Shown here: positions 1 to 64,000 of the stretch, piece after piece
How positions within the stretch are numbered: the first letter of the stretch is position 1
How the letters are laid out: each line of letters starts with the position of its first letter
NCBI GenBank assembly: GCA_018970765.1
Contig: JAGWVT010000006.1
Location: forward strand, 1,933 to 65,932
Reading direction: 5' to 3'
Length of the DNA stretch: 64,000 nucleotides
From: Actinomycetales bacterium
GTDB lineage: Bacteria > Actinomycetota > Actinomycetes > S36-B12
Position numbers and translations under genes: made by a program
The notes under the pieces: model-generated
Told to the model about the DNA's origin: nothing
Database searches by the model: none
What the model saw: the letters and a program-made list of their open reading frames with translations, nothing else

Positions 1-84
1 ACTCAACAGGTCATCGAAGGACCAGTGGAGGTAGTAGGCCAGGAATCCGATCTCCTCCCAGAGGCGATCGGCCCCGACCGTCAC
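1..84 (-). CDS. small ORF translationally coupled to the chaperone-like gene; its 3' part lies beyond the left edge, so the CIS operon continues
   Basis: GTG at 84-82 overlaps the TGA at 83-81 of the upstream gene (GTGA). The frame stays open to position 1 and reads VTVGADRLWEEIGFLAYYLHWSFDDLLS. It is missing from the ORF track only because the window cuts it. No family name asserted. Confidence 0.35.
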   Translation of the reverse strand, partial: MTVGADRLWEEIGFLAYYLHWSFDDLLS

Positions 85-476
85 AATTCCCCCGGGGCAC
101 CACCTGCCACGTCGACCGTGAAGTCGCTATTACAGGAGGGACAGGTCACCTCGACCAGCGTGTGTCCTTCGGTGTTGATTCGTCGGTATAGGTCCTGTAG
201 GAAAGCCAGGTCGGTCGCCCACAGCCCACCGATGACTTGATCGTCGATGACAGGCAGGGATCCGAGCCTTGTGACGACCCGCGCCAAGAGCACGAGCGAC
301 AGGAATGCCTCATTTTGACGGACCTTCGGGTCCAGCAGCGGCATGAGTTCGTCACGGGCGGTTGCCAACCGCATCGTGCCCTCACGGTGCACGGTACCGC
401 TCTGATCGACATAGCCACGCGGCAGGACAAAATCAAATGATGTCTGAAGGAACTCCTCAGCTGCGGCGGCGGACAC
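81..476 (-). CDS. tail-assembly-chaperone-like protein of the CIS/phage-tail-like operon
   Basis: 131 aa with a GTG start 4 nt after the tube stop. It sits directly after sheath and tube. The segment GTMRLATARDELMPLL resembles P2 gpE-type chaperones, and the C-terminus carries a single CPSC knuckle. Assignment by eye and gene position only. Confidence 0.5.
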   Translation of the reverse strand: MSAAAAEEFLQTSFDFVLPRGYVDQSGTVHREGTMRLATARDELMPLLDPKVRQNEAFLSLVLLARVVTRLGSLPVIDDQVIGGLWATDLAFLQDLYRRINTEGHTLVEVTCPSCNSDFTVDVAGGAPGEL

Positions 477-480
477 GGGT

Positions 481-924
481 TTAGCTCGGCGTCATATCAG
501 TGAAGGTCATGGTGATGACCATGTTGATTGCCGTCGGCTCACCCGCCTTCACGTCTCCATAACTGACGTTCGTCACCATGATGTTGGTGAAAGTCATGGT
601 AAGCACGGTTGTTCCCGTGGTGTCCTTGTAGACCAGGGTGCCGGTCTTGCGAGCCCCTTTGAAATCACCATTGATGCCTTGCAGGAGCCATTGCGAAACG
701 TTCTTGTCGCCAGTATTCAAGACTGTCAACGTTAAGGTCCCGCTCTGCGTTGGCCCGAGCATCTGCTGCAGCACGTAGGTGCCGTCTGGTGTCATGGAAC
801 GTGTCTCGATTGTCGAGGTGCCTTTCGTAATGTTGTTCACCTCAACGACGTTCGGGATCACCTGACCGTCTATCGAGAACTCAAATGAATACGCGGTAAG
901 CGCATCACCACCGGTGAGAGACAT
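481..924 (-). CDS. contractile tail tube protein (T4 gp19-like phage tail protein family)
   Basis: ATG at 924 is preceded by AGGAG with a 9-nt spacer (the ORF-track start at 930 is a GTG too close to the SD). 147 aa, beta-rich, MSLTGGDALTAYSFEFSIDGQVIPNVVEVNNI..., 27 nt downstream of the sheath gene. Confidence 0.85.
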   Translation of the reverse strand: MSLTGGDALTAYSFEFSIDGQVIPNVVEVNNITKGTSTIETRSMTPDGTYVLQQMLGPTQSGTLTLTVLNTGDKNVSQWLLQGINGDFKGARKTGTLVYKDTTGTTVLTMTFTNIMVTNVSYGDVKAGEPTAINMVITMTFTDMTPS

Positions 925-951
925 TCCCACTTACTCCTATCGATAGATGGA

Positions 952-2505
952 CTAGTCGCTGATCGATGCTCCGCCAGAGAACTGGGCGAGTCGGAAGATG
1001 ACGAACTCGGCGGGCTTGACTGGCGCAACACCGATCTCCACGATCACCATGCCGGCATCGATGCTTTCCGCCGTGTTGTTCTCTCCGTCGCACTTCACAA
1101 AAAAGGCTTGCTCCGGCTTGCTACCGAACAGAGCTCCGCTGCGCCATTCGTTGACCAAGAAGGCCGTGATGGTACGACGGATGCGACCCCACAGGCGTTC
1201 GTCGTTCGGTTCAAATACGCACCACTGGGTGCCTTGGAGGATCGACTCCTCGAGGTAGTTGAAGTACCGGCGAACGTTGACGTAGCGCCACTCGGCGTCC
1301 GATGACAAGGTTCGGGCGCCCCATACTCGAATGCCGCGGCCAGGGAAAGCCTTGATGGAATTCACACCCTCTGGGTTCAGCAGGTCCATCTCGCCGCGGG
1401 TGACCGCCGACTCAAGGCCCACCGCTCCCTGGATGACCTCATTGGCAGGTGCCTTGAACACGCCTCGGGTGTCATCGGATCGACTCCAGAGCCCGGCAAT
1501 GTGCCCGCTCGGCGGGAAATCGATGTTGTGACCTACCGACGCGTCAAAGACGGTCAGCCAGGGCCAGTACAGCACTGCGAATTTCGAGTCGTACCCGGCG
1601 CCCGTCATACGCCAGTCGGATACCTCTTGTGCGTTGAGGCCAGCCGGCGGATCGATGATGGCCATTCGATTACCCATCAATTCACAGTGCCCGATGAGTG
1701 CGGTCTGCACTGCTTTCACACCGTCGAGATCAATGAGTCCCTGTCGATGGGCCATGACGAGGTCCGGAGCCAGCACCATGGTGATCTCCTCCAGCGTCTC
1801 AAACGCGGAGAACCCGGTGCGTTGGGCGGAGTCACCGACAAGCGCGGCGGCGTCCACCGTGGGAACGGGGAGATTGTCCGCTGGCGCCACAACTGCGAGG
1901 GGGTAGGAATTTGCGGCCAGCCCAGCGGTAAGGGCATCAGCGGGCGCATCGAGCGTTTCAATGCGCACCAAGCGAGAACGTGAATTGACCTGAGTTGCCA
2001 CGTTGGTCCGACCCGGGCCGGCAGTCAGACCGTGGTAGGTCTCCGCAACGTCGTCACCCTTCTTCACCGTGAGGTCGAACGTGCCCGCCGGGGGACTGTC
2101 GCCTTCGGGAGCAGTGATGACCACGGAAAGGTCCGCGACGTTGGCATCAAGGGCACGCACCTCGAACGCCGCCACAGCCTTGTCACCGCCGGTGTTGAGC
2201 TGCGCGACCGGAAGAGTTGGAGGTGGCGTTGAGCCGTCTCCCGTGAAGGGAATGCGCACGATGTATGCGCGACCGCCGCCGTTATTGAAGAAGCCATAGA
2301 CGGCCTTACCCAAGGCAAAGTCTTCGACCGGTTCACCAAACGTCGAGACGTACTGCCCCCAGTTCGTAACCAGGATGGGCGAATTGATCGGACCGATGGG
2401 TGCAAAGCCAACGAATCCAGCAATGGCCGTACCAACCCCAGCGATAGGCCGTGTCGCAGCCGGGACTTCCTCGACGTAGACACCGGGGGAGAGATAGGTG
2501 GGCAT
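952..2505 (-). CDS. contractile tail sheath protein
   Basis: Internal ATG at 2505 (Met33 of ORF 952..2601) is preceded by GGAAGGA. The N-terminus MPTYLSPGVYVEEVPAATRPIAGVGT and the C-terminal GIRVWGARTLS...WRYVNVRRYFNYLEESI are hallmark sheath (gp18/Afp2-like) signatures. 517 aa. Confidence 0.9.
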   Translation of the reverse strand: MPTYLSPGVYVEEVPAATRPIAGVGTAIAGFVGFAPIGPINSPILVTNWGQYVSTFGEPVEDFALGKAVYGFFNNGGGRAYIVRIPFTGDGSTPPPTLPVAQLNTGGDKAVAAFEVRALDANVADLSVVITAPEGDSPPAGTFDLTVKKGDDVAETYHGLTAGPGRTNVATQVNSRSRLVRIETLDAPADALTAGLAANSYPLAVVAPADNLPVPTVDAAALVGDSAQRTGFSAFETLEEITMVLAPDLVMAHRQGLIDLDGVKAVQTALIGHCELMGNRMAIIDPPAGLNAQEVSDWRMTGAGYDSKFAVLYWPWLTVFDASVGHNIDFPPSGHIAGLWSRSDDTRGVFKAPANEVIQGAVGLESAVTRGEMDLLNPEGVNSIKAFPGRGIRVWGARTLSSDAEWRYVNVRRYFNYLEESILQGTQWCVFEPNDERLWGRIRRTITAFLVNEWRSGALFGSKPEQAFFVKCDGENNTAESIDAGMVIVEIGVAPVKPAEFVIFRLAQFSGGASISD

Positions 2506-2563
2506 GTGGTTCCTTCCCGTCAGGACGCTCTTTGCATCCAAGCATCGGACCGCGCGAAAGTGC

Positions 2564-2625
2564 TGTTGTGACCCCGTGAGTTCCAGCGTGTCGCGGCGCA
2601 AAATGGGCGTGTTGTGATACCCGTG
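2564..2625. promoter_or_regulatory. pair of 15/16-nt direct repeats in the sheath / DUF4280 divergent control region
   Basis: TGTTGTGACCCCGTG (2564-2578) and TGTTGTGATACCCGTG (2610-2625), with starts 46 bp apart, lie inside the 228-bp non-coding gap. Confidence 0.4.
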
Positions 2626-2733
2626 TTATTGACGCGATGAAAGCCCACTTGTGGTGATTACGGGACCAAAGTGATTTGACTCCAACCTGCGCCGCGAACG
2701 ACCGACCGCTGACATGCGACTTAGACTCGTAAA

Positions 2734-3123
2734 GTGCCAGGGCCCGTTGCGGTACTCGGAACCCCAATGCTCTGCGACATGGGTTTTGCGCCCTCAGCGC
2801 TCATCGTTGAACCCATGGGCGTGTTTGCCAATGACCTTCCGGTCGGGACCATTTTCGACATCATCCCGCTGGTCAACATTCCACCGTTCGTCCTGTGCCG
2901 TTCTTTCCTCAACCCCGAGGTGATTGCGTTAACCGCTGCGGCGCTAGGAGTCCCAACACCGGCCCCGTGCATCCCCATCGTCGTCGACCCGTGGCTGCCG
3001 CCAGGGAATGTGCTCGTGGACGGCATGCCCGTGCTGACGGAAGGTTCCGTGTGCCAGTGCCTCTGGGGCGGCACGATTGAACTGATCGGTCCATCTCCAG
3101 CCGAGAACGTCGAGGCGATCTAG
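2734..3123 (+). CDS. DUF4280 (PAAR-like) domain protein
   Basis: GTG start at 2734, 129 aa. It is a small Gly/Pro/Cys-rich beta protein (VLGTPMLCDMGFAPSAL ... GSVCQCLWGGTIEL), typical of DUF4280. It is divergent from the sheath gene, and its stop shares the palindrome CTAG (3120-3123) with the convergent gene. Confidence 0.7.
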   Translation: MPGPVAVLGTPMLCDMGFAPSALIVEPMGVFANDLPVGTIFDIIPLVNIPPFVLCRSFLNPEVIALTAAALGVPTPAPCIPIVVDPWLPPGNVLVDGMPVLTEGSVCQCLWGGTIELIGPSPAENVEAI

Positions 3124-3845
3124 CCGGTTAAGAGGTGAGCGAGCGGGTCTGGCTGGATAGGCAGGGGACCTTGAATGGGATTGCTGAGAATCCAGACGGT
3201 GTGAAGGGCAATGACGATGAGCGCGGCCATGCTGATCAGCGTGATGAGGCGCAAGGTGCGCGACCCGAACTGCAGCAATGTGCCCAGGCTAAGCACAATT
3301 GCAGCACCCATGATGAGCATGATCCAGATGAACGGTGGAGCTTCCCGCGTCACCACCTCGCGTTCAATGCGCGCCCGCTCAAGATCGGATAAGGCGTCGA
3401 GGAGGGCAGCTTTGGCATTCAGGAATGCCCCGCCATCCTCCGACTGAAGATCCATCACTTGCTGATAGACCAGATTTAAGTGTCGAGTGCCCTCGGCGGT
3501 CGCCGCTGGACTGCCGAGGTCGTTCCATGATCCGACGTCTGCTTTTAGGTAAGACTCCAGACTCGCGATGACTCCTGCGCCCGATTCGTTCGGCAGAGCT
3601 GCCGAGATCCGTGCAATGGTCGTTGCAGCTGCTGCCTCGCTGCGGAGCGCATCCACAGAATCGTCATACGACTGTTGGGCAAAGAGAATCGCGAAGCCCA
3701 GCAGCACCGCGTACGTGGTGAAAGCCGCCGTGATTTTGATGCCGAGGCGTTCGTCATCGTCGTGCGGACTGCGTGACTGCCAGCGCTCCATCAGAAGTGC
3801 GACCACAACCACCAGACCAATGACGACGACCAGAGTTAGGCCCAT
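3120..3845 (-). CDS. DUF4239 (bestrophin-like) membrane protein
   Basis: ATG at 3845 gives MGLTLVVVIGLVVVVALL (TM1); an alternative TTG at 3902 overlaps the upstream stop. A soluble helical middle part is followed by two C-terminal TMs ending ...LSNPIQGPLPIQPDP, the usual DUF4239 layout. Confidence 0.6.
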   Translation of the reverse strand: MGLTLVVVIGLVVVVALLMERWQSRSPHDDDERLGIKITAAFTTYAVLLGFAILFAQQSYDDSVDALRSEAAAATTIARISAALPNESGAGVIASLESYLKADVGSWNDLGSPAATAEGTRHLNLVYQQVMDLQSEDGGAFLNAKAALLDALSDLERARIEREVVTREAPPFIWIMLIMGAAIVLSLGTLLQFGSRTLRLITLISMAALIVIALHTVWILSNPIQGPLPIQPDPLAHLLTG

Positions 3846-3898
3846 TCGCAGCCATACTGTCGCGTTCAAGGGGCCTCCACTGTTAAGGCTGCTAGCGG

Positions 3899-5212
3899 TC
3901 AACTCCGGGTAGCAGGCTGAAGGATCTCACGGTAGGCGTCCGAGAGCGGTTGGACGGTATCCAGGATTGGGCCCTGCCAGCGCAACCGCAGCTGATCCTG
4001 GCAGGCAGTCGTGCTCTCGCCGGCACAGGACCGCAGATCTTCGACGTAGCCCACCCGTGCTGCAACAAAGGCATCGAAAGCTTGCTGGAAGCGACCATAG
4101 GACTGCTGCTCCGCGGGGGATGCATTGGCCAGTGCCGCGTCGAGTGTCCTTTTGGCGGCGACCAGGCTCAACAGCGCCGCCTCGGCGGCGGGTGAGTCCG
4201 CCAGCGGATCGGATCCGGTGGCGTTGCCGTAGTCCAGGAGTGCGCGTTCCACCTGCGGAAGGGCAGCCCCTAAATTCGCATACCCCGTTGGTGTTGCACT
4301 CGACATCGGTGCCGGAGTGACAGTGGTCTCTAGGGTCGTGGTTCTCAACAGCCCAAGAGAGCCTTCCCAGGCCAGTAAGACACCTGCGAATGCGAGCAGG
4401 ACAACTGGAGCCAGACGACTCCAACCTCTGCGCGGTCGCGGTTGTAAGGCGCCTGTCCAACTCAAGCCGTTCCACCAACGCTGCTGAGATTGGGCAAGTG
4501 GGTCGGGGCGCCAGCCTGGTAAGTGATCACTGGGTGGCACGCTCAGCAGGTCTCGATCCTTCGCTCGCCTCCACGATTGTCGAATCAGGGCGATCGGCAG
4601 AACGATTACGACCCAGATAAGCGCGCTGACCAAAGTAGTGATGAGCGCTGCCAGACCCCAGTCGGGCAGATCAAGTCTTGCTACGAACGGCTCGACTATC
4701 CATGAACGGCCCAAGACGCGGATGAGCAATATTGGGGCACCCGCACTCACCAGAGCGCTGAGTATCAGGCCGGTCCACACCAGGCCGTCTCGATGAAGTG
4801 GCCGTTCGAACAGGAGGCGCTGGGGCTGGCCGGTGACCGTTGGTGGCAGAAGGACCATGTCGCGGGCGATGGCCAGCGGTGTCGTCAACGCGGCGGAGGG
4901 GGCTGGCACACCTCCCTGTTGGCCGATTCCTTGGAGACAGACATTGTGAAGGAGACGTTGCGCCTGGCGAACACTCACGACCGCAGGTAGTTGGAGAGTC
5001 GTCTCAGAGGAGCGTCCGTCGGATGAGTCCGGACCCGCGACTACCGTCAGTTTCGCGTACTCACTATTGCCCGCCACGGTGACCCGCAGTCCACGATCCT
5101 TGCCAAGTCGCGTGAGGCTCGTTCGCAAGGCTGATTCCAGCGCGGGATCAATCGCAACAACATCTCCGGTATGCAGTGCCGTGTCGTTGCAATACGGGCA
5201 TGTCGTGCCCAT
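3899..5212 (-). CDS. uncharacterised multi-domain membrane protein (CPYC knuckle, 3 TM, DUF2510-like motif)
   Basis: ATG at 5212, 437 aa. The N-terminal MGTTCPYCND is followed by about 150 soluble residues. TMs: LVWTGLILSALVSAGAPILLI and WGLAALITTLVSALIWVVIVLPIALI. Then the motif GWRPDPLAQSQQRWWNGLSWTG (DUF2510-like), a third TM and an Ala-rich C-terminal domain of about 135 aa. Confidence 0.6.
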   Translation of the reverse strand: MGTTCPYCNDTALHTGDVVAIDPALESALRTSLTRLGKDRGLRVTVAGNSEYAKLTVVAGPDSSDGRSSETTLQLPAVVSVRQAQRLLHNVCLQGIGQQGGVPAPSAALTTPLAIARDMVLLPPTVTGQPQRLLFERPLHRDGLVWTGLILSALVSAGAPILLIRVLGRSWIVEPFVARLDLPDWGLAALITTLVSALIWVVIVLPIALIRQSWRRAKDRDLLSVPPSDHLPGWRPDPLAQSQQRWWNGLSWTGALQPRPRRGWSRLAPVVLLAFAGVLLAWEGSLGLLRTTTLETTVTPAPMSSATPTGYANLGAALPQVERALLDYGNATGSDPLADSPAAEAALLSLVAAKRTLDAALANASPAEQQSYGRFQQAFDAFVAARVGYVEDLRSCAGESTTACQDQLRLRWQGPILDTVQPLSDAYREILQPATRS

Positions 5213-5220
5213 GAGAACCC

Positions 5221-5511
5221 TTACGCGACCAGGTAGAACACTCCGGCCACGATGAGACAGAGCAAGGCGAGCCAGAGCATGAGTAGGCCGATGGCCATAA
5301 TCCTTAAGGGGGCGCGCACATCGCTATCTGCATACCGCCAGGTGTGCTTAGCGACCACGCGCAGTGGTGTTGCCTCACTTGCCGCATTTCCGGCAGGGTC
5401 CCGCTGGCTCCAGTACCCGCGTTCACCGCGTTGCCCAACCTTGGCGAACAGGCCGCCGAATATGGCAAGGACGATCCCAAAGGTCAAGAACACGAGCGAA
5501 GTGACCGGCAC
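5221..5511 (-). CDS. small two-TM membrane protein (start uncertain)
   Basis: Only the C-terminal 96 codons of ORF 5221..5715 look protein-like (VPVTSLVFLTFGIVLAIFGGLF ... IMAIGLLMLWLALLCLIVAGVFYLVA). A GTG lies at 5511 but there is no clear SD. The upstream part overlaps the reductase gene and is Arg/Pro/Ser noise. The ORF ends 8 nt before the 437-aa gene. Confidence 0.35.
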   Translation of the reverse strand: MPVTSLVFLTFGIVLAIFGGLFAKVGQRGERGYWSQRDPAGNAASEATPLRVVAKHTWRYADSDVRAPLRIMAIGLLMLWLALLCLIVAGVFYLVA

Positions 5512-5567
5512 GAAGCAGCAGACTAGTACGTGCAGACTTAGGCGGTGCGCTCCCGGGGAGGTTTTGC

Positions 5568-6254
5568 ATGACGGGCTTGACCGTCGATGACGTACAGGCA
5601 CTGCTAGGGAGTTACCGCTGGCCGCAGGTCGTGCCTGACCGCGGCTGGCTCCGGGCAAACATGGTGATGTCCCTGGACGGTGTGGTGGTAGACGCAAACG
5701 GTCGATCTGGCTCACTTTCCACCGAACCGGATCGACTGCTCTTCAACGGCCTGCGCCGTGACTGCGACGTGGTCTTAGTGGGAGCCGGCACTGTGCGAGC
5801 CGAGCGCTACCAGCCCGCCCGTTGGCCTGTTGCGCTCGTTACCAATGCTGGCAACCTGCCCGAGGACCTACCTTTGCTGGATCCGGCAGGTGGCCCCGTG
5901 ATGGTCTTCACGAGTCAACGTGGCGCGCAAGCTATTGAACCGTCTGTTCAAAAGCGGTGTGAAGTCATTGCATGCGGAGTTGATCAGGTCGACCTAGCAA
6001 CGTGCCTGCAGTGGCTCACAGGGGCGGGGTTCCACAGAATCCATTGCGAGGGTGGCACACGACTTTTGTCTGGCTTGATCGCTGACGACCTAGTGGATGA
6101 ACTACTGGTCACCGTGTCACCCCAATTGCTCGGTGGCCCGTCAGACGTGCACCTAGTGGACGTTCCCGCAGTGCTCAACCCAGTGCGAGTAGGACGCTTC
6201 GAGCAGGTGATCACCGTGGACGAAACCGTGTTCTTGCGCGCCATGCTCCACTAG
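5568..6254 (+). CDS. RibD C-terminal domain reductase (dihydrofolate-reductase-like pyrimidine reductase family)
   Basis: ATG at 5568 is preceded by GGGGAGG. The segment ANMVMSLDGVVVDANGRSGSLSTEPDRLLFNGLRRDCDVVLVGAGTVRAERY matches the RibD_C pattern. Confidence 0.75.
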   Translation: MTGLTVDDVQALLGSYRWPQVVPDRGWLRANMVMSLDGVVVDANGRSGSLSTEPDRLLFNGLRRDCDVVLVGAGTVRAERYQPARWPVALVTNAGNLPEDLPLLDPAGGPVMVFTSQRGAQAIEPSVQKRCEVIACGVDQVDLATCLQWLTGAGFHRIHCEGGTRLLSGLIADDLVDELLVTVSPQLLGGPSDVHLVDVPAVLNPVRVGRFEQVITVDETVFLRAMLH

Positions 6255-6271
6255 GGCGATGCCCCTAGGAA

Positions 6272-7675
6272 GTGCAGAAGTCTCGAGACATCCAATAGCT
6301 ATGTCTCGAGACTTCACAAACGTGGGCGATACAGTGCCTTGTTCGAGGACATATTTATCGGGTGTCTCGGGACATGCTTATCGCCTGAGTGGGTGGGTCG
6401 GCCAGCGTTCGGGCCATGTCGAAGCAGCGGGTCATCGTCGAAGCGGTCCTGTCAGGGAAGTCCCAGCGTGAGGTCGCCAGGCTCTACGGGGTGTCCCAGC
6501 CCCGGGTGAGCCAGCTCGTGGCCGCCTGGCGGGCCGGTGGCTGGCACGCGCTGGAACCGAAATCCACCCGACCCCACACCAGCCCCACGTCGATCTCCCC
6601 GCAGATGGTCGCGGCGATCTGCGACCTGCGCCGACGACTCACCGCCGACGGCCTGGACGCCGGCCCGAACACCATCGCCGCCCTGCTCACCGCACAGGGC
6701 CTGACCCCGCCGGCCGCGTCGACGATCTGGAAGACCCTCACCACTGCCGGCCTGATCACACCCCAGCCCCGCAAGCGACCCAAATCCGCATCCATCCGAT
6801 TCCAGGCCGACCTGCCCAACGAATGCTGGCAGTCCGACTTCACCCACTGGCCCCTCGCCGACGGCACCGACACCGAGATCCTCATCTGGCTCGACGACCA
6901 CGCCCGCTACCTGCTGTCCATGACCACCCACACACCCGTCACCGGCCGCGTCGTGGTGAACACCTTCCGTGCCGCATGCGCCCTCCACGGCACCCCCCAA
7001 TCCACGTTGACCGACAACGGATTCGTGTTCACCACCCGGCACCGCGGCGGCGTCAACGCCTTCGAAGTCGAACTGCTGAACCTCGGCATCACCCAGAAGA
7101 ACGGCAGCCCCAACCACCCCCAGACACAAGGAAAAGTCGAACGCCTGAACCAGACCCTGAAGAAATGGCTGCGCGCCCGACCCCACGCCACCACCCTGAC
7201 CGAACTACAAGCCCAACTCGACGAATTCACCGACCACTACAACAACGCACGCCCCCACCAATCACTCAACGACCGCACACCCGCCGCTGTCTATGCCGCA
7301 CGAGCCAAAGCCACCCCAGAACACAACCGAAACGGCCACTTCCGCATCCGCGACGACACCGTCTACGCCAACGGACAAGTCACCTTGCGTCGATCAGGCC
7401 GCATGCACCACATCGGACTCGGCGCCGAACACGCCGGCACCAAAGTCCGCATGCTCATCCACAACCTGCACGTCATCATCATCGACCGCGAAACCGGCGA
7501 GATCCTCCGCGAACTGCACATCGACCCCGACAAAGACAGCCAACCCCGCGGCCTCAAACCCGGACCCAAGAAAGGAACACCCCGCAAAGGCGGCATGGCC
7601 AAGGGCTACCGCTACACACCCCAGAAATAAGGAAGTCTCGAGACATCCGATAAGGATGTCTCGAGACTTCACAAA
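6272..7675 (+). mobile_element. IS481-family insertion sequence (boundaries approximate)
   Basis: A single DDE transposase gene is flanked by the same 39-bp hairpin module: GAAGTCTCGAGACAT, a 9-nt loop, ATGTCTCGAGACTTC. The copies lie at 6277-6315 and 7632-7670, each followed by ACAAA. The outermost arms form an inverted pair. Confidence 0.75.
6416..7630 (+). CDS. IS481-family transposase (HTH plus rve/DDE integrase core)
   Basis: ATG at 6416. N-terminal HTH: MSKQRVIVEAVLSGKSQREVARLYGVSQPRVSQLV. DDE region: WQSDFTHW, WLDDHARYLL, NHPQTQGKVERLNQTLK. Confidence 0.9.
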   Translation: MSKQRVIVEAVLSGKSQREVARLYGVSQPRVSQLVAAWRAGGWHALEPKSTRPHTSPTSISPQMVAAICDLRRRLTADGLDAGPNTIAALLTAQGLTPPAASTIWKTLTTAGLITPQPRKRPKSASIRFQADLPNECWQSDFTHWPLADGTDTEILIWLDDHARYLLSMTTHTPVTGRVVVNTFRAACALHGTPQSTLTDNGFVFTTRHRGGVNAFEVELLNLGITQKNGSPNHPQTQGKVERLNQTLKKWLRARPHATTLTELQAQLDEFTDHYNNARPHQSLNDRTPAAVYAARAKATPEHNRNGHFRIRDDTVYANGQVTLRRSGRMHHIGLGAEHAGTKVRMLIHNLHVIIIDRETGEILRELHIDPDKDSQPRGLKPGPKKGTPRKGGMAKGYRYTPQK

Positions 7676-7676
7676 G

Positions 7677-7750
7677 TAGCGGGGGCAGGATTTGAACCTG
7701 CGACCTCTGGGTTATGAGCCCAGCGAGCTACCGAGCTGCTCCACCCCGCG
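7677..7750 (-). tRNA. initiator tRNA-Met (anticodon CAT)
   Basis: The reverse complement reads CGCGGGGTGGAGCAGCTCGGTAGCTCGCTGGGCTCATAACCCAGAGGTCGCAGGTTCAAATCCTGCCCCCGCTA. It folds as a cloverleaf with three G:C pairs closing the anticodon stem and a C1:U72 mismatch, both initiator marks. CCA is not encoded. Confidence 0.9.
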
Positions 7751-7805
7751 TCGGGTGTTGGTCCTCAGAGGATACGTCGCCGAGGACTGCGAAGACAAAC
7801 CGGGG

Positions 7806-8570
7806 TCAGCCGGCCGAGCGGGCGTGGAAGACCCGTCGGATAAGTGCGTCAAGACCCCAATAAATAAGAGACAGAATGATGGCGAAGACGATGATGACGA
7901 TGATGAAGGTGAATACCGGACCCCAGCCATTGGTTGCCGCATCCAGGAATGGGTAAGGGTAGGCCAGGATGACGGTGCCGCGCGTCAGCGCGAAGGCGGC
8001 CCAGACCAGCGGCAGGATCAGGGCAGCGAGAACAACCCGCACGTTGAGCAGGCCACGCGGCCCGGCGACGAGGAACACCACCACGGTGAGAATCGGGTTG
8101 ATGACGTGGAGCATGTTGTTGGAGAGCCAGTCCAGCCCCTGCTTGCCACCCTCGGCCAACAGCAGATTGAACACCACGCCGGTGACGGTGATCATCAGCA
8201 CGCTGTCCAAGCGCAGGGTGCGCCAGATGCCACCGACGCGGTCATGACGCAGGAACAGGTTCGGGCGCGCAGCCAACATGGTGAGCACGACGGCGACCGT
8301 GGCATTGGACCAGATCGTGAAGTAGGTGATCCAGTCGAAGAAGCGCTTGATTGGCGTGTCGATGCCGTCGGCGACATTGCCCAGCAGCGTGGGCTTGGCC
8401 GGGTCCAGGGTGTCCACGTAGTAGCCGCTGAGGTTCAGGCTCAGGGAAAGGGCCACGGCAAACCAGGCGACGGCTGCGTTCATGATGAACAGAGCACGCC
8501 CGTAGCGGGGTGCGACGTAGGGCTTGGTCGAGCTTGCCGGGGAGTCGCTGGAGGTTCCGCTCATGGCCAT
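7806..8570 (-). CDS. Pr6Pr-family (FAR-17a/AIG1-like) integral membrane protein
   Basis: 254 aa with about 6 TMs and the motif FFDWITYFTIWSNATV. Family recalled from motif only. Confidence 0.55.
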   Translation of the reverse strand: MAMSGTSSDSPASSTKPYVAPRYGRALFIMNAAVAWFAVALSLSLNLSGYYVDTLDPAKPTLLGNVADGIDTPIKRFFDWITYFTIWSNATVAVVLTMLAARPNLFLRHDRVGGIWRTLRLDSVLMITVTGVVFNLLLAEGGKQGLDWLSNNMLHVINPILTVVVFLVAGPRGLLNVRVVLAALILPLVWAAFALTRGTVILAYPYPFLDAATNGWGPVFTFIIVIIVFAIILSLIYWGLDALIRRVFHARSAG

Positions 8571-8630
8571 TGCCGCAGGCTACTCGCCGACCGTGCGGCC
8601 CGGGGGTGATTAGGCGCCTAGGCTCAACCG

Positions 8631-9452
8631 GTGAAGCAGGCGGCACTTACTCCAATCACGGTGATTCGGGATGGCTCCGTGGGTATTGGGGTAGGGGCCT
8701 TCTCAGGGTTGCTGGGTGTTGGCGGCGGGATCCTGCTGGTGCCGTACCTAGTACTGGCCCGCAAGTTTCCGCAGAAATCGGCCCAGGCCACCTCGCTGGT
8801 CCTGGTGGCCACGGGCGCCGCGGCCGGGACGGTGACCTACGCACTGCGCTCCTCAGTCGCGTGGCTGCCCGCCGTACTGGTACTGGTCGGTGGCGTCGCG
8901 GGGGCGTGGCTGGGTGCGCACCTTGTGCAGCGCGCGCGGGATGCACGACTGCAGGTCGCTTTTGGCTCGCTATTGATGATTGTTGGCCTGCGGTTGCTGT
9001 GGCCGGGAGATATTTCGGCAGCCGATGACGCGCTACTGCCCACCCTGCAGATCGGGTTGGCGTTGGCCTACGTCGCAAGTGGTCTTGGCATGGGTCTGCT
9101 CTCGGCGCTGTTCGGGATTGGTGGTGGGATCCTGCTGGTGCCGATTCTGGTGATCGCGTTCGGTTACCCGCAGCAGGTGGCTGCCGGTACGTCGTTGGCC
9201 GTCATGGGCCCAATTGCCTTGGTGGGGGCGCTGAGACTCACCAAACCGGGGTTGACGAACTGGCGGCTCGGTGCACTGTTCAGTGCCGGTGCAGTCATCG
9301 GCGCCACCGCGGGAGCCTGGCTCGCCCTGGCGTTACCCGGACCACTGGTGCGCCAGGTGTTCGCCGTCGTCATGGTCGCCCTCGGCGTGCGCATGGCAAT
9401 CCTGGGTTGGCGCGCACGCGATGATGTGCCCAACTCGGCAACGTCGGACTAA
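8631..9452 (+). CDS. TauE/SafE (TSUP) family anion exporter
   Basis: 273 aa with two internal repeats, each containing GLLGVGGGILLVP / ALFGIGGGILLVP. Confidence 0.85.
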   Translation: MKQAALTPITVIRDGSVGIGVGAFSGLLGVGGGILLVPYLVLARKFPQKSAQATSLVLVATGAAAGTVTYALRSSVAWLPAVLVLVGGVAGAWLGAHLVQRARDARLQVAFGSLLMIVGLRLLWPGDISAADDALLPTLQIGLALAYVASGLGMGLLSALFGIGGGILLVPILVIAFGYPQQVAAGTSLAVMGPIALVGALRLTKPGLTNWRLGALFSAGAVIGATAGAWLALALPGPLVRQVFAVVMVALGVRMAILGWRARDDVPNSATSD

Positions 9453-12433
9453 GCAGCGCTTGGCGCCTCCGGTGCCGCCACATCGCCACCGGTGAGCAGC
9501 GCCTCGGCCTGCGCCGCTCGACTGAGCGCGTCGGCGAGCTTTTCCTGGGCGATGTCGTAGGCGGTGAAGTCGCCGATGCGCAGCGCTGCCAGGCCCTCTT
9601 CGTAGGCCGACTGCGCGTCAGCAATGGCAATAGCGAGATCCTGCAGCGGATCCCCCGTCGATGGGGTTGGCACCGTGGGTTGCGGCGTCGGTGGTTGCGT
9701 CGCGCCACCGTCATCGGGTTGCGGCTGCGGCGTGATCTCACCGTCGGGAATCGGCAGCGGTTCGGCAACCTCATCGGGGTTCGTCGCGAAGACGCGTTGC
9801 AGGGCAACGTCCAGGGAGTCCTCAAGAGCGACGTTTGCGCCATAGCCGACCAACACTTTGCGCAGCAGCGGATAGCCGTCGGTGGTCGCCCGGATGTACA
9901 CCGGTTCGACATACAACAGGCCGTTGTTGAACGGCAGGGAGAGCAGATTGCCGAATTCGACTTCGGAGCCACCGCGGCGAAGCAGCGACAACTGCGAGCT
10001 GACAACCGGATCGGACTCGAAGTTGTTTTGCACCTGCTGGGGGCCGGGAATAGTCGTGTTGCTTGGTAGTTGCAGCACCTGCATCTTCCCGTAGTTCTCC
10101 CCCGGTTCGGAGTTGACAGCCATGAACGCCGCCAGCGTCTGCCGACGTTGCGGGGCGAAGGTGCTGGTCAACGAGAATGCGGGTGCCTTGGCGCCCGGCA
10201 TCTGCAAGGTCAGGTAGTAGGGAGGCTGGAACACCTGGGCGGGTGCAACGGTCGGGTCGAAGGGCACGATCCATACGTCGGTGCCGTTATAGAACGTCAC
10301 CGGATCGGTGACGTGGTAGCGGCTCATGATGACTCGCTGAACTTTGAACACGTCCTGCGGGTAGCGCACGTGTTCCAGGATCCCGGCGGGGATCGCCGAG
10401 TTCGGTTCGACCGTGCCAGGGAAGGCCTTCATCCAGGTCTGCAGGACTGGGTCGGACTCGTCCCAGGCGTAGAGGGTCACCGAGCCCTCATAGGCATCAA
10501 CCACTGCCTTCACCGAGTTGCGCATGTAATTGAGCTGGTCCTGTGGACGAAGGCCGCTGGGCAGCGTTCGAGAACTGATGGAATCCGCGGTCGCCCCGGA
10601 CAGTGACACGCGACTTGAATAGGGATAGTCGTTGGAGATCGTGTAACCGTCGACGATCCACTTGATGCGGCCGTCCACCACGACCGGATAGGGGTCTTGA
10701 TCCAAGGTCAACCATGGCGCGGACTTCTCAACGCGGGTCAGCGGGTCGCGGTCCCACATGATCTGGGAGTCCGGATTGACCAGGTCGGAAAGCAGGATGT
10801 TGCTGTCCTGGAATTTCGTGGCGAACAGCATGCGGCCGAGGAACGACCCCATTGGCACGCCGCCGCTCCCCTCGTAGGTATTGGTCTTCTGACCAGTCGG
10901 GCTCGCATCGTCGGGATAGTCCAACTCAATAGGTGCGCTTCCCTTCGGGGCGCCAACAATGCTGTAAGCAGGGGAAAGCTCGCCGAAGTAGACCCGAGGC
11001 TGCGTCACTTCGAGACTGCCCGTGGACGGAATGTCACTTTCGAAGAAGTCAGGTTGACCACTGTTCAGGGCGGTGTTGTCGTACGCAGCAACAAAGCCGA
11101 AGCCATGCGTATAGACCGCACGTTCGTTGGTCCAGTTGCGTTGGCCATCGGGGATACCAGCCAGGTTGATCTCCCGCACAGCGACGATGGACCCTCGCTG
11201 ACCCCCGTTGAGTTCATAGCGATCGACGTCGAGCTTGTCATTGAACGAGTAGTACCCGCGAATCTGCTGCAACTGGTTGTAGGTGGGAGAGACGACCGCG
11301 GGATCGAGAAGGCGAATGTTGTCCAAGGTCCCACTGGATGCCTCGACCATGGCAGAAGTCGGTGGCTCAACCGTGCCTGGGTAGTCGACAATCTCAGAGT
11401 CTTCGAGGTTATAAGCCTGCCGAGTCGCGGTGATATTGCGCTCGATATACGGCTGTTCACGAACGAGTTCACTTGGACGCACCTGGAACTGCTGGACGAT
11501 GAACGGATACAGGGCCCCGGCCACGATTGACGTCAAGAACAGCAACGCAAGCCCAAGGAGCGGCAGCGCCCAGGCACGCCTTATGGCGTTCACCAAGAAC
11601 AACACGCCAACGATGACGGCCACGAAGGTCAGGATGTTCAGTGACGGCAGGACCGCGTGCACGTCCGTGTATTTCAGACCAGTAAAGCCCAGCACCAGGG
11701 ATTCGCTCTTGGTTTCCAGCGCGAACCGGTCGAACCAGTAGGAGACAGCCTTCAAGAACATCACCAGGGCAAGGAGCAGGGAGATGTGAATCTGAGCGGC
11801 CGTGGTGGCCCGATCTCCCTTGGGCTGCAGGCGCAGACCGCCATAGAGATAGTGCACGAACACGGCGAGTACGAGGCTGGTGATGAGGACGGCGAAGCCG
11901 AAGCCGATGAGGAATCGGATGAACGGCAGGGTGAACATAAAGAAGGAGATGTCCAGGCCGAACTGCGGATCGGTGATGCCGAATGGTGTGGCGTTACGCC
12001 ACATCAGGAATGTGCCCCACTCGCCGGCAGCTCCCAGGCCAGCGATGAAGCCGATGACCACGCTGAGCAGGATGGTCAGGCGACGCCGGAACGGATCCAG
12101 GCTTTCGCGGTAGCGCTCCAGGCTCGCCTGTTCCGGCGTGGTACCGCGAAACACCGGGCGAAAGCGCCAGGCGAGCGCCATGTTCAGGCTTAGGGCCAGG
12201 CCCATGACAAGCCCGAAGATCCCAAACATCGCCAAGCGCGTGATCAGCGACGTCGTGAACACCACGTCCTTCTCGACAGACTGGTACCAGAGCCAGTCGG
12301 TGAAGAAGCCGGTGAACAGCACCCAGGTGACCAAAAGTACGGCCAGGATGATGATGGTGGGGAGCAGGACACCGCCGCGTCGCTGCGCCGACGGGGCACT
12401 GGACGTGAAACCACCTGGGGATTCAAAAGTCAC
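9449..12433 (-). CDS. UPF0182 family large membrane protein (Rv3193c-like)
   Basis: 994 aa. N-terminal multi-TM region with FFTDWLWYQSVEKDVVFTT, a long extracytoplasmic body and a Pro/Ala-rich tail. It lies downstream of the PDZ protease, as in mycobacteria. Confidence 0.85.
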   Translation of the reverse strand: MTFESPGGFTSSAPSAQRRGGVLLPTIIILAVLLVTWVLFTGFFTDWLWYQSVEKDVVFTTSLITRLAMFGIFGLVMGLALSLNMALAWRFRPVFRGTTPEQASLERYRESLDPFRRRLTILLSVVIGFIAGLGAAGEWGTFLMWRNATPFGITDPQFGLDISFFMFTLPFIRFLIGFGFAVLITSLVLAVFVHYLYGGLRLQPKGDRATTAAQIHISLLLALVMFLKAVSYWFDRFALETKSESLVLGFTGLKYTDVHAVLPSLNILTFVAVIVGVLFLVNAIRRAWALPLLGLALLFLTSIVAGALYPFIVQQFQVRPSELVREQPYIERNITATRQAYNLEDSEIVDYPGTVEPPTSAMVEASSGTLDNIRLLDPAVVSPTYNQLQQIRGYYSFNDKLDVDRYELNGGQRGSIVAVREINLAGIPDGQRNWTNERAVYTHGFGFVAAYDNTALNSGQPDFFESDIPSTGSLEVTQPRVYFGELSPAYSIVGAPKGSAPIELDYPDDASPTGQKTNTYEGSGGVPMGSFLGRMLFATKFQDSNILLSDLVNPDSQIMWDRDPLTRVEKSAPWLTLDQDPYPVVVDGRIKWIVDGYTISNDYPYSSRVSLSGATADSISSRTLPSGLRPQDQLNYMRNSVKAVVDAYEGSVTLYAWDESDPVLQTWMKAFPGTVEPNSAIPAGILEHVRYPQDVFKVQRVIMSRYHVTDPVTFYNGTDVWIVPFDPTVAPAQVFQPPYYLTLQMPGAKAPAFSLTSTFAPQRRQTLAAFMAVNSEPGENYGKMQVLQLPSNTTIPGPQQVQNNFESDPVVSSQLSLLRRGGSEVEFGNLLSLPFNNGLLYVEPVYIRATTDGYPLLRKVLVGYGANVALEDSLDVALQRVFATNPDEVAEPLPIPDGEITPQPQPDDGGATQPPTPQPTVPTPSTGDPLQDLAIAIADAQSAYEEGLAALRIGDFTAYDIAQEKLADALSRAAQAEALLTGGDVAAPEAPSAA

Positions 12434-12504
12434 CTAGTCAACTTACGACACCGGCGCCGGGCAGGCACCCGGCCCAGTGAGCATGCCTGTGTTCAGGTGC
12501 GTGC

Positions 12505-13590
12505 TCAGGAAACCGGACAGGCGGGCGGGGTTCCTCCCGAGGTATAGATCTGCAGTGCCCGGACGGCCTCATCGAGCGTGCCGATCGGCGTGACGACCAG
12601 CCCATCGGGGATGTGCTCGCGAGCCTCCTCGCAGTGGGCTCGCGGCATGAGGAACAGTTCCGCGCCCGAGGCCCGGGCACCTGCCAACTTCTGGCGAATG
12701 CCGCCAATTGGCCCCACTGTGCCATCCGGGTCGATAGTGCCAGTACCTGCAACGTGCTTGCCGGCCGTGAGGTCATCGGGACTGAGCAGGTCGATGATGC
12801 CGAGGGTGAACATCAGCCCGGCACTGGGGCCACCGATGTCCTGCAGCGAGAACTGTGCCTGGAAGTCTGAGGTGTAGTACGTGCCGACGCCGATCCCGAT
12901 GTAAGGAACCTTGGGGTCATCCGGGTTGGGAGTTGAGGTGACTGTTACGTCCTGTTCGCTTTCGACACCGTCGGCGTCAGGGCGAACAACCGTGAAGGTG
13001 AACGTGGTCCCGGCTGGAGCCGAGCGAATCCGCGAGCTCACATCCGTGGGGACCTTCACCTCGAAGCCGTCCACGGCGCGCACCTTGTCACCGGGCAGGA
13101 GCAGCCCATCGGAGGGTGTTCCGGCATAGACCGCGCTGACCACGACGTGCGGATTGACTGGGCGCTTGAGATACACCGCGGCGGCCGCAATGGCATTGGA
13201 CTGGGAGGTGCTGAACATCGCCGCCTGGCGTTGCTTCACCTCCTCCCCGGTGACGTCATCCGGGTAGAGCAATTCGCGGGGCAGGACCGCGTCGTTGGGG
13301 TCAACCCAGGAGGCCAGCGCATCCACAAAGGTGAGCCCACCGCGCGGACCACCCGACTCCATGACAGTTGTCATGTCGAGTTGACCGGTGACCGGGTAGG
13401 TCTGGGCACCTTCGATTTCGATAACCGGCTTGTTGTCCTGGGCGCCGATGACGTTGTACGTGGGACCCGGAGACAACTTCACGTACGGAACGGGCAGGAG
13501 AAAGGCGACGCCAGTCAGGATGAGCAGCACGCTCGCAGTGATGATCACTACCTGCGCTGGGCGCGAGGGCGACGGGATGCGCAGGCCCAT
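12505..13590 (-). CDS. PDZ domain-containing Lon-like (S16) serine protease, YlbL/SdrC family
   Basis: N-terminal TM, a PDZ domain (LLLPGDKVRAVDGFEV) and a Lon protease C-terminal domain (GPSAGLMFTLGIIDLL ... GTGTIDPDGTVGPIGGIRQKLAGA). ATGA overlap with the upstream small ORF. Confidence 0.85.
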   Translation of the reverse strand: MGLRIPSPSRPAQVVIITASVLLILTGVAFLLPVPYVKLSPGPTYNVIGAQDNKPVIEIEGAQTYPVTGQLDMTTVMESGGPRGGLTFVDALASWVDPNDAVLPRELLYPDDVTGEEVKQRQAAMFSTSQSNAIAAAAVYLKRPVNPHVVVSAVYAGTPSDGLLLPGDKVRAVDGFEVKVPTDVSSRIRSAPAGTTFTFTVVRPDADGVESEQDVTVTSTPNPDDPKVPYIGIGVGTYYTSDFQAQFSLQDIGGPSAGLMFTLGIIDLLSPDDLTAGKHVAGTGTIDPDGTVGPIGGIRQKLAGARASGAELFLMPRAHCEEAREHIPDGLVVTPIGTLDEAVRALQIYTSGGTPPACPVS

Positions 13591-13865
13591 CAGACGTTAC
13601 CGCGCGGATTGGCGCGACGGGGTGCGTTCGGGCGTCGTCCAGGTTGCATGCTGCCGCGCTGGCCCGGTCCTTGAGAGTCCGGCACCTGGAAGTCGGGCGC
13701 CTGGTAGTCAGGCAGCGGACGCTCCATCGCATCACCGAAGCGACGCAGCCCCTCCATAGCATCCTTCGCCGGGGCAGGCTTGCGCGGTCGGCTAGTGAAG
13801 GCAGCCCAACCGATGGCCAGCAGCGTGGCACCCACCGGGATAAGCCACCATGCGAGGGTGGACAC
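13590..13865 (-). CDS. small single-TM protein, hypothetical
   Basis: GTG start. The TM segment STLAWWLIPVGATLLAIGWAAF is followed by a Pro/Arg-rich tail. Its stop overlaps the protease ATG (ATGA). Confidence 0.45.
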   Translation of the reverse strand: MSTLAWWLIPVGATLLAIGWAAFTSRPRKPAPAKDAMEGLRRFGDAMERPLPDYQAPDFQVPDSQGPGQRGSMQPGRRPNAPRRANPRGNV

Positions 13866-14040
13866 CTGCTCAGCGTACGTGGCTGCAAGTCACCGGCAAT
13901 CTGGTCGCGAGCAAAACCCCCGGGTCTCACAACGCCGCACGCCTTCCCCGCGCTTGCGGACGTCCGTTATCCCAGGGGTCTGCTCGCATGCCCAACGTAG
14001 GAACGCAGGTTCTGTCGGTCAACCACCAATTGAGGGTCCA

Positions 14041-14187
14041 TCCACAAGGGGTGGGAAAAGCTGTGGAGGATGTGGGGAAAAGGGGCCCTTCCTGACCGCA
14101 CAGGTGTGCGAGGCCCTGTGGACGCTGTGGGGATAAGTCAGGAAAACCACCGTAATCCCGCTGATTTCCCGGAACCGAAGCTGTGGA
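14041..14187. promoter_or_regulatory. array of TGTGG(A/G)/CCACA (DnaA-box-like) motifs
   Basis: CTGTGGA at 14061, 14116 and 14181; TGTGGGG at 14071; CTGTGGGGATAA at 14125; inverted TCCACAA at 14041. All lie within a 332-bp non-coding gap. Confidence 0.45.
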
Positions 14188-14197
14188 AAGAAAAAAG

Positions 14198-14728
14198 TTA
14201 GGTGTGTGAGGAGGTGATCAGAGCCCGCACACTGCCGTCCAGGTCGGGCGGGAGGTCCCCGATGGCAAACCAGGCAAGGTCCAGTGATTCATCACTAAGC
14301 ACCGGTTGGGCACCGCCCGGTACGAGGGCTAGATATTGGACGTCTAGATGTTCGCTCATTCGCCCGGCACAGGGCACCGGATGCCGATCGAGTCGAAGTG
14401 GCTCCTGGCTCATCCAGATGGGTTCGATGCCGCACTCCTCGACGACTTCACGGCGCGCCGCCTGCTGCAGATCGGGGTCCGTGCTTTCGATGTGTCCGCC
14501 CAACTGCAACCAGCGCCCGACCTTGGGATGCAGCGTCAGCAGAACCTGATCACGAGCCTGATTCATCACCAAGGCACTCGCAGTCACGTGACCGATCGCG
14601 CAACTGCGCCAAATACCGTCGCTGTGCTCGGTGAGGAAGTGCAGGTAGGCCTCTCGCAGGTCCGCCTGGCCTGCGTCGGGCGCATGCCATTGACCCAGCA
14701 CCTGTGAGACATGGTCTGTGGTGATCAC
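14198..14728 (-). CDS. NUDIX hydrolase
   Basis: NUDIX box GGHIESTDPDLQQAARREVVEECGI. The GTG at 14728 avoids overlap with the upstream gene; the ORF-track start at 14854 would overlap it by 112 nt. Confidence 0.75.
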   Translation of the reverse strand: MITTDHVSQVLGQWHAPDAGQADLREAYLHFLTEHSDGIWRSCAIGHVTASALVMNQARDQVLLTLHPKVGRWLQLGGHIESTDPDLQQAARREVVEECGIEPIWMSQEPLRLDRHPVPCAGRMSEHLDVQYLALVPGGAQPVLSDESLDLAWFAIGDLPPDLDGSVRALITSSHT

Positions 14729-14742
14729 CTGCTGCGGAACAC

Positions 14743-16062
14743 CTACTCGGTTGCGCCGAGAGTTGGCTGCTCGCCCGGGTGCAGCACCGTATCGACGAAG
14801 CCAAGTGGGTCCTGCAGATCCTCCGGAGTTGGCAACAGGTCCGGGTGCGCCCACAGGCCGTCGCGTTGCTCGACTGATCCGCGCACGCGCAGTGCACCGA
14901 ACACGGTGGCTGCCTCGCGAATGGCCCGTGGCCGAAGTTCCATGCCGACCAACGTTGCGAACGCCTTCTCACCGGGGCCGCCCGCGGCTCGACGGCGGCG
15001 CATGGTTTCGCGGAGTGCATCGGCGCAGGCAAGTCGTTCCCGGGTGGCTTCATGCACGGTGTCTTCGACCCAACCCTCGATGAGGGCAAGAAGTGTTTGC
15101 AGGCGAGCCAGCGCCGCGCGTTGCTCAGCGGTGTCTTCCGGACGAACCAAGCCCTGGGCAAGTGCATCCTGGATCGCCTGCGGCTGACTGAGATCAACCT
15201 CGCGCATAGCTTCGCTGATCTGATCGGCGTCCAGTCGCATACCGCGGGCGTACTCCTCAATCGCTCCAACAATGCGTGGACGCAGCCAGGTGACGTGCGA
15301 GAAGAGTCGCTGGTGCGCGGCCTCACGAAGGGCGAGGTAAAGAAGCACCTCTGCCGGATTCACACCGATCCCGTCCCCGAATTCACGCACGTTCGCAGGG
15401 ATCAGTGCGCAACGCGCGTCTTCGACCAACGGGACGCCTATGTCCGTGGCGCCCACCACCTCGCAGGCCAATTCGGCAAGTACCTGGGACAACTGCATGG
15501 TGAACGCGACTGAACCAAACTGCTGCATCATGCCCATCAGCGGACCAAGCATCGTGGACATCTCAGGTGGTATGCCACCGGGGAACATGCCGCGGAACTG
15601 CTCGGGTAACGCCTCGAACATCTCCTGCATGTCCGCAGGTCCGACTTGGCCATCCGGGCCCGCCAACAAACCAGCAACACCCTGGCGCATCTGCTCAGCG
15701 ATCGGCTCGACGTACCTCAGCCAGGCGGGCAACGTGGCGACGAGCCATTCCGAGCGGCTCCAAGTCAAGGGCTCAAGTGCCCCACCGGGAAGCGTCGTGA
15801 CAGCGTCCAACCACACCTCCGCCAGTCGAACCGCATCCACCACGGCCTGGCGTTGCTCGGTACTGGGGGTGGGATCACCCCGTCCAACGATTGCTTTGCG
15901 GGACAGGTCACTGACCATCTCGCGATTGAGGCCCGTCGAGGTGGAGCCGCTGGCCAGCATCTGACCGAGGGACTGCAGTGCGGCACCCAAACTGGCCATG
16001 TCGAAGCCCGGCTGGCCCGGTCGATCAGGATCAGGGACACCAAATCCGAAAGGCACGCTCAC
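14743..16062 (-). CDS. DUF2342 family protein (zinc-metalloprotease-like, Rv3195-like) with a degenerate HExxH
   Basis: 439 aa. The segment AEVLLYLALREAAHQRLFSHVTWLRPRI aligns by eye with the LALHEvTHrvQF motif region of the family. Confidence 0.7.
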   Translation of the reverse strand: MSVPFGFGVPDPDRPGQPGFDMASLGAALQSLGQMLASGSTSTGLNREMVSDLSRKAIVGRGDPTPSTEQRQAVVDAVRLAEVWLDAVTTLPGGALEPLTWSRSEWLVATLPAWLRYVEPIAEQMRQGVAGLLAGPDGQVGPADMQEMFEALPEQFRGMFPGGIPPEMSTMLGPLMGMMQQFGSVAFTMQLSQVLAELACEVVGATDIGVPLVEDARCALIPANVREFGDGIGVNPAEVLLYLALREAAHQRLFSHVTWLRPRIVGAIEEYARGMRLDADQISEAMREVDLSQPQAIQDALAQGLVRPEDTAEQRAALARLQTLLALIEGWVEDTVHEATRERLACADALRETMRRRRAAGGPGEKAFATLVGMELRPRAIREAATVFGALRVRGSVEQRDGLWAHPDLLPTPEDLQDPLGFVDTVLHPGEQPTLGATE

Positions 16063-16160
16063 CAGCGCACCGCGGTTCGTCCGTCACCAACATGGGTACT
16101 TCTTGGCATGCCATGACGGTACCCGCCCTGGGCCGGTGCTCGGTGATCCGGGCATGGGAG

Positions 16161-16189
16161 AGGTCGGACACCGTGAGGGTGTCCGACCT
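16161..16189 (-). terminator. stem-loop downstream of the DUF5679 gene
   Basis: AGGTCGGACACC, loop GTGAG, GGTGTCCGACCT: a perfect 12-bp stem 31 nt after the stop. No U-tract, which is common in actinobacteria. Confidence 0.4.
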
Positions 16190-16219
16190 CGAAGTTCGCT
16201 ACTAGCGATCTGTCCCCGA

Positions 16220-16375
16220 TTACGCCTTTCCGAGGATGCGGGTGACCTTCGTGCCGCAAACCGGGCAGATGCCCTTGGCGAAGCGCCGGCCGTTGCTGAC
16301 CTCGACATGGCCGTCGAAGGCACGCTTCTCCTTGCACTTCACGCAGTACGCCTCGCCCGAGTAACTCTCGGCCAT
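16220..16375 (-). CDS. DUF5679-type small zinc-ribbon protein (Rv3196A-like)
   Basis: Internal ATG at 16375. 51 aa: MAESYSGEAYCVKCKEKRAFDGHVEVSNGRRFAKGICPVCGTKVTRILGKA, with two CxxC pairs. Confidence 0.65.
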   Translation of the reverse strand: MAESYSGEAYCVKCKEKRAFDGHVEVSNGRRFAKGICPVCGTKVTRILGKA

Positions 16376-16596
16376 GACCTCTCCTGTCTCTTCGCAGGAC
16401 CGCGAAGTGCGGCCGTGCAACTCGGGCCTGATCGGCCCACGAACGCCCTCACGATAGGCCTCGGACCCGACACAGAGCGCTTTGCCACCCGCGTGCCGAC
16501 GAATTGGGGACGAAAGTCATGCCCACTGGCCCCATGAGCCACATTCGTTACATTTCCCTCACGGCGGGCCGTGCCCCGCGTGCGCAAGAATGCCGC

Positions 16597-17904
16597 GTGA
16601 CGTCACCCAGGCCGGTGCAGCAATTCGATCAACTCGATAGCGCCGTGGATCGGGCCTGGATCACTGCACAGTTGCAGGAACTCATTGCCATCCCGTCCAT
16701 TGGTGGCAGTGCTGCCGAACTGCAGATTCAGGATTGGCTCGCCGAACGCTGGGCCGACGAGCAATTGCAGGTTGACCGCTGGGAGGTTCCTCTCCAGACA
16801 CTGCAGGCCGAGTCAACGTTTCCTGGCATGGAAGTTGAACGCACGGCCGCAATCGGAGTCCTCGCACAGTGGGGCGGTACGCAGGCCGGCCCGACTCTGC
16901 TGTTCAACGGCCATACCGACGTGGTGCCTCCTGGCGACCTGGCCGCCTGGCAGGGTGATCCGTTCGAGCCTCGACTCATGGATGGCCCGGACGGAACCGT
17001 GCGGATTGTGGGTCGTGGTGCGGCCGACATGAAGGCCGGACTTGTTGCAGCGTGGGCGGCACTGCGCGCGGTGCGGGACTGTGGCATTGACCTGGCCGGC
17101 AATGTGCTGCTGGCACCAGTCAGCGGCGAAGAGGACGGTGGCCTTGGCACCTACGCCCTGTTGAAGCGGCTGGCCGAACGCGACATCCAGCCCACCTGCT
17201 GCGTCGTCCCCGAGCCGACCTCCCTGGACATCATCCCTGCTAACGGCGGTGCCTTGACATTCCGCTTGACGGTGCAGGGCCAGGCAACGCACGCCTCGCG
17301 TCGCACTGAGGGTGTCAGTGCGCTGACCGCGTTCCTTCCGGTGCTGGCGGCGTTAGAAGACTTCGAGCGGGAACGAAACGCAAATGTCGATCCGCTCATG
17401 CAACGCTGGCCCATCGCGTATCCACTTTCCATCGGGACCGTGCAGGCCGGCGACTGGGCATCTACGGTGCCAGACCTGCTGACCGCCGAGGGCCGGTACG
17501 GCGTGGCCCTGGGTGAAAGCGTCGAACAGGCGCGTGCGGATTTCGAAGCAGTGGTCGCGTCGGCATGCGCAGGCCACACGTGGCTTCGGGAGCACCCCGT
17601 ACAGGTGCAGTGGTGGGGGGGTCAGTTCGCTCCCGGTCACACTGACCCGGACCACCCGGTGGTGCACGCTGTGCTGCGAGCCCACCAGCAGTTGCTTTCC
17701 GGCACACCTCAGATCTACGGCGGCCCTTATGGATCGGATCTGCGGCTGCTCAGCGGCCTGGGCAATATTCCCACCATCCAGTACGGCCCGGGTGACAGCA
17801 AAGTCGCGCATGCACCGGATGAGTGGGTTGCGTTGGACGAAGTCGTGGACTGCGCGCGAGTGCTCGCCCGACTGATCGTCGACACCTGCGGGGTGAAGCC
17901 CTAG
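16597..17904 (+). CDS. M20 family deacylase (ArgE/DapE-like)
   Basis: Motifs LLFNGHTDVVPPGD, GRGAADMKAGL and SGEEDGG. The start is uncertain: GTG at 16597 is chosen, while the ORF-track start at 16504 would add 31 residues with no similarity to the family. Confidence 0.8.
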   Translation: MTSPRPVQQFDQLDSAVDRAWITAQLQELIAIPSIGGSAAELQIQDWLAERWADEQLQVDRWEVPLQTLQAESTFPGMEVERTAAIGVLAQWGGTQAGPTLLFNGHTDVVPPGDLAAWQGDPFEPRLMDGPDGTVRIVGRGAADMKAGLVAAWAALRAVRDCGIDLAGNVLLAPVSGEEDGGLGTYALLKRLAERDIQPTCCVVPEPTSLDIIPANGGALTFRLTVQGQATHASRRTEGVSALTAFLPVLAALEDFERERNANVDPLMQRWPIAYPLSIGTVQAGDWASTVPDLLTAEGRYGVALGESVEQARADFEAVVASACAGHTWLREHPVQVQWWGGQFAPGHTDPDHPVVHAVLRAHQQLLSGTPQIYGGPYGSDLRLLSGLGNIPTIQYGPGDSKVAHAPDEWVALDEVVDCARVLARLIVDTCGVKP

Positions 17905-17912
17905 GGGTGTGA

Positions 17913-17943
17913 CGTTGTGGATCGCAACTGTCGATCCACAACG
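17913..17943 (+). terminator. perfect 12-bp hairpin between the M20 gene and the E1-like gene
   Basis: CGTTGTGGATCG, loop CAACTGT, CGATCCACAACG. It starts 9 nt after the M20 stop. No U-tract. Confidence 0.4.
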
Positions 17944-17963
17944 CAGCGGCCACACCATGCGGC

Positions 17964-18923
17964 ATGCACACCGTCAAGGATGAACCGCACGACAACTGCC
18001 GACCCCTCTTCCAACCAACCGGGCTGGTGCTGTGGTGTGGGGAAGGGCGGGTCCGTCTGGGAGACGGCGAACGCATCGTGGTGCTGGATCACGTCAGTCG
18101 AGCTGCAATGCGTTGGCTCCACGATCTGGATGGCACTCGCACATGGGCCGCCATCGCTGCAGACGGCCTGGCCCCTGATGCGCGCCGCTTATTCCGGCTG
18201 GCCTGGCAACTTGGTTGCATCGACGACGCTGGAATTCGTCCAGGCTCCTGGTGGCGCAGCGCTGGCACGGCCCGGGACGGCGAGGCACATCGACGTGCGC
18301 TGTTGCACCATCTGGGCTCGGCGGTCCGGGCTCATGCGCAACTCGAGCAACGGCAGGCGCGGCGCATGGTCGTTGTCGGAACCGGCACTGTGGCTCAGCA
18401 GGTTGTTGCGACGGCCCGACGAGCACAGTTACAGGTCAGCTGGCTGCGCGCGCAGCCGCCCACCTTGCCGGCCGACACAGCCTGTTGTGTCATCGCGGAC
18501 GGGGGCCACCCAGACGTTGCCGGACCGGTTGAAGAGTCGGCCTGCCAAGTGCCACACCTGACGGCTCGCGCCTTCGGCCTTCGGGCCATCGTCGGTCCAG
18601 TCGTCGTCCCAGGCCAGACCAGTTGCCTGACCTGCGCCCACCTGCACAATCTGGACACCCGAACCGGGTGGGCGCAGTTATCCGTGCAGTTGACCGCGCT
18701 AACGCAGCAGGGGAATCCGCACTGTCTGGATCCCCTGCTGGCTCGGTTGGCTGCCGGGCATGCCGTGCTGCTGGCTCGTCGGGTGATCGACGACAGCGGC
18801 GATTGCCCAGCGCAGTTGGGCAATCGGGCCTACCTATGGACGGCAGGGCAGGACACACCACGTGAACTGCCGCGGCCGGGCCATCCACTCTGCGGCTGTC
18901 GCTGGGGTGACCTGTCCGAGTGA
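17964..18923 (+). CDS. RRE-like winged helix plus ThiF/E1-like domain protein (Rv3196-position homolog)
   Basis: The N-terminal segment VRLGDGERIVVLDHVSRAAMRWLHDLDGTRTWAAI...LAWQLGCIDD resembles the leader-binding domain of cyclodehydratase-docking proteins. It is followed by the Rossmann motif MVVVGTGTVAQQV and by PGQTSCLTCAHL. Confidence 0.55.
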   Translation: MHTVKDEPHDNCRPLFQPTGLVLWCGEGRVRLGDGERIVVLDHVSRAAMRWLHDLDGTRTWAAIAADGLAPDARRLFRLAWQLGCIDDAGIRPGSWWRSAGTARDGEAHRRALLHHLGSAVRAHAQLEQRQARRMVVVGTGTVAQQVVATARRAQLQVSWLRAQPPTLPADTACCVIADGGHPDVAGPVEESACQVPHLTARAFGLRAIVGPVVVPGQTSCLTCAHLHNLDTRTGWAQLSVQLTALTQQGNPHCLDPLLARLAAGHAVLLARRVIDDSGDCPAQLGNRAYLWTAGQDTPRELPRPGHPLCGCRWGDLSE

Positions 18924-18956
18924 GCGACCTGTGCAAATCTGCGGGAGAATCCTCTT

Positions 18957-20324
18957 GTGAGTTCGGACCAAACACCTGCGGACGGCGAATCAGGTCGTTC
19001 TTCGCTTCCCGGTGGTTCCGTGACTCGCAGCGTTCGCCTCGCTGCGCTGCCGGCCGCCTACGCGGGGCGCGCGGCACTCAACCTGGGCAAGCGGGTCACC
19101 GGACAATCCGCTGAGGAGCTCGCCGCAGACATGCGGCAGCGGACAGCTGAGCAGATGTTCACCGTGCTCGGCGAACTCAAGGGCGGAGCGATGAAGCTCG
19201 GTCAGGCGATGAGCATCTTCGAAGCCGTGCTACCGGACGAAGTGGCCGGTCCCTATCGCGAGACCTTGGTGAAACTGCAGGATGCCGCCCCGCCCCTGCC
19301 GATGTCCTCCATTGAACGCATTCTCAGCGACGAGTTGGGGGCGGACTGGCGGCAACGCTTCGCCGACTTCGACGAGCGGCCGGCTGCGGCAGCGTCCATC
19401 GGTCAGGTCCATCGCGCGACCTGGCGCGACGGTCGGGCAGTGGCCGTGAAGGTCCAGTACCCGGGTGCCGATCGCGCCCTGATGAGTGACCTGAACCAAA
19501 TGGCGCGGATGGGCAAGATGTTCGCGGCCTGGGTGCCCGGGCTGGAGATCAAGCCGCTGATCAACGAGTTGCGCGATCGCGTCGCAGAGGAACTTGACTA
19601 CCTCCTGGAGTCAAACCGGCAACGAACGTTTGCCGCGGCGTTCGAGGGTGACCCGGATATTCAGATTCCACATGTCTTAGCTGCCTCACCGCACGTACTG
19701 GTCAGCGAATGGGTGGACGGCACACCGCTGTCGGCAATCATTGCCAACGGCACCCAGGAAGAACGTGACTTTGCCGGGAGCCGTTACGAACGATTTCTAC
19801 TGTCGGCTCCGGCGCGCGCGGGCCTGCTGCATGCCGATCCGCACCCGGGCAATTTCCGCATCACGCCGGACGGTCGACTCTGTGTGCTGGACTTCGGTGC
19901 AGTGGCTGAACTTCCCGATGGCCTGCCGACGGCCATGGGGCGTCTGCTGCGGATTGCCCAGGACGGTGATGCATCGACAGTCATTGAGGGCCTGCGAGTA
20001 GAGGGCTTCATTCGCCCGCATATCGATGTGGACCCGCAGCAGGTTCTTGACTACCTAGATCCCTTTGTGGAGCCGGCCCGCCATGAGGAATTCACATTTA
20101 GCCGCGATTGGTTACGCGGGCAGTTCAATCGCATCAACGACTTCAAGAACCCGGACTTCACCATCGGTCTGAAGCTGAACCTGCCGCCGGCGTACGCGCT
20201 CATCCACCGGGTGTGGCTCGGCAGCATCGGGGTGCTCTGCCAGATGGGGGCAACGGTGCCCGTCCGCGCCGAAATAGAACGTTGGGTCCCGGGTTACCTA
20301 ACCGCACGCGATCCAGCCGCCTAG
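18957..20324 (+). CDS. ABC1/UbiB (AarF) family atypical kinase
   Basis: GELKGGAMKLGQ, FDERPAAAASIGQVHRA, HADPHPGNF and VLDFGAV. Confidence 0.85.
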   Translation: MSSDQTPADGESGRSSLPGGSVTRSVRLAALPAAYAGRAALNLGKRVTGQSAEELAADMRQRTAEQMFTVLGELKGGAMKLGQAMSIFEAVLPDEVAGPYRETLVKLQDAAPPLPMSSIERILSDELGADWRQRFADFDERPAAAASIGQVHRATWRDGRAVAVKVQYPGADRALMSDLNQMARMGKMFAAWVPGLEIKPLINELRDRVAEELDYLLESNRQRTFAAAFEGDPDIQIPHVLAASPHVLVSEWVDGTPLSAIIANGTQEERDFAGSRYERFLLSAPARAGLLHADPHPGNFRITPDGRLCVLDFGAVAELPDGLPTAMGRLLRIAQDGDASTVIEGLRVEGFIRPHIDVDPQQVLDYLDPFVEPARHEEFTFSRDWLRGQFNRINDFKNPDFTIGLKLNLPPAYALIHRVWLGSIGVLCQMGATVPVRAEIERWVPGYLTARDPAA

Positions 20325-22408
20325 TCCTGCTTCAGCAATTCCAGCAGCGCTTGACCGTAGGCCTGCAGTTTTGCGGGGCCAATGCCGGGGATTTCCTGCA
20401 AGGCCTCCAGGCTTGCCGGCAGGCGATCGACAATGGCATCCAAGGTGACATCGGTAAACACGATGTACGCCGGCACCTGGCGCGCGGTCGCTTCAGCCAA
20501 TCGCCATTCGCGCAAGCGCTCGCGCAATTCGGGGTCGTCTCGACCAGGACAGGTGCGACATCGACCGAGCGTTCGTTCCGCCGCCGTGACCAGTGAGGTG
20601 CCGCAGATACGACACGGGGCCGGACGACGCTGAACCCGCTCACTTCGCGCTCGCCCGGAACCGCTGCGCACGACTGCGGAATCCGCGCCGGTTACACCTG
20701 TGGTACCCGGATCCGCACTCAAGGCTGCCAGGAACCGACTCGGTCGTCGATGTGCCGAACCTCCGGGCTGTCGCGATCGCGCCCAGGTCAGCGTCAGGAC
20801 CTTTGCGGCCCGCGTCATGCCAACGTAGGCGAGTCGACGTTCCTCCGCGAGTTCGTCGGCAGAGGTGGCTGTCGCGATTGGCAACAGGCCCTCACTCAGC
20901 CCAATGACAAAAACCGACTCCCACTCCAGGCCTTTGGCGGCATGAAGTGAACACAGGGTCACGGCCATGGCTGCGGGTGCATCCTGCACGGCGGCACGCC
21001 GATCAAGCTCATCGATGAACGCGCGCAGCGAACCCGTGCCACGTTCCTGCGCCAGGGCCACCAGGGCGGCAAGTGACTCCCAGCGTTCGCGCACAGCGCC
21101 GCTTCCAGTGGGAGCCTGCTCACTCCAACCCATCGAGGACAACACACCGCGTACCGCATCGGCCAGGTCGGTTGCCGGTGCCTCACCAACCGCAGACCCG
21201 CGGATCAAAGTGATGGCCTGGCGCACCTCGGGTCGCTCGAAGAAACGCTCGGCACCGCGCAGAGTGAAGGGAATGCCCAGGTCGGCAAGGGCCGCTTCCA
21301 GGTTCACTGACTGGGCATTCATGCGGTACAGCACCGCGATGCGGTTGGGGGCGAGCCCTGCTTCGATCTGGTTGGCAATCTGCTGGGCAACCCACTCGGC
21401 TTCGGCAACCTCGTCGGGCTGGTCCTGAACTCGCGGAGCAACTCCGGGAGCCTGCATCGAGACCAAGGGCGCCATCGCGGTGCGTTTAGCGACGGTGGGT
21501 AGATCGGCGACGAGGGCATTGGCTGCCTGGACGATCTGTGGTGTACAGCGGTAGCAGCGGGTCAGGCGTACGACGGTCGCGTCTGCAAAGCGATCTGCAA
21601 AGCCGTACAGGAAGTCCGAAGTCGCACCGGTAAATGAGTAGATGGTCTGGTTGGCATCACCGACGGCGCAAAGATCGTCGCGCTCCCCCAGCCACAGCTG
21701 CAACAGTTGATCTTGCAGTGGGCTGACGTCCTGGAACTCATCGACGGTGAACCAGCGGTAGGCGGCGCGCACCTCTTGGGCGATGTCAGGTCGCGATTGC
21801 AGGGTCGCCACCGTGGCGAGTAGGACATCCTCGAAGTCGATAAAGCCCTGCGCGGTCTTGGCTTCCTCGTACTGCGTGAATAGCCGTACGAAATCCTCAG
21901 TGGGCAAAGCCCACTGCCTCGAGCGGGCCCGCTCATTGCTCATGATCTCCGTGAGATCAATCTGATTGACCTTGCACCATTCAATGTCAGTTGCGCTGTC
22001 GCGCAGCATGGCTGCATCGAGGGTGATGCGTGCCTGACCAGCTGCCTGGGTCAGGAATCGAGCCTTTGCCGCCAGGATCTCGGGGAACTCGTTGCTTGAG
22101 AGCCTGGGCCAGAAGTGCCGCAACTGCCGAAGTGCTGCAGCGTGAAAGGTGCGTGCACTGGCACCTTCCACCCCCAGGTCATGCAGCCGGGTACGCATCT
22201 GGCCGGCGGCTCTGGTCGTGAAGGTGATTGCCATGGTGCGCCGGGCTTCATGGGCACCAGTGGCCACCCCGTAGGCAATCCGATGCGTGACTGCCCGGGT
22301 CTTGCCGGTTCCTGCGCCGGCGAGCACGACTACCGGCCCGTGAACGGCACGTGCCACCGCCTGCTGTTCGGCATCCAGACCCGCAAGCAGGTCCTCGGGG
22401 GTGGGCAT
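20321..22408 (-). CDS. uvrD2: ATP-dependent DNA helicase UvrD2
   Basis: ATG at 22408 (MPTPEDLLAGLD). Walker A VLAGAGTGKT of the UvrD/Rep core, a Cys tetrad (CRICGTS...CRTCPG) and a C-terminal HRDC domain (YIVFTDVTLDAI...IPGIGPAKLQAYG). Confidence 0.9.
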   Translation of the reverse strand: MPTPEDLLAGLDAEQQAVARAVHGPVVVLAGAGTGKTRAVTHRIAYGVATGAHEARRTMAITFTTRAAGQMRTRLHDLGVEGASARTFHAAALRQLRHFWPRLSSNEFPEILAAKARFLTQAAGQARITLDAAMLRDSATDIEWCKVNQIDLTEIMSNERARSRQWALPTEDFVRLFTQYEEAKTAQGFIDFEDVLLATVATLQSRPDIAQEVRAAYRWFTVDEFQDVSPLQDQLLQLWLGERDDLCAVGDANQTIYSFTGATSDFLYGFADRFADATVVRLTRCYRCTPQIVQAANALVADLPTVAKRTAMAPLVSMQAPGVAPRVQDQPDEVAEAEWVAQQIANQIEAGLAPNRIAVLYRMNAQSVNLEAALADLGIPFTLRGAERFFERPEVRQAITLIRGSAVGEAPATDLADAVRGVLSSMGWSEQAPTGSGAVRERWESLAALVALAQERGTGSLRAFIDELDRRAAVQDAPAAMAVTLCSLHAAKGLEWESVFVIGLSEGLLPIATATSADELAEERRLAYVGMTRAAKVLTLTWARSRQPGGSAHRRPSRFLAALSADPGTTGVTGADSAVVRSGSGRARSERVQRRPAPCRICGTSLVTAAERTLGRCRTCPGRDDPELRERLREWRLAEATARQVPAYIVFTDVTLDAIVDRLPASLEALQEIPGIGPAKLQAYGQALLELLKQD

Positions 22409-22433
22409 GCGAGGCACGCTAGCGTTGGCGACC

Positions 22434-22667
22434 ATGAAGATGTACACCACGGTCTGGTGTGGCTATTGCCAGCGACTCAAGGCTCAACTGGGGCGCGAGG
22501 GCATCGCGTTCGAGGAGATCGACATCGAAGCCGATCCGGCCGCGGCGGCCTTCGTAGAATCGGTCAACGGCGGCAATCAGACCGTTCCAACGGTGCTCTT
22601 CGACGACGGCAGTGCATTGACGAATCCATCACTGGGTGATGTGAAGGCGAAGTTGGGCGTTTCTTAA
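22434..22667 (+). CDS. mycoredoxin / glutaredoxin-like protein
   Basis: ATG at 22434. MKMYTTVWCGYCQRLK carries the CGYC active site. 77 aa. It is divergent from uvrD2, as Rv3198A is in M. tuberculosis. Confidence 0.8.
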   Translation: MKMYTTVWCGYCQRLKAQLGREGIAFEEIDIEADPAAAAFVESVNGGNQTVPTVLFDDGSALTNPSLGDVKAKLGVS

Positions 22668-23611
22668 CGCAACCACTTGCCGGGCAACTCGGCACCGAAC
22701 CAGCGCTCGATCAGTTTGCGGGAGATCGACACCGCTGGCGGCAGCAGAATCTCACCTGAGGCACAAGCCTGCTCGAGTTCAACACGGCTGAACCAGTGGG
22801 CCTCGGCAATCTCTTCCTGATCGACGCGGACCTCGACTTCACTTGTCCAAGCGTGGTAGCCGAGCATGAGTGACGCGGGAAACGGCCACGGCTGACTTCC
22901 GAGGTAATGCAGCCGATCAACGCGAACACCGACCTCTTCGAAGAGTTCGCGTCGAACTGCCGCCTCCGCGGATTCCCCGGCCTCAACGAAACCGGCGAAG
23001 GTGGAGAACCACCGTGGTTGCCAACTCACCTGACGTCCCAGTAGCGCACGGTCCTGCGGGTCTCGAACGAGCATGATCACGGCCGGCTCGGTTCGCGGGA
23101 AGTGGTCCCGCGACTCTTTGGTGCATCGCAACGACCAACCGGCCTGATTCGGGACGAGTCGGTCACCACAACTCGGACAGATACGTGTTGAGCGCCGCCA
23201 GTTGTCCAGTGCCACCGCGTTGACGGCGAGCCCGGCATCATGATCGTCAAGCGCGTGGCCGACCTCCCGCAGACCCACCCAGGTCGCGCCGTCAGGCAGC
23301 TGAACATGTTCACGTTCGCTGGCATGGTGCACGGCGTAGATCGCGGCACCCTGCGGACTAACACCCAGGAAACTGAGGTCGGCATCTGCCGCCAGTTGAC
23401 TCGCCGGTGTCATCTGCAGGGCCGTCTCCTCTGAGAGCAGCGCAACGGCACCGGAGTGCACCCAGATGACCAGTGACCCGGCATCAGTGCGGGCCATCTG
23501 CTGGAAGTCAGCGTCAGTGCGCAGATGTGCAGCACGGTCGATGCTCGCCCGAGAAAGCAGCAGGTCATCTAGGAGCGCGCCTCTAGGTAGCGCGCCCACA
23601 GGTTCAGTCAT
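22664..23611 (-). CDS. nudC: NAD+ diphosphatase NudC
   Basis: Zinc ribbon CPSCGDRLVPNQAGWSLRC and NUDIX box GFVEAGESAEAAVRRELFEEVGV. The ATG at 23611 is chosen as start. Confidence 0.85.
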   Translation of the reverse strand: MTEPVGALPRGALLDDLLLSRASIDRAAHLRTDADFQQMARTDAGSLVIWVHSGAVALLSEETALQMTPASQLAADADLSFLGVSPQGAAIYAVHHASEREHVQLPDGATWVGLREVGHALDDHDAGLAVNAVALDNWRRSTRICPSCGDRLVPNQAGWSLRCTKESRDHFPRTEPAVIMLVRDPQDRALLGRQVSWQPRWFSTFAGFVEAGESAEAAVRRELFEEVGVRVDRLHYLGSQPWPFPASLMLGYHAWTSEVEVRVDQEEIAEAHWFSRVELEQACASGEILLPPAVSISRKLIERWFGAELPGKWLR

Positions 23612-23711
23612 GGCTCTGCTCACGGACACCGTTCGTGGGACCGCTCGCGGCGCCGGCACTCATTCGGGCAGCCTACGGCCGCCAGCTGCGCTCCCATGCA
23701 ACGATCGTGTC

Positions 23712-25037
23712 GTGAACCTGTTCATCCGGCAGTTGACGGGGATTCGATTCATCGCCGCGGCCTGGGTGCTGGCGTATCACCTCCAAGGCCCGCTACAACC
23801 CCTCGGTGTTCTGCAGGTGCCGGTACTGAGCGAGACGATGCGCGTGGGTCGACTTGGCGTTGACCTGTTCTTCGCGTTGAGTGGGTTCATCCTCACGCAC
23901 ACCTACCTCGAGCGGATGGGTTCGCGCCTGCAAGGCAATAAGACCGTGCAGTTCTGGTGGCTGCGGCTGGCTCGGGTCTATCCGGTACACCTCGTCATGC
24001 TTCTCGTGGCGGGGGTTGCCGTGGTTGCCGAGGCGATGATCGCCGGACGAGCCGTTGATCGCGACTGGTTGAATCCAATCGACTTCCTGCGCAACCTGCT
24101 GTTGATCCAGGAATGGGGTGCCGATCCGCAGCGGGGCTGGAACTTCGTGGCGTGGTCGCTGTCCATGGAGTGGCTGGCATATCTGGTTTTCCCGCTACTG
24201 ATTCTGGTCATTTGGCGTATGCATCGACGGTTGGCCACGGGGTGGTTGATTGCCGCTTGGTGCGTTGCCCTAGGTCCACTCATGGTGTACGCAATGCGCA
24301 CCACCGATCCGTACTACACAGACGCCTGGGGTTCAACCCTGCGCATTGCTACCGAGTTCACGGCGGGGGCCATCACCTACCTCATCGTGCAGCGCATCGT
24401 GACCCGAACCAAGGCAGGCGATAGCGCCGGCCAGCATAGTGCCGGTCAGCACAGTGCCGGTCAGCGAAGTGCCGACCTACTCGGTTTCCTGCTGCCCATC
24501 GCGGTCATCATCGGCGCCACCGTGCTCGGACTACTGCCGATCGCTCAGGCGCCGTCGAATGCACTCACTCCCGATGCAGAACCACTACCGCCCTACTTCC
24601 ACCTGCTCTTGGTGCCGTTGCTGATTGCCTGGATCGGTGCCCTGGCCGTAGCGCGCCGCGGCATGGCCCGGTGGTTGGCCACGCCAGCGCTGGTCCTCGG
24701 TGGCTTCATCTCGTATTCGCTCTATATGACGCACCTGGTGTGGTTCGGGCTGTGGCGAGCCGGTATGCGCGTCACTGGAATCGAGGCAGGTCCGCTCTAT
24801 CTGCTGGCTGTCCTACTGCTGATCGGTGGAGCCTTGGTGATTGCCTGGTTGATGTGGCGCATCGTCGAGGAGCCGGCGCGGGAATGGATGCGCAAGATCG
24901 GCGGCGCCCGTCCGGTACCAACCGAGGAAGCCGGTGAGCGCCTCGCCGAAGCCGAAGGCCTCGGTGATAGCGCCGAACCCGTACCGATTAGCGATGCAGA
25001 GCCGCGACCAGGTCCGGCAGCGGCGTCGGGCGGATGA
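23712..25037 (+). CDS. acyltransferase family 3 integral membrane protein
   Basis: The GTG at 23712 gives NLFIRQLTGIRFIAAAWVLAYHL, the classic Acyl_transf_3 N-terminus. About 10 TMs. The upstream part of ORF 23466.. overlaps nudC. Confidence 0.75.
   Translation: MNLFIRQLTGIRFIAAAWVLAYHLQGPLQPLGVLQVPVLSETMRVGRLGVDLFFALSGFILTHTYLERMGSRLQGNKTVQFWWLRLARVYPVHLVMLLVAGVAVVAEAMIAGRAVDRDWLNPIDFLRNLLLIQEWGADPQRGWNFVAWSLSMEWLAYLVFPLLILVIWRMHRRLATGWLIAAWCVALGPLMVYAMRTTDPYYTDAWGSTLRIATEFTAGAITYLIVQRIVTRTKAGDSAGQHSAGQHSAGQRSADLLGFLLPIAVIIGATVLGLLPIAQAPSNALTPDAEPLPPYFHLLLVPLLIAWIGALAVARRGMARWLATPALVLGGFISYSLYMTHLVWFGLWRAGMRVTGIEAGPLYLLAVLLLIGGALVIAWLMWRIVEEPAREWMRKIGGARPVPTEEAGERLAEAEGLGDSAEPVPISDAEPRPGPAAASGG
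24424..24475 (+). repeat. 15-bp tandem repeat, about 3.3 copies, in frame
   Basis: GCGCCGGCCAGCATA / GTGCCGGTCAGCACA / GTGCCGGTCAGCGAA / GTGCCGA..., encoding SAGQHSAGQHSAGQRSAD in a loop of the acyltransferase. Confidence 0.7.
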
Positions 25038-28000
25038 CCTCACCGGTGCGCACCATCAGGAATCCAGCGTCCACCTGATCAAGGCCGATGCCGCACTCCA
25101 GCGCCCAGGCGGTCGCGTAGATCGCCAACTGCATCGGGTTGGTCGAGCTCCCCGTTTTCCAGTCGATGACATCGAAGCGGCCATTGCGTTCGAAGACCGC
25201 GTCAATGCGTCCTCGAACGACCCGGCCATCGATGACGAGGGCGAACGGATGCTCGATCGCGACCGGTACACGATCGGCAAACGCACTGGCCTCGAAGGCA
25301 CTCTTCAAGCTCTGCAGATCCGCGTCGACTAATTCCGCGTCAGCCGCGCCCGGGATGTCGTCGGGAACAAGGAGGGTCTGCTGACCAAAGCGCTGCTCGG
25401 CCCAGTGATGGAAGGCGATACCCCGCCGTGCCGCAAGTGATGGGCGTTGGGGCATTGGTCTGGCCAGATCCTCCGCAAGACGCTCCGGTTCGGAAAGCGC
25501 CCGCAGCAGGACACTTGCCGACACCGAATCGGGAAGGCGGACCCGGCGGTGGCGTTCCCGGCTTCGACGAGCCTCGACGAGGAATGCCGCGGCATCGGTG
25601 TCCCAGGTGGCAATCTGGCGTTGCTCGGCTTCGGTGAGCCGCGCTTCGCTGGGTGTTCGGGGCATACCGGGCAAGGCAGCCGGACGCTCCCGCCATTCCT
25701 GGACCGCCTGGGCAGCCTGAGCCACGGCCCGACGTTGCCCGATCGCAGGTGGCCAGGCAACCTGTGGTGGGCCCTGCTCCAGTAGCGGGTTGGTCGCATC
25801 GTCGGCCGGCTTTGCTGCCCACTCCACCACGGTGCCCACACCGTCTGCGCAGGCCTGCTGAACTGCCGCCAGGTACGGGCTCTCGGCGAATGGCTTCACC
25901 TGCGTCATGCCCCAGCGATAGCCCGTCACCGTCAAGCTGTGTCGCGCACGAGTGAAAGCAACGTAGGCAAGGCGACGATCATCCAACTCGTGCAGTTCCC
26001 GCAACAGGTCAACGTAGGCATCCAAATCCTTCGGGCGCGGGGGCTGGTCATGCGAAGGGAACGGCGGGAGCCCCGTTGGTGCATCCTCGCGCAGTGCGTA
26101 GGGCACCTGAGTTGGATCCTTGACCCAGGTTGTGCGTGCCTTGCCACTTGGGAAGGTGCCGGCAGAAACGGCAGGGACAAACACATGGGGGAACTCCAGG
26201 CCCTTCGCCTTGTGAATGGTCATCAACTGCACTGCGTTTGCCGCAGGGAGATCTTCCATCGGTAGATCGACGTCAAAACGCTCGATGTCCGCGAGCAGAT
26301 TCAAAAATGCACCAAGTGAGTGTGTGCCGGAATCATCCGCGAGGGTCAGGAATGAGCGCAGGGCGATGGAGTGCCCAACGTCATTGGTGTCTAGCGCAGC
26401 TTCGGCCGCCAGCCCGGTGACAGTAATGACGCGCGCGATGAAGGCTCCTAGGGGCTGCCCAGCGGAGCGTCGCAGACTGCGCAACTCGGCATCAAGTTCG
26501 GCGAACCGTTCCCATGCCTGGGCGCTGTACTGCTGCTCATCGCCGGGATCTGCCAAGGCATCACCGAGTGCGAGCGCTTCCACCGGATCGCTGCCAGCCA
26601 CTGCGGCATCCAGTGCCTCGTAAACATTCGACGTCTTGGGTCGACCCCCACCGTCGGCGAGTTCACGTGCCCGCCGTCCTAGGGCGGCTAGATCACGCGG
26701 GCCGATTGCCCAGCGCACACCGGTCAACAGACGAGCCAGTGCGACGTTGTCAGTCGGGTCATGAACTGCGCGCAGAACGGCATAGACGTCAGCGACCGCA
26801 GGCTGCTGCAGGAGCCCGGCCGCTCCGTGCAGTTGCACGGGGATGCCCTGCTGCTCCAGTTGCACCGCGATGTCCGCGAGGATCGACCCAGTGGCACCCA
26901 GTACGGCGATTGACTCCCAAGGATTGGTTTGACCCAGTTCCCTTACCTGGTTGCAGATCCAGGCACGTTCTTGGAGCACTGTCTCAAAGAGCGCGCAGGT
27001 CAACTTCCCAAGCGGTCTGGTCTCATCACCCGGAATAAGTTCACCAACATTTGGATGACGTTCGCGCAGTTCCTGCGAGGTGGTATTCGCGGCCGCCAGA
27101 ATCGCCCTGTCGGAGCGTCGATTGCTGGTCAACTTCAGGTCCGGGGCAGCGGCCTTCAGGTGGGGTTCGGTGAAGTGCGTCAGGAAGCCGTCGATGGTGT
27201 CCAATGACGCGCCCCGCCAGGTGTAGAGCGCCTGACATGGATCGCCCACCGCAGTCAAGCCATGACCGCGGCCGAAGATCTGCTGCAGGATCCTGCGTTG
27301 CGCAACCGAGGTGTCCTGGTACTCGTCCAGCAGCACCAGGTCGAACGTCGATCGAAGTCCCTCACCGATCGATGGGAACCGCGTCACCAAATCCAAGGCA
27401 ATCCGAGTCTGGTCGGCGTGATCAAGCACCCCGCGCTGCTTCTTCACTTCACGCCACTGCAGAACGAGTTGGGCAAGAAGACCTCTGCGGCGGCTGGTGC
27501 CCACAAGCGTGCGCCCGGCGCCAGACAGGCTTGGCAACGACTCCAGCCAGGTGACTTCATTGTCGTCGTACTCGATGAGCTTCTCGGGTTCTACTGCCAG
27601 ATCCGCCAGTGACTGGTCGAGGTCTATTAGCGCATTGACCAACTTCCTGGGTGTGAAGTCAGCGACCCCTAGCGGCAGATCAGAGGTGCAGATGAGGCGA
27701 TGCGCCAGCTGGCGGGCTTGGCCGTCGCCGAGCAGGGGCGCAGTGGGTTCGATCCCCAGACGCAGACCGTGATCGGCGATGATGCGAGCCGCGAACGCGT
27801 GGTAGGTCAGCACGGTCGGTTCAAGTTGCACGACTACATCGGCCTGCATGCGTTGCAGGATGCTGCGCACATCGCGTCGCAATTCACCCGTGGCCTTGGT
27901 GGTGAATGTCAGCCCTAGCACCGACTCAGCGTCCACCTGGCCGGTGGCCACCAGCCAGGCCACGCGTGCGGCCATCGCGGTCGTCTTTCCGGTGCCTGCA

Positions 28001-28104
28001 CCGGCCACAACGACCGCCGGCGACAAGGGTGCGCGTAGCACCCCCCACTGCTCCTCGCTGAGGTCGAAGCCGAGGGCGTTGTGCAGATCCTGCTGGCTCG
28101 TCAT
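24988..28104 (-). CDS. adnB: helicase-nuclease subunit AdnB (UvrD-like motor plus RecB-like nuclease)
   Basis: The ATG at 28104 overlaps the adnA stop (ATGA). Walker A VVAGAGTGKT; C-terminal nuclease motif GRIDAVFERNGRFDVIDWKTG; no Cys cluster. Confidence 0.8.
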   Translation of the reverse strand: MTSQQDLHNALGFDLSEEQWGVLRAPLSPAVVVAGAGTGKTTAMAARVAWLVATGQVDAESVLGLTFTTKATGELRRDVRSILQRMQADVVVQLEPTVLTYHAFAARIIADHGLRLGIEPTAPLLGDGQARQLAHRLICTSDLPLGVADFTPRKLVNALIDLDQSLADLAVEPEKLIEYDDNEVTWLESLPSLSGAGRTLVGTSRRRGLLAQLVLQWREVKKQRGVLDHADQTRIALDLVTRFPSIGEGLRSTFDLVLLDEYQDTSVAQRRILQQIFGRGHGLTAVGDPCQALYTWRGASLDTIDGFLTHFTEPHLKAAAPDLKLTSNRRSDRAILAAANTTSQELRERHPNVGELIPGDETRPLGKLTCALFETVLQERAWICNQVRELGQTNPWESIAVLGATGSILADIAVQLEQQGIPVQLHGAAGLLQQPAVADVYAVLRAVHDPTDNVALARLLTGVRWAIGPRDLAALGRRARELADGGGRPKTSNVYEALDAAVAGSDPVEALALGDALADPGDEQQYSAQAWERFAELDAELRSLRRSAGQPLGAFIARVITVTGLAAEAALDTNDVGHSIALRSFLTLADDSGTHSLGAFLNLLADIERFDVDLPMEDLPAANAVQLMTIHKAKGLEFPHVFVPAVSAGTFPSGKARTTWVKDPTQVPYALREDAPTGLPPFPSHDQPPRPKDLDAYVDLLRELHELDDRRLAYVAFTRARHSLTVTGYRWGMTQVKPFAESPYLAAVQQACADGVGTVVEWAAKPADDATNPLLEQGPPQVAWPPAIGQRRAVAQAAQAVQEWRERPAALPGMPRTPSEARLTEAEQRQIATWDTDAAAFLVEARRSRERHRRVRLPDSVSASVLLRALSEPERLAEDLARPMPQRPSLAARRGIAFHHWAEQRFGQQTLLVPDDIPGAADAELVDADLQSLKSAFEASAFADRVPVAIEHPFALVIDGRVVRGRIDAVFERNGRFDVIDWKTGSSTNPMQLAIYATAWALECGIGLDQVDAGFLMVRTGEVIRPTPLPDLVAALHR

Positions 28105-31100
28105 GACAGCACCTGCTGACCCTGCGGCTTCGTCGGACAACTCCAGGCATGGGCGCAGAAATTGCAGTGCTGCCCAGCAACGGCAACGAAGGCCTCGGTG
28201 CGAACCGTATGAGTGGCGGATGCCAAATCACGTTCGATCCAGGTCGACCCCTCCTCCGGGATCGGGTCTTGAAACTGCACCTTGGGCGCACTGCTCCCCT
28301 TCGACTGCTCTAGGCGCAGTTGCACCAGTGCCGCACCACCGGTGCGCTGCTCCTCATCAGCCTGAAGCAGGAGCTGGTAGACCCCCAACTGAGGAAACCG
28401 TGCCAGTTCGGCTGCCGAGACCGCCGATCGCGTGGTCTTCAGATCGATCGCCACAAGGCGACCCTGCTCATCTCGCTCAACCCGATCCAAGAATCCACGC
28501 AGCCGTACCCGATCGGTGCCGGTTGGGGTCGGGAGCACTACTTCGGCTCGGTACTCGCGTTCGGTGCTCACCAGTTCACGAGCAGCAGCCAGGTGGTACT
28601 CGATAAAGCGACCTAATGCCAACCGCGCCTGGTCACGCTCCGTCTCAGACTGCCAGCGCGCATCGAAGCGCAACTCGCGCCATACGCGGTCCACCAGGCC
28701 GTCGGCAATCGCCTGATCGGCAGGTACCTGCCCGCTGCCGATGCCATCAGCAACGGCATGCACCACACTGCCGAACCGCGTCGCTGGACTCTTCACCGAC
28801 TCGGCCGCCGCTTCATGGTCTAAGAACCAGCGCAGTGGGCAGGTATTCAACATGCCCAGGCCGCTGCCCGAGAGTGCGAGCGGCTCATCCGTAGGTCGCA
28901 CCGCAGTGACGCCCGGGCTGGGTTCGCGGGCACCCCACCAGCGCCGAGGATCAGCCGCCGGTACCAGCGCGGTGCCATCTGCGTCGCGCGCGTCGGCCAG
29001 CTCGGCCAGGCGCTGGGCCGCAGCCTCGCGCAGGGCAGGCGAAGTGCTGGGGTCCTGCAGCACGTGTCGCAGGCGAGCCACCAGAGCGATCATCGACGCC
29101 GCCTCCCGTGGCCGCGGTGCTACTGGCTGCACGGGTAGGTCGAGGTCATGAATGAAGCGGCTGACCTCCTGGTCACCCTGTTCAGCAGAGGCCACCGTGG
29201 TGATCGTGACCTTCTCACGAGCACGGGTACAGGCCACATAAAAGAGGCGACGTTCTTCAGCCAGGAGTTCGCTTACGGTCGGGGGCTCACCAAGACCCAT
29301 CGGGCTCAACCGCTCGGACTGCAAGATTGATCCGCGCTGACGAAGATCGGGCCACTCGCCTTCCTGAGCACCGACGAGCCAAACGCGATCCCACTCCAAA
29401 CCTTTGGCGCGGTGTGCGGTGAGAATGCGTACCGCAGCAACGTCCAGCGAGCGTTCAGCTACCGGCTCCGCGGGGATCTGCTGGGCCTGCAAGGCCGCCA
29501 GGAGGAAGGTGATCCCGGCGATGCCGCGGTAGCGCTGCTCAGCACGGTCCGCGGTGTCGAACAGGGCCAGTACTGCGTCGATCTCGCGATCGGCGGTACG
29601 TGATCCACGAAGGGCAGCCCGTCGAAGTCGTTCCGGCCAACCATGCGCTCGACCGCCATCGGGAAGTTCACCGGACCACAGCGTCCAAAGAATCAATGCC
29701 GCCGGTTGCCCCTGCTCGACCTGCTCGTGAGCTCGCAGTAGCAGTGCGCGAAGCCGCTGCAGGCCCTGCCAACTGTCGGACTGACGCTCGTCCACGCGCA
29801 CAATCGCAGGCAGGGTGCCGCGCAGGGCGTCGCGCAGCAGTTCGGCGGAGGTGGGGAGCGCACCGGGTTCGACAACGGCACGCATTGCGCGACGTAACTC
29901 GCGGCCAAGGGAGCGAAGGTCACCGGCATCCAGTCCGCCGATCGGTCCGGCGAGAATTTCCAGTGCCTCGTCCGTTCCTAGATTCGGTAAATCGACCGCG
30001 GCCTGCGCCGCGGCCAACAGGACCGCCACCGCAGGCTCGGCGCGCAAGGGGCGTTCGTCTGCAGCGATCATCGTGGGCACTTCAGCGTTGGCCAACATGC
30101 GCTGCAGGGCGGGGATGTGCCGCGCTGTGCGTACCAGGATGGCCATCTGGTCCCATGGGACCTGCTCATCAATGTGCGCACGCCGTATCTGCTCGGCGAT
30201 GCCCGCATCGCGGCTGACCTCGGATGCATAGGACTGCACAACGATCTCGCCGCCCGAACTCTGGCAAGTCGGGTTGCGATGTGCCAGCAACACATCGCGC
30301 GAAATGGCGCCGCTGCCATGTGCGGTCAGTGGACGGCTCCCCAAAATTCGCGTTACTGCGTCGCGCAGCTGCCTACCGAAGCGACGCGTGTTGCGCAGAA
30401 CTACCACCGGCGCGGGCTGCCCCGTCGCGGTGCGAAACTGCTCAGGGAATCGCACGATTGCACGCACGTCCGCGCCACGAAATGCGTAGATGGCCTGATC
30501 GGGATCGCCGACGGCGACCAGGGAGCAGTCCGGACCAACGAGTGCCTGCAACATGGCCACCTGCAGGGGGTCGGTGTCCTGATACTCATCGACGTAGATC
30601 GCCCGGAACTGACGATGCATACGCTGCTGTGTTGCTGGTTCGCGAAGCTGCAGCACTGCACGATGCAGGAGTTCGGCGTAGTCACAGACGTTCTCCAGGA
30701 CCATAACCTCGCTGTCCTGGCGAGCCAATTCCGCTAAGGCAACCCAGGCGGGCTGCCCAGCCTCGCGGCCAATACGTGCTAGATCGATCGGGTCCATCCC
30801 CAAGGCCCGTGCCCGGGCAAGGACAGCGCGGATCTCGTTGGCGAGCCCCAACGTGCCCACGGCCTCGGCAAACTCGGCTGGCCATTCGATGCTCCCGTCA
30901 TCGATGGCACCACGCAGCAGTTCGCGAATGCGCACATCGTCCTCAGCACCAGAGAGCAGTCGCGGGGCCTCGCCTTCTACCGCCGCGTCGGCGATCATGC
31001 CGAAGGCAAGCGCGTGGAAGGTAGCTACGATGGGCAGGCGCCCCGGTAAGCGTCGCGCCAATCGATCCCGCAACTCACCGGCAGCACGACGGCCGAAGGT

Positions 31101-31376
31101 CAGGACCAGAACCTGGTCACCGGATAGCGGTTGCGCAGGATCGGTGAGGCGGCGGGCAACCGCTTCCACGATGGTGCTGGTCTTCCCAGTGCCGGGCCCG
31201 GCGAGCACCAGCAGCGGGCCGTCCCGATGGTTGGCAACGAACTCCTGCTCGGGATCCAACTGCGGAGCAGGCGCCGGCGCCGGCGGCGTCAGGTCGAGTT
31301 CCCAGCTCCATGCTGGGCTCTTGGCATCAGGATTTTTGCCATCACTACTCGTGGACGTGCCCACACCCGACCCCAT
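28101..31376 (-). CDS. adnA: helicase-nuclease subunit AdnA (UvrD-like motor, nuclease, Fe-S Cys cluster)
   Basis: Walker A VLAGPGTGKT. The C-terminal CNFCAHAWSC (C-x2-C-x5-C) matches the AddB/AdnA iron-sulfur motif. It is the first gene of the pair, as Rv3202c is. Confidence 0.8.
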   Translation of the reverse strand: MGSGVGTSTSSDGKNPDAKSPAWSWELDLTPPAPAPAPQLDPEQEFVANHRDGPLLVLAGPGTGKTSTIVEAVARRLTDPAQPLSGDQVLVLTFGRRAAGELRDRLARRLPGRLPIVATFHALAFGMIADAAVEGEAPRLLSGAEDDVRIRELLRGAIDDGSIEWPAEFAEAVGTLGLANEIRAVLARARALGMDPIDLARIGREAGQPAWVALAELARQDSEVMVLENVCDYAELLHRAVLQLREPATQQRMHRQFRAIYVDEYQDTDPLQVAMLQALVGPDCSLVAVGDPDQAIYAFRGADVRAIVRFPEQFRTATGQPAPVVVLRNTRRFGRQLRDAVTRILGSRPLTAHGSGAISRDVLLAHRNPTCQSSGGEIVVQSYASEVSRDAGIAEQIRRAHIDEQVPWDQMAILVRTARHIPALQRMLANAEVPTMIAADERPLRAEPAVAVLLAAAQAAVDLPNLGTDEALEILAGPIGGLDAGDLRSLGRELRRAMRAVVEPGALPTSAELLRDALRGTLPAIVRVDERQSDSWQGLQRLRALLLRAHEQVEQGQPAALILWTLWSGELPDGGRAHGWPERLRRAALRGSRTADREIDAVLALFDTADRAEQRYRGIAGITFLLAALQAQQIPAEPVAERSLDVAAVRILTAHRAKGLEWDRVWLVGAQEGEWPDLRQRGSILQSERLSPMGLGEPPTVSELLAEERRLFYVACTRAREKVTITTVASAEQGDQEVSRFIHDLDLPVQPVAPRPREAASMIALVARLRHVLQDPSTSPALREAAAQRLAELADARDADGTALVPAADPRRWWGAREPSPGVTAVRPTDEPLALSGSGLGMLNTCPLRWFLDHEAAAESVKSPATRFGSVVHAVADGIGSGQVPADQAIADGLVDRVWRELRFDARWQSETERDQARLALGRFIEYHLAAARELVSTEREYRAEVVLPTPTGTDRVRLRGFLDRVERDEQGRLVAIDLKTTRSAVSAAELARFPQLGVYQLLLQADEEQRTGGAALVQLRLEQSKGSSAPKVQFQDPIPEEGSTWIERDLASATHTVRTEAFVAVAGQHCNFCAHAWSCPTKPQGQQVLS

Positions 31377-31481
31377 GACGGCATGCCTATCACCTCAGGC
31401 CGACACGCGGACCAACACCGCGTCGGCCATGATCCCCGGCCTCGCCCTAACGGGCAACGGTCCGTCTGACACCATCGCCTC

Positions 31482-33860
31482 GTGACCGGAGCGGGCAAGG
31501 CGAATTCGGCCGCGCTCGGTCGCATGGTCCGTCGACCCCTTGACCTGCTTCGTTTTGCCATCGCCCTGGGTCTAACCGCGGCCATCGTCCTGCTTGCTTA
31601 CTTCGCCACCAGCACGGCCGCTGGCTTGGAAAGTGACGTCACCTCCGGCGCCTCCCGGTTGCCCTCGGTGCTGGTGCTGCTCATCAACGTGACCAGCGGT
31701 ATTGGCACGCTGGCACTTCCCGTTGCCGCTGGCGTGCTGCTGATTGTCCGCCGCCGCTTCCGTCAACTTGTGGATGCACTGATCGCCGCGCTAGCCGCTG
31801 CGGTCAGCCTGACGCTGCTGTCATCACTGGTAGCAAACAGCGACCTGCCGCGGTTGCAGACGGCACTGGCCGGCACGGTGAACTTCAGCAGCGCACTGAC
31901 CGGTGGCGATACACCGGCAACCGCACCAATCGTTGGCGCGCTCGTTGCCTTCATCACCGTTGCACGATTGATGACGATCCCGGCGTGGAATGTGGTCAGC
32001 GGTGTTGTCGTGGCCTCAGTCGTCGTGGTGACCCTGCTGACCTCGAATCTCAGCGTGGCAGCCGTCGGCATGTCCATCACCGTGGGCTGGGCGCTTGGCC
32101 TCATCGCCCGGTATGCGTTCGGAACACCTTCCACCCGGCCAACCGACGCCGACGTCCTGGCCGCGCTGACCCGAGGTGGACTGGCTGTCAGCGCACTCAC
32201 TTCAGATCGCGAGACGACGCGTGGTCGCCGATACTTGGCGACCACCGACGATGGAGTTCGGTTGCGCATCACGGTCCTTGACCGAGACCGCGAGGGCGCC
32301 GGTTTGGTCAGTGCCATCTGGCGGGCACTGCGGCTGCGCGATGAACCCGGAAGCGGCGCCTTCAATATGCGTCGCAGTGTTGATCACGCTTCGCTGATGA
32401 GCCTGGCGGGCCAGGCCGCCGGAGCGCCTGTTCCCGAACTGTTGGTGGCAGCTCAGGTTGGACCGGACTCCACGGTGCTTGCCTTCCGCCAGGTGGACGG
32501 CGTGACGATCGACAAGGTCACCAACCTCAGCGATGACGATCTTCGCGCGACCTGGCAGGCGGTGGCCCGACTGCATGCCCATCAGATCAGTCATCGCAGT
32601 CTCACCGCCGCTCACATCATGCGTCAATCGCGAGGTCAGGTGTGGTTGCTGGGCGGTGAGTCCGGTGCGGTGGCCGCAAGTGACGTGGCTCAACGCATCG
32701 ACCTGGCAGAACTTCTCTGTACGCTCGCCTCACTCGTCGGCGCCGACCGCGCCATCCGTAGCGGTCAAGCAGTCCTGGGTGTGGAGGGGCTGGCCCGAGC
32801 ACTGCCCGCCCTGCAGCCGGTAGCCCTGTCCTGGTCGACACGTCGAGCGATGCGGCGCAATCGCGACCTGATGGTGCAGCTGCGCGATCGCCTTCTGGAG
32901 TCCTTACCCGGCGGACGCGTTGAGCAGATTCAACTGGAACGCATTCGACCGCGCACCCTGGTGATGATCGTGGTTGGCTCCATCGCCGGATACGTGCTGC
33001 TGTCCCAGTTGGCCGATGTCGACCTGCAGGCGCTGCTTGCACAGGCTCAGTGGTGGTGGCTCGTCGTCGCGATTGCGTTGAGTCTGGTGACCTACATTGG
33101 CGCGGCCTGGTCGCTGTCGGGTTTCGTGCCTGAACGACTCAAGTTACATCGCACCGTCATGGCGCAGGTTGCCGGTGACTTCGCGACGCTGGTTTCACCA
33201 CCGACGCTCGGCGCGGTGGCGATCAACATCAGGTTCCTGCAGCGCGCCGGATTGCCAGCAGCTCTGGCTGCCGCGTCGGTGGGCGTCTCACAGGTGATGG
33301 CCTTCATCGTGCACATCGCCTTGCTGTTGATCTTTGGCGTTGCCGCCGGTACTCAGGCCGACTTCACCTTCTCCCCGCCGCGCGAGGCCGTCATCGCGGT
33401 CATTGCCGTTGCCCTCGTGGCACTCGGCTTGCTCGCTGTGCCGGCAATTCGGCGTCTGCTAACGAAGCGCCTGGGGCCGACCTTGAAGGAGGTCGGGCCA
33501 CGCCTGACCACGGTGGCCCAGCGGCCTTGGAAACTGGTCGAGGGCATCGGTGGCGCAGTTCTGCTGAACCTGGCCTACATCGGTGTCCTGGCCGCCTGCA
33601 TTCATGCATTCGATGGTCAGATCAACCTTGCGCTGGTTGCCGTGGTCTACCTGACCGGAGCGACCATCGGGCAGGCGGCACCGACGCCGGGGGGTCTGGG
33701 TGCCGTCGAGGCGGCACTTGCCGCTGGGTTGGTCGCCGCCGGTTTGGACGGTTCGCTGGCTGTTTCGGCAGTTCTCCTTTACCGACTGGTGACGTTCTGG
33801 GTGCCAACGATTCCCGGGTATTGGGCATTCACCTCGCTGACCAAGCGCGGGGCGCTCTAG
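31482..33860 (+). CDS. three-module membrane protein: N-terminal TM bundle, kinase-like domain, flippase-like UPF0104 / lysyl-PG-synthase-type TM domain
   Basis: 792 aa. About 6 N-terminal TMs. The central soluble part contains LHAHQISHRSLTAAHIM (kinase catalytic-loop-like). The C-terminal part has about 8 TMs with GGLGAVEAALAAGLVAAG. Confidence 0.65.
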   Translation: MTGAGKANSAALGRMVRRPLDLLRFAIALGLTAAIVLLAYFATSTAAGLESDVTSGASRLPSVLVLLINVTSGIGTLALPVAAGVLLIVRRRFRQLVDALIAALAAAVSLTLLSSLVANSDLPRLQTALAGTVNFSSALTGGDTPATAPIVGALVAFITVARLMTIPAWNVVSGVVVASVVVVTLLTSNLSVAAVGMSITVGWALGLIARYAFGTPSTRPTDADVLAALTRGGLAVSALTSDRETTRGRRYLATTDDGVRLRITVLDRDREGAGLVSAIWRALRLRDEPGSGAFNMRRSVDHASLMSLAGQAAGAPVPELLVAAQVGPDSTVLAFRQVDGVTIDKVTNLSDDDLRATWQAVARLHAHQISHRSLTAAHIMRQSRGQVWLLGGESGAVAASDVAQRIDLAELLCTLASLVGADRAIRSGQAVLGVEGLARALPALQPVALSWSTRRAMRRNRDLMVQLRDRLLESLPGGRVEQIQLERIRPRTLVMIVVGSIAGYVLLSQLADVDLQALLAQAQWWWLVVAIALSLVTYIGAAWSLSGFVPERLKLHRTVMAQVAGDFATLVSPPTLGAVAINIRFLQRAGLPAALAAASVGVSQVMAFIVHIALLLIFGVAAGTQADFTFSPPREAVIAVIAVALVALGLLAVPAIRRLLTKRLGPTLKEVGPRLTTVAQRPWKLVEGIGGAVLLNLAYIGVLAACIHAFDGQINLALVAVVYLTGATIGQAAPTPGGLGAVEAALAAGLVAAGLDGSLAVSAVLLYRLVTFWVPTIPGYWAFTSLTKRGAL

Positions 33861-33904
33861 TCAGCGGTGCTCGAAACAGTGGTGCAGGTGCGCAAGTGCG
33901 CACC

Positions 33905-34135
33905 ATGGCCCACCATGAGCACATGTCCCAGACACCTGATGCCGGTAGTTCTGCTCCAGTGACCATTCGCGCCTGCGCCAACGGCCCCTACGAGGTCAGC
34001 GGCCTGGCCGCGATCCTTGCCGACGACGGGTCGGTGATCAAGGAAGGCGAGAAGGCGTACCTATGCCGCTGCGGTCAGTCAGCGCGTAAGCCGTTCTGTG
34101 ACGGCACCCACAACAAGATCGGCTTTGAAGGCTAA
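33905..34135 (+). CDS. CDGSH iron-sulfur domain protein
   Basis: ATG at 33905, 76 aa, with CRCGQSARKPFCDGTH. Confidence 0.85.
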   Translation: MAHHEHMSQTPDAGSSAPVTIRACANGPYEVSGLAAILADDGSVIKEGEKAYLCRCGQSARKPFCDGTHNKIGFEG

Positions 34136-34138
34136 CGA

Positions 34139-35329
34139 CTAGTACGTGGGCTTGTCTGGTTCCACCTGTTGGACCCAGGCAAGTACGCCACCGCCGACGT
34201 GAACGGCGTCGGCGAAGCCGGCGCCCTTGACGACCGCCAGGGCCTCGGCCGAGCGCCCACCGACCTTGCAATGCAAAACGATGCGGCGATCAGTCGGCAG
34301 GTCGGCTAATGCCGAGCCGTCCAGGAATCGGTCCTTAGGTATCAGCACCGACCCGGGGATTGCCACGATCTCGTATTCATGTGGCTCACGCACATCAATG
34401 AGGACGAAGTCATCACGGCCGGCTTCGCGCGCGTCGAGCATGCGGCGCAGATCCTGCACCGAAATGGTTGCATCCCGCGCCGCCTCGGCAGCCTGGTCTG
34501 AGATCGTTCCGCAAAAGGCCTCATAGTCAATGAGCTCGGTGACGGTGGGGTTCGTGCCGCACACCGCGCAGTTCGGGTCCTTGCGGATGCGAACCGTGCG
34601 GTACTGCATTTCCAGTCCGTCATAGACCATCAAGGTGCCCACGAGCGGAGTTCCGATCCCGGTGATCAGCTTGATCGCCTCAGTTACCTGGATCGAGCCG
34701 ATTGACGCACAGAGCACGCCGAGTACGCCACCCTCGGCGCAGGATGGAACCATGCCTGGCGGCGGCGGCTCGGGGTACAGGCAGCGATAGCAGGGACCGT
34801 ACTCAGCCCAAAAGACACTGGCCTGACCGTCGAACCGGAAGATCGACCCCCAGACGTAGGGCTTGCCGAGCAGGACGCAGGCATCGTTGACGAGATAACG
34901 CGTGGCGAAGTTGTCGGTGCCATCCACGATGAGGTCGTACTGGCTGAACAGTTCCAGGACATTGGTGCTGTCCAGACGCTCCTCGTGAAGTGTGACCTCA
35001 ATGAGTGGATTGATTTCGGTGATTCGATCCCGGGCACTTTGCGCCTTCGGGCGTCCGACATCGGAGGTGCCGTGGATGATTTGGCGTTGCAGGTTCGATT
35101 CGTCCACCACATCGAATTCGACGATGCCCAAGTGCCCCACACCCGCAGCTGCCAAGTACATCAGGGCCGGACTTCCCAGCCCACCTGCTCCCACGCAGAG
35201 CACCCGTGCGGCCTTGAGCCGCTTTTGGCCCGTCATGCCGACATCGGGAATGATCAAGTGACGGCTGTAACGCCGGACTTCGTCAACGGATAGTTCTGCG
35301 GAGGGTTCGACCAGTGGGGGCAGACTCAC
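34139..35329 (-). CDS. moeZ: adenylyltransferase/sulfurtransferase MoeZ (ThiF domain plus rhodanese)
   Basis: RYSRHLIIPDVGMTGQKRLK, VGAGGLGSP, CxxC pairs, and a C-terminal rhodanese domain with LHCKVGGRS. Confidence 0.85.
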   Translation of the reverse strand: MSLPPLVEPSAELSVDEVRRYSRHLIIPDVGMTGQKRLKAARVLCVGAGGLGSPALMYLAAAGVGHLGIVEFDVVDESNLQRQIIHGTSDVGRPKAQSARDRITEINPLIEVTLHEERLDSTNVLELFSQYDLIVDGTDNFATRYLVNDACVLLGKPYVWGSIFRFDGQASVFWAEYGPCYRCLYPEPPPPGMVPSCAEGGVLGVLCASIGSIQVTEAIKLITGIGTPLVGTLMVYDGLEMQYRTVRIRKDPNCAVCGTNPTVTELIDYEAFCGTISDQAAEAARDATISVQDLRRMLDAREAGRDDFVLIDVREPHEYEIVAIPGSVLIPKDRFLDGSALADLPTDRRIVLHCKVGGRSAEALAVVKGAGFADAVHVGGGVLAWVQQVEPDKPTY

Positions 35330-35414
35330 ACGCTTACGGTAAATGAGGATCGGGGTCCTGCGCGACCCGCCGTTGCTCCTGCAAGTGGCTTGCAGAAAGT
35401 CGATCCAGTCTTAC

Positions 35415-38400
35415 TCAGTGCGTCGGGGTGCTAGCACCGGCAGCGTTCGTTGCCCGTGACGTGCCCTGAGCAACCAGCGTGCGCAAGACCCGAAGTGCCA
35501 CGGACAGGGTTGCCAGATCTACCTCCTCTTGGCTGGCCACCTCATCCAAGGTCGCACGCGAGCGCGCCAATCCGGCGGCGTGAGCCTGCTCCCAGGCCAT
35601 TACGCGCTCAAGGGGCGGTTGGCCCGGATCGGTGAAGCGCACGATGCGGGCCGTCAGTGCCGCCACCACCGAGTACAGGTCGCTGCGCAGGGCCTGCCGC
35701 GCAAGTGCGTTCCAGCGGTCGGAGCGCGGCAACGCGGTAATGCGGAACAACGTGCGGTCCATGTCATAACGCTCGGAGATCGTGAAGTACAGCGGGATCA
35801 CCGTGGCTGGATCCTCTCCGGACCGCGTGGAGATATCCGTAATATCCAACAGGGTGAACAGGTCAAGGTTGACCGCAATCTCAGCGGCGAGGTCGGCGGG
35901 CGCGCCATCCTGCTCGAAACTCGTTGTCAATCGACGCAGCCGATCGGCCTCCGCCCCGAGCAAACTACTCGGCACGATGTCCGCATATCCATCCACCACG
36001 GCACTGAACTGGGCGATCTCCGCCGCCACGTTGACCGCCCCACCACGCGTCTGCAGGAACCACCGAATTGAGCGGTCCAACAGACGCCGATTCTCTACGT
36101 GCAGCCGGTTCTGCAGTTCAGTGCTGACCTTGCCGTCCAGTGCGTTGATGCGATCGGCGACCTCGGCCGTCTTGAAGACTTCCATCGACACGGTCGCGGC
36201 GCGCACAACGTCAATGGGTTGCGCGCCAGTTTCCTCGATGGCCCGAAACACCACGGTGATGCCACCGCTGTTGATGAGCCGATTGCAGACCACCGTGTTG
36301 ATGATCCGGTCCCGTAAGGGGTGGGTATCCAGTAGATCGTTGAAGCGCTCGCTGATCTCCTGAGGAAAGTACGCCCGAAGCGCCCTGCCGTACCAGGGAT
36401 CCCGTGCGAGATCCGATGCGTTCAGCGCTGCCGTCAAAGAGATCTTGGCGTAGGCCAAGAGCACGGCAAGCTCCGGTGAGGTGAGCCCCTGCCCTGCCGT
36501 CTGGCGGGTCCGCATCTCCTCATCGTCGGGCAGGTTTTCGACCGCACGATTGAGCAGGCCTTCCCGCTCAAGCTCGCGAATCATGCGCTGGTGCACGGAG
36601 ATTAGATTGGGTGCGCCGTAGCGAGCTATCCCCAGGGTGAGGTTCTGCGCGTAGTTGTCATCGAGGACAGCTTGCGCCACTTGGTCGGTCAATGAGGCGA
36701 GCAGCGGATTGCGGTCCTGCGGGTCCAGCGCGCCGACCTTGATGGCGTTGTCCAAGAGGATCTTCAGGTTGACCTCGTGATCAGAGGTGTCGACTCCAGC
36801 AGAGTTGTCGATAGCGTCCGTATTGAGGCGCACACCGTGGCGTGCGGCTTCAACTCGCCCCAACTGCGTCAGGCCTAGATTTCCACCCTCACCGATGACC
36901 TGACAGCGCAACTGATCACCGTTTATGCGCACGCTGTCGTTGGCGCGATCGCCGACATCGGCATTGGTTTCGGTACGCGCCTTGACGTAGGTGCCGATCC
37001 CGCCATTCCACAGTAGGTGCACCGGTGCCTGAAGAATCGCCTTGACGACCTCCTGTGGTGAACGTGGCTCCGGCAAGCCCGGCAGGCCAAGGGCTGCCCA
37101 GGCCTGTTCCGACAGCTCGATCGACTTCATGGCGCGCGAGAAGATCCCTCCACCGGCTGAGATCTTCGTCGCGTCGTAGTCCTGCCAGCTCGAGCGCGGC
37201 AGGGCAAATAGGCGCTTGCGTTCCTGGAAGGTGACTGTTGGATCCGGATTCGGATCGATGAAGATGTCGCGATGATCAAATGCTGCGACCAGTTTGATGT
37301 GTTCGCTCAGCAGCATGCCGTTACCGAAGACGTCACCGCTCATGTCGCCAATGCCCACGACGGTGAAGTCGTCAGCCTGAGGGTCTAGATCGATTTCGCG
37401 GAAGTGACGCCGCACCGATTCCCAGGCACCGCGCGCGGTGATGCCCATAGCCTTGTGGTCATATCCGGCGGAACCGCCTGAGGCGAAGGCATCCCCGAGC
37501 CAAAAGTCATATTCAGAGGCGATCGAGTTCGCCAAGTCTGAGAAGGTCGCCGTTCCCTTGTCGGCGGCGACCACTAGGTAGGGATCATCGCCGTCGCGCC
37601 GTACGACATGAGGTGGCGGAACGATTACACCATCAACGAGGTTGTCCGTGAGATCAAGGAGCGCCGAGACGAACTCCCGGTAGCAGGCTTGCCCTTCACG
37701 CATCCAGGCATCCCGATCCACGGCCGGGTCAGGCAGTGCCGCTGGACAAAAGCCCCCCTTGGCCCCAACCGGAACAATGACGGCGTTCTTCACCTCCTGA
37801 GCTTTCACCAAACCCAAGATTTCTGTGCGCAGGTCCTCGCGCCGGTCACTCCACCGCAAACCGCCGCGAGCCACCGAGCCACGGCGCAGGTGAACACCTT
37901 CTACGCGTGGCGAATAAACCCATATCTCCACCCAGGGTCGCGGTTGCGGGAGTTCGGTGATGCTGCCGCTGTCGATCTTGAATGCAAGGGAGCGTCGGTC
38001 TGGACGATCCGGAGCATAAATATTCGTGCGTAGTGTTGCAGTGACCACTGAGAGCATCAGGCGCAGGATCCGGTCCTGATCCAAGCTAGGCACGGCGTCC
38101 AAGGCCCGCTTAATTGCACCGACACCCGCGTTGGCCCGAGCATCAGCGGCGGCCAATTCATCCGGTGATGCGCGAAGTGACGGATTGAGTCGATCGTTGA
38201 ACAGGTCCACCTGCATGGCGACAATTCCGGCATTTGCAAGTAACGCCTGGTGAATGTACTCCTGTCCAAACGCCACACCGATCTGGCGTATGTAGCGGAC
38301 CAGGGCACGAACCAGCACAACCTGTTGCCAGGTCAGCCCAGCGAGCAGGATCAATCCGTTCAGTGGGTCGGATTCACACCGACCCGACCAGGCCGCTTCG

Positions 38401-40301
38401 AATCCTGCACAGAAGCGTTCCGCCGCATCCGCTCGCACCTGCGGGGCGACGTCGGGTAAGACGAGTCCGAAGTCCAGTACCCAAGCCTGAGCGGTATCCG
38501 GTCCGTCAACCTGATACGGACGCTCATCAATGACCTCTGCTCCCATGGCTTGCAGGATCGGCAGGATCTTCGACAGCGACATTGCTGGTCCGATTCGGAT
38601 AACGGTGAACCGGACTTGCGCCGCTGCCACATCGTCGATCCAGCGCAATTCAAGTGCGAGCTCGCCCGGGGTCAGACGCTCCAGGGTCACCGCATCGCGA
38701 ACCGCCTGGTCCGCAGTGAAGGCAGCCTTATAGGTGCTGGAATACCCATTGAGGTATCTCGGCAGCAAACGGGTTGCCTCAGCCTCGCCCAGGGTGGCCA
38801 CCATTGCGTCGGTGAAGTCGTCCTCCCAACTACGCGTAGCCTGCGCAACCTGCGCCTGCAGGTTCTGCAGGTCCAGCGCTCGCACCTGCGCCGGGTCAGT
38901 CCCAGGTGGCAGGTGGATGACATAGTGCACGCGGGCCAGGACGTTCTCGGTTACCCATGCGGTGTAGTCGACGCCAATGCCATGGAATGCAGCCATGAGG
39001 AACTGCTCGACACCCTGTCGGACCGTCGTGGTGTACCGATCGCGCGGTAGGTAGACGATGCATGACACATAGCGGCCGTAGTCGTCGACGCGAGTGAATA
39101 ACTTCGTCTGGCGGCGATCCTGTAGATGCATGGCCGCTTCAGCCACGGGAATTAGCTCATCGACGCCCAGTTGGAAGAACTCGTCCCGCGGATAGGTCTG
39201 CAGGAACTGCTGCAAGTCCTTGGCGCTATGCGAACCCGGCACAAGTTCAAGGGCCTCGAGCACGGCCTGGACTTTGCGGGCAAGACCCGGAACGTCACTA
39301 AGGGGTTCAGCGTAGGCCGATGCGGTGAAAAGGCCCAAGAATCTTCGCTCACCAACCACTCGCCCCTGGCTGTCGAATGTCTTGACACCGATGTAGTCCA
39401 GGTAGGCATCCCGATGAACGGTCGAGCGCACATTCGCCTTGTTCAACTGCAGTACGCGCGGTTCGTGGATGCGTGCGCGCACTGGCTCAGCCAACTCGGC
39501 AAAACTGGCGGACATGTGTGAATGGGCTGCGCCCATCTCCCGCAAAATCCCCAGGCCGGTCTGCGGCAGTACGTCCAATTCATCCTGGCCGTCACGGGTT
39601 GTGATCCGATACTCGCGATACCCGAGGAATGTGAAGTGGTCTTGCACGAGCCAGGACAGCAGGTCCGCGGCATCATCGGCAGAAATATCGTCGATTCCTT
39701 GATCCGAACTGATTGCAGGAGGATTCGCCTTGAGGTCTGCGCTGATCTGCAGGGCCTGGTCCCGCATCTTCGCCCAGTCTTCGACGGCAGCTCTGACATC
39801 GGCGAGCACCACGACGATGCGTTCGGCAAGTTGCCTGTCGTCCTGGGCCAAGTAGTCGCGCTCCATTTCGATGCGCATCCAGGATTCGGCGATCGTGCCC
39901 AACGGGCGCTCTGCGTCGATGTCGACGTCGAGAACCTCAAGGAGTTGGCCATCTGCATCCCGGCGCACCGTTAGGAGTGGGTGGATGACGACTCGCACTG
40001 TGCGTCCTTGGCGAGCAAGTTCACTGGTCACCGAATCAACGAGGAATGGCATGTCGTCGGTGACAATGCTCAGCACAGTTGCACCCGGCTCGTCAGTGAC
40101 ATCGACCAGCGGCGTTCGCTCACTTCGGTGAAGCGCAAAGGCACGCATGGCCTGGACCTGCTCGATCAGTCCATCTGGGCTAGATGGGGGCAGGTCCTCG
40201 GCCGCGACGTTATGGAAGAACCGCTGGGCGAGCGTTCGATCCTGCGGATCATCAAGTTGCGCAATTTGCTGGCCGAGTTCCTGCAGGCCGATGAGGGGCA
40301 C
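35415..40301 (-). CDS. gdh: NAD-specific glutamate dehydrogenase, large (180-kDa) class
   Basis: 1628 aa with RGGLRWSDRREDLRTEILGLVKAQEVKNAVIVPVGAKGGF, GITARGAWESV and GDMSGDVFGNGML. Confidence 0.9.
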   Translation of the reverse strand: MPLIGLQELGQQIAQLDDPQDRTLAQRFFHNVAAEDLPPSSPDGLIEQVQAMRAFALHRSERTPLVDVTDEPGATVLSIVTDDMPFLVDSVTSELARQGRTVRVVIHPLLTVRRDADGQLLEVLDVDIDAERPLGTIAESWMRIEMERDYLAQDDRQLAERIVVVLADVRAAVEDWAKMRDQALQISADLKANPPAISSDQGIDDISADDAADLLSWLVQDHFTFLGYREYRITTRDGQDELDVLPQTGLGILREMGAAHSHMSASFAELAEPVRARIHEPRVLQLNKANVRSTVHRDAYLDYIGVKTFDSQGRVVGERRFLGLFTASAYAEPLSDVPGLARKVQAVLEALELVPGSHSAKDLQQFLQTYPRDEFFQLGVDELIPVAEAAMHLQDRRQTKLFTRVDDYGRYVSCIVYLPRDRYTTTVRQGVEQFLMAAFHGIGVDYTAWVTENVLARVHYVIHLPPGTDPAQVRALDLQNLQAQVAQATRSWEDDFTDAMVATLGEAEATRLLPRYLNGYSSTYKAAFTADQAVRDAVTLERLTPGELALELRWIDDVAAAQVRFTVIRIGPAMSLSKILPILQAMGAEVIDERPYQVDGPDTAQAWVLDFGLVLPDVAPQVRADAAERFCAGFEAAWSGRCESDPLNGLILLAGLTWQQVVLVRALVRYIRQIGVAFGQEYIHQALLANAGIVAMQVDLFNDRLNPSLRASPDELAAADARANAGVGAIKRALDAVPSLDQDRILRLMLSVVTATLRTNIYAPDRPDRRSLAFKIDSGSITELPQPRPWVEIWVYSPRVEGVHLRRGSVARGGLRWSDRREDLRTEILGLVKAQEVKNAVIVPVGAKGGFCPAALPDPAVDRDAWMREGQACYREFVSALLDLTDNLVDGVIVPPPHVVRRDGDDPYLVVAADKGTATFSDLANSIASEYDFWLGDAFASGGSAGYDHKAMGITARGAWESVRRHFREIDLDPQADDFTVVGIGDMSGDVFGNGMLLSEHIKLVAAFDHRDIFIDPNPDPTVTFQERKRLFALPRSSWQDYDATKISAGGGIFSRAMKSIELSEQAWAALGLPGLPEPRSPQEVVKAILQAPVHLLWNGGIGTYVKARTETNADVGDRANDSVRINGDQLRCQVIGEGGNLGLTQLGRVEAARHGVRLNTDAIDNSAGVDTSDHEVNLKILLDNAIKVGALDPQDRNPLLASLTDQVAQAVLDDNYAQNLTLGIARYGAPNLISVHQRMIRELEREGLLNRAVENLPDDEEMRTRQTAGQGLTSPELAVLLAYAKISLTAALNASDLARDPWYGRALRAYFPQEISERFNDLLDTHPLRDRIINTVVCNRLINSGGITVVFRAIEETGAQPIDVVRAATVSMEVFKTAEVADRINALDGKVSTELQNRLHVENRRLLDRSIRWFLQTRGGAVNVAAEIAQFSAVVDGYADIVPSSLLGAEADRLRRLTTSFEQDGAPADLAAEIAVNLDLFTLLDITDISTRSGEDPATVIPLYFTISERYDMDRTLFRITALPRSDRWNALARQALRSDLYSVVAALTARIVRFTDPGQPPLERVMAWEQAHAAGLARSRATLDEVASQEEVDLATLSVALRVLRTLVAQGTSRATNAAGASTPTH

Positions 40302-40319
40302 GGCGTTACGCTACTTCAG

Positions 40320-40823
40320 ATGCCTCGCGACGTGGTACGGGAATTCAGTTGGGTTGCTGCGCCTGAAAACGTTTACGACATTTTCACGGACGAGTCGTTC
40401 CAGCGCCAACTGGCTGCGAGCACCGGCTCTTTGGAGGTTCAGGTCCGGGTGAACCAATCGCCCAGCGGTCGGATCGTCCAAACCAGCCGCGTGCTGCCTG
40501 CCCAGGTACCCTCCTTCGCGCGCCCTCTGGTCGGTGAAACGGTGCGCGTTGAAGAGGAACAGCGTTGGCAAGCCCTCGAGAACCAGCGAACCACGGCCGA
40601 CCTACGCATCACGTTCTCTGGCCCACTGGTAGGTCAAGGCACCTTCGAGCTGCGCCCCGGGTCCGAACCGGGCACAACCCAGGGCCGTTTCGCACTGACC
40701 TTCAAGGCAAATGTGCCCTTTGTCGCAGGCAAGGTCGAAGCTCTTATCGCCGAACAGATCGAGCAGTACCTACAGGTTCAGGCAGCGCTCGTCACTGAAT
40801 GGCTAAAAGACCCTCAGTCGTGA
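40320..40823 (+). CDS. DUF2505 (SRPBCC-fold) protein
   Basis: ATG at 40320, 167 aa, MPRDVVREFSWVAAPENVYDIFTDESF... The upstream part of ORF 39981.. is antisense to gdh. Confidence 0.55.
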   Translation: MPRDVVREFSWVAAPENVYDIFTDESFQRQLAASTGSLEVQVRVNQSPSGRIVQTSRVLPAQVPSFARPLVGETVRVEEEQRWQALENQRTTADLRITFSGPLVGQGTFELRPGSEPGTTQGRFALTFKANVPFVAGKVEALIAEQIEQYLQVQAALVTEWLKDPQS

Positions 40824-41437
40824 CTGGCCCAGAATTGGATTGCCGTCACAACGAGAACTACCGCCGCCACGCCGATATAGACCGATGAACCCAGGCCGCT
40901 AAAAGACCACAGATTCGTCAACTCGCCCATGCCAGCGATGATCAACAGGGTGCTGAGCGGCTGGCGCATCGCCATGATGGGCCCAGCCTTGAGGATTTTG
41001 AAGGCCCGTGAGTTCGTCACTGCGGCTAGCTCTTCGGGCAGTCGAAGAACCTGATCCTCCAGGTCCTTGTTCTGCTTGGCCAGCCGTTCGCGATCAGCCT
41101 GCAGTTCTGCCAGTTGACGCTCCATCTCACCGCGCGTCGCGGTAAGTTCGGTCATGCGGGCCTCGAGTTCCGTGCGCTGGCGCTGGACCTCTTCGAGTCG
41201 GACGGCCATCGTCTCGCGTTCGATCGACAGATCCACCAGGCGCTGCTGCGTCTGATCCGGTACGGCCGGGACAGTGGGCACAGTGGGCACTACCGGCGCC
41301 GTCACCGACTCAGCCCAACCAACGCCAACACTGGGTGGCACCTCACTTACGGCCGGGCCGTATCCCCCCGGAACCATGGACATCGGTCCACCCAGTGGTG
41401 TTACCGATGCCGACTTGATTTTGTCCTGCTTACCCAT
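40814..41437 (-). CDS. coiled-coil protein with two C-terminal TMs, hypothetical
   Basis: ATG at 41437 preceded by GAAGGGAG. A Pro/Val-rich N-terminus is followed by about 80 aa of heptad-like ERE/QLAEL coiled coil, then LSTLLIIAGMG and VYIGVAAVVLVVTAIQFW. Confidence 0.5.
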   Translation of the reverse strand: MGKQDKIKSASVTPLGGPMSMVPGGYGPAVSEVPPSVGVGWAESVTAPVVPTVPTVPAVPDQTQQRLVDLSIERETMAVRLEEVQRQRTELEARMTELTATRGEMERQLAELQADRERLAKQNKDLEDQVLRLPEELAAVTNSRAFKILKAGPIMAMRQPLSTLLIIAGMGELTNLWSFSGLGSSVYIGVAAVVLVVTAIQFWASHD

Positions 41438-41463
41438 GACGACTCCCTTCAACGGCCCTCAGG

Positions 41464-41883
41464 CTAGCCCGAAGCGGTGGGTGCCGGTTGGGCGTTCTGC
41501 GATTCGGACCTAAACGCTCCGACGGGTTCGTCAATCTCGGCGAACACGATGAAGCGGTGATCAGCCAGTTGCTGGGCCACGCGTAGAGCAACGGTCCGGG
41601 TGACCGGTTTGGTGAAATCCACCCGCCACATGTTGTTGCCCAGGGCGGGTCCTAGTCGAAGCATCTGCCGAGCACTTCCCGTCACCTTGGACGAACCCAA
41701 CAGTGGCAGAGAATCATTAGGCACGCGGCCAGGCTCGTACTGCACGATGAGCGAGGACACGCGATCAGTGGAGGACGCAGCGGCCTGCGCCGCCGTAAAT
41801 AGCGATAGTGCGAATGCAGCGAGCAGAACCGCGGTGGTCACCAACAGTTGCCGAGCCCAACGGTCTTGCCAGACCGCAATCAC
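41464..41883 (-). CDS. small secreted protein, hypothetical
   Basis: The GTG at 41883 lies 1 nt after the WS/DGAT stop. Signal-peptide-like LLVTTAVLLAAFALSLFTAAQAAAS. 139 aa. Confidence 0.45.
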   Translation of the reverse strand: MIAVWQDRWARQLLVTTAVLLAAFALSLFTAAQAAASSTDRVSSLIVQYEPGRVPNDSLPLLGSSKVTGSARQMLRLGPALGNNMWRVDFTKPVTRTVALRVAQQLADHRFIVFAEIDEPVGAFRSESQNAQPAPTASG

Positions 41884-41884
41884 C

Positions 41885-43294
41885 CTAGTCAACTTCAGGA
41901 ACCAGGCGCATTCGAGACGTGCCGTCATGGGCAAGTCGTGACAGTTCATCGACAGCGGTGCCCAGGGCGCCACCGAGGTCCTCGATGTCGGCCATGGAGT
42001 CACGGTCGGCGTTCAACCCGAAGTGCACCCCACCAGCGTAGGACGTCAAGCCAATGCTCAGTGCCTGGTTCTGACCGAGCGGCATGACCGGGTATGAGGC
42101 GTGGAGGCGACAGCCCGATACATACAGCGGTTGCTGCGGGCCCGGCACATTCGTGACGGCCAGCGCATACATGCGGCTGGACAGGCGCGTCACCAACCGC
42201 GCACTGAGCGCATGCAAGGTTGCTGGGCCAAAGCCTGCCATTGCGATGATCGCCTGGGCACCCACACTGCCTGCCGAAGTGTTGTACTGGGTACTTTCGA
42301 AACTGATTCGTCGTAGTCGAACGATCGGATCCGGTTCACCGATCGGCAGGTCGACAAGGAACGCGGAAACCGGATCGTCGGTAGTGCTGATGGGGATGAG
42401 CGCGCGAATACAGGTGGACGGCTCTACCGGATCACCTCGACCAGTCAGCCAGCTACGCAGGGCTCCGGCGATGACGGTCAGGATCACATCGTTGACCGTA
42501 CCGCCAAGCTGACGATGGATCTGCTGGAATTCAGCCAGGGGTAGGTCGACGGTGGCGAATCGGCGCTGCGCGCCAATGGGTCGGCTCAGGGAACCATGGC
42601 CCGCGCCCCGTGCGACGTCGGCTGCCGTGGAAACAGCCTGCCAGCCCCGACGACCGAGGTCGGAGAAGGCGCCAAGCACCTCTTCGCCGCCCTGCCAAGC
42701 CCTGGCCAGCATCTGCTGCGGATGGGCCAACGGCTCACTCAGCGCTGCCGTCAGAAGTTCTAGGTCCGTGGGTTCTGCCGCGGGTCGCCAGGGATCGGCG
42801 TCGAAGTGCGAACTGCCGACATCGGTCTCATCCATCAGCACCTGCGAAATGTCGAGGGCGACCAAGCCGTCCACGAGCGCCTGGTGGGTCTTGGTAACGA
42901 TCGCGAAGCAGCCGTCATCAAGACCCTCGATGAGATACATCTCCCACAGTGGTCGCGCGCGATCCAGTGGTCGACTCATCAGGCGCGAGACGAGTTCATT
43001 CAGTTGGCGTCGCGAGCCAGGCCGCGGCAACGCCGATCGTCGCACGTGGTACGTCACATCGAATTGACTGTCGTCGACCCACACCGGTCGAGCGATTCCA
43101 AGGGGTACCTCGCGGATCCGCTTGCGGTATCGGGGAACGTACGGAATGCGCTGCCGAATGAGTCGAACGAGTCGGTCATGGTCGAAGCCCTGAGCAGGCG
43201 TCTGGAAGATCGACACCGTTCCTACGTGTGTCGGCGCTCCGGGAGAATCGCGGTACAGATAGGCGGCGTCTGCTGATGCAAGGCGCTCGGGCAT
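41885..43294 (-). CDS. wax ester synthase / diacylglycerol acyltransferase (WS/DGAT) family protein with an HQxxxDG motif
   Basis: ATG at 43294 preceded by GGGAGG. MPERLASADAAYLY...; the active-site region reads VTKTHQALVDG, where the family consensus is HHxxxDG. Confidence 0.85.
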   Translation of the reverse strand: MPERLASADAAYLYRDSPGAPTHVGTVSIFQTPAQGFDHDRLVRLIRQRIPYVPRYRKRIREVPLGIARPVWVDDSQFDVTYHVRRSALPRPGSRRQLNELVSRLMSRPLDRARPLWEMYLIEGLDDGCFAIVTKTHQALVDGLVALDISQVLMDETDVGSSHFDADPWRPAAEPTDLELLTAALSEPLAHPQQMLARAWQGGEEVLGAFSDLGRRGWQAVSTAADVARGAGHGSLSRPIGAQRRFATVDLPLAEFQQIHRQLGGTVNDVILTVIAGALRSWLTGRGDPVEPSTCIRALIPISTTDDPVSAFLVDLPIGEPDPIVRLRRISFESTQYNTSAGSVGAQAIIAMAGFGPATLHALSARLVTRLSSRMYALAVTNVPGPQQPLYVSGCRLHASYPVMPLGQNQALSIGLTSYAGGVHFGLNADRDSMADIEDLGGALGTAVDELSRLAHDGTSRMRLVPEVD

Positions 43295-43354
43295 AGCCAC
43301 CTCCCACGACAGTCAGGCACGCGCGCGAGTCGCCGTGCTGCTATGACGCTACCC

Positions 43355-44671
43355 TCACGCGGCGACCGGTGCCCGCACAGGTGCTTCACGGCGCGGCTCA
43401 GCGGCCCACTCTTGGGCAAGTGCGTCACCGAGTTCGCGAATCCCCCGGCGACTGCGTGACGTGGGTGCGACCTGTCGCATCGTGGTCCCCCTATCCAAGG
43501 CCCTGCTAAAGGAGCGTGCGTCCAACGCAACCTCATGGAGGGGCAGGTCGAAGCCAGCACGTCGCAGCAGTTCACGAAATCGAGCGGGGCGTCGATCACG
43601 CCGCTCGACATGTGTCATCACCACACGGATTGGGGAATCACCGGCCAGTTCACAAACGTGCGGTAGTCCGCTGATGAGTCGCGCAACGCTTAGCGCATCC
43701 GGGCGGGCAACGACCAGCACACCATCGGCCCTCGTCAACGCACTTAGCGCTGCGGCATTACGCTCAACAGCAAGTCCGGGCAACGATTGTGCAGGGCTGG
43801 TCTCCAGGCAGGACCCAATGTCGACAACGGTTGCGTCGAAGGTCTTACAGCAGATCGTCCATAGCCGTTCCAGTGCTGCTGGCCGCAGATCCGGCCATCG
43901 CTCACTGCGGCCCAACCCGGTGAGTAGGTACCAGCGATCGTCGATCAGTCGCGTGGTCGACAGCAACGAACGTGTCGCCAGTGAGCCGTTGTCAGCATGT
44001 CGGCAGGCCACAATGACACCACTCACGTCATCCAACACTCCCAAGCGCATGGCCAACGCCGGCGCGTGGGTATCGGCATCGACGGTGCAGATACGTAGGC
44101 GTTTACGCGCTAACTCAGCAGACAACTCGATGGCAATCGTCGAACGGCCGGGAGCACCCGCGGGCCCCCACACGGCAATGAGTCTGCCCGGGCCGGCCGG
44201 GGTGATTTCCTCCCAGAGGTCGGTGTCACGGGGAGCAGATGGGTCCGGCGCCACTTCGGCCCGCGGCGCGAGAAGTGACATGAGTTGGGCAATCACGTTA
44301 GCCGGATCAACAGTGCAGTCCAGCACCGTCTGGACCCCAAGTGCCTTGAACTCTGCGTCCTGCCCTTGCGCATCCCAGATGCCGATGACCCGGCGTTGAG
44401 CTGGTTCGAGTCGAGCGATGACGTCCAGACTGATGCGCGGCAGGTCGACACCCACGACCACGGCCGTGGTTGGTTCCAGCACCGCTGCAGCGAGCAGGTC
44501 GGCCGCGTCAACAGGCCTGCGAACAACCTGGATCCCAGCACTCACGGCTGCAGCGACCAGCCCCGGTTCATTACGAAGGCCAGGTGCCGCGATGATCACT
44601 CGGGGCCGCTGAGTGCTCGGTGATTCGAGCCCATTCGTCGCGGGCCCACTCGTCGCGGGCATATTCATCAC
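43355..44671 (-). CDS. CpaE/TadZ/Ssd-like MinD-ParA superfamily ATPase with an N-terminal receiver-like domain
   Basis: P-loop region AVWGPAGAPGRSTIAIELS and DADTHAPALA. The N-terminal 130 aa have an alternating beta/alpha pattern. The start overlaps the SAF gene stop (GTGA). Confidence 0.6.
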   Translation of the reverse strand: MMNMPATSGPATNGLESPSTQRPRVIIAAPGLRNEPGLVAAAVSAGIQVVRRPVDAADLLAAAVLEPTTAVVVGVDLPRISLDVIARLEPAQRRVIGIWDAQGQDAEFKALGVQTVLDCTVDPANVIAQLMSLLAPRAEVAPDPSAPRDTDLWEEITPAGPGRLIAVWGPAGAPGRSTIAIELSAELARKRLRICTVDADTHAPALAMRLGVLDDVSGVIVACRHADNGSLATRSLLSTTRLIDDRWYLLTGLGRSERWPDLRPAALERLWTICCKTFDATVVDIGSCLETSPAQSLPGLAVERNAAALSALTRADGVLVVARPDALSVARLISGLPHVCELAGDSPIRVVMTHVERRDRRPARFRELLRRAGFDLPLHEVALDARSFSRALDRGTTMRQVAPTSRSRRGIRELGDALAQEWAAEPRREAPVRAPVAA

Positions 44672-45384
44672 TGGCCCTCCATGGTTGTCGTCGCCAACGG
44701 GACGGCAACGAGATCGACCGCTCCCGCCCGCGCCGCCGCGACAACGGCAGCGGCATCACCCGGGTTCACCTGGAGCACAACAGCCATTTCCCCGCCGATA
44801 CCCACACGCTCCGTGGACACCTCAGTTACGGCTGCACTACCAAGGACCAGCTGCGGGATGCCGGTGTCCTCCGGGGTGACCCACAGTTCGACAACGTCTC
44901 CAATTTGCAGTGGCACCGGTGCATGCAGTGGATCAACGGGAATGGTGACGAGCCGCTGATTACTGAAGGCCACCGGCCCGACGGCCGCCTTGGGTAACAA
45001 CGCTCCAGCAGGCACCGGCAGCAGCATCCGGCCAGTCACAGGTGTGTCAGCGGGCCAATAGTCCTCCGCCACCGAACCAAGTGCGACTGGCACTGCCACG
45101 ACCTGTGGTGTGGCGCCGACAGGGAGGTCACGTGCGGCCCGCCAGACCATCGTGCTGCCGTCTGGCGCTGACACCAACCAGGCACCGATAAGCATGGAAC
45201 CCACCAGCAAGCCCATACCCAGCCAAAGTCGCCAGTCGCGAAACCATTGACTGCGCATGCGCCGAGCTCGCGGCGCTGAGACTGCAAAGGCGCGCCCTTC
45301 GCTGGCCGAGGTCGCAGACCCGCGCCCGCCGGTCCAATCGATCAACTGCCCGGGTAGTCGCAACATGAACCCTCCAATCAGCAC
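44668..45384 (-). CDS. SAF domain protein (CpaB/RcpC-like); start uncertain
   Basis: The TM WRLWLGMGLLVGSMLIGAWLV is followed by VWRAARDLPVGATP (SAF-like). An alternative ATG lies at 45258. Confidence 0.55.
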   Translation of the reverse strand: MLIGGFMLRLPGQLIDWTGGRGSATSASEGRAFAVSAPRARRMRSQWFRDWRLWLGMGLLVGSMLIGAWLVSAPDGSTMVWRAARDLPVGATPQVVAVPVALGSVAEDYWPADTPVTGRMLLPVPAGALLPKAAVGPVAFSNQRLVTIPVDPLHAPVPLQIGDVVELWVTPEDTGIPQLVLGSAAVTEVSTERVGIGGEMAVVLQVNPGDAAAVVAAARAGAVDLVAVPLATTTMEGQ

Positions 45385-45481
45385 GAACGATGAGCCTCAG
45401 CATGCGTGCTCGGAGTCGGGAATGCGAACCACTATCCACAGGGGGTGAGCGGCGGGCGGCACTCTTTGGCACGATCAGTCC

Positions 45482-45727
45482 GTGGACGCACGTTTCCTGA
45501 CTCTTGCCGATGTCGCAGAGACGTTGAATATCTCCGCCGCGCAGGCCTACGCCCTAGTTCGCACCGGTGACTTACCGGCCATCAAGGTCGGTGGCCGCGG
45601 TCAGTGGCGAGTGGAGTCAACCGCGCTTGAACGTTACATCGAACGCATGTACCAGCAGACGCGTGACTTCGTGGCGACCCATCCCTTCGGCGGCGATGCG
45701 CAGATCGAGGATGAGGAGATTCTGTAG
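45482..45727 (+). CDS. excisionase-type (MerR-like) helix-turn-helix DNA-binding protein
   Basis: FLTLADVAETLNISAAQAYALVRTGDLPAIKVGGRGQWRV. Confidence 0.8.
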   Translation: MDARFLTLADVAETLNISAAQAYALVRTGDLPAIKVGGRGQWRVESTALERYIERMYQQTRDFVATHPFGGDAQIEDEEIL

Positions 45728-45760
45728 CTCGAGAGTTCAGCAGATGAGCAGGTCAACAAG

Positions 45761-46360
45761 TCAACAGATAAGTACCGCGGAAAGCGACACGAAGGGCACG
45801 GTGGTGGTGACTTGCGACCGCGGGGCCGTAACGTCACAGTGATCGGCGCCTACCTGATGCAACTGTCCCACCGTGACGGATCCATCCCGACAGTGCACCC
45901 GGACCGGCCAGCCAAGGTAGTGACGCAGCATCTGACCAAGTGACCAGGTCACCGATGGGCGAACCGCCTCTTGAGCCAAGCGCGTCGGCAAACCTTCGGC
46001 GAGCAGCACAGCAGTCGAAGGAAGGATCGCCCAGCGACTATCAGGCCGCGGGGACGAGCCCTCGAGTCGAAGCGTGATGGCATCGGGTCCAATGAGTTCC
46101 ACGCGACCGCGCAGGGTCAGGTCGCCCCACACCAGCAGTTGCACCACAGGAACGTCGGCAAGCCGTTCCACCCATGACAGGCGCGACTGCTCTGCCGCCA
46201 CGAGGGCACCGACCTCGTCGAGCAGATCGGCGGCCTCCTCGGTTTGCACCAGCGCCGCTGCCTCCGTGAGCAACTGCGTTGCGACCGAATCTTCGTCTGC
46301 ACCCCACGGCATGGTTTCACTGCTACTGAAACTCTGCTTATTGACGCTCTGGCTATCCAC
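45761..46360 (-). CDS. hypothetical protein
   Basis: 199-aa ORF with coding-like composition and no recognised motif. An alternative ATG lies at 46312. Confidence 0.45.
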   Translation of the reverse strand: MDSQSVNKQSFSSSETMPWGADEDSVATQLLTEAAALVQTEEAADLLDEVGALVAAEQSRLSWVERLADVPVVQLLVWGDLTLRGRVELIGPDAITLRLEGSSPRPDSRWAILPSTAVLLAEGLPTRLAQEAVRPSVTWSLGQMLRHYLGWPVRVHCRDGSVTVGQLHQVGADHCDVTAPRSQVTTTVPFVSLSAVLIC

Positions 46361-46534
46361 GCCTCACCGCCCGAAATTCATGCCGGGTTTGCTGACTCAA
46401 CCGACCTTGAGCGTGGCATATCTATGACGGGATCGGCAGTCCTGCCGGGAGTTATCCACAGGCAGGGGTCCGGAGGGGATGTATTTCCGCGGTATCAGCA
46501 CGACAACGTCAGGGATCTTCCACAGGTACTTGAC

Positions 46535-46571
46535 GGCAAACAGAGGCAAACATCACTATACGGAGGCAAAC
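46535..46571 (+). promoter_or_regulatory. three helically phased GGCAAAC direct repeats
   Basis: GGCAAAC at 46535, 46545 and 46565 (offsets 10 and 20 bp). The first copy overlaps a TTGACG hexamer at 46530-46535. Confidence 0.4.
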
Positions 46572-46677
46572 GTCATCATGCGCTCGAGGTCGACCGAGGC
46601 TTGCCCTGGCAGTGCAATCTCGGTCCTGCTCCGGCCATGGCCGACGCCAGTCCCGCGAACAACCGCGAAGGAGCACC

Positions 46678-47244
46678 ATGTCGATCGAACTCCATTCCCT
46701 CCCCAACCCCGCACAACGGCATGAGCCCGCGCACGCGCAACCGAGCCTGCGCGCGCTGCCTGGCGGTGGGCAGCAGCGACTTCCCCTGCACTGGGAAATA
46801 GCCCCCGGCGTTTCGGCGGTGCCTGAGCTGCCCAGACACCTGCGCGTGGTGGGCTCAACGGCCTTGGTTGAGCCCGCAGTCGCTGAAGAACCTGCGCCAC
46901 CGCCGGCAGGGTTGATAGCGCGTCTGGCCCGCGCGGTTGCCGAGGTTGGCACGGGTGTGCGGCCCGCTACCCAACTGACGAATTGGGTTCGCCGAGATGC
47001 CCTGGCACTTCTCGAAGCACGCGGCCGTGCGTTTCAGCGGCACCCCAGTGCACGGGCGGCGGCTGCACGGGCTGCCAATACTCGGTCGTTGGCCCAGGTC
47101 CGTGCCATTCGCATCTGCCCTGTTGCACCAGGTGCCGTTGAGACCTCTGCCGTACTGGTCGGCACGAACCGATCCCGAGCGGTGGCCATGCGCCTTGAGT
47201 CGCAGGGAGATCGCTGGCAGGTGGTGGCAATAAGTCTGGGCTAG
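46678..47244 (+). CDS. Rv3235 family protein
   Basis: ATG at 46678 preceded by GAAGGAG. LARAVAEVGTGVRPATQLTNWV ... AVAMRLESQGDRWQVVAISLG fits the family pattern. It is adjacent to secA, as in mycobacteria. Confidence 0.7.
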   Translation: MSIELHSLPNPAQRHEPAHAQPSLRALPGGGQQRLPLHWEIAPGVSAVPELPRHLRVVGSTALVEPAVAEEPAPPPAGLIARLARAVAEVGTGVRPATQLTNWVRRDALALLEARGRAFQRHPSARAAAARAANTRSLAQVRAIRICPVAPGAVETSAVLVGTNRSRAVAMRLESQGDRWQVVAISLG

Positions 47245-47256
47245 ACGCAGTTTGGG

Positions 47257-48456
47257 CTAGGCGTCGTCAACCTGAGTTCTCAGTTGGAACATGCGAAGCA
47301 CCGGCGCGGCAGCGGCGTAGGCACCGTAGGCGGAACTCGTATCGTCAAATCCGAGGAGGATGCTCTGCATGGCCGTCAAGGGCTTGCCATCCTTGCCGAG
47401 GATCGGCTGTCCGTTGCTCGCCAAGGGGATCTGGTCATAGTTGCTGGCCGCACGAATGACGACCATGGGGATTCTGGTGCCGTACCTCGCATCCCAGCGG
47501 GTCACAGCACTCATCCACGGCACCGCCTCCATGGCTGAGAAGGCGATGATCCCGTCTGCTCTCGCCTTTCGATTGATGCCCGAAGCCCGCATGAGCGCGC
47601 TCATGTACTCGCGAGCGAGGCGATCCTCGGTGGCCCCGTGCCAGAAGTTGTCACCAGACACCTCGCCGCCACAGACGCGGTATGAGTGATACACAGGTGC
47701 CCGCCATGTCTTCTTATCGGGGTGGAATCGGGCGATCGTTGCGGCGACGCTCGCCGGACGCTTTGGTAGCCGAACGCCCTGCGCGGCTGCTAGGACCTCA
47801 TTAGCCAGCGCCGGATCTGTCACGACGGACTGCTGCACATTGTCAAAACCAGGAGCCACCTCCTTGCCTTGTGCATCCATCATCTGCCACCAGCCACCTG
47901 ACGGGCCGTAGATATTGGTGGGTGGAGTCCGACGCCCAGCCCAGTCATTGACATTCGAGAAGTGCAAATCCCAAGACCACGATGCGGATCCCACGCACAC
48001 GTCGCCGATCATCACCGCGGGGTTACCCAGCGGCAGTCCCGCGTCGTCATACATGCCACCAACGGCGGGAGTCGCTCCCCCGATCCCCGACCAGATCACC
48101 TCCTTGATATTCGGTGAGTACCAGCCGAGCATCTCCTGCATACATGGTCCTGAGTTGCCACCGCCGGTACCAGTAACGATGACGGTAACCGGTTGACCGG
48201 ACAGATCACCTTCGACAACTGCCTGGCAAAAAGCCGACTCAGCCGTCCGATCAACCTTCTTGGCCAACACCGTGAGAAATGGGAGGGACTCTCCATAGGT
48301 GCCAGCAGCATCCCCGAAGGCATTCAGGATGAGGGAACGCTGCACCTGCGGTTGTGCCTCGGCATCATCAAACCCGCCGTCAGTTGCCATAGCGCTCGGG
48401 GCCAGTGTGAGGGTCACGAAGGCGATCCACGCCGTCAGCCACACCCGTACTTTCAT
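47257..48456 (-). CDS. secreted phosphorylase-superfamily (purine nucleoside permease-like) protein
   Basis: Signal peptide MKVRVWLTAWIAFVTLTLAPSAMA. Motifs VIWSGIGGATP, GDNFWHG and FSAMEAV recall the PNP_UDP / NUP fold. Assignment tentative. Confidence 0.45.
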   Translation of the reverse strand: MKVRVWLTAWIAFVTLTLAPSAMATDGGFDDAEAQPQVQRSLILNAFGDAAGTYGESLPFLTVLAKKVDRTAESAFCQAVVEGDLSGQPVTVIVTGTGGGNSGPCMQEMLGWYSPNIKEVIWSGIGGATPAVGGMYDDAGLPLGNPAVMIGDVCVGSASWSWDLHFSNVNDWAGRRTPPTNIYGPSGGWWQMMDAQGKEVAPGFDNVQQSVVTDPALANEVLAAAQGVRLPKRPASVAATIARFHPDKKTWRAPVYHSYRVCGGEVSGDNFWHGATEDRLAREYMSALMRASGINRKARADGIIAFSAMEAVPWMSAVTRWDARYGTRIPMVVIRAASNYDQIPLASNGQPILGKDGKPLTAMQSILLGFDDTSSAYGAYAAAAPVLRMFQLRTQVDDA

Positions 48457-48546
48457 TACCGCCCCTTCGACGTGGTGATCACCGCATCACCATGGCGCAA
48501 AGAGCCTCGAAAAGTCAAAGAAGTCCGCGCGGGCAGGTACTCGGTC

Positions 48547-51327
48547 CTAGTTGCGTTTGCGTTGGGCACGCTGAGCGCGGCGACGTTGCGCCCTACTGGC
48601 ATTGGGGTCCTCGTTTACGCCAGCGTCTTCAGTTTGCATCTGCCCACGGACCACGGTTCCGGTCTCTCCGGGTGCTGAGTAGGCCAATTGCGTTGGGCGC
48701 TGTGGAGCAAGGCCAGGAGCGGTGATCTGCTGGCGATGGGCAGCCACCAGCGCCGGCAGATCCTCCTCAGGTTCAGTTTCAACGGCTATCTCACTGTCCA
48801 CGACATCCACTGAATCCCCGGAGGCGTCCTGCGCGACCTGCACTTCAACGTGGAACAAGTACCCCACGGTTTCTTCCTTGATGCCGTCCATCATGGCGGT
48901 GAACAGGTCAAAGCCCTCGCGCTGGTACTCGACCAATGGATCGCGCTGCGCCATGGCGCGCAATCCGATGCCGTCGCGCAAGTAGTCCATCTCATAGAGG
49001 TGCTCACGCCACTTGCGATCCAGGACCGACAAAATGACGCGTCGCTCAAGTTCCCGCATGACTTCGGAGCCCAGGGCAGCTTCGCGACGGTCGTAGGCAT
49101 CCTGCGCATCACGCTTCATTTCGGAGGCCAGGAATTCCGAACTCAGACCGCCGCGACCGCCTCCGGACAGTTCCTCGAGTTCCTCGACCGTTGCGCTCAC
49201 CGGATACAGCTGGCGCAGGGCCGTCCACAACTGGTCAAGATCCCAGTCCTCCGGATAGCCATTCGCCGTTGCACTCATCACGTAGCCCTCGACGGTGTCG
49301 TCGATGAACCCGCGTACCTGCTCCTGAATGTCTTCGCCCTCGAGGATGCGCCTGCGCTCGTCGTAGATGACCAGGCGCTGACGATTGAGGACATCGTCGT
49401 ACTTCAACACGTCCTTGCGGATTTCGAAGTTCTGCGCTTCAACCTGCGACTGAGCGCTCTTGATGGCATTGGTCACCATCTTGGCGTCGATCGGCACGTC
49501 GTCAGGAACATTGAATCGTCGCAGGAACGCATCCACCATGTCCGCCTTGAACAGGCGCATGAGGTCGTCCTCTAAGGACAAATAGAACTGCGATTCACCC
49601 GGATCACCCTGACGGCCGGATCGACCGCGCAACTGGTTGTCGATGCGTCGGGATTCGTGGCGCTCAGTGCCCAGCACATAAAGGCCTCCTAGCGCAACCA
49701 CCTCATCGTGCTCAGCGGCCACGGCTGCCTGCGCTTTGGCGACTGCCTCCGGCCACGCCGCTTCATACGCTTCGGGGTCGTCGATCGGTGAGAGTCCACG
49801 GCGGTGGAGCTCGTCGGTGGCCATGTACTCCGGGTTGCCACCCAGCATGATGTCCGTACCACGACCTGCCATGTTGGTGGCGACCGTTACCGCGCCCTTG
49901 TGACCAGCGCGAGCCACGATGGAGGCTTCGCGGTCATGGTGCTTGGCGTTCAACACCTCATGGGGAACGCCATTGCGCTTGAGGAGACCAGACAGAGTTT
50001 CTGACTTCTCTACGCTGGTGGTACCGACTAGCACGGGTTGACCCTTGGCATGCCGCGCGACGATGTCTTCCACGACGGCGTCGAGTTTCGCCTGCCCCGT
50101 TCGGTAAATCAGATCGGGCTCGTCCAAGCGCACCATGGGTCGGTTTGTCGGAATTGGCACCACGCCGAGGCGATAGATCTGGGAGAACTCGTTGGCCTCG
50201 GTCATCGCCGTACCCGTCATGCCCGACAGGCGGCTGTACAGGCGGAAGAAATTCTGCAGGGTGATGGTCGCCAGCGTCTGGTTCTCGGCCTTGATCTCTA
50301 CGCCCTCTTTGGCCTCAATGGATTGGTGCAGACCTTCGTTGTAACGGCGTCCGTGCAAGATGCGACCGGTGTGCTCGTCGACAATGAGGATTTCGCCGTC
50401 CATGATCACGTAATCACGATCGCGCCTAAACAATTCCTTTGCGCGAATGGCGTTGTTCAGAAAACCCACCAGCGGGGTATTGACGGTGTCGTAGAGATTG
50501 TCGATGCCGAGTTCATCCTCAACCTTCTCAATTGCCGATTCCAGCACGCCGACCGTCTTCTTCTTCTCGTCGACTTCGTAGTCCGTGTCACGCGACAGTC
50601 CACGGGCCAGCCGTGCGAATTCGGCATACCAATGGGTGGCTTGATCTGCTGGGCCACTGATGATGAGCGGTGTCCGAGCCTCATCGATCAGAATCGAGTC
50701 CACCTCGTCGACAATTGCGAAGTTGTGCCCCCGCTGCACCATTTCCTCTCGCGACCATGCCATGTTGTCGCGCAGGTAGTCGAACCCGAATTCATTGTTG
50801 GTGCCGTAGGTGATATCAGCCGCATAGGCAGCACGCCGCTGCTCAGGGGTCATGTTCGCGAGGATGACACCGACTTCAAGGCCAAGGAAGCGATGAACGC
50901 GGCCCATCCATTCAGCGTCGCGCTCGGCGAGGTAGTCGTTCACCGTGACAACGTGAACTCCCTTACCGGAGATTGCATTGAGGTACGCGGGCAACGTGGA
51001 GACCAGCGTCTTGCCCTCACCGGTACGCATTTCCGCGATATTGCCTAGGTGCAGGGCCGCCCCGCCCATCAGCTGCACGTCGTAATGGCGTTGCCCAAGT
51101 GTGCGTCGAGCAGCCTCGCGTACGGTGGCGAAGGCCTCCGGCAAAAGATCGTCGAGGCTCTCGCCCCCCTGGTACCGCTGTCGATATTCGTCGGTGAGTG
51201 CCCGGAGTTCGGCATCGGTCAACGCCACGTACTCGTCTTCGATCTCATTGACCGCTCTGGCAATGGCCTCCAGACGCCGGACGATGCGACCCTCACCAGC
51301 ACGCAGAATCTTGTCGAGAACTCCCAC
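48547..51327 (-). CDS. secA: preprotein translocase ATPase SecA
   Basis: [38 protein letters not shown] and [10 protein letters not shown]. 926 aa. Confidence 0.95.
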
Positions 51328-51410
51328 CGAAAACCCTTCGTCGTGGCAACAGCACCGCTACTCGTTCCTTCTGCATCGTAGACGGCAGCAGCCACGAGTA
51401 GGATCCCGGT

Positions 51411-52208
51411 GTGGCGGGCCGCGCTATGCAGGCCGGGGTTTCCACGTTGATTCCCACCCTCACGGACGGCATGGTGGTCTTACGTCCGTTGACCCAGGAC
51501 GATGTGCCCGACATCACGCAAGGCTGCCAAGACGAGGTAATTGCCCGCTGGACCACTGTGCCGCAGCCCTACCTTGCCGAGCACGCGCAGGCTTTTGTCA
51601 CCGAGCACGGCCCCGGCCCGAACTGGTGGCAGACCCCTACCTGGGCTATCACAGTGGGTGGCGGCCGCTGGTGCGGGACCATCGACCTGCGCATGGACGG
51701 GCAGGGCGGTGCCGAGGTGGGCTTCATGGTTGCGCCAGGTTCACGAAACCGCGGTCTGGCAACACGCTCGCTGCGGCTTACCTGTCGCTGGGGCTTCGCC
51801 GCGCAAGACCTGCAGGTGATCCGCTGGTGGGCGAGGGTTGGCAATGACGCATCGCGATCAGTGGCCAGGAATGTGGGCTTCCACGTCCACGACGAGATTC
51901 TGCGTCGCGCGCTGGTGCACCGTGGCGAACGGGTCGATGCCTGGTACGGGGACATGCTCCCAGTTGACGCCGCGGACACCCCTCGTCGGCCAACCTGGCA
52001 GCAGCAGGATCTGACCGCTCGGGAGCGTGAGGTGCTCAATCACCTGGCAACCGGGCGCACGAATCGCGAAATTGCTATTGAACTCGGCATCACGGAGAAC
52101 ACCGTCAAAAACCACGTGCGGTCAATCCTGGAAAAACTCCCCGCACGCTCACGCATTGAGGCTGTCGTCATCGGAGTTCAGCAGGGTCTGACCCACCTGC
52201 CCAATTGA
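51411..52208 (+). CDS. GNAT (RimJ/RimL-like) N-acetyltransferase fused to a LuxR-type HTH
   Basis: N-terminal LRPLTQDDVPDI...GFMVAPGSRNRGLATRSL...NDASRSVARNVGF. C-terminal LTAREREVLNHLATGRTNREIAIELGITENTVKNHVRSILEKL. The start could be the GTG at 51411 or the ATG at 51426. Confidence 0.75.
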   Translation: MAGRAMQAGVSTLIPTLTDGMVVLRPLTQDDVPDITQGCQDEVIARWTTVPQPYLAEHAQAFVTEHGPGPNWWQTPTWAITVGGGRWCGTIDLRMDGQGGAEVGFMVAPGSRNRGLATRSLRLTCRWGFAAQDLQVIRWWARVGNDASRSVARNVGFHVHDEILRRALVHRGERVDAWYGDMLPVDAADTPRRPTWQQQDLTAREREVLNHLATGRTNREIAIELGITENTVKNHVRSILEKLPARSRIEAVVIGVQQGLTHLPN

Positions 52209-52286
52209 CTGACTGCTGGCCGGAGTTCACCGCATCACGGATGCATCCACAGGTCGCTGTATGCAGTTGCACACTAGGGTCGAGTC

Positions 52287-52970
52287 TTGGACGGTTCGAG
52301 AGTGACGCTGCGCGCCGAGTTGGCAGACCTTGTTTTGGGACGCGCCTGCGCGGGCTGTGATCGGGGTGGTGCCCTGCTCTGCGGCCCATGTTGGACTGCG
52401 TTGCTCACCAGCGGTCCCTATGCCCCGCGGATATCAGGACTGCAGGTTGTGTCAGCATGGCCGTATCTGGGTCGCGGCCGTCGGGTTCTCTTGGCCTTTA
52501 AGGAGCGCGGGACCCGCGATCTCATCAATCCTCTAGCTATTGCGCTCGCACGTTGCATGGCAGTGGTCAGTGATCACCCGCTCATCGTGATCCCAATGCC
52601 CCCACGCAAACAGTCCATCGCCGAGCGCGGGATAGACGTGGTCGGTGCCATCGCGGTTCGGGCATGTCAGATGCTGGACAGGGCCGGTCAACCTGCGCGA
52701 CCAGTTGCGGCCCTCGAACGTGTGGGCCAAGCACCGCGACAGGTGGGCCGGGGGCGGCAGGAGCGGCTAAACCTCTCGTCGACCGAATTCCGCTTCCGTA
52801 CTGACTGCGACAACTTCAGCGCCCCCGTGGTGCTGGTCGACGATGTGGTGACCACAGGCGCAACGTTGCGAGCCGCAACGGCGTGCCTGCGCGCCGCCGG
52901 TGTGGTGCCCGTTGGCCAGATCACCATCGCCGCGACCGGGACCGACGAGCGGCCGCGTCAGCCCGGATAG
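52287..52970 (+). CDS. ComF family phosphoribosyltransferase-like protein
   Basis: N-terminal CAGC...CGPC zinc finger and the PRTase motif VVLVDDVVTTGATL. The start is a TTG at 52287 or a GTG at 52302. Confidence 0.75.
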   Translation: MDGSRVTLRAELADLVLGRACAGCDRGGALLCGPCWTALLTSGPYAPRISGLQVVSAWPYLGRGRRVLLAFKERGTRDLINPLAIALARCMAVVSDHPLIVIPMPPRKQSIAERGIDVVGAIAVRACQMLDRAGQPARPVAALERVGQAPRQVGRGRQERLNLSSTEFRFRTDCDNFSAPVVLVDDVVTTGATLRAATACLRAAGVVPVGQITIAATGTDERPRQPG

Positions 52971-54685
52971 GCGGGAGCCGTGCCGTTGCCGACCGTTGCC
53001 CACCCGGCAGCGCGGTATCCGTAGACATATCCATCACCTGCACCGACGAGGATCGGATGCCCTGGTGCTGCGGCCACCGTCACTGCCGCAGCCGGACCGC
53101 CACGATCCGAAGCCATGCCACGCGTCAGATCAACGCTCCAGACCGAGATCGGCTCGACGCCCGGACTGCCCAGCACTGCTAGATCCCCGGCTCCCGACCA
53201 GGAGGCGTCCACGACCTGCGCCAGTACGCCCTCCACCCGACGTGGTCCAGTGATGGATGGAGTGCCGTCTGATCGACTGACAACAATGCGCGCTAGTAAT
53301 ACCGAACTGCCACTGTCTTCCTGGATGACCAGGGCACAGCGCGTTCCATCTCGACTGGGGATGGCTGCCCGCAGCAGCGCTCCGCGCGGCAGGCCCTCGA
53401 CTGACAACGACCGCAGGCGACCATCATCCGTCACTTCAATCAACCCATCACGCGCGTCCATCGCCCACACGGTTCCCTGTGGTCCAAAAGCGATGCTCGA
53501 CAGCGGTCGACCGGCAAGCACCTCGCGAACAGGCAGGTCCGAACCCAGTGGCCCCACCCAGAGAGTCCCCTGCGCATCGAGTCCGGCAACTCGTCGCGAA
53601 TTTCGCGCCACGGCAAGCTCCACCAGCGTCGTCTCACCAGATCCGGCGACACCGGGAATCGCGCGTTGCCCCTGCTCAGTAAGTCGAACGATGGTGCGGT
53701 TTCGTGTCAGGTATCCAAAACTCGGTTCAGGCATGGCGGCCGGGTCAACGCTGGGCCATGCATCACGTGGCTGAGGGTTGGCTACACCCGGCACGGTGAG
53801 CGGCTGACCGTTGACCGCGATGGCCACCGCGGTGACACCTGGAACCTGCCTCAGCGTCCAGACGAGTTGCTGGGAGATTGCCCGGCGAGTGTCGTCATCG
53901 GTCAGTGCCGCCCCAGCCGAAAGGTCAACCCGCGCTACACCCGCTTCGACCGGGACCGACTCGAGGTTCAGCTCCACGCCGGAGGGAAAACCAGTGCGCA
54001 CGGCGGGGCCGAGCCACGTGGATGGACCACCAAGGAGGTAGCGCACGAGGGTCGTCGGCTGCCCGGTGCCGACGACCGGGATCAGGCGACCATCTGGGAC
54101 AAGGGTGCTGAACTCAGGATTGAAGAAATAGACATTGAGCGCTCGAAACGAACGATCGACGTCCGAGGATGAGAGCACTAGCCCAGCTGGCAGCCGAGCT
54201 ATCCGCCACTGTCCACCTTGGAGTTCCATCGTGAAGTTCAGATCAAGAACGGTTCCAGGATTTGCTACCGAGTAGGTGCCGTCCCCGGCTATTCGGCCTG
54301 CCTGCGGTGCATTGAGCCTGACCGAGGTCCCCGCCTCGGTCAGAAGCGGCAACTGGTCGTACACCTGGACTCCCGACCCTGGATCCCAGGTGGTCTTTGC
54401 GCGATCGGTGAGGTATTCACGGGCTACTGCATGGTCTGCGTCGAAAGAAGCCGAGGCGTCCAGAAAACCCTGCACAATCTGAGTCGGTGTCATCCCGGGC
54501 CGGGGCGCACGAGCCAGCACACGAATGAACTGATTGGCCGGGGTCAGATCCAGGGGTGCGCCCTGTTCGATCGGTCCCGATTGCGGTACCTGCGCGAGGA
54601 ATGAGCTTGGCACGATGCCACATCCCGTCAGCAATCCAGCTGCTAGCAACGCGCAGAGTGCGCTGCAAAATTTGCGTGGGGTCAC
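52958..54685 (-). CDS. lpqB: lipoprotein LpqB
   Basis: Lipobox LLTGCG. 575 aa. Its start overlaps the mtrB stop, and it is the third gene of mtrA-mtrB-lpqB. Confidence 0.85.
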   Translation of the reverse strand: MTPRKFCSALCALLAAGLLTGCGIVPSSFLAQVPQSGPIEQGAPLDLTPANQFIRVLARAPRPGMTPTQIVQGFLDASASFDADHAVAREYLTDRAKTTWDPGSGVQVYDQLPLLTEAGTSVRLNAPQAGRIAGDGTYSVANPGTVLDLNFTMELQGGQWRIARLPAGLVLSSSDVDRSFRALNVYFFNPEFSTLVPDGRLIPVVGTGQPTTLVRYLLGGPSTWLGPAVRTGFPSGVELNLESVPVEAGVARVDLSAGAALTDDDTRRAISQQLVWTLRQVPGVTAVAIAVNGQPLTVPGVANPQPRDAWPSVDPAAMPEPSFGYLTRNRTIVRLTEQGQRAIPGVAGSGETTLVELAVARNSRRVAGLDAQGTLWVGPLGSDLPVREVLAGRPLSSIAFGPQGTVWAMDARDGLIEVTDDGRLRSLSVEGLPRGALLRAAIPSRDGTRCALVIQEDSGSSVLLARIVVSRSDGTPSITGPRRVEGVLAQVVDASWSGAGDLAVLGSPGVEPISVWSVDLTRGMASDRGGPAAAVTVAAAPGHPILVGAGDGYVYGYRAAGWATVGNGTAPAYPG

Positions 54686-56325
54686 GGCTGGGCCTGCGCC
54701 GTCACTGCTACTGCTTCGGAAGGATCAACCCTTGCGAGCGGCAGCGGAGACTCGTCGAAATCCGCATTGGGCAGTCGTGGAAGCGTGAGTCGGAAGCAGG
54801 CCCCGTCGCCAGGGGCTCCCCAGACGTCCAGACGACCACCGTGCAGTCGAGTGTCTTCCACGGCAATTGCCAGGCCTAAACCGGTTCCACCGGTGGTGCG
54901 CGCACGCGCCGGATCAGCACGCCAAAATCGCTCAAACACTTGCTCCAGCTGATCGGCCTCCAGGCCAATGCCGAAGTCACGGACGGTCACCGCGACGGCA
55001 TGCTCGTCAGAGGCCACCGTCACCTCCACGTCGTGGCCGTCCGCATGCTCAATAGCGTTACTGATCAGGTTGCGCAGCACGCGGTCGATACGCCTTGGGT
55101 CAATGCGAGCAGCCGTTTCGTCGGACTCGGAGTGCAGATGAACGTGGATACCCGCGCGTTCCGCCAACGGAGCCATCGTCTCCACGACCCGCTGGACAAG
55201 ATCTGCAATCTGGACGGTCTCCGCTTCCAACACGGCAACGCCGGCATCGAACCTCGAGATCTCCAGCAGATCGACGAGCAGTGCCTCAAATCGATCCAGC
55301 TGTGCCTGCAGTAGTTCAGCAGCACGGGCCGTTGGCGCGTCGAATGCGTCACGATGCTCGAACATCACGTCAGCCGCCATCCGGATGGTGGTGAGCGGAG
55401 TGCGTAGTTCATGCGAGACATCGGAGACGAATCGCTGCTGCAGCGTCGACAGTTGCTCCAATTGAGTAATCTGCTCAGCGATGCTGGTTGCCATATCGTT
55501 GAAGGAAGCCGCCAGACGCGCCAAATCGTCTTCGCCGTGAACGGCAAGCCTTTCTCCCAGGTGCCCCTCGGAGAAGCGGCTCGCGGTACGTGCCGCTGTT
55601 CGCACTGGTGCGACCACCTGGCGCGTCACGAGCAGGGCCACGACCACGACCAACCCGATCAGTAATGCACCCGTAACGACGACAGCCCCGCGGACCAGGT
55701 CGAGGGTCTGCGCTTCTCCATCAAGCGGAAAAAGGAAGTAAAGCTCATAGAGACCAACTGTCGGGATCACCAGCGGAGCGCCGACGACAAGCCCGGGCAC
55801 GCTGCGCCCATCGAGGTAACGCAATTCGCTGAACGTCCAGGCCTGGCTCAGTGACTCGCGGACGACTTGGCGAAGCTCCGATGGCACGCTCGCCTCAGTG
55901 ACCAAGTTGGTGCCGCGTTCCGGTGCGGCCTCGTCCTGGCCGGAATTGAGCAGCAGGACATCGAATAATCCTGGGGAGCCGGCTCTTGCCGCTAGTGCCG
56001 TGACAACAGTGTCTACGAGTCGACCGGCCACCGGTGTGGTGGCGCCTGTATCAGCGGCCTCCATCAAACGCTGGGCTTCACTGAGTCCGACGGTGGCCTC
56101 AGTGACGGCACTTCGCTCCTTGGCGTCTAACAGGCCGGTGGTGATGCGCGAAAGGAGGAGAAAGCCGAGGAGCCCGATAGCCAACAATGACAGCACCAAC
56201 GTCGTCGATGTCACCCGCAGGATCAGCGAACGCCGCCAGGTGCTTCGAAGCGCTCGCGGTCCACTCAGCAACCGGTCAATCGCCAACACAGATCTAGCCG
56301 TTGCCGGCCTTGTAGCCGACACCAC
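54682..56325 (-). CDS. mtrB: sensor histidine kinase MtrB
   Basis: Two TMs, a HAMP domain, the H-box FVSDVSHELRTPLT and the ATPase motifs LISNAIEH and GGTGLGLAI. The start is a GTG at 56325 (32-nt overlap with mtrA) or a GTG at 56289 (no overlap). Confidence 0.85.
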   Translation of the reverse strand: MVSATRPATARSVLAIDRLLSGPRALRSTWRRSLILRVTSTTLVLSLLAIGLLGFLLLSRITTGLLDAKERSAVTEATVGLSEAQRLMEAADTGATTPVAGRLVDTVVTALAARAGSPGLFDVLLLNSGQDEAAPERGTNLVTEASVPSELRQVVRESLSQAWTFSELRYLDGRSVPGLVVGAPLVIPTVGLYELYFLFPLDGEAQTLDLVRGAVVVTGALLIGLVVVVALLVTRQVVAPVRTAARTASRFSEGHLGERLAVHGEDDLARLAASFNDMATSIAEQITQLEQLSTLQQRFVSDVSHELRTPLTTIRMAADVMFEHRDAFDAPTARAAELLQAQLDRFEALLVDLLEISRFDAGVAVLEAETVQIADLVQRVVETMAPLAERAGIHVHLHSESDETAARIDPRRIDRVLRNLISNAIEHADGHDVEVTVASDEHAVAVTVRDFGIGLEADQLEQVFERFWRADPARARTTGGTGLGLAIAVEDTRLHGGRLDVWGAPGDGACFRLTLPRLPNADFDESPLPLARVDPSEAVAVTAQAQP

Positions 56326-57010
56326 GCACGGTGATCACGATCTCGGGTAACTCCGGATCATGTTCAATCTTTGACCGCAACCGCTGCACGTGAACATTGA
56401 CTAAACGCGTATCAGCGGCGTGCCGGTAGCCCCAAACTTCCTGCAGGAGTGCCTCACGAGTGAACACCTGACCGGGCCGGCGTACCAGGCAGACCAGGAG
56501 ATCAAACTCAAGTGGAGTCAGCGGGATCAGACGACCGCCTCGCTTGACGTTGTGACCACTCACATCGATCTCAACATCACCGATGGTTAAGTTACTCACC
56601 GCCGGTTCGTCCACGCGCCGTATCCGGGCGCGGATCCGCGCCACCAACTCCTTGGGCTTGAATGGCTTGATGATGTAGTCGTCGGCACCGGACTCCAGCC
56701 CCACCACCACATCTACCGTGTCACTTCGAGCCGTCAGCATGACGATCGGGACTCCCGATTCGGCGCGAATGGCGCGACACACATCGATCCCATCCCGGCC
56801 CGGCAGCATCAGATCGAGAAGCACTACGTCTGGCCGCGATTCCCGAAAAGCCGTGACGGCTTCCGCGCCATCAGCACAGAAATAGGGCTCGAATCCCTCG
56901 CCACGCAGGACGATGCCAAGCATCTCAGCAAGTGCCTGGTCGTCATCGACCACAAGAACCCGGCCGCGACCCAGGGTTCGGCTGGGCGGGGCGCCCTCAG
57001 CCTGACTCAT
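56294..57010 (-). CDS. mtrA: response regulator MtrA (OmpR family)
   Basis: VLVVDDDQALAEMLGIVLRGEGF...LLDLMLPGRDGIDVCRAIRAESGVPIVMLTARSDTVDVVVGLESGADDYIIKPFKPKELVARIRA is near-identical in pattern to mycobacterial MtrA. Confidence 0.9.
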   Translation of the reverse strand: MSQAEGAPPSRTLGRGRVLVVDDDQALAEMLGIVLRGEGFEPYFCADGAEAVTAFRESRPDVVLLDLMLPGRDGIDVCRAIRAESGVPIVMLTARSDTVDVVVGLESGADDYIIKPFKPKELVARIRARIRRVDEPAVSNLTIGDVEIDVSGHNVKRGGRLIPLTPLEFDLLVCLVRRPGQVFTREALLQEVWGYRHAADTRLVNVHVQRLRSKIEHDPELPEIVITVRGVGYKAGNG

Positions 57011-57014
57011 GGCC

Positions 57015-57791
57015 TCATGGTGTCACCCCGGGTAGCCCCAGGGCTAGGACGAGGGCTGCCGGAGCGTTGATCATGGCGTGGGTAAGCATGCAGGCAAGCA
57101 GTGACCCGGTTCGCCAACGCACGATGCCAAGGACCAGACCTAGTGCGACGAGCACCAGCAGTCTGGTTGGCTCGAAGTGGATCAACGCAAAGGCGGCACT
57201 GCTGATGACCAGGGTCCAGACAACCCCTATGCCGCGTTTGCGCAGGCTGTTGAACAACAGGCCGCGGAATGCCAACTCCTCGACCACCGGCGCCCCGACC
57301 ACCAAGAGCACGGCAAACAGCAGCACCGCCGGTGTGCCACCAGCTTCACGGACCTGCTCGGCTACCTCGGCCCCTGTGGAAGTGAACTCACCGACAAGCT
57401 GCGTAGTGAGCAGCGCCAACAGACTTGCGATGATCAGGCCTACGATTCCGGCCGCCACCGCCCAGACAAGGTCGATCCAGCGCAGGGTCAAACCCAGATC
57501 GATGACAGGCCCGTTGCCTCGCAGCTTGGTGATCAGCAGCGGGTAACCGCCGAGAAATACCCAGGGCGCGACACTGCCGACAAGCAGCACCACAAGCGTT
57601 GGGGCCTGGGCAACCTGCATGCTGACGATGACAATCGTGGATAGCCCGAACGCTCCGATGACCATGACGAGGCAATCCCAAAGCCCCCAGCGGGGATCGC
57701 GCAGCGACCGACCGGCCGCAAGTACCTCGGTAACTGCTTGGGGGCAGCCCGGATAGTTAGGTGGAGCTGCGGTTACCGCGGGTTGGGACAC
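57015..57791 (-). CDS. CPBP family intramembrane glutamic endopeptidase
   Basis: Multi-TM protein with VVEELAFRGLLF and FALIHF. Confidence 0.8.
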   Translation of the reverse strand: MSQPAVTAAPPNYPGCPQAVTEVLAAGRSLRDPRWGLWDCLVMVIGAFGLSTIVIVSMQVAQAPTLVVLLVGSVAPWVFLGGYPLLITKLRGNGPVIDLGLTLRWIDLVWAVAAGIVGLIIASLLALLTTQLVGEFTSTGAEVAEQVREAGGTPAVLLFAVLLVVGAPVVEELAFRGLLFNSLRKRGIGVVWTLVISSAAFALIHFEPTRLLVLVALGLVLGIVRWRTGSLLACMLTHAMINAPAALVLALGLPGVTP

Positions 57792-57800
57792 GCAGGCACG

Positions 57801-58571
57801 TTACCGCGCTGAGCGTGCGGCCTGCTGATGTGCAGTCAGCCCTGCATTCATGATGGGTTTCGTGCGCCGCTCACGCCAGGCGTACTTGATGATGCAGCGA
57901 AGGGCTGAGAACCCGTCCTTCCATCCGATCTTCTTGCCCTCGTCATAGGTGCGCCCGGCATAGGAGATACCTACTTCGTACACCCGGGCACCTGACTTCG
58001 CGACCTTGGCGGTGATTTCGGGTTCGAATCCGAATCGATTTTCCTCAATGCTCAGGGATTGAATGAGATCACGTTTGAAAACCTTGTAGCAGGTCTCCAT
58101 GTCTGTGAGATTGAGATCCGTTGTCATATTCGACATCAGCGTAAGCAGGCGGTTGCCCATGCTGTGCCAGAAATAGAGCACGCGGTGGGCGTCACCGCTG
58201 ATGAATCGAGACCCGAAGACCACGTCGGCGCGCCCATCCTGCAGTGGGACCAGCAGGCGAGAAAGTTCCGCCGGGTCATACTCCAGGTCCGCGTCTTGAA
58301 TACCCACAAAGTCCTTGGTCGCGGCCGCGATGCCCGTCCGCAAGGCGGCGCCCTTGCCCTGGTTAACCGGGTGAGTGAGGACCTTGACTCGGCGATTCTT
58401 GAGCCCAGCAAGCAGTGCCGCTGTGCCATCCGTTGAAGCATCATTCACCACGATGAGTTCACCGACAAAGCGCTGGGCCAGCACCCGATCAATAGCCAGC
58501 AGGATGGTCTGCTCTTCGTTATAGGCCGGCATCACCAGCGTCAGCGGTGCCCGCGCCGTTTGAACCACCAC
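57801..58571 (-). CDS. family 2 glycosyltransferase (polyprenol-phosphate sugar synthase-like)
   Basis: VMPAYNEEQTI, VVNDASTDGT and IQDADLEYDP. Confidence 0.85.
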   Translation of the reverse strand: MVVQTARAPLTLVMPAYNEEQTILLAIDRVLAQRFVGELIVVNDASTDGTAALLAGLKNRRVKVLTHPVNQGKGAALRTGIAAATKDFVGIQDADLEYDPAELSRLLVPLQDGRADVVFGSRFISGDAHRVLYFWHSMGNRLLTLMSNMTTDLNLTDMETCYKVFKRDLIQSLSIEENRFGFEPEITAKVAKSGARVYEVGISYAGRTYDEGKKIGWKDGFSALRCIIKYAWRERRTKPIMNAGLTAHQQAARSAR

Positions 58572-58638
58572 GAGGGAACCCTACCTATCGGCTCATTGAC
58601 CTATGGGCTAATTGACCATCCACGGCTCGGCATCGACC

Positions 58639-59007
58639 TCAACCCGTGACGGCAAACCAGCGACCCTCCGGGTCGCTGAAGGCAAAACTGCGAATACCGC
58701 TGTGTTCACCGATCTCCATCGCAGTGACACCGCATTCAATGAGTTGTGCATGAGCAGCATCAAGGTCATCGGCCTGCAAAGCGATAGATGGGGTTGCGAG
58801 GTCAAGGTTGTACGGGTTATCCGCCATCATCGCCAATGGCACAAGCTCGAAGGCGAACGGCTGATCGGCGAAGCCGACCTGAACAATCGTGAATCCGTCT
58901 ACGTCTTTTCGGTCCTTCTCAATCATCCCCACCTGATCGATCCAGAATCGACGGCAGGATTCAGCATCGTTGACGTATAGAACGACGTAACGAACGCGCA
59001 TCGACAT
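58639..59007 (-). CDS. VOC (glyoxalase/bleomycin-resistance) family protein
   Basis: 122 aa, VRYVVLYVNDAESCRRFWIDQVGM ... FAFSDPEGRWFAV. Confidence 0.75.
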   Translation of the reverse strand: MSMRVRYVVLYVNDAESCRRFWIDQVGMIEKDRKDVDGFTIVQVGFADQPFAFELVPLAMMADNPYNLDLATPSIALQADDLDAAHAQLIECGVTAMEIGEHSGIRSFAFSDPEGRWFAVTG

Positions 59008-59044
59008 CTCCCTTCTCGCGAATCATGATGAATGGCGGACTATT

Positions 59045-59093
59045 ACGAATGAAAACGAGAAGGGCGATCGCCTCCACGGAAGCGATCGCCCTT
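59045..59093 (-). terminator. intrinsic terminator downstream of ahcY
   Basis: AAGGGCGATCGC (59060-59071), a 10-nt loop and GCGATCGCCCTT (59082-59093). On the minus strand the stem is followed by CTCGTTTTCATTCG. Confidence 0.55.
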
Positions 59094-59119
59094 GTCGTCC
59101 CTACGGACAAATCGGCTCG

Positions 59120-60577
59120 TCAGTAGCGGTAGTGATCCGGCTTGTACGGACCGGCCACATCCACGCCCAGGTACTCGGCCTGAGGCTTGGACAGTTCGGT
59201 CAACCGCACACCGAGTGCGTCCAGGTGCAGGCGGGCGACCTTCTCGTCCAGATGCTTGGGCAGCGTGTAGACACCCAGCGGGTACTCATCCCGCTTGGTG
59301 AACAACTCGATCTGCGCGAGAACCTGATTGGTGAAGGAGTTCGACATCACGAAGGATGGATGCCCGGTCGCATTGCCGAGGTTCAGCAATCGACCCTCAG
59401 ACAGCACGATGATTGAGTGCCCGTCCGCAAACGTCCACTCGTCAACCTGCGGCTTGATGGTCTTGCGCTTGATGCCGGGGACCTTGGCCAAGCCAGCCAT
59501 ATCGATCTCATTGTCGAAGTGGCCGATATTGCCAACGATTGCCTGGTGCTTCATGCGCTGCATGTCCTCGGCGGTGATGACGTCGTAGCAACCGGTCGCC
59601 GTAATGAAGATGTCAGCGGTCTGGAGCACATCGTCGAGGCGTGCCACCTGGTAGCCGTCCATGGCGGCCTGCAGGGCGCAGATCGGGTCGATCTCAGTGA
59701 TGATCACACGGGCGCCCTGACCACGCAGGGAATCCGCGCTGCCCTTGCCGACATCGCCAAAGCCGCACACCACGGCAACCTTGCCGCCGAGCATCGTGTC
59801 GGTCGCCCGATTGATGCCGTCGACCAGGGAGTGGCGGCAGCCGTACTTGTTATCGAACTTGCTCTTGGTGACCGAGTCGTTCACGTTGATGGCTGGGAAG
59901 AGCAGCGCACCCTCGCGCATCATCTCGTAGAGACGGTGAACACCGGTGGTGGTCTCCTCCGTCACACCGCGAATACCCGCGCCGATACGCGTCCAGCGCT
60001 GCGCATCCTCAGTGAGGGAGCGACGCAGAGTCTCCAGAACGACCGCGTACTCCTCCGAGGTGGACTCATCGGGCGTTGGTACGAGGCCGGCCGCCTCGAA
60101 TTCGGTGCCGCGATGCACGAGGAGCGTCGCGTCGCCGCCATCGTCGAGGATCATGTTGGGGCCTGCACCATCCGGCCACAACAGGACCTGCTCGGTGCAC
60201 CACCAGTACTCCGGCAGCGTCTCGCCCTTCCAGGCGTAGACAGGAACACCGTTTGGCGCGTCGACCGTTCCCGTCGGGCCAACGACGACAGCAGCCGCCG
60301 CGTGGTCCTGGGTGGAGAAGATGTTGCAGGATGCCCAGCGTACGTCTGCCCCAAGGTCAACGAGGGTTTCGATGAGCACTGCGGTCTGCACAGTCATGTG
60401 CAGGGAGCCGGTGATGCGGGCCCCGCGTAGTGGCTTGCTCTCGCCGTACTCGGCGCGCATAGCCATCAGGCCGGGCATCTCATGCTCGGCAAGACGGATC
60501 TCATCACGGCCGAAGTCGGCGAGGGCGAGGTCGGCAACCTTGAAGTCTGGGCTGCCATCAGTTTTGAACACGGACAT
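59120..60577 (-). CDS. ahcY: adenosylhomocysteinase
   Basis: [44 protein letters not shown]. 485 aa. Confidence 0.95.
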
Positions 60578-60733
60578 GCGTCACTCCTTGGAGGCGTTGG
60601 ATTGCGAACGTCACGAGGCTTCGATGGTTCGCCTTCAGGGGACGCCGTGACGGGGACCAGGGCTCCGGGCCATCATCAGCAGCCTTAGTCTGCCAGAGGT
60701 TGGCCGGAACGCACATTCGGCCACCTGCGCCGG

Positions 60734-62488
60734 TCAGGTGATTCGGCTCACCACCATGGTCACATTTGCCCGCCGCCCCTTGGCACCCGGGTACGCCTTG
60801 ACGGGCCCGCGAGCCTGCTGGTCGATGATCACGGTGATGCCCTGCTCACGCAGGTACGTGGCTACTGCGGCGGCGCGGCGCTTGGCCAGGGCGAGGTTCT
60901 GCTTGCGACGCGTTGCTTTCGTGCTGCCGGGGCGAACCGGATCGCGAGCGAAGCCGCGCACGGTCACGCTGAGGACTGAACCGTCGCCAACATCCCCGAT
61001 GAGGGCGTCGAGACGATCAGTGGCACGCGGCGTCAATCGTGCCGAACCGGACCGAAACCGCACACTCGTGCGTTGTCGTTCTCGTGTGATTGAGCGCGGC
61101 TCTTCCACGACGACCACACCGAGGGACACCGACCGAACCTGCCCATCGGGTCCAGCCATGTTTACCTGCACGGTCAACGTGCCCGGTGAGGTGCCGGCCG
61201 GCAGTTCGACGGACTTTCGGAAGGTGCCGGTCGCGTCGGCTGTTAGGGATCCCAGTGAAGTGCCAGGTAGCAGCCAGGCTTGGGCGGTGGAGTTGGGCCG
61301 CGCTCCGGATCCCTCTAGGGCGACCGTCGAACCCGAGGTTGCACGCAGCAGTGCGACAGTGCCGTCACGGGTACCCGCTGGAGCACCACTTGACGTCCGC
61401 CCCTCCACACGTAGCGTCGTAGCGAAGGAACGCACCTCAATAGCGGTCGGTGACGTCGTTGGAACAGCGGTCACCGAGTGTGAGTGCGGGTTCCCGCAGT
61501 CCAGGACCAAGGCAACACCCGGTGCGAGTCCGGCAGCAGGCATAGCGGAGGTCTGTGCGGACGTGATCGGGCCAAGACTGCCGTCATGCGCACATGGCGA
61601 GGAACCAACGGTGAAGGCGAGCGTTCGAGTAGCCGTGGTGGTGTCCGAGTCTGCCACCTGCACGGTTGCCGTGAAGGTACCGGTCGCGGTCGGCGTGCCG
61701 GAGATCAGACCCGTGGTGGCATTCAAACTGAGTCCGGTGGGCAAGGCTCCAGACGCGAGCGCCCATCGCGAGTAGATGCGACTACCACCGGTGGCCGTCA
61801 GTTGAAGGTTGTAAGGGATGTTGACCGTGACCTGACCGATTGACGGCGTTGCCACGGCGAGTTGACCTGAGACTCCCACCGTGATGCTCAGACCGCGGTC
61901 CATGGTGATCCCGACGCTGTCGGTCACTCGCACCGTGAAATCCCAGGAACCGACCGTCGTCGGCGTGCCACTGATAACGCCAGCATTGAGCGTGAGTCCC
62001 GGTGGCAGATTGCCATTGGTGAGCGACCACGAGCTGTAGCTTCCCGAACCACCCGCGGCCGCCAGCGCCTGTGCGTAGCTCGCGCCTATTTCACCGTTGG
62101 GGAGGGAACTCGTGGTGACCTGGAGGACCGGATAGACGGGGATGGTGAACGCCCTTGTCGCGGTTGCCGTCGCTGAGTCGGCGACCTGCAGGGTGAATGT
62201 GTACGAACCGGCAGTGGTGGGCGTTCCTGCGATGCGGCCCTTGTTGCTCGCATTGCTGAGCGCGAGCCCAGCAGGCAGGGCTCCAGCGGTCACGGTCCAG
62301 GCGTAGGGAGTGGTCCCAGTACCCGTCGCACTGACGTCCTCGCTATACGGCACACCTACGGTGCCGAAGCCGAGCGTTCGATTCTCGACATCAAGGCCGC
62401 CTACCGCCCCGGCAGGCAGCGTCGTCAGGCCCAATGTCACAGCGGTCAGCAGTGCCACCCACGACAGTCGATTTCGCCAACCGCTCAT
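60734..62488 (-). CDS. secreted protein with three Ig-like (He_PIG-type) repeats and a C-terminal OmpA-like domain
   Basis: Signal peptide; three units of about 90 aa of the form PY...G(A/N)LP(A/P/T)GL(A/T/S)LN...G.I(A/S)GTPT..G...FT..V.DS; C-terminal NLALAKRRAAAVATYLREQG. Confidence 0.7.
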   Translation of the reverse strand: MSGWRNRLSWVALLTAVTLGLTTLPAGAVGGLDVENRTLGFGTVGVPYSEDVSATGTGTTPYAWTVTAGALPAGLALSNASNKGRIAGTPTTAGSYTFTLQVADSATATATRAFTIPVYPVLQVTTSSLPNGEIGASYAQALAAAGGSGSYSSWSLTNGNLPPGLTLNAGVISGTPTTVGSWDFTVRVTDSVGITMDRGLSITVGVSGQLAVATPSIGQVTVNIPYNLQLTATGGSRIYSRWALASGALPTGLSLNATTGLISGTPTATGTFTATVQVADSDTTTATRTLAFTVGSSPCAHDGSLGPITSAQTSAMPAAGLAPGVALVLDCGNPHSHSVTAVPTTSPTAIEVRSFATTLRVEGRTSSGAPAGTRDGTVALLRATSGSTVALEGSGARPNSTAQAWLLPGTSLGSLTADATGTFRKSVELPAGTSPGTLTVQVNMAGPDGQVRSVSLGVVVVEEPRSITRERQRTSVRFRSGSARLTPRATDRLDALIGDVGDGSVLSVTVRGFARDPVRPGSTKATRRKQNLALAKRRAAAVATYLREQGITVIIDQQARGPVKAYPGAKGRRANVTMVVSRIT

Positions 62489-62524
62489 GGCCCCCTCACA
62501 CTTCGCTCGGTGACAGGGTTCACG

Positions 62525-62647
62525 CTAAGGGTTGTTGGGGCCCTTGGTCCGCCGCTTGACACGGTTGATACCAACGGGAATCAGGAGTAGCCCAAGGCCA
62601 ATCAGGATGAGCGCACCCGCGATCGTGCCGCGCAGTGGGTCGATCAC
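62525..62647 (-). CDS. 40-aa single-TM ORF translationally coupled to the CDF transporter gene (below the ORF-track size cut-off)
   Basis: The GTG at 62647-62645 overlaps the CDF TGA (GTGA). The ORF reads VIDPLRGTIAGALILIGLGLLLIPVGINRVKRRTKGPNNP, then TAG at 62527-62525. 30 of 40 third positions are G/C. Confidence 0.35.
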   Translation of the reverse strand: MIDPLRGTIAGALILIGLGLLLIPVGINRVKRRTKGPNNP

Positions 62648-63573
62648 GTGCGGTCCGGGTCGGGTTCTTTGAACAGGTCGGGTTCCAAGAACACGTATTT
62701 CGCGCTCGGAACCGCAGCACGCAGCGCCCGCTCAGCTTCGTCGATGCCCGCTGCGATCTGGGCGGCGGTGTCCTGCTCCCGGATTGCGATCTTGGCGCCG
62801 ACGAGTAGCTCGTCAGGCCCGACGTGCATGGTGCGCAGGTGGATAACCCGCTCCACCGATGGGCTGGAGTTCAGTGCCGCCTCAATCGCACGAACCTCCT
62901 CGGGCAGCGCAGACTCGCCAACGAGCATGGCTGACATCTCCATGGCCAGGAACACCGCGATCACGACAAGCAGGGTGCCCACCGACATGGCCCCGATCGC
63001 ATCGAATCGGCCATCGCCGGTAACAAAAGCTGCAGAGACCCCCAGCAAGGCGAACACCAAGCCAACAAGCGCCCCAGCATCTTCCAGCAGGATCACTGGC
63101 AGTTCCGGCTGACGGACGTCACGGATGTACTGCAGCAGTGATCGACGTCCACGGGCCTTGTTTGCCTCACGAAGTGCCGTGCGGAAACTGAAGGACTCAA
63201 GAACGATCGCAACACCAAGGACGACGAAGGCGATCCAGGCATCTTGCAGCGGCTCAGGGTGCTGCCACTTGTGCCAACCTTCGTACAGCGAAAACAGGCC
63301 ACCGATCAGGAACAACACGATCGCGACGATGAAGCCGTAGACATAGCGGCGGCGGCCATAGCCAAACGGGTGACGGGCATCTGCCTGACGCCGTGAGCGC
63401 CGATGTCCCACGAGGAGCAGGACCTGGTTGGCCGAATCGGCCACCGAGTGAATTGCCTCGGAGAGCATCGAACTAGAACCAGTAAAGGCAAATGCCACGA
63501 ACTTCGCGATAGCAATACCAAGATTCGCCAGCAGTGCGGCGACGACCGCGCGCAGACCACCTTCAGTACTCAT
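62644..63573 (-). CDS. cation diffusion facilitator (CDF) family transporter
   Basis: AIHSVADSANQVLLLVG and HPFGYGR, six TMs and a C-terminal cytoplasmic domain. Confidence 0.85.
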   Translation of the reverse strand: MSTEGGLRAVVAALLANLGIAIAKFVAFAFTGSSSMLSEAIHSVADSANQVLLLVGHRRSRRQADARHPFGYGRRRYVYGFIVAIVLFLIGGLFSLYEGWHKWQHPEPLQDAWIAFVVLGVAIVLESFSFRTALREANKARGRRSLLQYIRDVRQPELPVILLEDAGALVGLVFALLGVSAAFVTGDGRFDAIGAMSVGTLLVVIAVFLAMEMSAMLVGESALPEEVRAIEAALNSSPSVERVIHLRTMHVGPDELLVGAKIAIREQDTAAQIAAGIDEAERALRAAVPSAKYVFLEPDLFKEPDPDRT

Positions 63574-63591
63574 AGCGAACTCATAGCGAAC

Positions 63592-64000
63592 TCATAGCGC
63601 CTCATGCCGAACAACGGCCGCTACGCCCGCAGTGCGCGCAACTAGGTCGGATTCGAGCGCGGTGGCCACCAAGGCAGTTCCCATCGAAACGGTCACGCCA
63701 CCGTCGGCATCACCGTCAGTGCGGCGCTCCTGACCCACCTGCACATCCAGATCGTCCTGGATCGCCAGGATGAGGCGATAGGCGCCGCTGGGAATCACGC
63801 GCTCACCATCATGCAGCAGTTCGACACTGAAAGGCGCACCAGGTGGGTGCAGGTGCTCTGCACCGCGCAGCACTACGGGTTGGCGATCCTCCCGCAGCGC
63901 GGCCAACGCCGCGTCGACGTTCACCGCCTTGGGCGTTAGACCGAGCCGGACCACGTTGTCCGAGGTCGTCATGACCTCCAGGCCGGTCCCGGAAACGTAA
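63592..64000 (-). CDS. manA: mannose-6-phosphate isomerase class I, C-terminal part (5' end beyond the right edge)
   Basis: The frame is open upstream of the listed ATG (63972) to the window edge. The translation ..YVSGTGLEVMTTSDNVVRLGLTPKAVNVD.. contains the conserved ManA motif (A/T)xSDNVxRxGLTPK. Confidence 0.7.
   Translation of the reverse strand, partial: YVSGTGLEVMTTSDNVVRLGLTPKAVNVDAALAALREDRQPVVLRGAEHLHPPGAPFSVELLHDGERVIPSGAYRLILAIQDDLDVQVGQERRTDGDADGGVTVSMGTALVATALESDLVARTAGVAAVVRHEAL

Follow-up and report, generated by a model that had tools for sequence, protein, structure and literature searches.

Does a group of membrane proteins encoded directly beside a phage-tail-like contractile injection system (CIS) serve that CIS, or does it only adjoin it? 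In Gram-positive bacteria, membrane targeting and firing of a cytoplasmic CIS are known for CisA alone (PMC12237407), so that a second, unrelated adaptor would be useful. In the 64,000-nucleotide stretch of Actinomycetales DNA analyzed here (the window), three minus-strand genes, which we term g1, g2 and g3, lie between a CIS and a reductase gene, and a preliminary description proposed this operon as the membrane partner of the CIS. According to our analysis, g1-g3 are tied to the CIS solely by their neighbourhood in one narrow lineage; a role as membrane partner is possible but unproven, and the locus is only weakly a candidate second CIS-membrane adaptor. The reading we favour, to which we give about an even chance, is that g1-g3 are an ordinary lineage-specific set for envelope sensing and ion homeostasis in uncultured Actinomycetales, with proximity to the CIS being inherited gene order. 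The features of the locus are as follows; the CIS itself runs past the left end of the window.

81..476, minus strand: 131-aa CIS gene, tail-assembly-chaperone-like (phrog_508, E 5.6e-7; in 77/85 loci)
481..930, minus strand: CIS inner tube gene (Pfam Phage_T4_gp19; weak NCBIfam CIS1_fam match)
952..2505, minus strand: CIS sheath gene (Pfam Phage_sheath_1, Phage_sheath_1C; start taken at MPTYLSPGVYVEE; 89-97% identical across the clade)
2734..3123, plus strand: CIS gene for DUF4280, a PAAR-like spike tip (Pfam E 4.6e-19; 91-98% identical across the clade)
3120..3869, minus strand: g3, 249-aa bestrophin-like (PF14023/DUF4239) four-TM protein, TTG start at 3869
3899..5212, minus strand: g2, 437-aa three-TM protein of an unnamed family, ATG start
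3902..4282, minus strand: g2 C-terminal four-helix-bundle domain (residues 311-437; AF2), predicted extracytoplasmic
4370..4426, minus strand: g2 TM3 (residues 263-281; Kyte-Doolittle scan)
4433..4519, minus strand: g2 DUF2510 motif (residues 232-260, LPGWRPDP...RWWNGLSWTG; Pfam PF10708)
4598..4768, minus strand: g2 TM1 (149-167), short loop predicted outside, TM2 (187-205) (Kyte-Doolittle scan, charge counts)
4913..5212, minus strand: g2 N-terminal domain (residues 1-100), predicted cytoplasmic (alignments, AF2)
5221..5511, minus strand: g1, 96-aa membrane hairpin, GTG start (ORF and sequence)
5568..6254, plus strand: RibD_C pyrimidine-reductase-family gene (Pfam E 3.4e-27, NCBIfam PRK14059)

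Gene models and domain layout

The three genes are real and lie where they had been placed. Orthologues were found in at least nine other contigs, with dN/dS of ~0.1 for g1, ~0.2 for g2 and 0.06-0.13 for g3 (the g3 proteins compared being 65-81% identical), and this combination of orthologues and purifying selection makes them more than chance open reading frames. The g1 stop is found 8 nt from the g2 ATG, in agreement with the preliminary description, and the spacing is 8-9 nt in six loci, with a 1-nt overlap in L004. The 4-nt overlap of g2 and g3 that had also been claimed is seen only for the longest g3 reading frame (TTG 3902). The conserved start in six orthologous loci is instead a TTG or GTG at the position of 3869, preceded by a conserved GGAGG, upstream of which the DNA alignment of these loci shows no conservation. 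With this start, the g2-g3 gap is 29 nt, without overlap, and g3 has the 249 aa called in its orthologues. Nor do the genes form one three-gene module, as had been supposed: g1 and g2 are a tight pair, while g3 is absent from the two deepest related loci (L090 and L086), both of which contain g1, g2 and DUF4280, with the sheath also present in L090. It would appear that only the sub-lineage of the window gained g3 between g2 and the CIS. Between positions 2400 and 6400, no Rfam family and no riboswitch was found (the sole Rfam match in the window is a tRNA elsewhere), and promoter and terminator matches were at chance level.

The g1 product has the two hydrophobic segments described earlier (residues 5-23 and 71-89 in a Kyte-Doolittle scan) and a conserved Arg-rich loop of ~45 aa (GQRGERGYWSQRDP...TWRYA...VRAPLRIMA). 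Its orthologues are 53-81% identical and it has no family match in Pfam, NCBIfam, PADLOC, PHROGs or a relaxed Pfam scan. We consider g1 to be a short two-TM hairpin protein whose conserved basic loop is predicted to be cytoplasmic, and probably a partner subunit of g2.

For g2, the proposed order of a CPYC-bearing N-domain, two TMs, a DUF2510-like motif, a third TM and a C-domain was borne out, the C-domain comprising ~127 aa. As had been noted, the whole protein belongs to no recognized family (no match in Pfam, NCBIfam, PADLOC, PHROGs or PDB sequences), and relaxed Pfam scans of its separate domains and of g1 gave sub-threshold noise only. The N-domain contains C5-P-Y-C8 (C5xxC8) and conserved H14 and C92 around an alpha/beta insert, and these four residues may constitute a CCHC zinc site. 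Its AF2 pLDDT is 60-78, with only weak, BRCT-like Foldseek matches (E > 0.2). The C-domain is modelled with greater confidence (pLDDT 84-93; helices 314-332, 341-363, 366-395 and 403-436). Its C396 and C404, near-invariant in a 26-sequence alignment and conserved family-wide, probably form a disulfide. Foldseek matched this domain to generic four-helix bundles only (LytS-N, the PcaY ligand-binding domain and b562, all with E > 0.1). The AF2 models were modest overall, with a mean pLDDT of 62.

The DUF2510 motif of g2 belongs to PF10708 (E 3.8e-8, with a score of 33.4 bits where the cut-off is 24; profile positions 1-30 of 35). It is the best-conserved part of g2, with 73-81% identity in the clade, 50-56% against the deepest relatives and omega of 0.05-0.13. 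The observation that it lies between TMs rather than at the N-terminus, which is atypical, was correct, as it is located between TM2 and TM3. Since K/R-rich stretches flank this loop on both sides (charges +5 and +4), it is predicted to be cytoplasmic. By the positive-inside rule, the zinc N-domain and the DUF2510 loop of g2 would be cytoplasmic and the disulfide-braced four-helix bundle outside, a layout suggestive of a transmembrane sensor or scaffold. The outside helical domain could sense an envelope or solute signal, which the DUF2510 loop and zinc domain may relay, or they may recruit a cytoplasmic partner.

The identification of g3 as a DUF4239, bestrophin-like protein held up with a full-length match to PF14023 (E 1.8e-24, with a score of 87 bits where the cut-off is 32; profile positions 3-232 of 232). 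Its hydrophobic segments (9-27, 46-64, 181-199 and 209-227) surround a helical insert predicted to be cytoplasmic, and its orthologues are 64-100% identical, after which identity falls to 30%. Bestrophins differ in ion selectivity: those of animals pass anions, KpBest cations. The g3 AF2 model, modest at a mean pLDDT of 62, aligns full-length to KpBest (4WD7) and VCCN1 (7EK1) with a probability of 1.0 and TM scores of 0.55-0.61, although with E of only 0.03-0.2. Nearly all of the top 50 Foldseek matches are one or the other of these two proteins, with E values that are not significant alone. The four hydrophobic segments would likewise suit a bestrophin fold; identity to the solved structures is, however, only 12-17%. 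We regard g3 as a putative, and probably pentameric, ion channel.

Synteny and distribution across CIS loci

If g1-g3 were a conserved component or accessory of the CIS, their co-occurrence with it should extend beyond their own clade, and on this point the outcome is divided. In all 8 contigs showing both g2 and DUF4280 (the window, L001, L002, L003, L005, L087, L090 and L086), g2 is found beside the CIS. This adjacency persists down to 31-36% g2 identity, where RibD_C is only 48-52% identical. On the other hand, tblastn and profile HMM searches for g1, g2 and g3 in 83 other CIS loci (sheath 53-72% identical) found none, including in the sister clade at 72%. The genes thus differ from a conserved CIS component or accessory recurring across independent CIS lineages, as their adjacency is found inside one clade only. 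The claim that the operon is the CIS membrane partner is thereby left standing as to adjacency in one clade, and is opposed by the other CIS loci, by the distant g2 family and by RibD_C synteny, though none of these refutes it outright.

The gene order itself can be read both ways. The block RibD_C-g1-g2-DUF4280-CIS is kept, while beyond RibD_C three arrangements occur, namely, TetR/aminotransferase (L090), pabBC (L001/L087) and IS481/tRNA (the window). The genes cis16 and cis15, which normally follow DUF4280, are absent from that position in the clade, where the g1-g3 module is found instead; neither gave a tblastn match elsewhere in the window or L001. In sister-clade loci, a non-homologous polytopic membrane protein is encoded directly beside DUF4280, and a membrane partner at this position could accordingly be a recurring theme. 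These findings, together with g1 being known only in the CIS-adjacent arrangement, support g1-g2 being a clade-specific membrane adaptor or trigger for the cytoplasmic CIS, analogous but not homologous to CisA, with g3 optional. In such an adaptor, the N-domain and/or DUF2510 loop of g2 would hold the baseplate or DUF4280 tip at the membrane, and the outer domain would respond to envelope stress and permit firing. The g1-g3 genes are, however, a transcription unit separate from and convergent with DUF4280, the stop codons of g3 and DUF4280 sharing a CTAG, and inspection by eye showed no upstream motif that g1 has in common with the sheath operon. Considering also the 83 loci without the module, we regard the adaptor as doubtful, with perhaps one chance in four.

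RibD_C is as syntenic with g1-g2 as is the CIS, which weakens the adaptor further and raises a different question of partnership. RibD_C is divergent from g1 in the window, with 56 nt between them, and adjoins g1 in L001-L004, L087 and L090. It could be that g1-g2 function with RibD_C (and TetR in L090) in membrane transport or sensing of a metabolite of the pterin, flavin or pyrimidine type, with no link to the CIS. Indeed, TetR, RibD_C, g1 and g2 are co-directional in L090, where RibD_C, g1 and g2 have 9-nt spacers and look co-transcribed; RibD_C is inverted in the clade of the window, yet still beside g1; and in L001 and L087 it is found beside pabB/pabC. Nonetheless, no RibD_C neighbour was found for the other g2-family members examined, g2 lacks a transporter-like fold and has too few TMs, at three, for a typical permease, and the region contains no riboswitch or other RNA element. 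This partnership is therefore improbable in our estimation.

The wider g2 family was seen outside any CIS context. Among 1.84 billion representatives, the family comprises ~25 clusters at 50% identity that have in common TM1-TM2, the DUF2510 loop, TM3 and the four-helix domain with two Cys. Four distant members, on five contigs (L088/L089, L091, L100 and L101), are found in unrelated contexts, with helicases, a protease, methylmalonyl-CoA mutase and unknown genes as neighbours, and these five contigs contain no CIS, g1 or g3. The g2 N-domain occurs only in the CIS-adjacent subfamily and P0027. No strict orthologue of g1 or of N-domain-bearing g2 was found apart from a CIS, P0027 (on a contig of only 2.6 kb) being the exception. 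That the wider family is not CIS-linked argues against the adaptor.

Evolutionary rates

For the unsaturated pair L003-L087, dS is 0.54-0.63 in the flanks and 0.55-0.61 in the CIS genes. Flank and CIS thus share the same dS, indicating that the whole region was vertically co-inherited. Recent horizontal transfer, considered as the source of the 89-98% CIS protein identity, was ruled out by the same equality. In terms of dN, g2 (0.131) and the CIS proteins (0.007-0.012) differ greatly, such that g2 protein change is ~10-18 times faster at equal dS. While the CIS is near-frozen, g1-g3 rates are ordinary to fast, and this disparity with the supposed CIS partners counts against an adaptor. Diversifying selection was also considered for the g2 domain predicted to lie outside, and was ruled out by its omega of 0.14-0.19; over the g2 domains, omega is 0.05-0.46, that is, purifying in each.

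These rates also bear on a reading based on cargo. In type VI systems, effector-immunity pairs are encoded beside PAAR and VgrG, and the three genes could be cargo of the PAAR-like DUF4280 spike, with either the g3 channel or g2 as a membrane-active effector and g1 as its immunity protein. The genes are directly beside a PAAR-like gene, the DUF4280-adjacent region differs between clades, g3 is present or absent between sub-lineages and a pore-forming protein is a plausible toxin. However, the genes are convergent rather than co-directional with DUF4280, all three proteins have N-terminal or internal TMs typical of resident membrane proteins, and searches revealed neither a toxin nor a MIX/FIX-type marker nor a CIS-effector domain. 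Selection on g2 is purifying, and vertical inheritance, with dS equal to that of the flanks, leaves no sign of cassette exchange. Of the traits of PAAR/VgrG effector-immunity pairs (co-directional genes, a toxin or marker domain, cassette turnover), the locus offers only the presence or absence of g3, and we consider cargo very unlikely, the least probable of the readings discussed here.

Comparison with known systems and meaning of the locus

CisA (SCO4242), on which firing of the cytoplasmic CIS of Streptomyces coelicolor depends, is a membrane protein that forms no structural part of the particle; homologues were found in 75 of 120 type IId genomes (PMC12237407). CisA is bitopic: its single TM lies between an N-terminus of ~285 aa, largely disordered, and a C-domain that resembles substrate-binding proteins and is predicted to pentamerise. 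Its gene is within the cluster, downstream of those for the baseplate (PMC12237407). As a CIS-adjacent actinobacterial membrane protein with a predicted cytoplasmic N-part and a folded domain outside, g2 shares the overall logic of CisA (cytoplasmic part, TM, outside domain; PMC12237407), a likeness that favours an adaptor. In contrast to the published description of CisA, g2 has three TMs, a folded Zn-knuckle N-domain and a DUF2510 loop. Its C-domain, modelled as a four-helix bundle, gave no SBP-like match, and its gene, convergent with DUF4280 and on the far side of it, is upstream of the sheath and not part of the cluster. In every architectural feature compared (TM and N-domain form, C-domain, gene position), g2 is therefore unlike CisA as described (PMC12237407), a further point against the adaptor. 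It is also conceivable, though somewhat less probable than the adaptor in its general form, that g1-g2 are a non-CisA type of membrane receptor, in which the zinc N-domain and/or DUF2510 captures the baseplate or spike tip, the four-helix domain gates firing on envelope stress and g3 is a later-recruited channel. Were this receptor real, it would give DUF2510 its first function and mean that CIS-membrane coupling had more than one origin in Actinobacteria.

The ordinary envelope set that we favour is supported by purifying selection, the wider g2 family without CIS, the 0/83 CIS loci, the absence of g3 from L090 and L086, RibD_C synteny and vertical inheritance. In L001 and L087, RibD_C moreover adjoins pabB/pabC and ThrRS, in housekeeping surroundings. 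It also accords with the bestrophin match of g3, the confident four-helix C-domain of g2 and a lack of matches of g1, g2 and g3 to defence, phage, plasmid or toxin families or to solved-structure relatives. Against it stand the CIS-bound strict orthologues (except P0027), the survival of the block through flank rearrangement, the sister-clade membrane protein and the modest AF2 models. If it is right, these are lineage-specific envelope proteins, and the main value of the locus is as a warning that CIS adjacency in one clade is not evidence of function.

Among known four-helix sensors, the LytS N-domain (5XSJ) and the PcaY ligand-binding domain (6S38) resemble g2 in having an extracytoplasmic bundle after a TM, a likeness that is generic (E > 0.1). 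Unlike such sensors, g2 is linked to no known output domain such as a kinase or MCP, and its two conserved Cys suggest a disulfide that is not typical of them. With other actinobacterial DUF2510 (PF10708) proteins, g2 shares the GW(R/Y)PDP...RWW(N/D)G..WT motif, for which our literature search found no published function. In those proteins the motif is typically N-terminal, whereas in the whole g2 family it never is, being in the TM2-TM3 loop with a putative zinc knuckle or ribbon before it. This fixed loop, predicted to be cytoplasmic, offers a concrete handle for studying the motif. Whether or not it serves the CIS, g2 defines an unnamed family in which a putative zinc knuckle is followed by two TMs, a DUF2510 loop, a further TM and a putatively disulfide-braced four-helix domain.

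Gene layout and proteins of the locus

The preliminary description placed three minus-strand membrane-protein genes, here g1, g2 and g3, beside genes of a contractile injection system (CIS), and this holds with a single correction, which concerns the start of g3. The features of the locus are as follows.

81-476, minus strand: 131-aa chaperone-like CIS gene, beyond DUF4280
481-930, minus strand: CIS tube gene, beyond DUF4280
952-2505, minus strand: CIS sheath gene, beyond DUF4280
2734-3123, plus strand: DUF4280, PAAR-like spike-tip gene, left of g1-g3
3120-3869, minus strand: g3, 249 aa, start at TTG 3869
3899-5212, minus strand: g2, 437 aa
5221-5511, minus strand: g1, GTG start, 96 aa
5568-6254, divergent from g1: RibD_C, pyrimidine-reductase-family gene, right of g1-g3
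about 6277-7670: IS481-family element, transposase 6389-7630, perfect 17-nt terminal inverted repeats at 6277-6293 and 7654-7670
7677-7750: tRNA gene, after the IS481-family element

The CIS cluster is cut by the left edge of the window and extends past it. In a DNA alignment of six orthologous loci, g3 starts at a TTG/GTG at 3869 that follows a conserved GGAGG, and the stretch upstream is unconserved. As g3 starts there rather than further upstream, 29 nt separate g2 from g3, instead of the 4-nt overlap claimed earlier. The 8-nt gap between g1 and g2 is conserved (8-9 nt in six loci; a 1-nt overlap in the locus L004). The convergent g3 and DUF4280 genes share a palindromic CTAG at 3120-3123 in their stop codons, so that the two abut with neither spacer nor terminator, and the junction is equally tight in the clade loci L002, L003 and L005. 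Within 5512-5530, a TAGTNT box is conserved about 8 nt before the GTG of g1 (in the window, L002, L003 and L087); it sits inside a conserved ACTAGT and resembles the actinobacterial -10 consensus TANNNT. Its position suggests that the g1-g2 transcript may be leaderless.

g1 indeed has the two hydrophobic segments (residues 5-23 and 71-89) expected of a two-TM protein of about 96 aa. The loop between them, of about 45 aa, is Arg-rich, strongly conserved and probably cytoplasmic. No family was matched by g1 in family searches, and g2 genes of the CIS-adjacent subfamily are the only ones beside which it was found. The assignment of g3 to the bestrophin-like proteins was borne out by a full-model match to Pfam Bestrophin-like/DUF4239 (PF14023, E 1.8e-24), and g3, with four hydrophobic segments, qualifies as a member. 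The structures found with its AF2 model (mean pLDDT 62) are nearly all the bestrophins KpBest and VCCN1, with probability 1.0 and TM 0.55-0.61, at E values of only 0.03-0.2. Orthologues of g3, 64-100% identical, fall into 16 clusters, after which the nearest relative has 30% identity.

For g2, the proposed layout (CPYC knuckle, two TMs, a DUF2510-like motif between TMs, a third TM and a C-terminal domain) was found as described. C5xxC8, H14 and C92 of the folded N-domain (pLDDT 60-78) are conserved within the g2 subfamily and may form a CCHC zinc site. TM segments lie at 149-167, 187-205 and 263-281; the DUF2510 motif (residues 232-260, Pfam E 3.8e-8) is flanked by +5 and +4 K/R, and its loop is thus predicted to be cytoplasmic. 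The C-terminal domain, a four-helix bundle (residues 311-436, pLDDT 84-93), would lie outside the membrane, where C396 and C404, near-invariant across the family, are probably disulfide-bonded. A Foldseek search of g2 against the PDB gave nothing below E 0.1; at this level, the C-domain is similar to four-helix bundles of a generic sort, among them sensor domains, and the N-domain weakly resembles the BRCT fold.

Only 7 relatives of g2, at 44-94% identity, came out of a word-indexed search among 5.8 billion proteins. An HMM built from the alignment of these, used in a full scan of 1.84 billion representatives, added about 25 clusters (E 3e-53 to 3e-7). As these clusters have one core in common (TM1-TM2, the loop with DUF2510, TM3 and a two-Cys four-helix domain), g2 is part of a real, though unnamed, family. 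Many clusters have an N-terminal zinc ribbon of the classical CxxC...CxxC type, and the window-type N-domain is found only in the family proteins P0025, P0026 and P0027. In the family, the motif always occupies the TM2-TM3 loop. g2 presents a bona fide DUF2510 motif within an undescribed architecture. No mention of DUF2510 was found in our literature search. Two JGI contigs have their g2 orthologue annotated as a shortened protein (328 and 169 aa; L001 9419-10846 and L087 9203-10501), although the frame is intact over its full length; the family is therefore undercounted in databases.

g2, as a membrane protein carrying DUF2510, and g3, as a predicted bestrophin-like channel, are of known kinds. 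We give about even weight to g1-g3 being an ordinary lineage-specific set, with g1-g2 as an envelope sensor or scaffold pair and g3 as a predicted ion channel.

Synteny within the clade and comparison with CisA

A CIS-partner role for g1-g3, as was first proposed, is the less likely reading, and the case for it is adjacency within one clade. g2 and DUF4280 are adjacent in all eight contigs showing both (the window, L001, L002, L003, L005 and L087, and the deep branches L090 and L086), and the sheath gene appears next in every such contig that reaches past DUF4280. Identities of the deep branches to the window are listed below.

Protein identity to the window in L090/L086
g2: 31%
g1: 44-53%
RibD_C: 48%
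DUF4280: 91-93%
sheath: 89% (L090)

As g3 is absent from both deep branches, the supposed three-gene module is rather a g1-g2 pair to which g3 was later added, or from which it was lost in these branches.

RibD_C adjoins g1 in every locus reaching that far. In L090 (1876-4727), TetR, RibD_C, g1 and g2 all point the same way, and 9 nt separate RibD_C from g1 and g1 from g2; the window's clade has RibD_C in the opposite orientation, yet still beside g1, so that this linkage survives inversion. A functional tie of g1-g2 to RibD_C is improbable in our estimation. Beyond RibD_C, the three lineages differ, presenting TetR/aminotransferase, pabB-pabC-ThrRS or IS481/tRNA. The pabB-pabC-ThrRS genes of L001 and L087 are replaced in the window, where the IS481-family element separates RibD_C from the tRNA gene, which suggests an IS-associated rearrangement.

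The adjacency of g1-g2 to the CIS is old and outlasted the rearrangements beyond RibD_C, and should thus not be considered worthless. Nonetheless, an adaptor analogous to CisA (SCO4242), the Streptomyces membrane protein needed for CIS firing, seems unlikely here, as RibD_C is equally syntenic, and in one lineage seems to form an operon with g1-g2, and as the module is convergent with the CIS genes. As described in PMC12237407, CisA, whose gene comes after those of the baseplate, is a bitopic protein: about 285 disordered residues make up its cytoplasmic N-terminus, and its periplasmic domain is like a substrate-binding protein. Firing requires CisA, and a contact with Cis11 is predicted. g2 differs in all three architectural features compared, a distinction drawn from the published description of CisA. 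No bestrophin-like protein linked to a CIS was found in our literature search.

Evolutionary rates

Identity to the window is 89-98% for the CIS proteins (DUF4280, sheath, tube and the 131-aa gene; window 81-3123 and equivalents in L001, L087 and L090), 48-78% for RibD_C, 53-81% for g1, 65-81% for g3 and 31-60% for g2. Rates were compared for L003 and L087, an unsaturated pair.

Substitution rates for the L003-L087 pair
RibD_C: dS 0.54, dN 0.045
g1: dS 0.56, dN 0.039
g2: dS 0.63, dN 0.131
g3: dS 1.31 (anomalously high), dN 0.053
DUF4280: dS 0.55, dN 0.007
sheath: dS 0.61, dN 0.012

Recent transfer of the CIS as the source of its high identity was ruled out, as dS is 0.55-0.61 for the CIS genes and 0.54-0.63 for the flanking RibD_C, g1 and g2 in this pair. 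The whole region is vertically co-inherited. With dN/dS of 0.01-0.03, the CIS genes are held by purifying selection of a strength unusual for a CIS. Of the genes at the locus, g2 evolves the fastest (omega about 0.2); within it, the DUF2510 loop is the most constrained (0.05-0.13) and the linkers are the least (0.3-0.46), and by per-domain omega no g2 domain approaches neutrality or positive selection. That the module evolves an order of magnitude faster than its supposed CIS partners also argues against an adaptor.

Other CIS lineages and distant relatives

When a genome collection was scanned with the sheath, 80 CIS loci came up whose sheaths are 53-72% identical; they belong to Streptomyces, Cellulomonas, Acidimicrobiia, Chloroflexota and others. 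Three further loci (L093, L094 and L096), which form a sister clade, came from scanning metagenomes with DUF4280 (sheath about 72% and DUF4280 76-83% identical). Co-occurrence across genomes, put forward earlier as a check, is seen in the window's clade, with adjacency in 8/8 contigs, but not outside it, as none of g1, g2 and g3 was detected by tblastn or profile HMM in the 83 other CIS loci, sister clade included. One Streptomyces rimosus locus has an unrelated DUF4239 gene about 8 kb from the sheath gene. Four distant g2-family proteins, on five contigs of 2.6-11.7 kb, had no CIS gene, g1 or g3 nearby: P0035 neighbours DEAD helicases, RNase T and a trypsin-like protease, P0027 a methylmalonyl-CoA mutase, and P0028 and P0029 unknown genes. 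Both the absence of the module from every other CIS lineage sampled and a g2 family that is otherwise not CIS-linked weigh against an adaptor. Given these two points, the synteny of RibD_C, the convergence and the fast rate, we rank the ordinary set first, followed by the CIS adaptor, the tie to RibD_C and, as the most improbable of the four, a spike-linked effector and immunity set.

In the closest outgroups (regions compared with the window's 2734-3123: L006 6557-9807, L011 3513-4574 and L096 3857-9058), DUF4280 is first in an operon with cis16 (Pvc16_N cap) and cis15 (AAA ATPase), which lie within 10 kb of the sheath gene in 59-65 of the compared CIS loci. DUF4280 stands alone in the window's clade, and neither cis15 nor cis16 was found in the window or in the examined parts of L001 and L087. 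What comes after DUF4280 in the sister clade is a gene for a polytopic membrane protein of 290-303 aa, non-homologous to g1-g3; a membrane protein beside the spike-tip gene may be a recurring feature. This protein is conserved, is encoded immediately downstream of and co-directionally with DUF4280, and has 5-6 TM segments with a weak DsbB-like match (E 0.001; L093 10443-11354 and L096 4455-5327).
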